From: Piromyces finnis finn
Taxonomy: Eukaryota > Fungi > Neocallimastigomycota
NCBI GenBank assembly: GCA_002104945.1
Contig: MCFH01000025.1
Location: forward strand, 434,001-498,000
Direction of reading: 5' to 3'
DNA: 64,000 nucleotides
The notes under the pieces are model-generated. The model saw only the letters and a program-made list of their open reading frames with translations. It made no database searches and was not told where the DNA came from. Shown in pieces: positions 1 to 64,000 of the stretch. Each line of letters opens with the position of its first letter. Positions within the stretch are counted from its first letter, which is position 1. Position numbers and translations under genes: made by a program.

Positions 1-929
1 CGTCTCAATGCCCCATCCCACTGGATGTTAGATAAACTTACTGGTACTTGGGTATATATTGATGATGGATGAACAATCCTATAAAATATAATGTTAAGCT
101 TTAAAGAGAAATAAATTATTAATATTTACAAATAAATAATAGGCTCCAAAACCAAGTGCTGGTCCACACAAGACTCGTGAATGTTTACCACTTATGGTTT
201 TCATTCGTAACAGATTAAAGTATGCTTTAACTAAGAAGGAAGTTGTCAGCATCCTCATGCAACGTCTTGTTAAGGTCGATGGTAAGGTCAGAACTGATGC
301 TACCTACCCAGCCGGTTTCATGGGTAAGAATTAATAAATCATTATAATTATTAAGAAAGTATAGAAATTACGAAATAAAATAAACTAATATAAAAACCAT
401 TAATTTTATAGATGTCATCACTATCGAAAAGACTGGTGAAAACTTCCGTCTTCTTTTCGATACCAAGGGTCGTTTCACTATCCACAGAATTACCGCTGAA
501 GAAGCTAAGTACAAGCTCTGCAAGGTCAAGAAGGTTCAACTCGGTGCTAAGGGTGTTCCATACATGGTTACCCACGATGGTCGTACCATCCGTTACCCAG
601 ATCCTTTAATCAAGGTTAACGATACTGTCAAGCTCGATCTTGAAACCGGTAAGGCTGCTGAATTCATTAAGTTCGAAGCTGGTAACCTTTGCTGTATCAC
701 TGGTGGACACAACGTCGGTCGTGTTGGTGTTATCACTCACCGTGAACGTCACCAAGGTGGTTTCGATATCATCCACGTTAAGGATTCCCTTGAACGTACT
801 TTCGCCACCCGTTCCTCCAACGTTTTCGTTATCGGTAACGGTAACCAAACCTGGATTTCTCTTCCAAAGGGTAAGGGTGTCAAGTTAACCATTACTGAAG
901 AAAGAGACCGCAGAAGACAACAAGCCTAA
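1..929 (+). CDS. RPS4: 40S ribosomal protein S4 (5'-partial; exons <1-51, 143-323, 412-929)
   Basis: Spliced translation reads [34 protein letters not shown]...[28 protein letters not shown]...[12 protein letters not shown]...[21 protein letters not shown]; both introns GT-AG. Confidence 0.98.
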
Positions 930-1462
930 ATGTAAAAATTAATTTTTAAATAAAATTTTACAAAATAAATGATGGTTTTATAAAAAAATTATCGGTCAAT
1001 ACTTTTTTTGTTGAATTGAAATTAATTATTTATATAAATTAGAAATAATTCGAAAACAAACAATCTTTATATTATAATAAAGCAATTATAGAATCAATTT
1101 TTTTTGAAATCGGAGAAGTTATTTGAATATTTTTTTTGAAGGAGTAAAAATACAATAATGGTCAAAATTAGTAAAAAAAAAGAGGATGTTGAGTTCGAAT
1201 TGTGGAAATTATAAAAATTAGCATATTGAGGATTATCATAAATAATTTATATATATATAATATTTGTAGCGAGGATATAAATAGTATTTTTTAATATAAT
1301 CATAGTTTAAATCGAAGTAAAATTGTATTTTAATTAAAGGATGTTTCTTTGTATTTATTTTAAGAAATAAATGTGTAGTAAAGTATCTTGATAATAATTT
1401 TAAATTTGTAATAAAGGTTTTAAAGTATTTATTGCAGTTAAAAAAAAGTAATTAAAATAGAT

Positions 1463-1477
1463 TTAAAAGTAGTATAA
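1463..1477 (+). repeat. Target-site duplication 1, left copy (TTAAAAGTAGTATAA); right copy 7268-7282
   Basis: Exact 15-nt direct repeat; the right copy follows a 32-nt poly(A) directly. Confidence 0.85.
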
Positions 1478-1487
1478 TAATAAAGTT

Positions 1488-1499
1488 TAAAATATTTGA
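1488..1499 (+). repeat. Target-site duplication 2, left copy (TAAAATATTTGA); right copy 7217-7228
   Basis: Exact 12-nt direct repeat bracketing the full-length LINE; the right copy follows a 35-nt poly(A). The sequence belongs to the element's own 3' terminus. Confidence 0.8.
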
Positions 1500-1747
1500 C
1501 CCTCTTGGGAACGTGCCTTCATTTATTTAATAAATGTAGTTTCTCAAGGGGGTCTACTCATGCTCATGGTACTGAGAGAGTAGAAAGAATTAAATCCAAG
1601 TATTGCGCAATGGATGCTTGGTGCCCTCTTAGGAATGTGCCTTCATTTATTTAATAAATGTAATTTCTCAAGGGGGTCTACTCATGCTCATGGTACTGAG
1701 AGAGTAGAAAGAATTAAATCCAAGCATTGCGCAATGGATGCTTGGTT
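1500..1747 (+). repeat. Two tandem 124-nt units at the LINE 5' end
   Basis: Units start at 1500 (CCCTCTTGGGAAC) and 1624 (CCCTCTTAGGAAT); four substitutions over the aligned length. A third copy of GCTCATGGTACTGAG lies at 1777-1791. Confidence 0.95.
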
Positions 1748-2391
1748 AGTCTTCAAGGGAAAATTATTAGGACTAAGCTCATGGTACTGAGCGATTAAAA
1801 AACATTTTATTCATCAAATTTAAGTATTTGATGAATAAGTGAATGTTTGATTTTTCAGGTAAGTTTGTATAGTATTTAATTAGAAGAGTAATACATTTTG
1901 TTGCTGTATTTTTTCTTTTATTCATGTATTCATGTAGTACTACTCTTCTCTTGTAAGAATCCAATGTAGTCAACTTTAGCATTTGCATTGTACTTTTATA
2001 TTCATGTAGCTATTGTTGTATTGTTTCTTGTAAGAGACTGATTCACTCTACATCATGTAAAAATACTATTCACAAGCTTTCTGGTGTCGACATTCTTGAT
2101 TCAAATTTTTTACCAATTTAAATATTTAATGAAAAGTAAAGTCAAACAAGTTTAGTGTCAAAAAGCGAATCGAATTTACTAACAACAAACCAAAACTAGA
2201 ATTTTTAAAGAAAATTTACAACTAGAATTCAAAAAAAAAGAAACTTTAAACAAAGCATCGTAACAATTTTTGTACTATCCAGTACTTTTAAGAAGAGAGA
2301 GAGAGACAGATTTTTTTCCATATACGTTATATTTGTAATTTTTATTAGTATTTATTTTATATTCAATATTTTTTAATTAGAATTAATTATC

Positions 2392-5300
2392 ATGTCAGTC
2401 CTTTATATTAAAGATAAGAATTATATCAGACGTGGTACCCGGTCTTATGGTATCCCCTTAGATGATATTCGCTCCTTCTTTATCCGTGGTATTCGATCAT
2501 GGTCAGTAAATATGCTATGGGAAAAACTCGAGGTTATTCTAGAAGATAAATTTAATTCAGTTATTAGTGTTAAATATTTTCAAACTTTCAATGATCACTT
2601 TTTCTTAGTCAAGGTTCATGGTTCATCAAAAGATTGTATTAAAATCTTACACATGTTAAAGAAGAAACTTTCAGTTACCTCAATTTCCTTTTCAGCTCGT
2701 AGTAGAAGGAATCACAAATACACTTTTTCCACTCTCAAACGTAAAATTTTAGTTTCTAATAAATATCAACATTCTATTCAACAATCATTTCAACAATCAG
2801 TTCAACAATCAGTTCAACAATCTCATCAACAATCCGATCTTCAACAAGATCTTCAACAGGATCTTCAACAAGTTTCCCATCATGAAAATATTCCAGATCT
2901 ACAGCAAACACAATTTCAATCTCAACATTCAACAATTAATTCTAATAGTTCTATCAACTCTGATAACAGTTCAATAGTTGATAGTTCTTCAGTTTCACAG
3001 CCATCTAGTAATAGTTCTACTTATTCCTCTGATGCATCATCCATTAATAACGATGACTTTAATAATAATAATAATAGCAACGATTCTTCCTCATACAACA
3101 AGCCTGATAACTTTTCTTTTTGTCTTAGTTGGAACACCAATGGGTGGAATCATGAAAAGAGAGATAGTATTAGCTATTTCACAGCTATTTTCAAACCATT
3201 ATTCTTATGTTTCCAAGAAACTGGTAATGGTTCTAGATTGAATACAGATTATCCTTGTCGTGTTACTTTGCGAAACTATAGACACTTTTTCAAGAAAGCT
3301 GACGAATCAGTTCCGGGAATGAGAGGTTTATATTTAGGTTTTCACAATTCGTGTCAAGCCTCACTTGAAAACTTCTCTGGAAAGTATATTATTTCTATTT
3401 ATACTTTTAGTCTCTGGAATAGATTCAAATGCTCGATTGGAAATGTTTATATGCCTCATAGTCATCACAACATCTATGTTGATCATGCAAAGTTAGAAGT
3501 TCGCTTGTGGTTACAAACTCATTCATCCCATCCATCGATTCTTGTTGGTGATTTTAATATGTCTAAAGTAAAATTATCCAACTGGTTATCAACTAATGGA
3601 TTAGGAGATTGGGAAATTCTTCCGCTTAGAGGGTCTACTATCTCTTGGACTCGAGGTGATCAATCTTCCGACATTGACCATGCTCTTATCAATTCGAAGA
3701 TGAAAGATCTTATTCACTCAGGATCATTTATAAATAATTTTTATCCTGTATCAGACCATAAGCCACTTCTTATTAATGGTAAAATTATTCCTATGGATGA
3801 TTTTTCTAATGACTTTAATGTTCCTAAGAAAATTCTGAAATGGAATAGATTAAAATGTATTGAGGAAAAGGAATCTATTCTCAGTCATAATAAATTCCAA
3901 ATACTTTCAGCAAAATCCAGCGATCCTAATGTTTCTACAGATGAACTTTCCAAAGAGTTTACTTCAACTGCTTTTTCAATTGCAGACGAGCTCAGTATTA
4001 CTTCAGCAAATAATGTTATAAAGTCTTCATTTCATATTTCACAACAAATTTTTAATCTTCAAAAAATCAAAATGAAGTTGTATAAGAGATTTAAAAAAGA
4101 AAGAATTTATGATATAGATGAATTTATTAAAAGAATTAAAATCTACCGTAAACTCATTGATTACATCCACAAAAGATGTAATGAATTTAGGAAGCAAGAA
4201 TATCTTCATTGGATTAAAACAGGATGTGAGTATATGAAGAGTCATAATCCTAAGAAGGCCTGGAAATGGATCAAGAAAACTGCAAAAATTGGAAAAGATT
4301 CCTTCTTTATTGCTCAACCAATTAAAAATAAAAATGGAGAATTAGTTGTTGCTACGGAAGAACAACTAGATGTGTGGCATGATCATTTCGAAAAGCTTGC
4401 ATCAGATCCAAGTGGTGTAAGTCTTGATTTGGAGCATTGGTATGAAGAACCAACGAATAAACGTTTTTCACTTCCTATGCTTGATGAGTGGGATATCAAC
4501 CAAGATATTAGTATTGATGAAGTCAAGTCAGCTATCCTCACTACTCCAAATTATAAAGCATCAGGTCCGGATGGTATTCCAATTGAATTTTACAAAGCAT
4601 TAGTTCCATCAAGTAATGATTCTAATAATGCTACAGATAATAATTCTTCTGGTAATACTACTTCAGATAATGATGCTCATGGTTTAAATTTTATTCTTAA
4701 ATTATTCAACCGTATTTGGGATGGAGATTTCCCCAACTCATGGAATGAATCCAGTATTGTTTCTATTCCTAAGAAGGGAGATTTGACAGATTGTGATAAC
4801 TATCGAGGTATATCACTTATCAATAATGGTATTAAGTTGATTTCCAAAATTGTCACCACTAGAATCTCAGAATATGGTTTAAAGAATAATTTCATTAGAC
4901 CTGAACAATTTGGTTTTCGAAAAAAGGAAGAAAGTATTAGTCTTTTCATTTCAATCCAAGAAATATGCCGTAGACGTCAATTAGATAATAAAGAGACATA
5001 TTTGGCCTTTTTAGATCTCAGGAAAGCATACGATTCAGTCCCAATCGGTAATATTCTCCATAAATTAGATTGTTTAGGAATCCGAGGTAAGAGTCTACAA
5101 TTTATCAAAAATTTATATTTAACATCTAAGGCTAATGTCAAATTAGATGGACAATTCTCGAAATCTTTTGATGTGAAGAAAGGAGTCCGTCAAGGTTGCC
5201 CACTTTCGCCTATTCTTTTTAATCTCTTTATTAATGATATATTTAAAGAGTGTGAAGATCTCGGAGTCAGTTTAGGTGACACTCGATGCTGTGGTGGACT

Positions 5301-6942
5301 TTTTGCAGATGATATAGTTATTTGTGCTCCAACAAGAGGATGCTTAAAAAAGATGCTTAGAAGAGTTAATGAATGGGCCTTGTATAATGAAATGGAATTT
5401 GGTATCCAGAAATGTTCAACGATGGTGATTCGTCCTGAATCAATAGAAAATCAGAACAAGAGAGATCCAACATTTTACTTAGCAGGACAACCCATTCCAA
5501 CTACTGACTGCTACACTTATCTTGGTGTTCCATTTGATAAGAATCTGTCCCTTAAACCAGTAATTAAAGCTCTTAATAACAAGGTTTTGAAAGGGCTTTT
5601 CTCAGTCAGTAAATTCTTAAGAAATCCTAATATTCCTATTCCTTTCAAAAAACTAGTACTTAACTCTCAAGTGATTAGCAGAGTTTCATACTTTGCACCA
5701 TTACTTGGATCCAACAAAGCTAGGTCTAGGATTGCTCAGAAGCATGTTAACAAAGGAATACGATGGGTTGCCGGAGTTCATAAAGCTGTATCGTTTATAT
5801 CTTTATACTCTATTTCAAAAGATTTGAATATTCCTCCATTGTCAGCCAAATGTGCGTTAGCTCAGGTTAGATGTTTTAACAAATGGAAAAACTCAAATTG
5901 TATTATCTCACACCTTGTCAATTACATTCCTAAATTTAGAAAATACACGTGGTGCAAATCAAGTAGGACACTTGATAAAAAACTAAAGAAACATGGAGAT
6001 GTTAAAGCAGTTAAAAACTTTTATTGGAAAGATCTCAAAGGGAATTCAATCAAAGCGCAATATTATGATGATAATAAATTTATTGAAACTAAAGATTTTA
6101 TTAAATTATGTTATGAATACCCAGAGTTTGCCTATGGCTTCTACTGGCTATTGAAAGCAAGAAGCGGATACAAGTTGGATGCTAGAGTTGCCAAAGCTGC
6201 TAAATTTGTTGATCCAATTTGTCCTAACTACTGTCCATGTTGCAAGTGTGGTGTTCAAAGTATTAAACATTGGTTATTAGATTGTCCAACATTTAGAGAT
6301 ATCCGTATTAAACATTATGATTCCATAGTCCAGCTATTAAATTTTTTCAGTCAACGTAATTCCAATAGTCCTATCAATAATAATGAAATTGATAATGTCA
6401 GTAGAGATAGCAATAACAGTAATAGTAATAGTAACAATAATAATAATAACAATAGTAATAATAACAATAGTAGTAATAGTAATAATAGAAATAGTAATAA
6501 TAACAATAGTAGTAATAGAAATAATAATATTAATAATGATAGCAATAGTGAAGATAATAATTCTAATTTAGATAGTAATTTAGTTAATGATAGTAATAGT
6601 TCTAATAATCCGGTGAATATTAATGTGTATGATTATTCTAGTGTGTGCAGTAAAATATTTAAATTCCTTCTTGGGGGAAGAAGTTTTAACAATATTAATT
6701 ACAATTCAAGGGAATGGAAAGAACTTTGTAAGCGTCAGATTCAATCTGGTACTAATGAAGGAGCACCATTCTTGACGGTAACCGCGGAACTTCTAACCAA
6801 AATCATGCCTTTTGCTATTGGCCAGCAATGGTCAATGTTCAAAAGGTTTGAAGCAACATCCAAGAGCGTCAATGCTGAAGAAACAGTAAGACAGGCCAGG
6901 AGGGCCAGCGCAACCAATGGAGATCATAATTTTGTCCCATGA
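2392..6942 (+). CDS. LINE polyprotein: AP-like endonuclease + reverse transcriptase + C-terminal CCHC zinc knuckle
   Basis: APE motifs SWNTNG, CFQET, VGDFN, IDH, SDHKP. RT motifs ASGPDGIP, YRGISL, QFGFR, FLDLRKAYDSV, GVRQGCPLSPILFNLFI, LFADD, YLG. Knuckle CPCCKCGVQSIKHWLLDCP. No stops or frameshifts. Confidence 0.97.
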   Translation: MSVLYIKDKNYIRRGTRSYGIPLDDIRSFFIRGIRSWSVNMLWEKLEVILEDKFNSVISVKYFQTFNDHFFLVKVHGSSKDCIKILHMLKKKLSVTSISFSARSRRNHKYTFSTLKRKILVSNKYQHSIQQSFQQSVQQSVQQSHQQSDLQQDLQQDLQQVSHHENIPDLQQTQFQSQHSTINSNSSINSDNSSIVDSSSVSQPSSNSSTYSSDASSINNDDFNNNNNSNDSSSYNKPDNFSFCLSWNTNGWNHEKRDSISYFTAIFKPLFLCFQETGNGSRLNTDYPCRVTLRNYRHFFKKADESVPGMRGLYLGFHNSCQASLENFSGKYIISIYTFSLWNRFKCSIGNVYMPHSHHNIYVDHAKLEVRLWLQTHSSHPSILVGDFNMSKVKLSNWLSTNGLGDWEILPLRGSTISWTRGDQSSDIDHALINSKMKDLIHSGSFINNFYPVSDHKPLLINGKIIPMDDFSNDFNVPKKILKWNRLKCIEEKESILSHNKFQILSAKSSDPNVSTDELSKEFTSTAFSIADELSITSANNVIKSSFHISQQIFNLQKIKMKLYKRFKKERIYDIDEFIKRIKIYRKLIDYIHKRCNEFRKQEYLHWIKTGCEYMKSHNPKKAWKWIKKTAKIGKDSFFIAQPIKNKNGELVVATEEQLDVWHDHFEKLASDPSGVSLDLEHWYEEPTNKRFSLPMLDEWDINQDISIDEVKSAILTTPNYKASGPDGIPIEFYKALVPSSNDSNNATDNNSSGNTTSDNDAHGLNFILKLFNRIWDGDFPNSWNESSIVSIPKKGDLTDCDNYRGISLINNGIKLISKIVTTRISEYGLKNNFIRPEQFGFRKKEESISLFISIQEICRRRQLDNKETYLAFLDLRKAYDSVPIGNILHKLDCLGIRGKSLQFIKNLYLTSKANVKLDGQFSKSFDVKKGVRQGCPLSPILFNLFINDIFKECEDLGVSLGDTRCCGGLFADDIVICAPTRGCLKKMLRRVNEWALYNEMEFGIQKCSTMVIRPESIENQNKRDPTFYLAGQPIPTTDCYTYLGVPFDKNLSLKPVIKALNNKVLKGLFSVSKFLRNPNIPIPFKKLVLNSQVISRVSYFAPLLGSNKARSRIAQKHVNKGIRWVAGVHKAVSFISLYSISKDLNIPPLSAKCALAQVRCFNKWKNSNCIISHLVNYIPKFRKYTWCKSSRTLDKKLKKHGDVKAVKNFYWKDLKGNSIKAQYYDDNKFIETKDFIKLCYEYPEFAYGFYWLLKARSGYKLDARVAKAAKFVDPICPNYCPCCKCGVQSIKHWLLDCPTFRDIRIKHYDSIVQLLNFFSQRNSNSPINNNEIDNVSRDSNNSNSNSNNNNNNNSNNNNSSNSNNRNSNNNNSSNRNNNINNDSNSEDNNSNLDSNLVNDSNSSNNPVNINVYDYSSVCSKIFKFLLGGRSFNNINYNSREWKELCKRQIQSGTNEGAPFLTVTAELLTKIMPFAIGQQWSMFKRFEATSKSVNAEETVRQARRASATNGDHNFVP

Positions 6943-7178
6943 TAAAATTTTGATCTTTGGCTCGGTGTCCCATTGGAAGTCAAATACAATTATTATACTT
7001 TAGTATGATAGTGGCTTTCTTACTTTAATTAAAATTACTAGAATACATTATACCCAGTTTTTATTCATTTGTGTTTATTTAAACATATTTTTTTTATTTT
7101 TATTTTTATTTTTAATTTTTTATTACATGTATTATAATTTTAATTAAATTAATAATAAAGTTTAAAATATTTGATGCC

Positions 7179-7218
<40 letters not shown>

Positions 7219-7228
7219 AAATATTTGA

Positions 7229-7232
7229 TGCC

Positions 7233-7267
<35 letters not shown>
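7229..7267 (+). mobile_element. Right half of an ultra-short 5'-truncated copy of the same LINE (TGCCGTT-A32); left half at 1478-1499
   Basis: Joining 1478-1499 to 7229-7267 restores TAATAAAGTTTAAAATATTTGATGCCGTT(A)n, identical to the element's last 29 nt, enclosed by TSD1. Confidence 0.75.
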
Positions 7268-7269
<2 letters not shown>

Positions 7270-7375
7270 AAAAGTAGTATAACTAAAGTTTAGTGTTGTT
7301 ATTTATCTTTATCGGGAAATAATATTTTAATATTTTAGGCATTAAGTCAAGGAAAATGATTAATTTAATAGTATT

Positions 7376-8105
7376 AGGATTGCTCAGAAGCATGTTACCA
7401 AAGTTATATGATGGGTTGCTGGAGTTCATAAAGCTGTATTTCTTTCAAAAAGCTAGTACTTTTTTTTTTTTAAGATAGATAATAATTCTAATTTAGATAG
7501 TAATTTAGTTAATGATAGTAATAGTTCTAATAATCCGGTGAATATTAATGTATATGATTATTCTAGTGTGCAGTAAAATGTTTAAATTCCTTCTTGGGGA
7601 AGAAGTTTTAGCAATATTAATTACAATTCAAGGGAATGGAAAGAACTTTGCAAGTGTCAGATTCAATCTGGCACTAACAAAGGAATACCATTCTTGACGG
7701 TAACAGCGGAACTTCTAACCAAAATCATGCCTTTTGCTATTAGCCAGCAATGGTCAATGTTCAAAAGGTTTGAATCAAGCAACATCCAAGAGCGTCAATG
7801 CTGAAGAAACAGTAAGACAGGCCAGGAGGACCAGCGCAACCAATGGAGATCATAATTTTGTTCCATGACAAAATTTTGATCTTTGGCTCGGTGTCCCATT
7901 GGAAGTCAAATACAATTATTATACTTTAGTATGATAGTGGCTTTCTTACTTTAATTAAAATTACTAGAATACATTATACCCAATTTTTATTCATTTGTGT
8001 TTATTTAAACATATTTTTTTTATTATTATTTTTATTTTTTAATTTTTTATTACATGTATTATAATTTTAATTAAATTAATAATAAAGTTTATAATATTTG
8101 ATGCC

Positions 8106-8139
<34 letters not shown>

Positions 8140-8420
8140 AGCGCAACCAATGGAGATCATAATTTTGTTCCATGATAAAATTTTGATCTTTGGCTCGGTG
8201 TCCCATTGGAAGTCAAATACAATTATTATAATAGTGACTTTCTTACTTTAATTAAAATTACTAGAGTACATTATACCCAATTTTTATTCATTTGTGTTTA
8301 TTTAAACATATTTATTTTTATTTTTATTTTTATTTTTAATTTTTTTATTAACATGTACTATAATTTTAATAAAATTAATAATAAAATTTAAAATATTTGA
8401 TGCCGTTAAAAAAAAAAAAA
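7376..8420 (+). mobile_element. Composite 5'-truncated LINE insertion (two ORF fragments + two poly(A)-tailed 3' ends)
   Basis: 7376-7440 matches about 5728-5790; 7441-7460 about 5641-5661; 7477-8137 about 6552-end + A29; 8138-8420 about 6905-end + A13. Whole block flanked by TTAATAGTATT (7365-7375 and 8421-8431). Confidence 0.88.
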
Positions 8421-8539
8421 TTAATAGTATTTTTCAATGTCTTTTTTGACATTATTATTTTCCTTATTCTTATGGACTTTGTTATTTAATGGTGTGTCAA
8501 TAACTTTTACAATAAATGTTTAAATAACAATGATTTTGT

Positions 8540-9060
8540 TTATGAGCGAAAACCTGTATGCTCTTACATGAGATTTGAGGATTCCTACACTTTTCAGGTA
8601 TTTATGCTGCGCAGCAAGTGAAATGCTTTGTTAAATGGGGAATATCAAATTGTATTATAAAAAATCTTGTCCGACTTAATCCTTCCCATGTTACATTATT
8701 TTTGAGCCAAAGAATCTTGTTCACTACCTAAGAAATTTATGAAAATAAATATTAAAAGTACTATTATAGGAATAATAGTAGCCTAAATAATGGAAGTAAA
8801 ACCTTCAGATATATTAACAAACAACAAATTCCTTAATTCAAATTGCCTACTGCATATCGATCTCAACAAATCTCGCTTAAATTTAGGAATTACTTGGATA
8901 AATTTGTAGTCAATGCAGTTATGAAAATACTACCAGAATTGCAATTGATAGTAATAGAATTACTTCTGACTGTCCATGTTGCAGATATAATGAACTATCT
9001 TTTTTTTTTTTTTTACTATTGGATCTCTCTGGATGCAAAACTTTTTCATTTAGCTTTCTT
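8540..9060 (+). pseudogene. Decayed relic of an older, diverged LINE subfamily (post-RT region and CCHC knuckle)
   Basis: With a stop and a frameshift it reads LYALT*DLRIPTL/SGIYAAQQVKCFVKWGISNCIIKNLV versus LYSISKDLNIPPLSAKCALAQVRCFNKWKNSNCIISHLV in the intact ORF; DCPCCR near 8965-8985 matches YCPCCK. True boundaries probably extend further. Confidence 0.75.
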
Positions 9061-9799
9061 GAAGATATTTTTACCCTTTTTTTTTTGTAATAAATATAAA
9101 AAATCAAATCATTGCTTACTTTGTGGCTTTTCTTACTAAAACAATCCCTAATCATTAGTAAGCTCGATGAAGCTACTTTTTAATAAGTTTAGTAAGACAT
9201 CTAACGTAATCAAGAGTACCGACGTCATACCGACATACCAAAGGAACATTACAAATATTCTGTACTCAGAGTTCAATGTTAGTATTTTTTCGAATGAAAA
9301 CATTATGAACTCATGGGAGAGTTTAGTGACATCACACTGTCCTAGCCTACCTAATGTTACTTTTCTTTTTTATTTCATTTAATTTATTCGATAGGGACCG
9401 ATCCCATACAATACAAATTGTAGAGTTCATTGAACTTTTATGCAACTTATATAATTAGTTTATTTTATTTTATATTTTGTTATTTTTATCTATTATTTAT
9501 TATATCAATATATATTATTACCTAATATAATGTAATATCATGAATAAATAAATAAATATAAGAAGAAGTGTATTTTCTTTCTAGTCTAAAAAAAAAAAAA
9601 ATAAACATATGTTTTAGGATTTGCGGAATTCAATACTAATGCTATGCCGATTATAATTTTATACAATGCTAGATTTGTATAATTAACTTAGACAGAACAT
9701 TAGATCAGCTGTTAATATTGTTGAGAGCGTTTCGAAAGGATATGACAAAAAAGAAATTTTGATAATCGAATGAAATAAATAAAAGAATAAATATATATA

Positions 9800-10080
9800 T
9801 AAAATCCTTCTTGGAGAAGTTTTAGAAATAATAATTTATGGGAATGGAAAATACTTTGCAAGTGTCAAAGTAAACTGATCTATATTTTTTTGGTTGTCGC
9901 TGCAGAATTTCTAACCCTATACAATGCTTTATATTATTGGCCAGCATTCGATTAATGATATAGAAAAGAAGTTTTAACAATCAAGAGCGTCAATGTTGAA
10001 GAAGGCAATAAAACCAGTATAACCAATAGAGATTATAATTTTAACGTCGAGTTCCATTGAAGGCCAATTAAAATTATTTC
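9800..10080 (+). mobile_element. Degenerate copy of the LINE 3' region
   Basis: Collinear DNA blocks shared with 6660-7000 (aaatccttcttgg..agaagtttta, gggaatggaaa..actttg.aag, ttctaacc, attggccagca, caagagcgtcaatg.tgaagaa, accaat.gagat.ataatttt) with many indels. Confidence 0.8.
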
Positions 10081-11127
10081 GCAATAATATATTAATGACC
10101 ATATTTAATTAAATTTATTATAAAACATTTATGTTTTATTTCCAAATTCATATATTATAATTATAATTTTGGTTAATAAAATGAAGATATTAATATATAT
10201 ACTATTGTTGGAGTATATACATTATAGTGTAATAATGTCCTTTTCTTATTTCTAATAAAACTATTAAAATATATTATACTTATTTTATATTCAATTATGT
10301 TTTGTTAAAATAATTTTAAATTTAAATTTATTTTTTATAATAGGTATAGTACTAATAACAACAATTATAAAATAATATTAGATATAATATTAATAGTAAT
10401 TGGGACTATGATTTTTTTTTAAGCTTTTTAATGATTCATTCATTAGTTAGATATATACTAAATAATTTATTATTATTTTTTATCTATATGATTGAATGGA
10501 AGTTTTTTTTTTTTTTTTTTTTTACTTTTAAAATTTCTAGAATTCATTATACTTGTGACTATTAAATTATACAAGAAAATGGAAAGAAAAGTTTTGTATT
10601 AATTAAACTAAACCTAGCACATATAAAATTTTATTTAATTAAATTTAACATTTATACTAATATTGCTGATTCTTCTTTACGTTCAATGTTTTTACTTTTT
10701 AATTGATATTTAAAATCTACTAAATATTATAAGGTATTGTGATTATGATTATGGTAAACGGCTATAATGATAAAATACTTTTTATTACTATAGGAGCTTT
10801 ACTTTTATTAACTACTAAAATTATTTCTAATTCAAGTGTTTTATAAAAAAAAATATATATATTTAAAACTTTGGAATAAATTTAATTCTCATTTATCATG
10901 CTAATTTTAGCTATTTAAATATTTAAAGTAACTTTATTTTCAAAGTTTGAATATATATACTTTTATTTATTTATTTATTATTGTAATTAAAACTTATCTA
11001 TTTAAAAATTAAAAGAGTAGATATTTATTTTTTTATTTATATATATATATTTTTTATTTATTCTTTATTTATTTTATTATTAAGGATAGATATATTAAAT
11101 TTTTTTTTAAAAAAAAATAAAAATAAA

Positions 11128-12869
11128 TTAAAGTGAATTAATTAAACAATGGTCCATAACAGTCTTTATTGAATTACAGGCATCGATACAAGTATTTATA
11201 GCCTATAAAATGATAAGATAATATATATAAAAATATATAAAATATCGAAAATATTAATATAAAAAAGTTGAAAACGAAGACTTTTATATTTTATAAATTA
11301 TATTAGAAATAAACTTTTTTTTTTTTTTTAAAAAAAAGAAGATATACTTACTTCTATGCTTTGTTCAGCCTCCATTTTACCAGTACATAAAACATGTGTA
11401 ATTTGTTTAAGAGATGGCATGTAAGAAAGCATAAATTTACTATTGGTATCATTTTCTTCTTCAGAAGCATCAGGATCTAAGCATATATTTCCTTTAATGC
11501 AAGTCTGTATTTAATAGAAAAAAAATTATATTTTTATATATTATTTGAATATATAATAGATTTTATTATTTTATATCATTTTTTTTATATTTTTAATTAT
11601 ATTATAAATATATATATTTACTCAATTAATTATACTTACAGCAGATGCAGCGGCAACAAGATCGTACATTTGTATACCAGCATCAGTTAAAGCAATAGAG
11701 GCACAAGTAATAGCAGCAGCTAAACATGCAGTTGTACCATCATTTTCAAGAACAGTAATATAAATATCAATTGTTGATTTTGGATATAAATTAAGACGAA
11801 TAGCTGGTAAAAAGGCTTGTTGTATAATTAAAGAATATTCACGTTCTTGGGCGTTCTGTTATTATAATTTGGGAAGGAAATAATAATAAATAGTAATAAT
11901 AATTGTAATAATAACAATAACAATAATAAATTAAATTAAAATATATTGCATATATTGCATAAATAATTTAAATATTTTAATGGGATGTTTATGGATTTAT
12001 AATACAAATATATATGTTTAATTTACCCTTATATATCCACAACGTTTATTACAAGAGAATGGTGCAAATTTAAATTCACAATAAATATTACCTTCATCAG
12101 AAACCATAGAACGTTTTGATGAACGTGGTCCGTAACTGTTATTTAAAAAAATTCATTAAGAGAAAAAAAAATCAAGAGATTTATTCCACAGTCAAATATC
12201 GAGAATATAATATATATTATATAATTTAAAGATTTAAAAAATAATTCATAAGTATATTAGAATAAGATTTAAAATTTAATTTTTGTTGATTTCAGGAATT
12301 TTTGTTTTGTTATTATTATTATCATTATTATTATTATTTTTTTTTTTGTTTTAAATTAGATGATAATATATTGTTAATAATAGTTACACTCCACATATAA
12401 CTTTTATATTTTCTGCTTCATAATAAGCTGAACCATTGGCTTTTTTAATGACATTTGGTTTGATAACTTATAATAATATATATGCGTTCATAAAATTTGT
12501 AATTGATATTTAAATAAAAATATTATAATAACAATATGTTATTTATTTATATATAAATATATATATATAAAGTTAGATATTATACTATGGATATATTTAA
12601 AAAAATTTTTTTTATAAATAATTAGTTTAATATGAGTAATTAGTATTAGCTATGGTTGCATTATTTCATAATACCACCATCTCCATCACCACCACCATCA
12701 CTATTAATAATGATAGAAAAAAAAAAAAAAGATAATTACATATTGGTCTTATGTTTTCAATGGATCTGTTATTCTTTCTAATTTCATTGTCATTGCTATT
12801 AGTTTGAGTAATTTTTTTTTCTATTGGTTTGACACTAATTTCCGGTCCATTAATTCTTCTCTTATCCAT
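11128..12869 (-). CDS. MTR3: Exosome complex RNase PH-like subunit Mtr3/EXOSC6 (6 exons)
   Basis: MDKRRINGPE start (family signature), KANGSAYYE, VICGVYGPR, CEFKFAPFS, IRLNLYPKSTIDIYITVLENDG, AAAITCASIALTDAGI, LDPDASEE; all introns GT-AG. Confidence 0.9.
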
Positions 12870-14171
12870 TTTAGTATGTTGTTATTTTTACAAATATCTC
12901 TCAAATATGTGATAAGTTTAATAAAATAAATCAAATTACAGATTTCTTAAAGATTTATTTGAATATATACAAATTTCAAGTATAAAAAGATATATATACA
13001 TAAAGATAATAAGTAAATATATATTTATATATTGTGGGTTTTTTTTTATATTCTTTTTATATTTTCTTAATTTTGAAATGATTTTTGGTATTACTTTGGT
13101 AGTAAATAGGAAATTGGATTAATTATTAAATTGAATATAAGAAAATAAAATATTTTAAAATGTTGTTTCTTAATAGTAAAAAAAGAATATTACTTATATA
13201 AATGAATAATATGAATGGGTGATATATATATCTATAAAAGAAAATAAATTGTTGTATAATATTAATTCCAAATTTCGATCTATTTTAATTTAAATTTCTT
13301 TTGAAATTTAAATTCTATTTTATATTATTATATAAAAGTTAAACTTTCTAAACATTTTTTTTTTATTTAAAATTATATATATATTATGATTGGTTTATAT
13401 TCAATTGACATTTAATAAAATAAAATTTATAAAGATCAAAAGATTTAAATGAAAATAATGAAAAGAGGAAAAGAAAATATTAATTTTAAAGTATATATTT
13501 ATTTATAACATATGGATAACATTCATAACATTTTATAGTAATAGTACAGTTAACTAGAAGAATTAAAAGATCATTTTTATTTATTTATTAAACAATTCTT
13601 ACTTTCTTTCTTAATCTTTTTTTTTTTTTTTTTTTTTTTGCATTTTAATTTTTAAAATTTTTGAATATTTTTGAAAAAAAATATATATTTTTTAAAATAA
13701 AGAAAATTAATAAACTTTAAAAATTTTAAATATTTTTTGGTAACTATAATAAAGTAAAAACAAACAAAAAAACAACAACAACAACAACAACAAAAAACAA
13801 AAAACAAAAAACAAAAAATAAAAGTAGTAGAAAGAAAGAAACAAGAAATATTTAAAAAATTAATTATATTTATATAATATTATTAAACCATATTTCCATA
13901 TTTCTTTTATTATTTTCATATTGTGATACTTTTTTAAGAAAATCAATAATTAATAGATTTTGAAAGAATTTTTAACAATTGAAAATTATCCAGTGGATAA
14001 AGAATTATTCTTTTTTTTTTTATTGAGTATAAATTAGTATAAAACCAATAATAGAAAAAATCGATAAGAAAAAAGAAAAACAAATAAGCAAACAATTGTA
14101 TATAAAAACAACTCTTAAAGTTAATAATAATAAAGAAATTTAAGTATTAAAAGGTATTTAGAAAACGAACT

Positions 14172-15654
14172 ATGGATTATTTTGTAGATAAAACTCTTTT
14201 TATTATTAAACCAGATGTTATCCAGTATTCCAACCAAATTGAATGGGCTGTTATGGATGCTGACTTTACCATTTTAAATGTGAATACCTTCTTTTTTCAT
14301 TTTTTCATATTTATAATAAAGTCATATAAATTATTTTACGTGTTGATTATACAGTATAATGCAAATACTAAAATTCATTTTTGTTGTTATATGCAATTTT
14401 ATTCCTTATCGAAACTATAATACAATTATATATAATTGATTAAGACAAACTAAATTTATTTAAATATATATAATTACTAGAAAAGTAGAATATTATTAAC
14501 AGAAGAACAAGTTATTGAATTTTATAAAGATCAAGAAGAAAATGAAAATTTTAATAAAGTTATTGAATATATGACCAGGTAATAATAATAATAAAAGTAG
14601 TAATAATATGTATATAGTGAGTACATAGTTATGTATTATGTATTATATATAGATATATAGAATAACAATTTTTTTTATGATAAAGAAAATGAAATTAATA
14701 ATGTTATATCTGAAATTTTTTATTATTTATTATTTTGGGATATGTATTAAAAAAAAGTGGTCCTATTATTGCTATGATTCTTTCAAAAAAGGATGCTGTT
14801 AATTCACTTAAAGAACTATTAGGTCCAGCTGATGTAGAAGTTGCAAAAGAAGAAAAGCCAAAATGGTAATTTTTTAAATATATATTCAATGTTTCAAAAT
14901 TTACATAGGCATTCATAGTAATAGTTGAAACTTATTATTACTATTATTGTGAAAAATAAAGTTAAAATTATAGTGTTAATATTTTTTTATATTTCATTTT
15001 TATTTAAAATATTATTAAATAACATTTTCTTTCTTTCTTTCTTTTTCTTTTTTTTCTCTCATATTAATTCAGTTTAAGAGCTAAATATGGTAAAGACGCC
15101 TTTTATAATGGTTTACATTGTTCTGAAACATTTGAAGAGGCAAAGAGAGAAATAGGATTTTTCTTTTCTAATGGTAAGTGCATGAATTTCTATGAAAAAA
15201 ACATTTATATATCTGTTTTTTTTTTTTTTTTTTTTTTTTTTCTAAAAAAAATTCTTCCACTATAAATAATTAAATTAATACTCGATATTTTATTTATTGA
15301 TAATATATCAATCTATATTATATATATAATATTTAGCTATTATTGATCCATTATCTGGTCGTGAAGAAGTAAGACTCTTCCTTGAGAAAGAATTATACCC
15401 AGTTCTCACTTTAGGATTAACTCAACTTTGTAAAGAAAAACCGGAAGATCCAATAGTAAGTGAATTATTTTTAATTTTTTTTTTCTTTTTCATTTTAATA
15501 AATAGAATATGAATTATTTGTTTTAAGGAATAATATTAATAATTAATTTCTATATGAATAATATATTGATATATATTATAAATAGCTATGGTTAGGAAAT
15601 TGGTTATTAAAGAATAATCCTAATACTCCTGTTATTATTGAAGTAGATGACTAG
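14172..15654 (+). CDS. NME5: Nucleoside diphosphate kinase homolog 5 (NDK + Dpy-30 domain; radial spoke RSP23-like), 6 exons
   Basis: TLFIIKPD, YMTSGPIIAMIL, LLGPADVEVAKEEKPKSLRAKYG, NGLHCSE, then Dpy-30 motif FLEKELYPVLTLGLTQLCKEKPEDPILWLGNWLLKNNPN. Confidence 0.9.
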
Positions 15655-16129
15655 AAAGACTATATAGCTATTTCAAAATAATATAGCAATATTTATTTGA
15701 AATAATTCAACTTTATTTAAAATATCCATTTTCTTGATATATATATTTTAATTTTTATATATAAATTCATTTCAAATATTTATTTATTTTATCATTTCTA
15801 ATCTTATTACAATTAAAATACAATAAATAAATATCTTAGTTTATTGTATTTTTTTTTTTATTTTTTTTTTATTATTATATGAATATATATTTTACATTAT
15901 ATATACAATTAAGTTATAAAAATAAATATTATTTAATTTCTTTTGCTTACTTTTTTGATAATAAAAAATTGAAATTTTTTTTAAATTTTAATTGATTCAT
16001 TTTTTTTATATTTATACATTAAGTTATATTAAATAAATAAAAATAAAAAACAAAAATCTTTATATATTGAAAATATTTTTGAAATACATGGTACTACTAT
16101 AAAAAATTATAAATAAATAAAAGTAAAGA

Positions 16130-16414
<285 letters not shown>

Positions 16415-17078
16415 GAGTTGTATTTCTATTATTTTAAATATTTAAAATAATAGAAATACATCTATTTGAGGTAATCTCTTCAATATGGTACATGAATAAC
16501 AAAAAATTCAATTAAATCGTGTAATAAAATTCTTTATATATTTATTATTAAACCCACTTAATAAATATTATTTAAATACTATAAAAGTTCAAAATACCTT
16601 GAAAATAAGTATTTACTTTTTATTTTTTTAATTTTATTTTATTAATTTCGATTTATATATTAAATAATAATTTTTATTATTTATCTATTCTATTAATTTT
16701 AATTATATAAACAATTAAGAAAAACTTATAGTTTATTATATATATATAATAATAATAAAGCACAGCTTATTATTATTATCATAAATTATTAAATATTAAT
16801 TTTAATAAAGGTTTATATATTTTTAAACAAAAATTACATAATACAATTATAATTTTTATATAATACTTGTTATAATATTTAATTCATTGTTATTAACTTT
16901 TTTTTTTTTTTTTTTTTTTTTTGGTATTGCTATTTTTATTATATATATAATTTGAGTTTGAAGGATAATAGCATAATAACAAGTATGATATATAAAAATC
17001 CTAAAAAAAAAAAAAAAAGAATTATTAATGGTATGAAAGGTAAAAAGAAAAAAAAATAGTAATTAAATAAAAGAACTT

Positions 17079-17079
<1 letters not shown>

Positions 17080-17146
<67 letters not shown>

Positions 17147-17149
17147 ATA
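17080..17149 (+). repeat. (TAAA)n tetranucleotide repeat
   Basis: Perfect TAAA array visible in the sequence. Confidence 0.95.
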
Positions 17150-17453
17150 CTAGTTTTAATTTTTATGATGGAATGAAAAAAAAAAATTAAAACCAAAAAA
17201 AAAAAAAAGGGATTAAATAAATAAGCTATGATAAATAAATGATATTTATCTGTCTACAGATTACAATAATATAATGATTATCCATTAAATAAGTATTAAA
17301 TAATTTATATATTTAATTAGTTTCTTCCTCCTCTTTCTTCCAATATATATAATATATATTTATTATTATATATAATCAATGTATTCTTTTTTATGATAAT
17401 ATTTTTTAAAGAATATAAAAGTATTAAAGTGATTATTTCCTTTATGAATATTT

Positions 17454-19174
17454 TTAGTAATTTTCATTTTTTAACATACAAGAAGTGGATGAATATGAAA
17501 ACTGCGTTTGATACCTCTCCAATGTTCCATTATTATCTATATCATTGACTAAATATGAAGGTAATTGCCGTTTATAATTACCATTATTATAATTTTTATT
17601 TCTCATAGGATTATCATAATTGTAATTAGTCTTATGATCATTGATATTATCATTAATTTTGGTATTACTATCCAATGAACTAAAACTTCCCATTTTTGAG
17701 GTAGTTTTCATGTATGGATTGTAATTAACGTTTTCGTAAATAATATCACTATTGCGATGATTATGATAGTAAGACATTCTATTTTCATTTTGAAGCTGCT
17801 TTTTCATTTCAACAAGGTGTTGAATTACTGAAAACCAAAAATACACTATTGAATTTAAAAATCCTTGTAATGGAGTAAATATCTGTAATTGATATTATGA
17901 TATTATACATATATAAAATATATTAATATACAACAACAAACATTAGTAATTAATAAAAGGTTAGAAAAAAAAACATTAATATTATTCTTATATGTGTTTA
18001 TATTTATATTTTATTGAAAAAGAGTTATTTATTAATTATTATTAAAGAGAATTAAATGTAAAAGAAATTATAATAAGAAAAGAAAGCTTACACCATGAAG
18101 AAGATATAATATAAAGATTGGGTGATCTGGACTTTTTATATTTTGAATACGATTTATAGTACCCCAAATCCTATGAAATAATTTTTTATATTATTATTTA
18201 TTTTTATATTTTTATAAATATTGTTGAGGGAATAGTATAATATTAATAAATAATGATATATTTCAATACGATTTATATATATTTATGAATATTTTATATT
18301 AAATATTAAAAAAAAAAAACTTACCAAGTCAAAAATAACACTAATAAATATAAATCAGATCTTTTAGCTACTGAATTATTAGTGAAATTTTGATAAGTAT
18401 TTTTATTTCTTTCTTTGTAAATATATTCTGTTGAAAAATAGACGAATAAATTAAAGAAAAATACAGTCCAAAGAGGCCCGAAAAAGAATATCATACGATA
18501 TTTACCATATTCAGAAGTAATCCAGCACCAGAATGCTGCATTACCCATAATATGATTCTCTGTTAGGCGTCTATCCATTATATAAAGGGGCAAAGTTAAT
18601 AGTAAGCTTAAACCCCAAACAATAATATGATAAATATATTCATAATTTTCAATTTTATGAATTTCTTTATTTAAACTAGCTACAAAAAATATATTAAATG
18701 CAATTGCTGTTGTCCATAGGATCGAACTTATAAAGAAAAACTGAATTGTTAAGCCTTGAATTCTGCACATTTGACCATCATCTCGAATAACATCCCTGAG
18801 AAAACCTCTATAATAATTATGATTATATAATACAAAAATAAATTTGAAATTAGTATTAGTATTTTTAAATCATATAATAATATTTTAATAATATTATATA
18901 TTTTTTATTTGTATTATATATTTTTTTTATTCATTTTTATTATAATCATTAAAAAAAATTACTTTCTAAGTAAAATATCAATAGAGCCGCATAGATCACA
19001 AAGACTCATGAAAAAGATAAGTCTATTCCATATATTATTTTTTCCAAAAAAATTTTTTGCGCAAATAATAGATACTATGATAGCACCGCTACCAACAACT
19101 GATAGGATTGCACTAACTTCAATGCAACCTTGAATAATATATCCTTTACTTTCAAAAAGTTCTTTTAATTCCAT
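17454..19174 (-). CDS. 7-TM GPCR of the cAMP-receptor-like (Dictyostelium CAR / GCR1 / fungal class V) family, 4 exons
   Basis: NRLIFFMSLCD, CRIQGLTIQFFFISSILWTTAIAFN, YHIIVWG, WCWI, WIWGTINRIQN, FILYLLHGIFTPLQGFLNSIVY; Asn-rich C tail. Confidence 0.88.
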
Positions 19175-22100
19175 TATATATATATATTCTTTTAATATTT
19201 TATTAATGTACTATTTTAATTTTAAATTTATTGAATATAATTTTATTATGATGATTAAATAATGACTTTTTTTTATTTTGTTTTATTCTATTCTCTGTGT
19301 ATTAATATTGATTATTGTTATTGTTATTTATTATTTATTAGATATTGATTATTATATCCTAAAATAAGTTTTTTATATTTAATATTATTATTAAGTTTAA
19401 GTAATATTCTATATTATAATTATTGTATTATTTAATTGTTGCTATTATAATGTATATATTTAAATTTTAATTTTTTAAAAATTTAAATATACAATTTTTG
19501 AAATTGATGATAGTTTTATTATACATAAATAATTATTATTAATATTGCTTCTTTCTTTCTTTTCTTTTTTTTTTTTTTTTAAAAAAAAAGGATAATTATA
19601 TTTTAATTGTGAATTGTAATAATTTAATATTATTTTAGATTATAAAAACTTTTTATTTGTATTGAAATCAAAGTAATTTTGTATTAGTTTTAAAAGATTT
19701 TTTCTTTAGTATTTAGTTTGAGGGAGAGTTTTATTTTATCTATATTTTATATTTTATTATATAATTTTTAAACATTATTTTGTTTATTTGTTTGTATTAT
19801 TAGCACTGTTATTATTATATTATTGTTATATCTATTATTTTAATAATATATGTTATTGTTTTTATATCTCAAATATAAAAACTTTTTAAATTCTTCCCAA
19901 AATAAAAAAGAATTTTATCAAATATATAGTATTTATTAATCCTTTTTTTGGAGAATAAAAAAAATTAATAAATAAGTGTTTTCATACTTTCATAAAATGG
20001 ATTATTAAAAGTATGAATTAAAGATTTACATTAAAATAAATCTTATTTTTTTTTTTTACTTTTTTAACAAAGAAAAAAAAAGGTTACTTTTTAAAAATTT
20101 TGTTTTTTATATGTGTATCCTTTTTTCTTTTTACATTTTTAAATTCAATTTGTGTTTAAAACCTTAATAAATAATTTATTTTTTAAAAATAAAAATTAAT
20201 ATTTGCGGTAATTAAATAAGTATATTAAATATTAATTAAATATAATAAGTTTATTAAATAATATATGAATATTACAAATTTATTATTGATATTTTGTGAT
20301 ATAAAAAAAGCTAATTTATTCTACATAATTTAATATAGATGTACTATTCATTGTATCCTATTTATTAATTATTATATATTGAATAAATATATTATAATAA
20401 ATACTAATAAAATTAATATTATAATTATTAATATATTATAATTATGAATTATTAGTATTGTGAATCAAATTTTTTTTTAAAAAATTGTATTATACACAAA
20501 GTATTTTTATTATTTTTTATTATTTATTAACTAATCTAATTTTATAATAAAATGAATAAATGAATTTTTAAATATTAAAAAAATTAATTAATAAAATTTA
20601 TTTAATATATTAGGTTACACATATTAATATGAAGACAATTCTTTCTCATGTAACACAAATTAATTTGAAAGATATTAAAAAAAGTATAAATTTTTTTAAT
20701 TGGTCAATAAAAGTTTGTTTTTGATGATGTAAAGAAAAAAATGAAAGTTTTTTTTTTTTTGATTTTTTTACAAGTAATGAAGAAATCTCAATAATCTCTT
20801 GATATTTTTTTGGTATAAAAGTATAATTTATGTAAACCTAACAAGTATTATATCTTTTATTGAAATGACTTGCTTTTTATTAATTAAAATGTCTTTTTTT
20901 TATAATGAAATGAAACAAATAGTAATAATAATAATTAAATAAATCATAAGAATTTTAATAAAATAACTATTTTTATTATCATCAAGTATTAAAAATAATA
21001 ATACATCCGTTTTTTTATTCAAAAAATTATACATCTATCACTCATTCATCACTAATAATTATTGGGAATAACCTACTTTTTTAGTATTTGTTGTCATTAT
21101 CATATTTTTTTTATCCCTTTAAACCTATATTTAGAGTGTCATTATTTTTTATAAAAATGTTTTTTTATAAAAATATTTTTTTTCTTTATGAATGTTTTTT
21201 CGGTTTAATATGTCTTAGATATATTTTAAATAAAATGTATATAGTTTTAAACCTTTTTTATTTTTATATTGCAAACAGAAAAAGAAATAGAAAATAGAAA
21301 ATAAAACAAATGAATAAAAAAATAGATAAATAAATGCGATGTATTTTATTCATTTCACTCTTAGGAGCATTATTACTCATTAATATTCATGCTCATTTTA
21401 AATGATTTCATTCTCATTCTTTTTTTTTATTATTTAGTTTATTATATTTATTCCTTCTTTTTTAATATTAATATTATTATTATGATTTATATTTTCCTTT
21501 TTTTTTTACCATCTTTAAGTACTCATATGGTCACGTGATGTTTAGAAAATAGATAATTACCTTTTATAGAAAGGGTTATCCAAAAAATTAAAAAAACTTC
21601 CATGAAAAATTAAAAAAAAGATTTTTAAATAATAATAATAAAAAAAAAATCAATCAATTTAATTTTCTTTTTTTTTTTTTTTTTAATATTAAAAATGAAA
21701 TTAAATTAAATTTATATTAAATTTTTTGAAATAAAATATTAAAAATATTTCCTTTTTTTTTAAAAAAAAGGGAAAGAAAAATGAATAGGAGGAGAGGATG
21801 GATAATGGATAATAAATAATGAAGGAATAAATGAATAGATGGAATATAAATATATTTAAAATATAAGTGCTAATTGATGATTAATAAAACTATTATCATA
21901 TTTTACTTCCTTTTATAAGATTCTACGTAATATAATGATACTATAATGAAACATTTTTATTTTAGTAAATAATTAATAGTAAGGGAAATTATGATTATGT
22001 ATTAATAGTATTGATTCTACTTGATTGTTGTACATGTTCTTGATTGTTGTTATTTTAAACCTATTAAATATCGGTTATTGGTAATTTTTATCATAAAAAA

Positions 22101-22766
22101 AAATTTGTCTAAAAGTACAAAAGTGTCTGCTTTAGCTTATCATTTATAAAATCCATTCCAATGCATTAATTTTGTACTTCTCTTAAGATATAAAAAAAAG
22201 TTTAGGAATTTCAAAAGTATGATAAATTGTTAGTGAAAAACAAGGATTTTAATATATATATTTCATTTTTTAAACTATTTAGAAAAAGAACAAGATATAT
22301 TCAAAAAGGAATATCAAAAATTATAGAAAATTATTATTATTATTATTATTATTATTTATTATAATTATTATTATTAAAAAGAAAGAAAATATTATAAAAT
22401 AAATGATAAATTTATATTCTATTTTACATTTAACAATTTAACAATTCAATATGAAAAAAGAAAAAATAAACTCACTCTACTATTTTTATATATTATTATA
22501 ACTGTATGTATGAATTTATTTATTTATTTATTATGAGATGCGATTTTATGATTTTTTTTACCATCATTATATATTTGCATTAAAACTTTAATTTTTTATT
22601 TTATTTATTATTATTTTTTAATACCTATTATACATTTTATCATTAATATTATTTTTTCTATTTTATTTTATTTTTTTTTTTTTTTTTAATTATTAATAGT
22701 TATTCAAATTTATTTTATTATTTTATTATTATTATTTTCTCTTTCTCTTTTCTTTTTTATATTTTT

Positions 22767-23117
22767 TTATTTCTTGGTTTTATTTATATTCGTTTGTTCA
22801 TAAAGATTGGAATAGATAGTTTTTCCTGTAGCAATATCAGTTGATCCCACCATAACCTATTTATAGTATTCATTATTATAACCGATAAAAATCTTTTATT
22901 AATATTTAAATTAATATGAAAATTTTAAAATATATACATTAATTACATTAACATTATATTCTTGACCAATATTCATTAATTCATTGACTTCATTAAAGGT
23001 GACACCACCAACAATAAAGAAAATAATAATGTCATTTTGAGTTGGGAGAGGTTGGTTTTGTCTTCTACGACTGAAATATAAATAATAAATAATAAAATAT
23101 ATGTAATATAAATATAA

Positions 23118-23192
<75 letters not shown>

Positions 23193-23199
23193 ATTATTA

Positions 23200-23278
<79 letters not shown>

Positions 23279-25935
23279 AGTAATAATAGTATATAGGCGT
23301 GTACGTATGTATGTGTATATGTATGTATATATTTACCCAATACCAGAAAAGAAATGAGTCAAGGATTGACCATATGGTATATAATTAATACTATTTGGAT
23401 TATAGCCATTACCCTTATTAGCATTACTTAAAGAAAGTGAAGAATTACCTTCTCCATTCATAATACTGGTGGCAATAGTTTTTACTACAGAATCTATGGA
23501 GGTTTGGTTATGAAGATTAGAAAAGCTATTTCTAAATATAATGAAAATTTATCATCATGATAAAAAAAATGTCATTTTGTTGAATATAAATAAATGAAAA
23601 GATAATAAAAAAAAATTAATAATTATATTGATATAAGAAGAAAAAAAAAAAATAGAATAAGAATTTAATGGATCAAGAGTCAAATTACTGATAATAGGAT
23701 AACATATTCTTAGATTGGAGACAATATTGAATATTATCAAAAACACTTGTGACAAATCTTTCTAATTCAAAAGCATCCACAAAACGATTACCTTCAATTT
23801 CAATAATAGTTTGTAAGACTTTATGTTTAATCATTTCAAAAGATTCTTCACTTTCACAAAAGGATGATTTTAATATGGAATAAATAAAAATAATTAATTC
23901 AATAATATCTTCAATATCAAAACCTGGCATTTCTTCAGCTTCTAGTGCCTTCGAACGTTGTACTAAGTTATTTAAGGCTTCACTTATATGTTGAACAATA
24001 CTAAAGTTATCATTGATATCTTCTAATGAAAATGGTAAAATTTTTTCAAAGCTTAATAATTCTTCCCATTTAGAGCATTTACTATTAATATTCCATGAAA
24101 TATTAATAGTTAAAATTTCATAATATTTTATTTTTTTTAAAAAATAAAAAATAAAAAAAAATAAAATATTTAATATGTTAATTATTTTTAAATATTTATA
24201 AAATGTATCATGAGAGGAAATTTGTATTAATAGTTACTAATCTTCTTCTGCTTCAATTACTGCAGAAATACATTCTAATGTATTTGAGTATTTTAATAGA
24301 GTCATTTCATTTTTCTTTAATATATCTATATAACTCTTGATTTGATCTACAAGTGTCATTTCATTATTTGACTTTAAATATACGAGAAAAAATTATTATA
24401 TTAACAATATATTCATTGTATTAATAATAATTTATTTATCATATAATGTTTTTTTTATAAAGAATTTAGTTTATCTTAATTTTTCCTTATGAATTTGCTA
24501 TTATTTTACCTTTGAGGTTTCAAAATCCGGAATTTCTCGCTTTAAAATATTGAGTAATTTTTTCTTGATAAGGATTAAGCCTTCCTTTCCTTTTGTTTTT
24601 TGTAAATCATCGATAAATTCCAATGTATTTTGATTCATTTGATGGGAAAATGAACATTTTATTGGAGTTAAATTGTCTATACATATATAAATATATAATA
24701 ATATTATTTAAAAATTATTATTATTATTATTATTTAAAAATTACTATTATTAGTTTCTATATATTCTTATATTATTATAAATGTATTTTTTTATGGTTGT
24801 TTGTTAAGTTTTTAATTGATTACTCTACCTAAATCATCCCTATTATCAATTAAATAATCAGAAGTAATATTTAAATCATATGAATTCGTTGATATTCTTG
24901 ATAATATATTATATATTTTATCAATTGAGTTATCCAAATGTTTTACAGGAGTACCAATATCTAAAGTCTATTTTATATATTAATTTTAATTCTTACTCTT
25001 ATTATATTTATTAAATGTAATATATTTATCCTTACTCTATCTATTAATATTAATGAGGCAGTTCTTTCTGATTTTTTTCTTGCAGCCGAAGATGAATGAG
25101 AAACAATTTCGCGAGCAATCAAATGTGATGTTTCACCTTATTATTATGGTTTTAATTTTAGTATTATAATTGATTATAAATTTTTTTTAATAATTGTGTT
25201 GGTAAATATATATTGATACCTATAGCAAAAAGGTCATCTTTCAAATTTAATTCTTCTAAAAAAGAGGATAAGCATGAACTTATACAATATATTTTACTCT
25301 TTTTTTTTTTTTTTTTTTGATTGTTTGATTATTTGTTTTACATTTTTAAATTTTATATAAATATATATATATATCAAAATAATAATTATTATAAAGGTAG
25401 TTTAAATGTAGTAATTCATTTTTATTTAATTAAATATATATTAAATAGTATTATTATTATTTTTTTACTTGTTCTTCTGGAGGTAATAAACTTAACTGAA
25501 TACCACCTTCTATATGATCGATATTTTCTTTTATATTTTAATAATATAGTATTAAATGATTAATGAATTTTTCCTATCTTTCTTTAATAAATAAATAAAA
25601 AACTACATTATAAATAGTATGATATTTCATATATAATCATTATTGATGATAATTACTGTATTTTTTTGAATTCATATATGGGAAAATACTTGCACTAGAA
25701 GGGATTAAGAATAATTCTGAAGAGAATAATGCCCATAATAATGGTATATATTCTACGGTATAAATCATATGTTCTACTGCTAATCCAGTTTGTTGACTTT
25801 CGTATACATATTATTACAGAATTATATTTATATATGAGGTGATAAAGTGTAAAAAGAAATTAATAAATATGAATATATGAAATGTACTATTATAAATGTA
25901 TATTATATTATTATTTATATATATAAATAATAATT

Positions 25936-25975
<40 letters not shown>

Positions 25976-27016
25976 AAGAATAGTAATAATATTACATTTC
26001 ATTTCCCATGTTTATCCATTGTTTTAATTTATTTTGAAATTTGGAAAAATAACCATCATCATTGCCTTGTAAATATTGAAAAGCAATAGAACCTAGATCT
26101 CTTTCCTGATTTGGAGATTCTCTTTGAATTCTTAAATTATGGCTTGATTCTGAAATAGCAGTGTAAACATGACATTCTTGATAAGCACTATTTAATAAAA
26201 TATTTTTTATTTTGGTTTCATAATCACATAAATATTGGGATATTATAAAAACAATTTTTTTTGTTTCTGGATATCTAGATAATATTTTGTAATGTTATTG
26301 TTGAATGGACATAGAGAAAATAAATAGATAGATATAAAAACATTTTTTTTTTGAAATATTAGTTATTATTTATTTTATTCTTTTTTTTTTTTTTTTTTTT
26401 TTTTTTAGAAAAAAAAAATAAGAAAACTTCAAAATTTCATTGATTTCTTTTTTATTTTTTTTTTCTCTATAAAAATTCTATAAAAATAAAGCATTAAAAT
26501 AATTTCTTATTTATAAAGTAGTAATATCTTTATTACTTTTAATTTATTCACTTTTTTTTTTTTGTATTTTTAAAAATAAACAAATTAAAAGTATTTATAT
26601 TAATATGACGAATGTGAATATTTACTTTATATAGTGACTGTTGCTATTGTCAAAGTTTATTACTTCATTGTCATTTTCTGGAACTTTATTAATATCTTTT
26701 ACGTTAGCAGCACCATTTTCAAATAATATATCTACACCTTCTTCTGAACTGTATTTTAAAACTTGTAGTATAGCGGTATCTAAATATACGATAGCATCTT
26801 CCAATGGAATAGAAAGATTTTCCCATATATTATTTATCATTGCTTTGGTTTGAGTAATAAAATTTTGATTTATTGAAGTTGTGGATGCATTTTCTGAAGA
26901 AGGCCAACTATTAAAACTAGAATTACTTCCCATATCATTTTTTCTTTTGCCCTTTAAGGAATTTAAGGTGAAACTCGGAAGTTTTGGAGAATCTATTCTA
27001 TTGTTTAATCTTTGCA

Positions 27017-27017
<1 letters not shown>
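22767..27017 (-). CDS. SCFD2: Sec1-family domain-containing protein 2-like (SCFD2/MIP3 type SM protein), about 11 exons
   Basis: DAIVYLD, KKIVFIISQYL, DDLFAIGETSHLIAREI, ASLILIDRTLDIGTPVKH, KWEELLSFEKI, IIIFFIVGGVTFNEV, VMVGST match, in order, the motifs I recall for animal SCFD2 (RAVVYLD, ASVVFVDRTLD, KWDNFLAFERL, LILFVVGGVTVSEV). Confidence 0.82.
23121..23278 (+). repeat. Imperfect (ATT)n microsatellite inside an SCFD2 intron
   Basis: ATT run with several ATTAATT interruptions. Confidence 0.95.
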
Positions 27018-27059
<42 letters not shown>

Positions 27060-28181
27060 TTTTTCTTTATATTTTTTATATAAAATTTGCTAGTTTATTT
27101 TTTTTTTGTTTTTGTTTTTCTTTTTTTTTAAATAAAAGGGAGGATTTTAGTTTAACAAAATTATATAAGAGAATTATAGGATAATTGGATTATTTCAATT
27201 ATTTATTATTTATTTTGATTTCTATTTCTATTTTTGTGTTATTTCTTTATATAAATTACAAGTAATTGACCCTTCGTCTTTAATGACAATTTTATATTAA
27301 TAAATATATAAAAAAAAAAAACTTTATAAATTAAAATTTTCATTTTTTAATCATAAAATTTTATTTTTTTATTGGCCATATTTAATTTATTTTTTTTTTT
27401 AAATATCAAAATGAAATAAAAAAAGTGGTAAAAACCATTCTTTATCCAAAATATAAAAAAAGAAAGTAAACACTAAATCATCATAAAATTGCATTAAATC
27501 AATTTATAACATTTATCATTGAATAAAATTGCAATTTTTTAAATAGAAAATAACCTCTTTTCTTCTTCTTATATGAAAGAAAACAATATTAATAAAACAT
27601 TTCAAAAGAATTTTATATATCAACAATAATTAATTGCTTTTTATTTTATATCACACTTTTTATTATTCTTAGTTGTTTTTTTTTTTTTTTTTTTTTTTTG
27701 CTACTTAAATATAACCGTATAATCAAGTAGCATAATAAGTTTAGTCTTTTTTTAATAAATTATTTTATAGCATATTTATTCAATTTATTAGTATTCATAC
27801 ATTTATATATATTCATTAGTTTATTAGCATTTTTATATTTTTATAACAAAAATTTTCTTTTTTTTTTTTTTTTTTTTTTTGAAAATATTTATTATTTCAG
27901 TAGGGATTCTTTTTTCTTTCTTTCTTTTTAATAATAAAGAATATAATATTTTTAGTTATCTTAATATGATAATTTAAATAAAGGATATGGTTCGATTATT
28001 TCTATAGTATAATAAATTATTTTTAATGGTGTTTTAATAATTAACATTCCATAAAAGATACATCAAATTTACAATTTAGCGATAAAGAATTAACAATTAA
28101 TAATAATATTCATTATTCATTTACTTTATATATTTATACATGATTAGAATTATAAAAGAAGAATTTGATAACAATTTCTTT

Positions 28182-28214
<33 letters not shown>

Positions 28215-28716
28215 GTATTATCTTTAAAAATGATTTTTATTAATTTTTTAATTTACTTAATTTTATATTTAATTTAAAAAAAAAATAAAAATTAATAAAT
28301 AAACTTTTCTTTTTATTGAAAAGTGAAAAGTAAAAATTTAATTTATAAGTATAAAGGGTAAAGAAGAAAAAAAAAAAAAGAATGAATGAATAATTTTTAA
28401 AAAAAAAAAATAAAAATAAAAATAATTTACTTCATTATTCTTGTAGTATTAATAAATATAATTAAACAAAATATTTATAATAACATTTAATGAATATATA
28501 ATTTAAATTGCATTACATTTTCACTTAGTCCTTAAAAAAAAAAAAGACAATTTAAAAAAATACTTTAAAACTTTCAATTTATATATATATAAATTATATA
28601 TAAAAGTTTAAAGAAAATAATAATAAATATCAATTAATATATTCATTTCATTTTTTCATTTTTATATTTAAAAGGAAAAAAAGAAAAAAGCAATATATAT
28701 TTGCAAAATAAAAAAA

Positions 28717-28855
28717 ATGGACGACCTCATTGACGATTCTATTTTTGAATTATCAACAGAAGAATTCTGTAAAAAATATGGTAAGAAGAAAATAAAAACT
28801 ATTATTAATACGTTGTTTTATTTTATATATAATAAACCTTACACAATAATAATAC

Positions 28856-28894
<39 letters not shown>

Positions 28895-30659
28895 TTTTTA
28901 ATGTTTTAAAATGTTGAATTATTTATTATTAAATATGTTAAATGAAATTTGATATACAAAAAAAGAAAATAATTATATATTTAATCTATAAAAAAAAAAA
29001 AAAAAAAAAAAATTAAATTTCATTCTTACTCAATGTAAAATTAATATCTTTTTAAGTGGGTAGTATAATAAGACAATGAGAACCAGTTAATCAAATTAAA
29101 AAAAATCTTATCTTAAGAATTTTGAAATTTGACTTTTTATTTTTCAAAATGTGTTTATATACAAAGTTTTTCATTCCTCATTAACCAGTTTTAACTAATA
29201 TTTTATATATATATATATTTAAAATAATAATTGTTAATAATGATTTGAAATTAATTAATAAAGATGCTAATTCCTTAGATCCATCCATTCGTAATTCTGA
29301 CGTAATTACAAAAAGATTAAAAGGAGAAGCATTTAGAAAACTTGATTATAAAGAATATCCAACTTATAAAAAGATAGGAGTAAGTTTTTAATAATATCTT
29401 TTCAACAATAAATTATTATTCCTAATTAATATTTTAAAAGAAATAGAAAAACTATATTTTAGTATAATAATATATTCTTTTATTTAATTTTTTTAAATAT
29501 TTTTAAAATTTCTATTTTTTTAATTTTTATTTTTGAAAAATAAAGGTTATTCTTGTATGTATTTTTGTACTTCCCTTAAGACTTTTATCTTTTTTCGTCT
29601 TCTTCATATTATGTACAATTCCTGTCATCGTTAACGAATACATTGAAGATACTAAAGGAAATTGTATTGAAAATAAAGATTCTCCATATTATCAAATGAG
29701 TTATGATGAAATACCAAAAAGTAAAAAAGGTGCCTTTATAATTAAACTTTGTATGTCTCATTTTATAAAAATTGCCTTGAGATTAGTATTTGCATTTAAT
29801 TCTATTACTATTAACGACAAAAGAATTAGAGATAAAAATGGAAAGGTAAAAATTATTACCTTTAAAAATTAATTTAAAGTGTATAAGATGTCAAATTATT
29901 ATTTCCTTATATAGAAATGAAACTTTAATATTAATTATTATTTCCTATTTTTATATGATTTGATTTATAAAGGCTGAAACTGCACCAATTATTGTTTCGA
30001 ATCATTCTTCTTTAATGGATATTTTGTTCATCACCTCTTACTATGATGTTGTTCCATCTTTTGTTGCCCTTGTATGTATAGAATTATAAATATATTAATA
30101 AATAAAATAAATAAATAAAAAATAGTTATTATTTAATTTATATATAATTAATTATTATTTATTTTTTTTTATTTGTTTATATAATTATTTATTTAGGAAT
30201 GGATTGGTAATGTACCATTTATTGGATCTGTCGCAAAAGCTATGGTAATGAAATAGAATTATTATTATAATAAATCATATTTGAATTAATAATAAAATTT
30301 TCTTAATATATATTAATAATTATTAATATATTAATGTATTTATAGCAAAGTGTTTTTGTAAATCCAAGTAAAGGAAAAGGTATTACTAAAAAAATTCAAG
30401 AACATGCTGAACTATGGGAAAATGGAAGTAAGTATATAAATTTAATCTATCATAAAAGTTTTTAATATAATCTAATATATATATATAATATCTTAAATTA
30501 TTTTATTAAAAATTATTGGAAAATAATAAAATCTTTGACTTTTTATTTAAATTTAAATTATTTTTTTATTATGATAAAATAAAAAAAGATATCCCACCAG
30601 TTGTTATTTTCCCTGAAGGAACTACTACAAATGGAAAATTCTTAAGTATATATCACATC

Positions 30660-30696
<37 letters not shown>

Positions 30697-31289
30697 AAAT
30701 ATGCAAATAGATAATTCTCTATATTTAATATATTCCAATTAATTCATCTTCCTTTTTCTTTCCTTTTAAAGTTGAATTTAAGAATGGTGCTTTCTATCCT
30801 TTTAAGCCAATCCAACCTGTTCTTATTCATTACAAATTTAAATATTTCAATCCATGCTGGGTTGAACTTAGTGCTCTTAAATACTTTTCTAATTTATTAA
30901 CTCAATGGTCTAATAGTGTTGAAATTACATTTTTACCTGTAGTGAGACCAACTGAAGAAGAAAAGAAGGATGTTACTAAATATCGTGATAGATTACAAGA
31001 GGTTAGTATTAATTTCATATTAATAGATTATATTTTTAAAATCCTTATAATATATAAATACAGATTAAAGATAGCGATAGAATCAATAATATAAAAGATA
31101 ATTATTAATATAAAATAAACTTTCTATTATATTCATTTATTAAAGATTATGGCTCGTGAATTAGAAACTATTAGTCTTAATTATTCTAATCGTTCTCAAA
31201 AATTGATATATAAAGATTATATTAATAATATTACTACCTTTGAAGAATGTGAAAAAAGATATGATGAACTTTATTCAAAATCAAAATAA
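28717..31289 (+). CDS. Lysophospholipid acyltransferase (LPCAT/LPEAT-like, PlsC domain), 9 exons
   Basis: PIIVSNHSSLMD (NHx4D), VPFIGSVAKAMQSVFV, VIFPEGTTTNG, FKNGAFYPFKPIQPVLIHY, EITFLPVVRPTEEEK. Confidence 0.9.
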
Positions 31290-34200
31290 AATTACTTATA
31301 ATATTCACATAATCAATTCATAAAATATTTTATCCATTCATAGTTATAAAAATAAAGAAACTATCTAGGTTTTCAATTAATTAATTAATAATAAGAATGG
31401 TGGTACCAAAATATTCAAGACATAAATAAACGACTTAAAAAAATGAAATAATAAATAATAATAAATCATACAAACAATATTATATATACCAAATCAATAA
31501 CAAAATTTTAATAATAAGCCTCTATAATAACAATTCAACTAAGTAGGGGAAATTTTTTTTTTTTAATTATTACATGAGGAAATTTTTTTTTTTTTTAATT
31601 CTAAATAAAATGAATATCATTTTTACTTAATCAACAAATGTTATAAGCCTAAAAACGCATATAACAACAACAACAATAATAATAATAATAACCACTTAAA
31701 TACATTTTATATAAATTTTTTTAATAAATAAATATATATATTTTTTTTTCTTTTTAAAAACTTAAATATAAAATATTAAATAACTAATTTATTCTTTACA
31801 GATGTATAAAAATATTTTAAAATATAAAATAAAGAATAAAATATATACATATATAATATAATATACTTTAACATTATTTATATGTATATGTATAATATGT
31901 ATAATATATAAAAATAATGTTAAAGTAAAAAAAATAATTATTTAAAATACAGAATATATAAATATATAAAAAATCAAATGGAAAGAATATTAATATTCAA
32001 TATTTTTCTTTTTGGTTGCCTTATGTTTTTCAAGTTAATATTTTGTTTATTTATTTGTTTATTTATTTAATACATTGTGGCTTGTTTTACATATTTTGAT
32101 AAATTAATATAGTCATTTCCTCTCATTTTACGCCACAAGTATATTATGAATTAAGTAAATCTGTCATTTTAAAACAACATCATAATATACAAACTTTATT
32201 TAATAATATATTATAATATTATTAATATATAATATAATATATTACAATTACAATATATTTATTTTTTTTAAATTTTTTTTTTGTTTTGATTTAATATTTA
32301 CCAATACCTGATTTTATTGTATATATTAAAATATATTGGATTTAATTTATTTTATATATTATTAAAATTTGTATCACAATACAACCATTTAAATCTTTAA
32401 CGCCGTTTAGTAATGTCAGATCAAAAAAAAATAAGAAACCATTAAAGAGTTCACTAGAAAAATAACTACTTAAACGTTTAAAGTGGTAAAGAGAATAATA
32501 AAACAATAATTAAAAGAAAGAATAAAAGAAGTTAAAGATAAATAGGTTAAGATTGAAATACTTTGTTTATTATTTGATCCTCTAATTTAATAGAAATTTC
32601 ATCACGTGTCATGATTCTTTGTTGTTTTAAATTTGACTTTTTAATAAACAAACCAACAAAACAAAAAAATCGTGTATTAACCATAAAATAAGACCTGTTA
32701 GCTAAAGAGGTTAACTAAAAATAACGATGTTTATATAATTCCAATAAAGTATATTAAAGGTTAGTAAACTTTTTGATTTACCTAACGATTGATCTATAGA
32801 TATAAATTAAAGATTAGTAAAATATTTAAAATATTTACATTTTTTATAATATTAAATTTTATATGATATAAAGTTTAATATAGGACAATTACTCATCATT
32901 TATAATATATTATGGTTACATCAATAATAAAATAAAACCATGAAATAGAATGAAAAAAATATAAGAAAACACCATTTAACCATCATACTAATTATTTTAT
33001 ATTTTTTATACTGTTATTATTACCTTTCCTTCTTTCTTTTACTATATTCATTCCTTTTATATATTTTTAATGTTTATGTTTATATTTACAAAGCTTAATC
33101 TTTAAAAAATTTAATAAATTAAATTAATTAAATGAATATAATAAATAATTTATTAATATAAATAAATATATAAATAAATAATAAATTAGATGAATCATTG
33201 CCAATATAAATATTTTCCATATAAATATAAAAATATTTCCATAAAAGATGAATAGTAAATAATAAATTTTATTATACTTTTTTTTTTAATATTTATTTAT
33301 TAGCATAATAATATTAAAATAATTATATATAAATAAGGTGTCATTACCTTTTTTTTTTTTTCTTTTACTTAAAATTAAAATAATTAAAAAATAATAATAA
33401 TAAAAATAGATCAAATTGGAAGAGAAAATTACTTGTATTAGATAACAATAAAAATTAAATAATAATATTTGAAAAGAAAAAACAATTAAAAATCTTTTAA
33501 AAAAAAAAATTCTTAAAAAAAAAAAAAAAATTGGAAATTCAATTTTATTTATTTTATATATACATATGAACATTGATTATCATTAATGTATATATATATA
33601 AGAATCCCATATAGAACATAATTAATAAACGTTACTTTCAGTAATAGGAAAATATTTGAAATATTTTCTTTTTTATTTGCTTATTAAAAAACAATAAAAT
33701 ATTGAAATATACTATTTGTGTCTATTTTCTTGAATAAAAAAAATATATTTAAAATTCGACTTATTCATTAATGTTCAAAAAAGATATAATTATATCTTAT
33801 AGAGTAGAAAAAGAAGAAAGCATTATATATAAAGTGCAAAAGATATAATTCAAATGAATTAGAAATAAAAAAACATTCCTGTAAAATTCAAAATCAATAA
33901 AACATTTCAATTATACAATCTATTATTAACCTTAAAAAAAAAAAAGTAAATACTTCCTAATTCTTATTATTTATTAAAATGAATAATAAGAAAGTGTTAT
34001 ATTTAAATTAAACTATTATAATGATAATGACTTTTTTTTTTTATTAACACATACTATATTTTAATAATAAATAAATATTAATTATTTTTTATTTTTATTT
34101 TTCTCTATAATAATATTAAGTAGTTCCATTTACTTTTTTTTTTCAAGTCCAAACTTTATTAAAACTACATATAAATATCTTTTTCTATTTTGAAAAGGAA

Positions 34201-34964
34201 AGGAAAAAAGTACATGAAAAATAGAAAAAGTAATAAATAAAAAACAATTTTTTCAAATTCATATAACAAATAAATATTAAACATTATTACCTAATTTCAA
34301 TTAGAAACAAAACAAACAAGCAAAAAAATAAATATAAATATTAACCCATATATTACATTTAATATTCCAAAACGAAAAAAAAAAAAAAAAAAAGTACTAA
34401 ACTCATTTAAATTCCGTATAAATATTAAAGAGCAAAAATAAAAAAAGTAAAAGTTATACCATAATTATTTAGTATTAATTTAAATACAATTATAATTTAT
34501 TCGTTTTTCTATTCATTTATTTAAATTTACAAATAAAAACTCTTTATACATTATTTATTGTTAAAGATAATAAAAAAAAAAAACATACAATAAAAGATAG
34601 AATTATTACAATAAAAACCATTATATTCATAGATAAATTATTCTATTTTTCATAATTAGTATAAAAACTATTGTCCTTTTTTTTTTTTATTTATTTAACT
34701 ATAATTAAACAAGCTGGCTTCAACAATATACACTGACGACGGTATTTATTGAATAATAAATAGTTACTATTTTATTTAAAAAATTATCAATATAAATAAC
34801 TATATTTCTATTTTTAATAACAATCATTTATAATTAATTTCAAAATATATATATATATGTATTATTAAAATTTTTGAATCTAATGTTTAATATTTTTAAA
34901 TATTTAAGATGAAGTTGAATTATTACCATTAGTTGATTCAACTTCTAGAGGTCGCTCAAATACT

Positions 34965-37273
34965 ATGTATTCATCACATTCTACTAATACAAATGACAGT
35001 ACTCAAGCATCAAGCATATATGAACCTATCAGTTATAATGATAATAAATTTCAACAGCCTCAACAAACCTCTCCACATAGAAAACATCGTCATCACCATC
35101 ATCACCATTATAAAAACAGCACTTTTAAAAAGTATAAAAAAAGTGAGGAAATTTCATTGTTCCGTTCTTCACCAATGAAATTAATACAGATTTATATACC
35201 CACAGAAATTATTCATTATACTCTTCAAAAATTTGGTGAAACAAGTATATTGCATATTATTGATGTAGGTTACTAAAAATTAAATAAATTTATTGTGTTC
35301 AATAAATTATATAACTGTATTAATAAATCAAAAATTAAATTCAATATTTAATAAAAATTTTTTTAATTTCAACTTTCCAAATAATACAGTTAAATAAAGA
35401 TTTAAATGCTGTTAACAGACCTTATATATATGAAATGAGACGATATAATTTAATTAATGATATATTAAGTAAATATAATCAAATATGATGATGAATTAGC
35501 ATAATTTAAAAATATATATTTATTTTCAATATTTTATTCTGAATCCTAATTTACTTTTTTTTTTTTTAAACAAAAAAAAAATTATAGGTTATTTCCGTAG
35601 AAAAATCAATGAAGAACATATTTCAATAAATTATTTAAAGCCACAACATCTTAAATATTTGTCTTCATATACTCAACATGACATTGATGAATTAGAACAA
35701 AAATTAAAAGTATTACGTGATCGCGTACAACATCTTTGTAAAACAAAAGAAGAATTAGAAAGACAAGAAATCTCATTGACAGAAGAACGTTGGGTTTATG
35801 AAAAATTTGATTCCTTATTATGCAATGTATGTGTTGCAAAATAATAAATAAAATATTATTTTTAAAAAAAAAAATAAAAATAAAAATAGTAATTCGATTC
35901 GATAAATATGATTTCATATAGATACAGGTGGATATGAATGTAAATGATAATAATCATGAAGAAGATGAAAATACAGGATTGTTAGCTATGGAAGAAGGTC
36001 GTGCTAAGGAAATTAAAGATAGATTTAAAATCAGGTATGTAAATTATTAAAATAAAAATAATTAGTTTAAAAAAGAGAAAGAATATTATTAAATAATAGG
36101 TATTTCATAATTATTTACCATAATTTTAATTTTAATAGTAATATTTCTGGTGTCATATCTAAGAGATTAGCTGATGTATTCGAAAGAATTCTTTGGAGAA
36201 CATTTTATGGCAATGTTATTGTAAACATTGTTGATATTGATGAACTCTTTTATAATTTTACAACAAAAGAATATGAAAAAAAATGTGTCTTTTCTGTATT
36301 TACTCATGGGGTAGAAATGTGTAAAAAAATAAGAAAATTGGCAGATTCTTTAGATTTACCTCTATACGAAGTTGATAGTAATGATGAATTAAGAAGACAA
36401 CGTTTAGAAAATCTTAAAAATCGTATATCAGATATTAATGCTGTAAGTAAATAAAATGAGGATAATAATAAATAAACACCATTATATGACCGCATTAAAA
36501 TAGGTATTCATTAGTATATTAATAATATTTATATTCGCATAATATTTTTTTTGTAAAAAGGTTTTACTTGCAAGTCAAAAAGCATTATTTAATCAATTAA
36601 CTGAAATTGCTGATTCATTAGAAGAATGGTATGCAGTTATTATGAAAGAACGTAATATTTATCAAGTATTAAGTCGTTGTAAGAAAAGTCAATATTTAAA
36701 GGGTGGTATTATATTAAGAGCTTGGATTACTTCATACGATATGGATACACTACAGGAAATTGTTGATGATATTAGGGTAAGAAATAAATGAAAATAGTAA
36801 AATTTTATTGATAATTTTATTTTAACATATAATTATTTATTTGATAAATAAATTTTATCTATTTTATTCATACTAATTATATAATTTTATATAATATCTT
36901 AATTCAAAAAATAAATAAATTTTATATTTTATTGTTTATAATTATTAATGTTGTTTTTATATTAAATAGACCAATATAGATAAAAACACCTTACCAATAG
37001 TAAATGAATTAAGTATTGAAGGTGAGGAACCACCTACTCGTCAAGAAACTAATAAATTTACAGAAGGTTTCCAAAATCTTATTGATGCTTATGGTATTGC
37101 CAAATATCAAGAAGTTAATCCTGGTATATTTGCTGTTACTACCTTCCCATTCCTTTTTGCCATTATGTTTGGTGATTCTGGACATGGTGTTTTAATGGCC
37201 TTATTCGGTTTAACTATGATTCTTTTAGAACGAAGATTAAGTCAAGGTCGACTTAATGATGTATGTCGATTCT

Positions 37274-37309
<36 letters not shown>

Positions 37310-39452
37310 ATTATTAAAAATGTATATTTATTATTTTTTGAAAAGCATGGAATTATATAATTACTAATAATATTTTATATTTTATCAATCCATTCTAATT
37401 ATTATATTAAAAAAAAAAAAAAAAAACATATAGATTGTAGATATTTTATTTACTGGTAGATATATTATATTAATGATGGGTTTATTTTCAATATTTACCG
37501 GTATCATATATAATGATTGTTTCTCAAAATCTTTCGTTTTTTCCTTTAAAAAGTCTGCCTATAAATTTGTACAAAAGCCAGGTATTACAGAAAATTTTGT
37601 AGATATTAAAGGATATAAAGAACAAGGAAAGGCCTTTTTATTTGGAATGGATCCTGTAAGTATTAATCCAAAATAATAAAAAATAAAGATAAAAATTAAA
37701 CCTTTATAAAAAAATAAATATATTAATACTTTCTAAAATAATATTAATAATTAATTCATAATCAAGGGATGGATTGATGCTTCCAATAGTATTATATTTA
37801 TGAATTCCTTCAAAATGAAAATGTCTATTATTATTGGTATTGTTCAAGTAAGTATGCAAAAAGTATAATAAATATAAAGTAAAAATTAAAAAGTAGTAAT
37901 ATATAATATAATTCTAATTTCACTTTATCCCAATTAGATGTCTTTTGGTGTGTGTTTAAATGTTGTTAACGATATCTACTTTAATAAAAAAATAAATATT
38001 TTCTGTGAATTTATCCCAGAAATTATTATGTTAAATAGTCTTTTCGGTTATTTATGTCTTTTAATTATTAAAAAATGGTTAACTGATTGGACTGGTGCAT
38101 CAGCTCCTAGTCTTTTAAACATATTAATTAATATGGTATTAAATCCAGGACATGTTGCAGAAGAAGAACATATGTACTTTGGACAAAGTTTTGTTCAATT
38201 TATTCTTTTAATTCTATTTATTGTTTGTATTTTCTGGTTATTACTTGCAAAACCATACGTTATTTTTGCTGAACGTAACCCACATCATAAATGGAGTAAA
38301 TGGAGATATTTACCATTCTTTACTGAAAGTAAATGGTTTGGTGATGAAGGAATTCATGGTGAAACAGAACGTTTAATGGGTAGTCAATATAACGAATCCT
38401 ATGATCCTTTACTAGGTAATGAAGATGGTAATGAAGAGGATGATGAAGAAGATTATAGAAACGAACAAAATCAAGAAGGAAGAGAAGATCATGATAGCAA
38501 TCCTTCTGAAATCAATAATAATAGTGCAGAAAGTAGTATGAGTGCTATTATTGTTGAAGAATTTTTACCAAAAAGACAGAAAGAAGTTTGTATTATAAAC
38601 CATTATTTTTTTTTTTTTTTTTCAACTCTTAAAAATTAACATACCCAATTTTATAATATATTTATTTTTTTTTTCTTCTTCTTCTTCCTCATCTTATTTT
38701 AAATAGGAACGACCATTTGTTGATTTAGTCGTTGATCAAATTATTCATACGATTGAATTTACTTTGAATTGTATTTCAAATACCGCTTCCTATCTTCGTT
38801 TATGGGCTTTATCACTTGCTCATTCTCGTAAGTACTTTAATTTTAGTGTTCATTAAGCAATCAAGCATTATATTTAAGTAATAATTTATTCACTGTGATT
38901 AATGTGTATTATCATGTTATTTATTTATTTACTCATTTATTTTCAACCTCTCTTTCTCTAGAATTATCTGCTATTTTATTTGATAAAATTTTTGTAATGG
39001 GTTATATGGATGGTATACCTAAAAAGTTTTTACCTATTACTATATTTTTAGCCTTTGCAATATGGTTTTTCTTAACTGTAGTTATTATGTGTGCTATGGA
39101 AGGTATGTCCGCATTCCTTCACACCCTTCGTTTACATTGGTAAGTAAAATAATAGTAGTAGTAGTAGTAGAATTGTGGAATAAAAAGAAAAAAAAAAATT
39201 AACTTTTTTGTTTAATCTTTTGTGTATGTATGTCTTATTTAGGGTTGAATTTGTAAGTATTAAAGATATAATTTATAAATTTTAATAATAAATAGTATAA
39301 AAGGAAATGAAATTATTAATTCAATTTTTTATTTTTATATTCATGTGTAGAATGGAAAATTCTATAAAGGTACTGGTTACCAATTTACGCCATTCTCATT
39401 TGAAAAAACGTATAAAGAAGAAAAAGATGCCGAATATTTAAAAAATAATTAA
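34965..39452 (+). CDS. V-type H+-ATPase V0 subunit a (Vph1/Stv1 family); true start may lie upstream of 34965
   Basis: [121 protein letters not shown]. Confidence 0.96.
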
Positions 39453-39453
39453 A

Positions 39454-39486
<33 letters not shown>

Positions 39487-40252
39487 ATTATTATCTATCC
39501 GTATAATTCATACTAATTCTATAGTTGGTTTTTAATTTAATTAGTATATATATAAATATTAGTATTATAACAAGTTATTTTAATGTTAAAAAAAAAATAA
39601 AAATTCATAGATTATTATTCTTTTTATACATATTCCTATTTTTTTTTTTTTTTTTCCTTAGTTTTATTATTATTTTATATTTTATATTGTTTTATACTTT
39701 CTCAATTTAAAAGGTAAATAAATCATTTTTTAAACAATAAAATTAAAAATAGAACATGAAAATGAAAACTATTTTCAATATAAATATTTTCTTTTTTTGT
39801 ATTTTTTTAATTGCTCATTTTATTTCTTTTATTTTGTGTTTCTTTGCATTGTATAAATAAATGGAGTATAAAAAAAATAAATAAATAAATAAATCAAAAG
39901 GTATCAAATTCTTGGTGTAAAAATATAAAGTATTAAGAAATACTTCTTTCCTCTCTTTCTAAAATATATATAGACATATAATAAAAGAGTAATCTATGAT
40001 CAATAAATAAATAAATAAAAAAAAAAAAAAAAAGTCTAATAAATATTATTTACAATAATAATAATTATAATAATATTCTCTTTTTTTTTTTTTTTTTTTA
40101 ACAAAAAAATATTTATAATAAATAGATATAAAATAGATTGATTAATTAAAAACTGAGATATGATAATGACATGATTCTATGAATAAATAACTTTAAAGAT
40201 GAATTTTTTTTTTTTTTAAGATTTCAATTTGAAAAAATGATTTTCTTCCTTT

Positions 40253-41309
40253 TTATGATTCTTCTGTAGCTTCATCTTCAGATGATGGTAAAGAGCTAGT
40301 AGTATCATCATAAGATGGTGAAGAAACAGCTTCCAATGATGGTGATGGTGTAGGTATTGAAGAAGTTGTAGAATTAGAATTAGATTCTGCGAGAGAATTG
40401 ACATTATATTTTTTTGTTGGGGAATCTAAGATATGTTCACATTTAGAATAAATTTGGAATTCAAATTTAATACCACTTTTAGCGTTGGTTTGTACACCCC
40501 TTACCCATTCACAATTCTTCATACTATTTAAGAAAATTCCTTCTATGGTATCATTATCGTTTAATTTAAAAGTATCGGATGGGATTTCTGGGAAAAAAGT
40601 ATCACAATCATATTTACCTTTAACATTTGTAATGAAAAGGTTTTCACAACTTGGATGTTGAATCCCTTCTTTATAAATTTGACCGCCACCAATTAAAAAT
40701 ATAGTTCCATGTTCTTGTTTGCTTAAATTTTCAAGACATTCCTTTAATGAAAGATAACATTGAACTTCTTTTGGTAAATTCCTATTAAAAAAAATAGTAA
40801 TAAAAATTAATTTCACAATTTCTAATTTAATTGAAATTTAATTGCGAATATAAAATAATTAACATTTATAAAAAAAAAAATCTAAAATCAAACAGTTTTT
40901 ATTCAATATATATTCTTTCTACTTACTTTGCATATTCTTTGTTTCTACTTAATACAACATTAATTCTATTAGGCATAGGTCTAAATTTTTCTGGAATGGA
41001 TTCCCAAGTATTTCTACCCATAACAACAACATTTTGTGGAATGTTATCTGTTATTTTTATTGGGAAATTATTTGTAACAAGAACTGGTTTATCTTTTTCT
41101 TCTACTGATTCTAATGTTCTTTGTCTTTTCACTATTGGTTTAGAAATTTTAGTTTCATATCTATTAAGGGTATGGGTATCTCTGAAAAGGCAAGTAATAT
41201 TCTTGAAATAACGAACATCTTCTGGAATTCTCCAAGGAATTTTACCACCTTTACCAATGCCTTTATTGGAAGCGGCAGCAACAATCATTGAAAATTGTGG
41301 AATTGTCAT
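40253..41309 (-). CDS. DHFR: Dihydrofolate reductase with internal insertion and Ser/acidic C tail (2 exons)
   Basis: [74 protein letters not shown]; GT-AG intron about 40802-40925. Confidence 0.95.
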
Positions 41310-43728
41310 GTTGAATATATATAAGTATATTATTAAATGTAAATGTGTATATTTAAAAAAGATTTTGACGTTTTATTAATGAAATTTTTTTTCTTATAAA
41401 TTGAAAAACTATTATTTAATTGAATTATTTTTCATAATTTAAAAAATAAAAATATTTCCACTTTTAATAAAAGGTTCAATATTTTATTTTGTTTTTAAAT
41501 ATTAATGGTTATTCCTTTTTTGAATAGGTTTACTTGTTCCCTTCAAACATTCAATGAATACTTTTAATGTAATTAAAAAAATAAAATTGAAAAAAATTGA
41601 CCTTATTTAAACATTTTTATAGAAAAAAAAAAATTTTTTTTTAATAGCAAGAACTTTTCTATATATTTATAATGTATTGCAATATATATAAAAATTAATT
41701 TTTATATATTTTAAATAATAAAAAATAAATTTTAATATTATTTTTTTATTTACAATAATTTTTTGACTTAACAAAATATATTGTACAATATATTGTATTA
41801 TATTCTAATATATAAGTTTTTTTCTACTTTATTTTTAAAGTATTGGACAATAATTAAAAAAATTTTTTTTTGAAAATTTTAAAAAATTCATATAAAAATC
41901 TGATGGAATATTTGATTAGAAAACAAAAAATGAATGGAAATTTTATGTTGATTTTCAATATTTTAATGTATACATTGAATAAAAATGAAAGTGTTGTTGT
42001 TTTCATGTGATTTAAACGGATGTTTGTTTATTGGTGATGAATGACACCATTAACTAAATCAATAGTTGAATATCAATTCATACTGAGTTAATTTTTTACC
42101 AATAATTATAAAATGTTAAAGAAAAATTATACAGAAAAAAAAATTTACCAAAGAATTAAAAAAGTGTATCATTAAAGTATAGGAAAAAAAAAACCTATCA
42201 TATTAAAAAGAACTATATTTTTTTTACTTTATATATATAATATCTTTCTAATAAAATAATAAATAAGAAGGAAAAAAAAGGATTAACAAATTTCATTTAA
42301 TAAAAAAAAAAAAACCATACATTTAAATCCAAAAAAAAAAAAATGAACGATTCAAACTTACATCAAATCTTTTCAAATAACTAATAATAAATTAAAAAAA
42401 AATAAGAATTATTGTAATTGCTGGATCCTTTTCATTGAACCTTTTTATTTTATAATGTATTCATTTGTATTTATAGTTGTAATTAAAAAAAAAAAACTTT
42501 TATTTGATAAAGTTTAAAACATTGTAATTGATTAGATATCTACATTAATTTTTTATTTAAAATAGAGTTAAAAGTTAATTTTCTTTTCCGTATGAAATGA
42601 AATAAAAAGTTATTGATGCGGATGAATCATTATACTTTATCAATTTATTATTTTATTCTATTCATATCTTCTTTTCATAATTATCAAAAAACAAATTTAA
42701 AAAAGGTGAAATAAAAAAAAAATACATAACTTTTATGAATTCTTTTAAATATAAAAATAAAAATATACTAATTTAATATTATAAAATCAAAAAAAGTTCA
42801 AAAATTAAAGTGGCATTTTTATGTTGATTTCCTTTTTGTTTTCTATAAAAATAACTTATTAAACGTTATCAAGAAAATAATAATAATAATAATAAGTGCA
42901 TTTATTATTTTCATAAAGCATTGGAGTAATACTTTTTTTTTTTTTTTAAACGACTTTAATTATAATTTTATTATGATTTTTTCTTTTCTTTTTTTTTTTA
43001 ATAAAATCCTAATTTTAAATATTGTTCATTTATAGAATTATTGTTTTTCTTGTTTTTTTTTTAAAAAAAATTTACATCCACCAATAATGCAAGTTAGTCC
43101 AAAGAGTACTCCAATATTATCATTATCACTACTTTTCATTTTATATTTTATTTATAATTAAAAGTTGATAATTGTTCGTAAAAAAAAAAAAAAAAGTAAT
43201 GATTAAAATTCTAAAAAAGATTAGAATTATATAATTTTAAAGATTAGAATATGAAAATAAGAAATCAAATTTTTAATATTTAATAATAAAGAATTATAAT
43301 TAATGAAAAAAAAAAAAAGTAAATAATATTTAATTATTAATCTGTATAAAATAACTATATAATAAAATGCCACTTAAAAAAGTTTAGAAAGTCTTTTTTT
43401 TATAATTATTATTATTATTATTATTTTTTTTTTTTTTTGTATTTGCTTATTTATTCTTATGGTATTATTTTTTTTTTTATAATATTTATAACAGGTTTAA
43501 ATATAATTATTGAAATATTTTCAATACATTATTGTTTTATTGTGTAAATGTATAAATATGGAATATAAAGAATATATATATATATTTTAAATAACAATGC
43601 ATATATATAAATAAATATATGTTTAAAAATAGTTGTTTTGTTACATAGCCTTTATATTTGAATATCATTATAATAGTAAATATTTTTGTTTATAAATAAA
43701 GTAAATGAATAAACAAAGAATTGTGTAT

Positions 43729-44969
43729 TTAATCAAGTAAAAATATTCTACTACGAATATCATTAGTAATCCATTTCATGCCTTTGACAAGATTTTCACC
43801 AGTATAGGCACTACAACTTTGAATATTCCAGTGACAAGATTCAATAGTATCAAGTTCCAAAAACTATAATTTTGAAAAAAATTAATATATAACAAAAGAA
43901 TATATAAGCAAAAAGAATATGACTTTTTTTTTTTTTTTTAATAAATCTTATAGAAAAATATATGATATTTACTTCTTGAATTTGGTCTTTTGATAATGCT
44001 GAAGGTAAATCTTGTTTATTTGCAAATATTAAAAGGGAGGCTCCAGCAATTCTCTTTATAATTTTATTATATTTTATTTATTTATTTTAATAATAATACC
44101 AATAATAATATTTTAAAATGTTAAAAATATACATAATAATAATAATAATAATAGGATTAAAATTTAATTTTTTAAAAAAAATAATCATTAAAAAAAACTA
44201 ACTATATGTAGAATATAATCAATTTATATATTATTTATGTTCTAAACAAACCTCTTCTTTTAATAAAGATAATAATTCTTTTTTACATAATTCAAATCTA
44301 TCTTTTCTATCAGCACTGTCAATAACCCATATTAAACCATCAGTTTGTTCAAAATAATTTCTCCAATAACTTCTAATAGATTTTTGACCTCCTACATCCC
44401 ATATATTTAATTTGTATCTTCATAGATAATAATAATAATAAAAAAATTAGTTTTTTTTTTTTTTTTTTTTTGAAATTTTTATCTTGATTTTTAATTATTA
44501 TTAAAATCAACATTTTAATTATATTTATAACAATTATTTATTATAAAATATTACTATTATTCCTATTATTTAAAATAAATACCCATCAAGTTCCATAGTT
44601 TTAATATTGAAACCAAGAGTTGGTGAAATTGTTGAAATGTCTTCTCCATTAATCTTCTTTAAAATAGTAGTTTTGCCTGCATTATCTAACCCACTTTTAT
44701 TTTTTTTTAAAAAAAAACGGAAACATTACATTATTATAAATAAACATTGACAGGAATAAAAGTTATATATATAATGAATTTCATGAAAGTAATTAAAATA
44801 AAATAAAACAAAATAATTTCATTATAAAAATTTATTCTATTTAATTTATATGTTTTCGACATTTTTAATAATTTTTTTTTTATTAATAATTGATACATAC
44901 TTACAGCATTAAAAGTCTAATTTCTTTTTCCTTAAGTTTATTTTTTTTAAGAATGGTTAATAGTCCCAT
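43729..44969 (-). CDS. ARL2: ADP-ribosylation factor-like GTPase 2 (5 exons)
   Basis: [72 protein letters not shown]. Confidence 0.95.
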
Positions 44970-45807
44970 TTTTATAATAGTAATATTAATGAAATAATAT
45001 ATACTTTATTAAAAAAAGAAAAAAATACTTTAGAAATAAAAATATTAAATATTATATATTATATTAATATTTTTTTTTAATTAATTGATAATAGTTGAAT
45101 TTTTATAATAAATATAATAATTATATATAGGTTTAATTAAAACTTTAATTAATAAAATTTAAAAATACTAATTAATAAAATGCCCAAGAAAAAGAAGGAA
45201 AAACTGTAAAACTCTAGCACTGGACAACCCAAAATTTCTTTTAAAAAACAAAAATATTCATTATTAATATCATTATTATTACTACTATTATATACTATTT
45301 ATATATTTTGTCGACTATCAATAATGAGTATGAAAGGTGAACATCGATTCAATAGTTAATATTTATTTAAAAGATATAAACTGTTTATATTTATACAACA
45401 TTAAATATACTATAGAAAATAAATAATTATATTAATTCTATAAAGAGTTGACGGTAAAACTTTATCAATATTATATCGCTCTTATAAAAAATAATACTTT
45501 AATGATAATAGGTATAAATAGAACGTTAATTCCTTAATATCTGATATCACTTTTTTTTTTTGTTTTAATTTAAAAATAGTGTTTTATTATTTTATATTTA
45601 CTACAAAAAAAGATATATATATATTTTAAAATACAAAATAAAAATATGTAATTTTTTATATTATTATCATTTTATCATTGAAATAAAGTAATAATATTTG
45701 ATAAATGGTGTTTTTTTTTATTTATATTAATTTATGTTATTAGATTATATAAAAACATATAAGTAAATTATATTAATTTAAAAATAGATTTTAATATATT
45801 ATAATAT

Positions 45808-46558
45808 TTAACGTCTACTGAGTTTCTTTAAGTGGTTAAATATACGTGATTTAATCCATTCACGATCATGTGGTATATAAGCTTGGATGCTTGGTTCATA
45901 GCTTTTTTTTATCAATATAATAAATAGAAATAAATATAATTTTAATATATATAATTATTACATAAATATCTTTTTTTTTACAAACATTTAAATTTTATAA
46001 AAAAAATAAAATAATAAAAAAACTTTTTTGTTATATAATGATATTTACACTAAGCAACCGATATCTTCGAAACGATCAATATAATTATTTAAATCTGCTA
46101 TATCGTAGTTTATATTTCTAGCATTTGGATTTTGTTCTTGTAAAAAGTTTTCGTATAAACGAATAATTTCTAAATATATATTTTATTTATTTATTTATTT
46201 TTTTTTAAAGAAATAGAAAAAATTTGTTTTGTTAAATATACATTTGATAAATTTTAAAAATAAGCCTGTCAGCCTTTTTTTTCTTTTTTCTTTATTTTGT
46301 TTTTATTATAAAGTACCTTCAATAGCAAGTGCTACAGTATTGAAATCCATAAAGGTACGAGAACTCTTTATTTTTTTTCTTTGAATTAATATGATTGTAT
46401 GTTGAGTCTAATAAATTAGAAAAAAAAATATAAAATTTTGTATTCAATTAATTTTAAATTTATTATTACGGAAATGTATTATAAATCAATATTTAATTAT
46501 GTTTTTTTTTATTGCTCAAATGTGTACTTTTTTTTATAATTTCTCATATATTTACCAT
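45808..46558 (-). CDS. ERH: Enhancer of rudimentary homolog (4 exons, first exon is the ATG only)
   Basis: M/TQHTIILIQRKKIKSSRTFMDFNTVALAIE/EIIRLYENFLQEQNPNARNINYDIADLNNYIDRFEDIGCLV/YEPSIQAYIPHDREWIKSRIFNHLKK aligns end to end with ERH (MSHTILLVQ...[24 protein letters not shown]...YNKDWIKEKI). Not in the ORF track. Confidence 0.92.
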
Positions 46559-47089
46559 ATTTTATTATTTATTTATCTATTTATTATTATTTTTCTAAAA
46601 AAATATCCGGAAACAGTAACTATAATAATAATATTAATGAAAACATTCCATTTCAAATTTATTTTTTTTATTTTTATTTAAATTTTGATTTAAAGATTAT
46701 AAATATTGTTTAAAAATAAACATGTAAAAGATAGAGTTAATTGTGAAATATTAATATGTAGATAATATATATTGTATATTTGCTTATATAAATCTTTTAT
46801 ATTACCAGGTAAATAATTAAAACAATTTAAATAAAGCTTTAATTATTAATAGTAAAAAGAATATAGAAAAAAAAAAAAAAAAAAAAAATTAATGAATTTT
46901 AATCTTAATTAAATATTATAATTTTAATTAAAAAATATATATATATATAGAATTATATTGAATAATTTAATTGAAAAGGTAAATTATATTATGTTAAATT
47001 AAATTATGAAGCTGTAATATTGCCTTATTCATCCATTTTAATTTTATGAATAAGACATTATTAATTGTATATATAGCCGTCAATGTGAG

Positions 47090-47124
47090 TAACAACAACA
47101 ACAATAACAACAATAATAATGACA

Positions 47125-47159
<35 letters not shown>

Positions 47160-47172
47160 GCAACAGCAACAA
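47090..47172 (+). repeat. Compound (AAC)n/(AAT)n/(AACAGC) repeat, intergenic
   Basis: Visible AAC-rich tract between ERH and MFAP1. Confidence 0.85.
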
Positions 47173-47439
47173 TTTATATTATTTTATAAAATTTGATTTT
47201 ATTAAGAAGAAAAATATTAAGGTATATATACAATACATTGTAATAAAAACATAATAATGTAGTACAATTATTATGATATATTATGATATTTATTATTTAA
47301 TATCCTTTACTAATATTGCTATTTCTTCATTCCTCTTTTCTTTGTAATTATTGTTATTATTTCTTACGTTCGAAATATTCAATATACTAAATTATGACAA
47401 TTAATTAGTATTAAAAAACAAGTATCACTTTTTTTTATT

Positions 47440-48795
47440 CTATATTCTTCGTTTTTTATTTGTTGGTTTATCGAAACCACCTAATAGTTATAAAGTTAAA
47501 ATAAAACAAAACAAAATAAAAATATTAGTACAACTTAATCATTGCTTATATCAAAACTTAAAAATTAAGATATATATTTTTAGTAATTACCATGCATTCC
47601 ACCCATCTTGGATTTATTTTTATTTATTAATTCCTTATTTTGATTCCATAATGAATCACGCTATTTTGCATAAAAGAAAAGAGTTATTATATTTAATATT
47701 TAAAGAAATAAAAATAATTATCATTCTATTTCATGATTATATATGATTATCTATGATCTATATTTTGTACATTTTCTTATTTCAATAAAAAAAAAAAAAA
47801 AAAATTACCTGTGATGTATCTTCTTTACTAAGATGAGTCCATTTAGTTTGCCCATCTCTACCAAACTTCTTAACTTGCATAATTTCTGGTAACATAGATT
47901 TATCAAATTTATCTTCCAAAGTTGGTGCAGAATAATCTCTGTTGATAATAGAGTTTTCATCTTCATCATCTTGATAGAAAGCCCCTTTGTGATAATATTT
48001 TTGTAAATAGGTATATTTTGTTTTTTTGTTTTTCTTATTTTGTTCTTTTTCTTTTTCCTTTAGAATTTCAGCATCAGTCATATTTCTACGTCTTTCAATT
48101 TCTTCTTCTTCTAGTATCTTAGCTTCTCTTTCTTCCTTATCTCTTTTTATTCTCTTTAATTCACGAAGTTTCCATAATTCGTATTCTTCTTTATCATCTG
48201 GTTTATCTGTATCATCTACCATATTGATATCGATATTACTTTCTTTTTCTATAAATTAAAAAAGGGAAAAATATCGTATATAGAATAGAATAATTTTATA
48301 ATAAATATTTATTATCATTTAATATATTTAATATGCTACTTCTTGAGTAATTATTGCTTATTTTCAAATTTATATATTTCATTTATTTTATATTAATTAT
48401 TTTTTTTTAATAGATATACCTTCTTTTATTTCTCTCATGACTTCTTCTGCCACAAGTTGATGGGATTCTTTTTTCTTTTCTTCTAATAATTGTTTATGTC
48501 TTTCAGCTGCTTCTTCAGCTTCTTTGGCTAATCTTTCTTGTTCTTTAATAGTTTCACGTTGGGCTCTTTAATTATTAAAAGTCATATTAAAAGAAAGAAA
48601 ATAATATAGATGAATAATTAGAATTTTTCATTTTTGTTTTAAAGTACTATAACTATTAATATTAATAAAAATTGACTTTTTTACTTTGGTACAAATACTG
48701 GTTTTAACATAACTCTATGTCCATATTCTGAATCTGAAGAATCAGTATCAGTTGTATATTCTGAGGAATCTTCTTCACTTTCTTCATTCTATTTA

Positions 48796-48826
<31 letters not shown>

Positions 48827-49384
48827 ATTTAATAGCATATATAATTTTTAAATATGATGAAATTATAATTTTAGAAATTAATTAATTATCGAAATTTTGA
48901 AATTTAATATTTTCTGAATATTTTCTGATTTATTTAAATGTAGAATATAGATTTATATAATTATTAACATTAAAATATCTACTTCTTCTTCTTCCTCCTC
49001 CTCTTCCTCCTCTTCCTCCTTTCTCGCTAGTGCTCTTTCTCTCATTCTTTGATGTCTTAACATAATTTCTTCTTCATCATCTGATTCTTGTTCTATTAAA
49101 AATGATTTTTAATTAAATATATATAAATTAATTAGAAACTAATTCGTTAAATCTTTATATTATCAAACAAATTTGTTTATCATTTAATTTTAGTGTTATT
49201 TTTATTTGTCAATGAAATTTTGAATGATTAATTTATTCAAATTGATTCATTTTAATTCATAATAATATCTTCTTCTATAATTATTTTATCTTTTCAATTA
49301 TTTTAGTAATTGTTGTTTTTAAAGTTTTCATCAATTAAATTAATTTGTTCAAGAAGGTAATTAATAATTATATTTATCGTATTC

Positions 49385-49435
<51 letters not shown>

Positions 49436-49812
49436 TTTTTTTGTTCGTTAATATTTTATTGTAATTATAATTTTTTGTGATTATTACTTTTTTCTTCTTC
49501 ATCCGAATCTTCCCCAGGTATAACATGATGTCGTCTCCTTGCCGTTCTATCCTCGTTTTCTGATGATGAATTATCACTTTGTTCTTGATTCATTAAACGT
49601 CTTAAACGTCTATCATTTTTTTTTGCTTGTGCATCAATTTCTTTCTTTAAGACTTCTTCATTAGTAGTGATTATATTTTCCTTTTTTTTACTTTTCAATA
49701 TAAGTTCTTCTTCTTCTTCTTCACTAGAAGAATCACTTTCTTTATAATTTTCTGGAACTTTTCCAGGCCAATATCTTACTTGTCTTTGAGACGGAGGATG
49801 ATAGTGTGACAT
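47440..49812 (-). CDS. MFAP1: Microfibrillar-associated protein 1 / spliceosomal B-complex protein (Saf3/Spp381-like)
   Basis: RYWPGKVPE, LKPVFVPKAQRET, EEYELWKLRELKRIKRD, YLQKYYHKGAFYQD, DYSAPTLEDKFDKSMLPEIMQVKKFGRDGQTKWTHL. Confidence 0.94.
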
Positions 49813-50659
49813 AGTTTATAATTATTATTATATATGATATATATGATAAATATGATATTTTATTGCTTTTTATTCTTTATAAATTTTATATAATTTATAA
49901 AAGATATATCATTTAACAAATAATTTAATTTATATATATTGATAATTGTTTATATTATTAATTAACATTTCATTTTAATTTTAAAATTAAAATGAAATCA
50001 TATATTAATATTTTTAAATATAAAGAATAAAAAAAAAATTTTTTTATTTATTATTAATTTCAAGTTTTTGATGTATGATTTTTTATTTGTCAATTTTTTT
50101 GGTTGAGAAATTATAATAAATTTTTTCAAACAAGTATTTAAGCATTTTTTTTTTTATTTTAATTATATTAAATATATTATTTATTTATGTTTTAAATAGT
50201 ATAAAAGTATTAAATTGATAATATAATTAAGAGATATAGTGTTTTTTATTCAAAATGAAATTTAAATGATAAGTATTAAAAAAAAAAAAAGAAAAAATAC
50301 AACTTAAAAGAGACAGAAATATATAACTATTCATATTCATGTTTTCTATATTTGATATGAGGGATTAATGTTATTATAATTTTTATATTTAATATGAAAT
50401 GTTAATAGTAAATAAATTAAATATTACAAACTAAAAAAAGATGATAAGGTTGTAAGAAATAAAAAAAAAAAAGAATAATAAATCATTGTAATAAGAATTA
50501 ATATTATGATATTTAATATTATAATATATATGTAAAATGTAATACTATATTTATATTATTCTATGTTATGTTATCTTGTTGTTATACAATGCTATATTCA
50601 TTATTTTTTTGTATTTTAATAAGCAGTACATATTACTAGAAATATTTGATATTTATGGA

Positions 50660-53600
50660 TTACTTCTTTTTTCCTTTCTTTCCTTTGGCATCTTTTCCTT
50701 TACCGTCTTTCTTATTTTTTGGATCTTCATCACTTTCAGTAAAGAATGCTATTCTTTTCTTTTGAATTGGTAGTTTATCAAAGAAATTCTATATTTTAAC
50801 GTAGTTTTTTTAGATAGATTTAAATTTTATAAATTATTTATTTTTATTCGTATATGAAAATTACTATTTATTATCAATATTGCTATACTTTATAAAGTTT
50901 ATCATCTTCTTTATTTATTGGTATCATTTCTGCTAGTTGCATTATAAATTCATTTGTATCTAAGGGCTTCATTTTATTCTTTTGATATTCATACATAAAT
51001 ATATATTGAATTAACCAATAAATATGTATTTAATTTAAAATGATTAAAAATTATTATAATTAATTAGATTAAATAATTACTGTAGTTATTCTTTTTTCTG
51101 TGATAACTCTTTCACATAAAGCTTTGATAGCACCTGCTGGGAATTTATCTGTTAATTTTGTTAATAAACTTAAATTAACAAATCTAAAGGTACTCCAGTC
51201 GCCTCCATAATATTTTATATAATGTTTCCATAGTAAATATCTTGTATTATAATCTGGTTTTGGTATCATAATACTTTTCTTGAATAAAGATAACAAACCC
51301 TTGGTATCACAATGTATATATAATTAATTAAAGCTAATAACTTAATAACTCATATATTATTTTACGAAATAAAATAAAAGTAATAATATAAATGGTATAT
51401 ATATATAATTTATAAAGGATATCCCAAGGTTTATGTGATGTTCCAATTAATAAAATTTTTCCTTTTAATTTTTTTGCATATTTAATTAATCCTTTTTTAA
51501 TTCTTTTTGGATCAGATGGATTATCTTTTGGTACCTTTTTTGCAAATACCATTTCTGCTTCATTTATACATATTATAGCAGGTTGACATGCCTCAGCAAC
51601 TTTAAATACCATATGTAACATTTTTGCAACTCCAGCTTTTCCTGGATATTGTCCCATTGTATTTCTTGGTGATAAATTAAAAACTGTAGCAGATGTTTCT
51701 GTAGCAATTGCATTAACATATGCATTTTTACCCACACCTTTTGGACCAAAGAGTAAAACAGAATTAATTTTTGGGATTGCATCACTTACAGAATCGAATC
51801 CCAATGGTAAAATACAATATTCTGTTAATATCTAAACATAATGAATTAATCAAACTTTATTATTATTGTGTCGTTTTTAAGAAGATTTTATTATTAAAGT
51901 AAAATTTACCTGATGTAAATCTAATAAACATGGTTCTACTATTTGCTTATCCATTGTATTTTCTAATATATTATAATCGCATACAAAATCCTTCAAATGT
52001 AATTCAACAGGCTATTGTAAATATATTTAAATTGATATTTGAATATTAAATAATGCATATTTAGTATTAATTTTTTTTATATTCATTATTAATTATATAT
52101 GATAATAATACAGATTGGATAATTCCAGCTTGAACCAATTCTTCATATAATGATTCAATTGTTCTACCGGCTGTTAAATCTTTTTCCTTCTTTTTTCCTT
52201 TCTGTTATTTTTTTTATTATAAATATTATATTATATTTAATTACTATATAATAATTATATATATTTTTCACAAATTTCAATATACAGACCTTTCCTTTTT
52301 TACCTTTTTTGCCCTTTTTACCTAATTAATTTATAGGAATTTAAAAAAAGTATTTATACTAAATAAAAATAAAACATACATATTAAATATTATGATAAAA
52401 AGTTACACATTTATTTTACCTTTCTTTCCCTTCTTCTTTTTTCCTTTACCACTTTCCAATGCAAGTTTTAAATTCTTTAATTCCTCTTTTAATATTTCAA
52501 CTACTCTAACTTTAATCTTAGTAATACATATAAATATTGTTAAATATTCTATTTTTTTTCAATATATATAAGAAAACTATAATAATATTTATTTTTGCAT
52601 TACTTCTGATTCAACTTCTTTTCTTTTGTCATTTTTAATAATTTCACTATCATGTTTTTGTTCAAAGTTATTTTTTTCATTTTTATTTTTCCAATCTTGT
52701 TCATATATTTCACAACTTGTATAATTTATATGGTAAAATATATTGATAATTATATATAATAAAGTAAATATTTATGGAATTATTATAATTTACATATATT
52801 GATATTGAAAATTTTATGATAATATTCTATTATTATACCCCGTTTTAATTAATGGTATATATTTTGAATTTTTATCAGTTTTCCATTCTTCTGGATCGAC
52901 TTCTTCCTATAATTTCCCATTAAATATATCATTGATATTTGTTTATTATTAAATTTATTTAAAATCAATATATATAATATGAAAATATATAAAAAAAATT
53001 ATTCCTATTGATATATATTTGAATTTACTTCTGCTTTTTTCCCTTTTTTAGTTTTTTTTGCCCCTGCTGCTTTTTTTGAATCTCCTTGTTCATTTCCTGT
53101 TGAATCAGTACCTCCTGATTGTCCCGCTTCGGATTTGTCTACAGATGTTTCACTTTTCTTTATATCAGCAGTAGATGGGGCTGTAGTACCATCGACTTTA
53201 CCTTCGCTATCACCATTTTTCTTTTTTCCTCCTCCTTTTCCCTTTTTCCCTTTATCATTTTCTTCTGTAGCACTCTCTGTTTCTGGAACTACAATAGTTT
53301 CATTAAACTTATAATCTGGTTGCTGCCAAGTTTTATCAGCAGGAAATTCTGGGAATGTATATAATTATGAAATATAATAAAATATAATAAATTGAAAATA
53401 AAAAAGATATTTTGAAATATAATTTTATTTTTTGTTAAGGTAAAAAAACAAACAAACAAACAAACATAGAATTATATATTATATTATATTTTATATAATG
53501 TTTTTTCATGAATAAAAAGGATATTTTCCAAATACTCTTTTATATTCCATATACCATTGACGGAAATTATCTTGAAATGTTTCTTTCATATCTGAGCCTT

Positions 53601-55356
53601 CAACCTTTTTAATTCTAAAATTAAATAGTAAAATATTTATTATTATCAAATTCTTTTTTTTTTCTATATTTCAAATAATATGAAAATTATAGGAATGAAT
53701 TCACTAACTTTTCTTTAATATCTATTAATGCTTGTTGATAATCTTCTTCATATTGTTTTTGAAGAATCTTTCTCCTTTCTCTATTTTTTTGATCTTTTAT
53801 TATTGGATTTTCATCATTATTTTTTGAATTAAAAGGCATCATTGCTATATATATGTAAAAATTTATAATGATGATTAATGATTATTAAAGATGTTTATTC
53901 TCATTAAAATTCTATAAAAAGTATATATTATTTTTATTAATATATTAATATTTATTTACATAAAAATTGATGGTCCTTGCGTTTAACATTATAATAATTA
54001 TTTCTTCCTAAATATCCTTTATATCTGTTATTATCAAAAATATGTAATATAGAAAAATTTTAAATATATAATTATTATATTAATATATACATTCATGCAT
54101 ATTTATATATTCATATGTTTTAATATATAATTTAAATAAATAGCTATTTATTTACATTTTTTGAATTTTTAGTGCTGCTTCTCCAACATCCATTTCATCC
54201 ATATTATTTTCCATTTCTTCTTCTCTTTTTGCTTGTTTTCTTTATTAATATTAAAAATTATATATTTAATGATATATATAATAACATTTTATTTAAATAT
54301 AAATACTAATGAGGATTACTTTAAATCATCCATGTATTTTGCTCTAATGTATCCTTGTCTTCCTCTTTCATTAATTTGTAATATTTTAATTGCATCAATT
54401 AATGATAAATCCATAAAATATTGTGTACTTTTATCGATATCTAAAGATTTTGCATTACATGCGGTCTATTATAATATAATTATTTAATTTTAATATTTTA
54501 CTTTATCTTTTCGTATATATAATATATAGAAAGTAAAAATATATTTCAATTTTTATATATATATATATACAATTTTATTTACATACTAAAATTGATTTAT
54601 TAATTTCTAATTGTTTTTCTCTATCTTCCAAAAAAAATTTAGGTACTGGGATTATGAGATCTTCTGGAATAAGTTTTAAATCTAATAATATATCACTTAA
54701 AACAAAAAAATCCGAACTTTCCAATTCAACCATTTTCTTTTAAAATTTTAGTTAAATATAAAGTTAATATATAAAAGAGAATCAATTATTAATTCTAGAA
54801 ATTGTTTATATTCATATATAAATTCAATATATTACATGTTTTGCTTCAAGTAATCTACCAATTACGGCTAATAAAATTTCTCTTATTACTCTACGTTTTT
54901 GTGGTTGTAATATTTGGTCATAGGTTTGCTATAAAGATCGTTGATTAAAAAAAAAAAAGATATATATTAATTAATAATTAATATATTATAAATATAATTT
55001 TTTTATATATTATCATTATTTATATGAATGAATGAATGAGATGTGTAATGTATATTTCATAATTAGTATTTTGATAATAACCTCGATTTTTTTATATATT
55101 TGTATATATTTAACATAAATTGTTGCTATATGTTGAAAAGAACTGGCCTTATCTTTAGGCATTAAAGCGGTATCTTGGGGACTTTCATATTCCAATTGTT
55201 GTCGGAGGTCATCATTAACCTCATTCCAATATCTAATATATGTACTTTTGGCCACAATATAAATTATAATTGAAAAGTGTATATTTAGAATTAATAATTT
55301 TTTTTGTTAATATATATATATATAAATATTAATATTCTATCATACGCGTTTGACAT
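50660..55356 (-). CDS. IQCA1: IQ and AAA domain-containing protein 1 (dynein regulatory complex subunit DRC11)
   Basis: MSNATYIRYW, FQHIATIYVKYIQIY, YDQILQPQKRRVI, NERGRQG, IQ motif KIQKIYKGYLGR, FRQWY..FGKFPEFP, AAA core GPKGVGK...KYPGKAG...IPKPDY; two of its introns are AT-AC. Confidence 0.93.
51314..51422 (-). other. U12-type AT-AC intron in IQCA1 (109 nt)
   Basis: 5' end ATATCCTTTA, 3' end TATATAC; removal gives KPW-D-CDTKGLLSLFKKSIMIPKPDY with no indel against the IQCA1 family. Confidence 0.88.
53357..53524 (-). other. U12-type AT-AC intron in IQCA1 (168 nt)
   Basis: 5' end ATATCCTTTT, internal ACCTTAAC, 3' end TATATAC; removal gives RVFG-K-FPEFP. Confidence 0.9.
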
Positions 55357-56321
55357 TTCGAGTCTCTATTATATTTTTGTCGATTTCGGTATATTATTAT
55401 TTTAATAGAATAAATAAAAACGGTAATATATCAATCTGTATGTATAATAATTATTTTTCTAATATAGAATAAAATATATATATTATTATGTTATAGAGTG
55501 TATCAATTTTTTTAAAGTCATATGCTAATAAAAATATGTAATTGTTTATATGATTTTTATTGACATTATCGTTCTTGTTGTAAAGGTAAATTATAAAATG
55601 TTATAATAATTACAATTAATAAACTGTATAATATATACTTTTTTTTAAAAAATAACTAAAAGCTAAAAAATCTTTATTTAAAAAACTTTAATATTTTAAA
55701 ATCAACAATTTATTAATGTTTAGATTTCTATTCTTAAAAAAGTTATTTTTTTTTCAAAATTTTGTTATTAATTAGTGTTTTAATCGTTATTACATGAACT
55801 TTTTTTTTTAATTTGAATTTTTTATAAAATAAATTGTGTAACAATAAAAATTATCCACTTTTTTTTCTTTGGATTAATTATATTTTTATCCTTTGACATT
55901 CAATTAAGATGGATGAATCACACGGTATATTCATTCCTCATTCATTATTTAAAAAATATAGAAACAAATATAAAATCAATATAATAATACTATAATATAT
56001 CATATTTTAAATATTAATAAGAATATCGTTTAATACCTTTAACCTTCCTTTATTTAATATGTTATAATTCGAAATCTGAAAATTTTTAATTGCATCAATT
56101 GCAATATATTATATATTAGTTAATAAAAAAACAAAACTTCAAGGTATTTATATAATTTTATTTTTAAATAACATAAAATAACAACGGAGATTTAAGAAAA
56201 TAAGAAATTATTATACTTGTCTAATTATTTAATTAATTTAAAATTTAAATAATATTATATACTTTTGAAATTCCTTTTAAAAATTTAAACTTAAAAAAAA
56301 AAAAAAAAAAAAGAAGAAAAT

Positions 56322-56707
56322 ATGAAGGTAGATCAATTAATATTTCCTTTTTTTTCAGTAAAGGAGGGACAAGTAGATTTATTCAAAGGAATTGACATTT
56401 TAAATGAAGTAAGTATTACATATATTTAAATGTGTTATTAATAATTTTAAACCAATTTTAAATTATTTATATGAAATTATATTTGTAGTCTTTATCAACT
56501 TTTTTTAGCAAATATAAAGATAACAACATTGAAGTGATATTAATAGAAAATGATAATAATGTCATGGAAAAGATTAAAGAGGTAATATAATAAAAGTATT
56601 ATCTTTAATATCTTTGTTAAAGGTATAATTATTTATTAATAAAAAAAATTCAAATTTCATTCTTTTTTTTTTAAAGAAATGCACAATAAAGGATTCAAGG
56701 TATAATA

Positions 56708-56749
<42 letters not shown>

Positions 56750-57202
56750 TAAACTTGCCAATTTCACGTACATTTAAATTCTAATAAATTGGTTATCCTA
56801 TTAGATTTAAAATTATTAATTCAGAAATTAAGGATTATATATCCAAAATTGATTCAAATAGTGTCAATTTCAGATACATTGCTTCAGAAATCTCATGGAG
56901 ATTTAAAATGAGTAAATGTTTATAAAAATTATATTTTTATATCTCTTTTTAATGTATAATATAGTAAGTCTGCTATTTGTATTAATGGTTATATATCTAA
57001 TTTCTTAATTGATATAAAAAGGTTGTACGACATACTCACAAAGCATTCAAAAATTAATTGGAGTAGAGTTAATAAATAAAGTTAAAGAACAATATAAAAC
57101 AGCAATTCTAAATAAATGCTATATTGTTGATATGCCAAAGAATTCTTCTTTATATACAACAAATAAAATTAAAAAAGTAATAATAATGATATATATAAGC
57201 AT

Positions 57203-57260
<58 letters not shown>

Positions 57261-57297
57261 TCTACTTAAAATATATTAACTTTTTATCATAAAAATG

Positions 57298-57332
<35 letters not shown>

Positions 57333-58509
57333 TAAATAAATAGGTAATATTAATTAATACACCAAATACAAATCCGGAAAGACCAAATCAAATACCTGAA
57401 GATCAAGCATTAATGGAATTAAAAAACTCATTTGGAAGTCTTTTAAAAGAATTTGAAAATATTTTAAATAGTAGTAAATTCTTAAATTTATTTAAAAATC
57501 CAAATGTAAAATCAGATAATTCAAACCAAAAGTCCAAAGCTAAAGTTAATAATTGTAATGACTATATATAATTTTTATTTATTATGTATTATGCATTTTA
57601 ATATATTAAATATAAAAACATTAAATAAATATATTTATCAGATTCATCCTGGAACGATGCTTTATTATTATATATCAAACATCCAGAACAATATAAAGAA
57701 TATATTTTTCGTTCAGAAGATAAATTTCTTGTTGTTCATGATAAATTTCCAAAGGTATTTAAATTAAATTAATATATATATAAATATATATAATAATTAT
57801 TATTATTTTAAATGACTATATGATATTTAATCTATATATTATATATGTCATCTTTATAATAACACTTATAATATGTATAGTCAAAAATTCATTTGTTAAT
57901 CATTCCAAAAGAAGAAATAAAAAGTATATATTATTTAAATAAAAGTCATATTTCTTTAGTAAATGAAATGGTTGATCTTTCAAAAGAAATAATTAACGAG
58001 TAATAAATTTATTCAAACATATACAATAATAATAATTTTAAAAATAATATTAATAAAGTAATTAAATAACTATTTATTTATAATTATTAAAGATTAAAAA
58101 AGAAGTATGGCGAATTGGATTTTCAAGTTGGTTTTCATGCAATACCCAGTATGAATCAGGTTCATATGCATGTTATTACAGGAGATTTTATTTCTCCATC
58201 ACTTAAGAATAAAAAACATTGGAATTCCTTTACAACCGAATTTTTTTTAAAGCCATCCTTTATTATTAAACAATTAGAAAATTATGGTTCTATTAAGGTA
58301 TGTACATTTAATTATGTATAAAAATAAAGTGATATTTTATTTTATCATTATAATTAAAATACTAAATATAAAATTATAAAAATTTAAAGATCGATAAACA
58401 ACACTATGAAACTATATTAAAGAGGCCTTTGAAATGTCATAAATGTAATCAGGAAATGAAGAATATGCCTACTCTTAAAAGTCATCTAAGCACTCATATT
58501 TCTAATTAA
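56322..58509 (+). CDS. APTX: Aprataxin (HIT + C2H2 zinc finger) with N-terminal macrodomain-like region
   Basis: [81 protein letters not shown]; about 11 GT-AG exons. Confidence 0.9.
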
Positions 58510-59081
58510 TTTTATTAAATATAAATTATATTAGAATAAAAAAAAAAATAGAAATATGGAAAATAAAATATAGAATAAAATTTTAAAAAATAACACTATT
58601 TTAAATTTTATTTATTTAAAATTATAGTATTAAAAATATATATATAATTAAAGTTGCTAATATTCTAAATTATTCTAAATATGTAGTATATTTAAAGTTT
58701 TTTTTTTATAGTTTTTAATATTAACTATTAATAAAAAAAATACATATTTATATTGAAATAAAAACTTTGATAATTGAAATATATATATTTTACACATTTG
58801 TATTATCAAATATTATCAAATAAAATTTAAGATTAAAATTTTTATTTTCTTATTTTATTTTTTATTTTATTTTATTTTATTTTTTTTTTTAAATTAAGTG
58901 TGTGCGATAATCTTTAAAAACCGAAAATTTTTAATTATATAATAATCCATGTTTTAATAAATTATCAGTGATTAATAATTGATTAAAAGGTTAATAAAGG
59001 CGATCACAATAGAAATAATACGCAAACTTGGAATTCAATTAATAACTATCACTTTGTTTAAATAACTAAAAAATTTTAAAA

Positions 59082-62054
<2,973 letters not shown>

Positions 62055-62601
62055 ATATAAGCTGCTCTATAATAAATTAGCATATTTTTATTTAATTAAT
62101 ATTATTTTATAATAATATATATGATAATCATGTGATATTCACATATATTGTTATTTCTATACATAAATTTATATAATAAATTCCATTTTTAATATATAAC
62201 TCCGAAAATTGTTACATTTAAAACTTTTATATTTTTTATCTCAATAATTAAAATAAAATAAATAAAATTTCAAATTTTAAATATTAATAAATTGGAAAAT
62301 TAAAATTATTATTTTAATAAAAATTGTTTTTCTTTTCATTTTTTTTTTGTGTTTCTAATTAAATTATATAGATAGAGAATTTTTTTTTTCTGCTTTATAA
62401 GAAAAAGGGTGAAATTAAAAAAAATAAAAGAAATTAAAACAAAGTTCAAATAATAGATAACTACATTATAGAAAAATCAATTTTAATATAAATTAAAATA
62501 TATAAAAGAAAAAGAGCAAAGAAATATATAAAAGAAAAAAGAAATAAAGTAAATTTTTTTTTTTTTAATTTTTTAAGATTAATTATATTTGAAATAAAAA
62601 T

Positions 62602-64000
62602 ATGTCTGAACAAGATAGATCAAATGAGGCTTTAAATGCACCTTCACCAGAAACAGAAGATATCAATGCACCTATTGAAAATAATGAAGAACAAGAAGGA
62701 AATGGTGAACAAGATTTAAATAATAATAATGAGAATGAAAAAGAAGAAAAATCATCTGATGATGATAAATCAAAAGATGAAACAGCTGCAGAAAATGGAG
62801 AAGGAAATGAAGAAAAAACAGAAAATAGTGAAGGAAATACAGAAAATACATTAGGAAAAGAAGAAAAAACTGAAGCTTCTCCTGTAGAGCCAAAACCAGT
62901 TGAAGAAACTGTTAAAAAGGTTACTTTTTCAATTCCAAAAGATTGTGTATTAACAGAAACAGAAGAATTATTAGTTGCAAAAACATTTTTAATGAAGAAT
63001 TCCAAAAAAACAAATACAAATACCTATGATCATATGAGTCAAATAATAATGTCAATTTTAGATTCTAAAATTGAAAATGCAGTTGGTATGATAATTTAAA
63101 ATTAATATAATATTTGAAAAAAAAAAAAAAAAAAAGAAAATAGAAAAATAGAAAAATATTAAAGATTTAAATTTTATCGAATAAATATAAAATTTAAAAT
63201 GATAATTTTTGATAAAATGTAATGTATTCACTAAAACTATTATTCACAAATATAATTAGACATATTCGAAACATTATCAACACAAGTTAAAAAGAAAAAA
63301 TTTGTTCCAGATTCATTTAATTCATTTGGTGAATTTAGAGTAATTATTATTTAATATACATAAATTTTTAGAATAAACTACATATTTATTTGAAATAATA
63401 AAGGATATGATGACAGAAATAAATTAATTTAAACATTTTATTATTAATGTAATAATTATATAGTATGTAAAAGAAACAAATACAGAACTAGAAGATGCTC
63501 GTGTCAAAATTGAATTATTCCAAGTATATATCAAAATTATCAAAATAGTTTTAATATTAATTTTAACTATAGTTAAAATCATAATAATTAAAAAACTTTT
63601 TTTTTTTTTTTCAAAATAATTATATTATTTAATTTTCATATTATTAATAACAACAATTGAAATATTATTAAAATAAATACAAAAATTTAAAAGAATGAAA
63701 ATGAAGAGGCTCATGCTGATGATGGAAATGAAATTCCAGATTTAATGTCTTTATACAATTTATTCGAATGGGCTGGAGTAAATATAAATTAATATAAATG
63801 ATATAAAATTATATAAATATTTATTTTTTTTTACTAATTTTTAATATAAATATATATAATATTATGGTATTAAATAATTTAAATAATTAATAATAATGAA
63901 AAAAAACAATGCGTAATAGTTGTCATTAGGAAAGGAAGAAACATTTTTAATTAATGCTTCTATGCAAAAATTAATGAATGAAAAAGGATTGAAATCAATG
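62602..64000 (+). CDS. RSPH4: Radial spoke head protein 4/6 homolog (3'-partial)
   Basis: Acidic N-terminus then [61 protein letters not shown], matching the RSPH4A/6A pattern ([45 protein letters not shown].DET). Confidence 0.88.

What the first reader, a model, noticed from the sequence alone, without database searches (positions are those of the whole stretch)
53357..53524. AT-AC minor-spliceosome intron with a far-upstream U12 branch point in the flagellar gene IQCA1
Seen: on the minus strand the coding frame ...AGA GTA TTT GGA AA is followed by ATATCCTTTT, a perfect match to the U12 5' splice consensus RTATCCTTT. Coding resumes after ...TATATAC with A TTC CCA GAA TTT CCT. No GT-AG solution keeps the conserved FG-x-FPE motif. 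A canonical U12 branch sequence CCTTAAC lies at 53440-53434, so the branch A is about 78 nt from the 3' splice site. Established: U12 branch points normally sit about 10-20 nt from the acceptor, and budding yeast and most Dikarya have lost the minor spliceosome. Inference: this fungus keeps a working U11/U12/U4atac/U6atac system, possibly with relaxed branch-to-acceptor geometry. GT-AG-only gene predictors would mis-model this gene.
Basis: partly seen in the sequence, partly recalled or inferred. Interest (0 to 1): 0.8.

Follow-up and report, generated by a model that had tools for sequence, protein, structure and literature searches.

The report
Minor-spliceosome intron with distant branch site
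A flagellar gene (DRC11/IQCA1) of a very AT-rich gut fungus carries a genuine AT-AC intron of the rare minor-spliceosome type; minor splicing is already published for this fungus, but the branch signal lies 78 bases from the intron's end instead of the usual 10-20, and it stays equally distant in three related species.

Summary
On the minus strand an exon ends at 53525, the intron runs ATATCCTTTT (53524) to TATATAC (53357), and CCTTAAC lies at 53440-53434, 78 nt from the acceptor.

The junction is well supported. Orthologues are colinear across GK|FPEFP. Three spliced transcript contigs from related fungi break exactly there. One of them matches its own species' genomic contig, so exact AT-AC removal is shown for the orthologous intron. 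Every in-frame GT/GC-AG alternative deletes at least 15 conserved codons.

The same gene holds a second AT-AC intron (51422-51314). The genome has U12 and U6atac matches above Rfam's thresholds, and U11 and U4atac matches just below. Minor splicing in Piromyces finnis and its relatives is already published (Larue & Roy 2023), so that inference is right but not new.

The distant branch site is the interesting part. The orthologous intron in three relatives keeps one [A/T]C[C/T]TTAAC motif 55, 68 and 113 nt from the acceptor, inside otherwise diverged AT-rich sequence. Of 27 frame-supported U12-type introns sampled in this genome, 15 have spacings of 24-84 nt.

Earlier notes of this scan report the same on other DNA of this genome. 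No lariat data exist, so actual branch use remains inferred.

The parts
50660..55356 (-). DRC11/IQCA1 (dynein regulatory complex protein 11) gene. It has about 19 exons, the ATG at 55356-55354 and the stop at about 50662-50660.
   Evidence: The exon map comes from the transcript contigs L049 and L050 of relatives. The best named relatives are chytrid 'Dynein regulatory complex protein 11' at 47-49% identity, with Pfam DRC11_N and AAA. The AAA domain was found. The tiny first exon and its GT-AG intron were read.
53525..53614 (-). Exon upstream of the intron (...KVEGSDMKETFQDNFRQWYMEYKRVFG + AA of the Lys codon).
   Evidence: tblastn of orthologues and blastn of the transcripts L047, L049 and L050.
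53357..53524 (-). Intron A: a 168-nt AT-AC intron of U12 type, in phase 2 (AA|A). It is the longest intron of the gene.
   Evidence: No in-frame GT/GC-AG alternative keeps the conserved block. Orthologous introns were found in L099, L101/L102 and L106. A cDNA-genome pair from the same species, L050 and L102, shows exact removal of the orthologue.
53516..53524 (-). U12-type 5' splice site ATATCCTTT.
   Evidence: It is identical (ATATCCTTTTT) in all three relatives.
53434..53441 (-). Branch-site motif ACCTTAAC. The presumed branch A is 53435, 78 nt from the 3' splice site.
   Evidence: It is complementary to the intact GUAAGGA box of this genome's U12 snRNA. The orthologous motifs TCCTTAAC, TCTTTAAC and TCTTTAAC lie 55, 113 and 68 nt from the acceptor in relatives.
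53359..53433 (-). A/T-only spacer between the branch motif and the acceptor, with no G and no AC or AG dinucleotide.
   Evidence: It has no significant secondary structure (z = -0.14).
53357..53358 (-). 3' splice-site dinucleotide AC.
53035..53356 (-). Exon downstream of the intron (A + FPEFPADKTWQQPDYKF..., then a Lys/Gly-rich low-complexity stretch). Its 3' boundary is approximate.
51314..51422 (-). Intron B: a second AT-AC U12-type intron of 109 nt in the AAA domain (PW G|AT CDTKG), with 5' splice site ATATCCTTT.
   Evidence: The AAA Pfam match stops at profile position 111 of 131 exactly at this exon end. The orthologous 85-nt intron was found in L041-L046.
51327..51334 (-). Degenerate branch-site candidate of intron B, GCTTTAAT, 14 nt from the acceptor.
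   Evidence: It aligns with TTCTTAAC, 14 nt from the acceptor, in the relative's intron. It scores 5.0, which is no better than the background of this AT-rich DNA.

Best explanation
The interval 53524-53357 (minus strand) is a real U12-type (minor-spliceosome) AT-AC intron in the DRC11/IQCA1 gene of an anaerobic gut fungus. From memory of the assembly size and contig number, the genome is probably Piromyces finnis. The likely mechanism, inferred by analogy with the canonical pathway, is as follows. The U11/U12 di-snRNP binds the 5' splice site ATATCCTTT and the internal ACCTTAAC together. The bulged A at 53435 attacks the 5' splice site. The second step then uses the AC at 53358-53357, 78 nt downstream, across an A/T-only spacer that offers no competing AC or AG. 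So the intron is canonical in its signals but lies far outside the usual 10-20 nt branch-to-acceptor spacing. This long spacing is a stable feature of the intron in at least four related species, and it is common among U12-type introns of this genome. What is shown: the exon junction, the signals, the snRNA genes, conservation of the distant motif, and the genome-wide spacing distribution. What is inferred: that the distant A is the nucleotide that actually branches, and that the minor spliceosome does the splicing.
For: Junction:
- Full-length orthologues read ...YKR.nGKFP[DE]FP... without a gap across the junction.
- The transcript contigs L047, L049 and L050 of relatives (82-92% nt identity) break exactly at 53525|53356.
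- L050 is 97-100% identical per exon to the genomic contig L102 and joins L102:2464|2673. That removes exactly ATATCC...CCAC.
- No in-frame GT/GC-AG pair keeps the conserved block.

Machinery:
- U12 scores 66.6 bits (gathering score 53), with an intact GUAAGGA box.
- U6atac scores 52.1 bits (gathering score 33), U11 38.2 (39) and U4atac 49.2 (53).
- Minor introns and snRNAs are published for P. finnis and N. californiae (PMC10639083).

Distant branch site:
- Each of four orthologous introns holds exactly one [A/T]C[C/T]TTAAC, at 78, 55, 113 and 68 nt from the acceptor. The surrounding intron sequence is diverged.
- By my rough composition estimate, such an 8-mer is expected in about 1% of introns of this size.
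- In 27 ORF-supported U12-type introns of the genome the spacing is 11-20 nt in 12 and 24-84 nt in 15.
- The long spacers hold 9 AC/AG dinucleotides in 553 nt, against 94 in 2073 nt in the 5' parts of the same introns.
- The best branch-like match near the acceptor in the long-spacing introns is no better than in ordinary GT-AG introns (mean 4.2 against 4.4).
- No RNA structure shortens the distance.
Against: - There is no RNA from this genome itself and no lariat mapping, so use of the distant A is inferred.
- In human systems the branch-to-acceptor distance has an optimum of 11-13 nt and is considered constraining (review PMC3584512).
- A weak alternative, TTCATAAT, lies 8 nt from the acceptor.
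- In the relative L101/L102 an AC 35 nt after the motif is skipped, so a simple 'first AC after the branch' rule does not hold.
- The 3' splice sites of the genome-wide sample rest on open-reading-frame continuity, not on transcripts, and four of the long-spacing cases are ambiguous.
- The U6atac and U11 candidates lack the GG that normally pairs with the CC of the 5' splice site.
- The U11-59K (PDCD7) profile found nothing. That search is uninformative, because its controls were also blank.
Confidence: 0.75

Rival explanations
1. The intron is U12-type, but the lariat forms at a cryptic, degenerate branch site close to the acceptor (for example TTCATAAT, with its A 8 nt from 53357). The distant CCTTAAC would then serve only as a docking or enhancer element for U12, or be a relic.
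For: Intron B of the same gene has no canonical motif and appears to use a degenerate GCTTTAAT 14 nt from its acceptor, aligned with TTCTTAAC in a relative. So degenerate sites are tolerated here. TTCATAAT scores 5.0 out of 7. The canonical distance rule comes from the review PMC3584512.
Against: TTCATAAT has an internal mismatch to U12, and at 8 nt it lies closer than any of the 12 canonical cases sampled (minimum 11). Near-acceptor scores of the long-spacing introns equal the background of GT-AG introns. No near-acceptor motif is conserved among the four orthologous introns, whereas the distant motif is.
Confidence: 0.15
2. It is an AT-AC intron removed by the major (U2-type) spliceosome, and the U12-like motifs are chance matches in AT-rich DNA.
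For: RTATCCTTT is frequent by chance here (3.65 expected per window). Rare U2-type AT-AC introns exist in other organisms (established knowledge).
Against: U2-type AT-AC introns carry U1/U6-type 5' sites, not ATATCCTTT (established knowledge). Here a perfect U12 5' site and a branch motif co-occur and are both conserved in four species. A second such intron lies in the same gene. The minor snRNAs are present.
Confidence: 0.03
3. It is not an intron in this genome: the gene is broken or the interval is retained, and the match to relatives' transcripts is irrelevant.
For: No transcript of this genome itself was available.
Against: Both flanking exons are open and conserved, and all other introns have intact GT-AG signals. 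The splice signals are intact and identical to those of a relative in which removal is shown.
Confidence: 0.02

Closest known systems
Canonical U12-type AT-AC introns (minor spliceosome; U11, U12, U4atac, U6atac), including those already reported for Piromyces finnis and Neocallimastix californiae (Larue & Roy 2023, PMC10639083)
   Same: The 5' splice site is ATATCCTTT and the termini are AT-AC. The branch motif CCTTAAC is complementary to the U12 snRNA box GUAAGGA. All four minor snRNA genes are found in the genome, and both motifs are conserved among related species.
   Different: The branch motif is 78 nt (55-113 nt in relatives) from the acceptor, against an optimum of 11-13 nt (PMC3584512). 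That is beyond the search window of 45 nt before the acceptor used by the standard classifier (bioRxiv 10.1101/2020.10.12.336362). The intron position is not shared with the chytrid, blastoclad, fluke or fish orthologues examined.
Distant branch points of U2-type introns with an AG-dinucleotide exclusion zone (from memory: Gooding et al. 2006, Genome Biology)
   Same: A branch site tens to hundreds of nt upstream is followed by a stretch depleted of potential acceptor dinucleotides. Here there is no AC or AG in the 75-nt spacer, and AC/AG is depleted in the long spacers genome-wide.
   Different: That phenomenon belongs to the major spliceosome, which has polypyrimidine tracts and U2AF. Here the signals are U12-type, and one relative skips an intervening AC.
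Transformed minor-splicing system of Physarum polycephalum (Larue, Elias & Roy; bioRxiv 10.1101/2020.10.12.336362)
   Same: It is a lineage in which a hallmark of U12-type introns has shifted.
   Different: In Physarum the branch motif itself changed (TTTGA) and co-evolved with U12 snRNA, and it stays 9-12 nt from the acceptor. Here the motif and the U12 box are canonical and the spacing is what has changed.

Membership tests
U12-type (minor-spliceosome) intron | Extended 5' splice site /RTATCCTT(T) | tested here: met
   ATATCCTTT at 53524-53516. It is identical in three orthologous introns.
U12-type (minor-spliceosome) intron | Terminal dinucleotides AT-AC (or GT-AG) | tested here: met
   AT at 53524-53523 and AC at 53358-53357. 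The junction is fixed by transcripts of relatives and by orthologue colinearity.
U12-type (minor-spliceosome) intron | Branch-site sequence TCCTTAAC-like, complementary to U12 snRNA | tested here: met
   ACCTTAAC at 53441-53434. This genome's U12 keeps GUAAGGA. The motif is conserved in relatives.
U12-type (minor-spliceosome) intron | Branch site close to the acceptor (about 10-20 nt, optimum 11-13). This is a characteristic property rather than the defining signal. | tested here: not met
   The spacing is 78 nt here and 55, 68 and 113 nt in relatives. The review value is from PMC3584512. For this reason I file the intron as a variant.
U12-type (minor-spliceosome) intron | The host genome encodes U11, U12, U4atac and U6atac | tested here: met
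   U12 scores 66.6 bits and U6atac 52.1 bits, both above the gathering scores. U11 (38.2 against 39) and U4atac (49.2 against 53) are just below, with conserved Sm sites and loops.
U12-type (minor-spliceosome) intron | The host genome encodes minor-spliceosome-specific proteins (65K, 59K, 48K, 35K, 31K, 25K, 20K) | tested here: inconclusive
   The PDCD7 profile found nothing, but its controls were also blank. There is one zf-U11-48K-type CHHC finger at G000:C1:1441045-1441119, whose gene identity is unresolved.
U12-type (minor-spliceosome) intron | Removal from mRNA at exactly these borders | tested here: met
   This is shown for the orthologous intron by the same-species pair L050 (cDNA) and L102 (genome). 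For this genome it is inferred from colinear transcripts of three relatives. No RNA of this genome itself was available.
U12-type (minor-spliceosome) intron | Splicing depends on U12/U6atac, and the lariat forms at the motif's A | not testable with these tools
   This needs lariat mapping and snRNA inactivation.
DRC11 / IQCA1 (dynein regulatory complex protein 11) | N-terminal DRC11_N region, IQ motif and C-terminal AAA ATPase domain, colinear with named orthologues | tested here: met
   The exons align end to end with chytrid DRC11 proteins. The relative's full-length transcript hits DRC11 of chytrids and animals at E down to 1e-244, with Pfam PF27107 and PF00004. The AAA domain was found.

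The most novel reading that the evidence does not exclude
In anaerobic gut fungi (Neocallimastigomycota) the minor spliceosome has lost the strict branch-to-acceptor distance rule. U12 still recognises a canonical branch motif, but the acceptor can lie 25 to more than 100 nt downstream across A/T-only, often microsatellite-like, spacers. This geometry is evolutionarily stable (four species for this intron) and affects about half of the U12-type introns of the genome. It may be linked to the unusual U6atac (GCCG instead of AAGG before AGAGA) and U11 5' ends seen here. It would also mean that standard classifiers, which look only 45-55 nt upstream of the acceptor, undercount minor introns in these genomes.
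Probability: 0.5. Interest if true: 0.7.

Novelty: new variant of a known kind. Interest (0 to 1): 0.55.

Why it matters
The short, fixed branch-to-acceptor distance is treated as a hallmark of U12-type introns. It is built into the tools that classify them and into models of how the minor spliceosome finds its 3' splice site. A lineage in which canonical U12 signals work, and are conserved, at 55-113 nt would be a natural experiment on 3' splice-site selection by the minor spliceosome. It would also imply undercounting of minor introns in AT-rich genomes, and it would explain broken gene models in anaerobic fungi.

The intron itself, and the presence of minor splicing in this fungus, are not new (PMC10639083).

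Tried and rejected
- **Joined model.** Exons were searched separately by reference, and the natural transcript contigs L047, L049 and L050 were used instead.
- **Failed searches for relatives.** The word search with the exon-9 reading frame found nothing.
- **Public gene models.** The full-length search listed no gene model of an anaerobic gut fungus. These are either withheld or fragmented, so the claim that predictors mis-model this gene could not be tested.
- **Other U6atac copies or a compensated 5' site.** I looked for another U6atac copy with the canonical AAGGAGAGA box and found none. I looked for a compensated ATATCGG 5' splice-site class and found only repeats and coding hits.
- **Minor-spliceosome proteins.** The PDCD7 (U11-59K) profile gave no candidates, and the controls were blank too, so this is uninformative.
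- **RNA structure.** Folding that might bring the branch motif near the acceptor was not significant.
- **GT-AG alternatives.** All were rejected.
- **Intron positions in other lineages.** The ctenophore and zebrafish loci were not on record. Neither position holds an intron in the orthologues of Spizellomyces, Batrachochytrium, Schistosoma or Clupea; for Blastocladiella I confirmed this only for the second intron's position.
- **Species identity.** A literature check of the assembly statistics found nothing. The species name therefore rests on my memory and on earlier scan notes.
- **Doubtful genome-wide candidates.** L016, L017, L025, L055 and L060 were left out of the statistics.

Full report
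**What is in the sequence.**
- Read on the minus strand, the frame ...AGA GTA TTT GGA AA ends at 53525 and is followed by ATATCCTTTT (53524-53515).
- The intron ends TATATAC at 53357, and coding resumes A TTC CCA GAA TTT CCT at 53356.
- CCTTAAC lies at 53440-53434, preceded by A. Its second A (53435) is 78 nt from the last intron base.
- The window is 14-33% G+C, mostly about 18%.
- The genome (G000) has 56.46 Mb in 232 contigs. From memory that fits the anaerobic gut fungus Piromyces finnis, and earlier notes of this scan use the same name. I could not confirm the name from a paper.
- In such DNA the 5' motif alone proves little. RTATCCTTT occurs ten times in the window against 3.65 expected, and only two of the ten sites follow an open frame. 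Both of those are in this gene.

**The gene.**
- The largest exon has an AAA ATPase domain.
- Searching it against protein representatives gave full-length relatives.
- A full-length natural transcript of a relative (L050) hits 'Dynein regulatory complex protein 11' (DRC11/IQCA1) of chytrids at 47-49% identity, and also animal DRC11, all with Pfam DRC11_N and AAA.
- The gene runs from the ATG at 55356 to about 50660 on the minus strand and has about 19 exons.
- An 11-nt first coding exon is followed by a GT-AG intron at 55345-55245.
- The mapped introns other than A and B are GT-AG and 78-153 nt long, apart from one uncertain GC-AG call, and a few were not resolved.

**The junction.** Exons were searched separately by reference, and natural transcripts were used for anything spanning a junction. 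Four lines of evidence fix the junction at 53525|53356.
1. Orthologues read ...QWYME[YF]KR.nGKFP[DE]FP... without any gap. tblastn places orthologue residues up to 312 on the upstream exon and from 313 on the downstream exon.
2. Three spliced contigs from JGI samples (L047, L049, L050; 82-92% nt identity to the exons here) align exon by exon and break exactly at 53525|53356.
3. L050 is 97-100% identical, exon by exon, to the genomic contig L102 and so comes from the same species. It joins L102:2464 to 2673, removing exactly ATATCC...CCAC, the orthologue of this intron.
4. All GT/GC donors and AG acceptors around the interval were enumerated. Each in-frame pair deletes at least 15 conserved codons.

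**A second AT-AC intron.** Two kb downstream, the AAA exon ends ...CCT TGG G|ATATCCTTTAT (51422), and the next exon starts after TATATAC| with AT TGT GAT (51313).
- The product PWD-CDTKGLLSLFKKSIMIPKPD is colinear with orthologues and with the three transcripts.
- The Pfam AAA match stops at profile position 111 of 131 at this exon end.
- A relative's genomic contigs (L041-L046) have an 85-nt AT-AC intron at the same place, with TTCTTAAC 14 nt from the acceptor. Here the aligned sequence is GCTTTAAT, also at 14 nt.
- So one gene holds one U12-type intron with a degenerate branch site at the normal distance and one with a canonical branch site at an abnormal distance.

**The machinery.** Rfam models find one copy each of four snRNAs in G000.

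| snRNA | Score (bits) | Gathering score (bits) |
|---|---|---|
| U12 | 66.6 | 53 |
| U6atac | 52.1 | 33 |
| U11 | 38.2 | 39 |
| U4atac | 49.2 | 53 |

- U12 keeps the branch-site-pairing box GUAAGGA.
- Larue & Roy 2023 (PMC10639083) already state that Piromyces finnis and Neocallimastix californiae have minor introns and minor snRNAs. The inference that this fungus keeps a minor spliceosome is therefore right but published.
- The PDCD7 profile gave nothing, which is uninformative because the controls were blank.
- One CHHC zinc finger of the U11-48K type was found, and its gene was not resolved.

**Is the distant branch motif functional?** A word search with the preceding exon led to genomic contigs of three related organisms. 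These span the orthologous intron. All four introns begin ATATCCTTTTT and end AC.

| Source | Intron length (nt) | Branch motif | Motif start from 5' end | Branch A to acceptor (nt) |
|---|---|---|---|---|
| Window | 168 | ACCTTAAC | 84 | 78 |
| L099 | 136 | TCCTTAAC | 75 | 55 |
| L101/L102 | 208 | TCTTTAAC | 89 | 113 |
| L106 | 141 | TCTTTAAC | 67 | 68 |

- Each intron contains exactly one [A/T]C[C/T]TTAAC, and the rest of the intron is poorly alignable.
- By my rough composition estimate, such an 8-mer is expected in about 1% of introns of this size. Its presence in all four argues for selection.
- No motif near the acceptor is conserved.
- In L101/L102 an AC 35 nt after the motif is not used, so acceptor choice is not simply 'first AC after the branch'.

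**Genome-wide context.** Pattern searches of G000 for ATATCCTT(T) followed within 300 nt by TCCTTAAC or VCCTTAAC gave many intron-like hits. For 27 of them, open reading frames on both sides fix a frame-compatible AC or AG acceptor.
- The branch-A-to-acceptor distance is 11-20 nt in 12 of them.
- It is 24-84 nt in 15: 24, 28, 28, 29, 29, 33, 35, 41, 43, 45, 47, 62, 78 (this intron), 82 and 84.
- The long spacers are poly-T, (TA)n or similar.
- Long spacers hold 9 AC/AG dinucleotides in 553 nt, against 94 in 2073 nt in the 5' parts of the same introns. Eleven of the 15 have none.
- The best U12-pairing candidate 8-22 nt from the acceptor in the long-spacing set scores the same as in ordinary GT-AG introns of this gene (4.2 against 4.4).
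- One long-spacing case lies in the TMEM231 orthologue. Its downstream exon starts at Pfam profile position 258.
- Caveats: these acceptors rest on reading frames, not transcripts; four cases are ambiguous; and the sample required a canonical motif somewhere in the intron.
- The review by Turunen et al. gives an optimum of 11-13 nt (PMC3584512). The standard classifier scans only 45 nt upstream of the acceptor.
- Folding shows no structure that would shorten the distance.

**Age of the two introns.** Neither position holds an intron in the orthologues of Spizellomyces punctatus, Batrachochytrium dendrobatidis, Schistosoma turkestanicum or Clupea harengus. For Blastocladiella emersonii only position B is clearly covered by a single exon; position A lies in a gapped alignment that I did not inspect.
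- The two animals share a GT-AG intron five codons upstream of position A.
- Both AT-AC introns may therefore be specific to the gut-fungus lineage, or lost elsewhere. The sampling is too thin to decide.

**An unexplained side observation.** The only U6atac candidate reads GUAUGAGCCGAGAGA where the family consensus has GUAUGAAAGGAGAGA. The U11 candidate starts AAAAGAAAAG where the consensus has AAAAAGGG.
- Both lose the GG that pairs with the CC of ATATCC.
- No second U6atac copy and no compensating ATATCGG splice-site class was found.

**Verdict.**
- The intron and the presence of minor splicing are ordinary for this fungus and already published.
- The distant, conserved branch motif and the broad spacing distribution are a variant I did not find described in the papers I could search.
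- Earlier notes of this scan report the same feature in URB2, importin-9, NF-YB and another flagellar gene of this genome. These are AI notes, not independent evidence, but they agree with what I measured here.
- Actual branch use needs lariat mapping.

Noticed in passing
window 51314-51422 (minus): A second AT-AC U12-type intron lies in the same gene, inside the AAA domain. It has no canonical branch motif, only GCTTTAAT 14 nt from the acceptor, where a relative has TTCTTAAC at the same place.
   Followed up: yes
L002:1501-1649 (G000:C112:211500-211648) and L003:1501-1615 (G000:C152:317514-317628): The only U6atac candidate has GCCG where the family consensus has AAGG just before AGAGA. The U11 candidate begins AAAAGAAAAG instead of AAAAAGGG. 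Both lose the GG that pairs with the CC of the 5' splice site. No other U6atac copy and no compensating 5' splice-site class was found.
   Followed up: partly
window 53357-53524 and 51314-51422; L051, L052, L096, L097, L098: Neither AT-AC intron position holds an intron in the DRC11 genes of two chytrids, a fluke or a herring; for the blastoclad only the second position was confirmed. The two animals share a GT-AG intron five codons upstream of the first position. These may be lineage-specific minor introns.
   Followed up: partly
G000, e.g. C2:567624-567911, C9:12142-12429, C13:984361-984648 (L066, L067, L070 and others): A dispersed repeat family with at least 28 near-identical copies begins ATATCCTTTCCATTTGATCAAG. 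It matched the U12 pattern by chance and is probably a transposable element.
   Followed up: no
L053 (G000:C167:1100598-1102307), intron at locus 910-720 (minus): This U12-type intron has a spacer between TCCTTAAC and the acceptor made of a (TA)n run and two poly-T runs, 82 nt in all. That suggests microsatellite expansion as the way the spacing grows.
   Followed up: partly
L024 (G000:C112:1385853-1388948), intron at locus 1596-1440 (minus): The TMEM231 orthologue, a ciliary transition-zone gene, also carries an AT-AC U12-type intron with the branch motif 62 nt from the acceptor.
   Followed up: partly
L003:2162-2325 (minus): A SNORD14-like C/D box snoRNA match (52 bits, below the gathering score of 64) lies about 550 nt from the U11 candidate.
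   Followed up: no
window 55245-55356 (minus): The gene starts with a tiny coding exon (ATG TCA AAC GC, 55356-55346) followed by a 101-nt GT-AG intron. A mechanical ORF list instead suggests a GTG start at 55255.
   Followed up: partly
window 1-8000: G+C is 28-33% here against about 14-26% (mostly near 18%) over the rest of the window.
   Followed up: no
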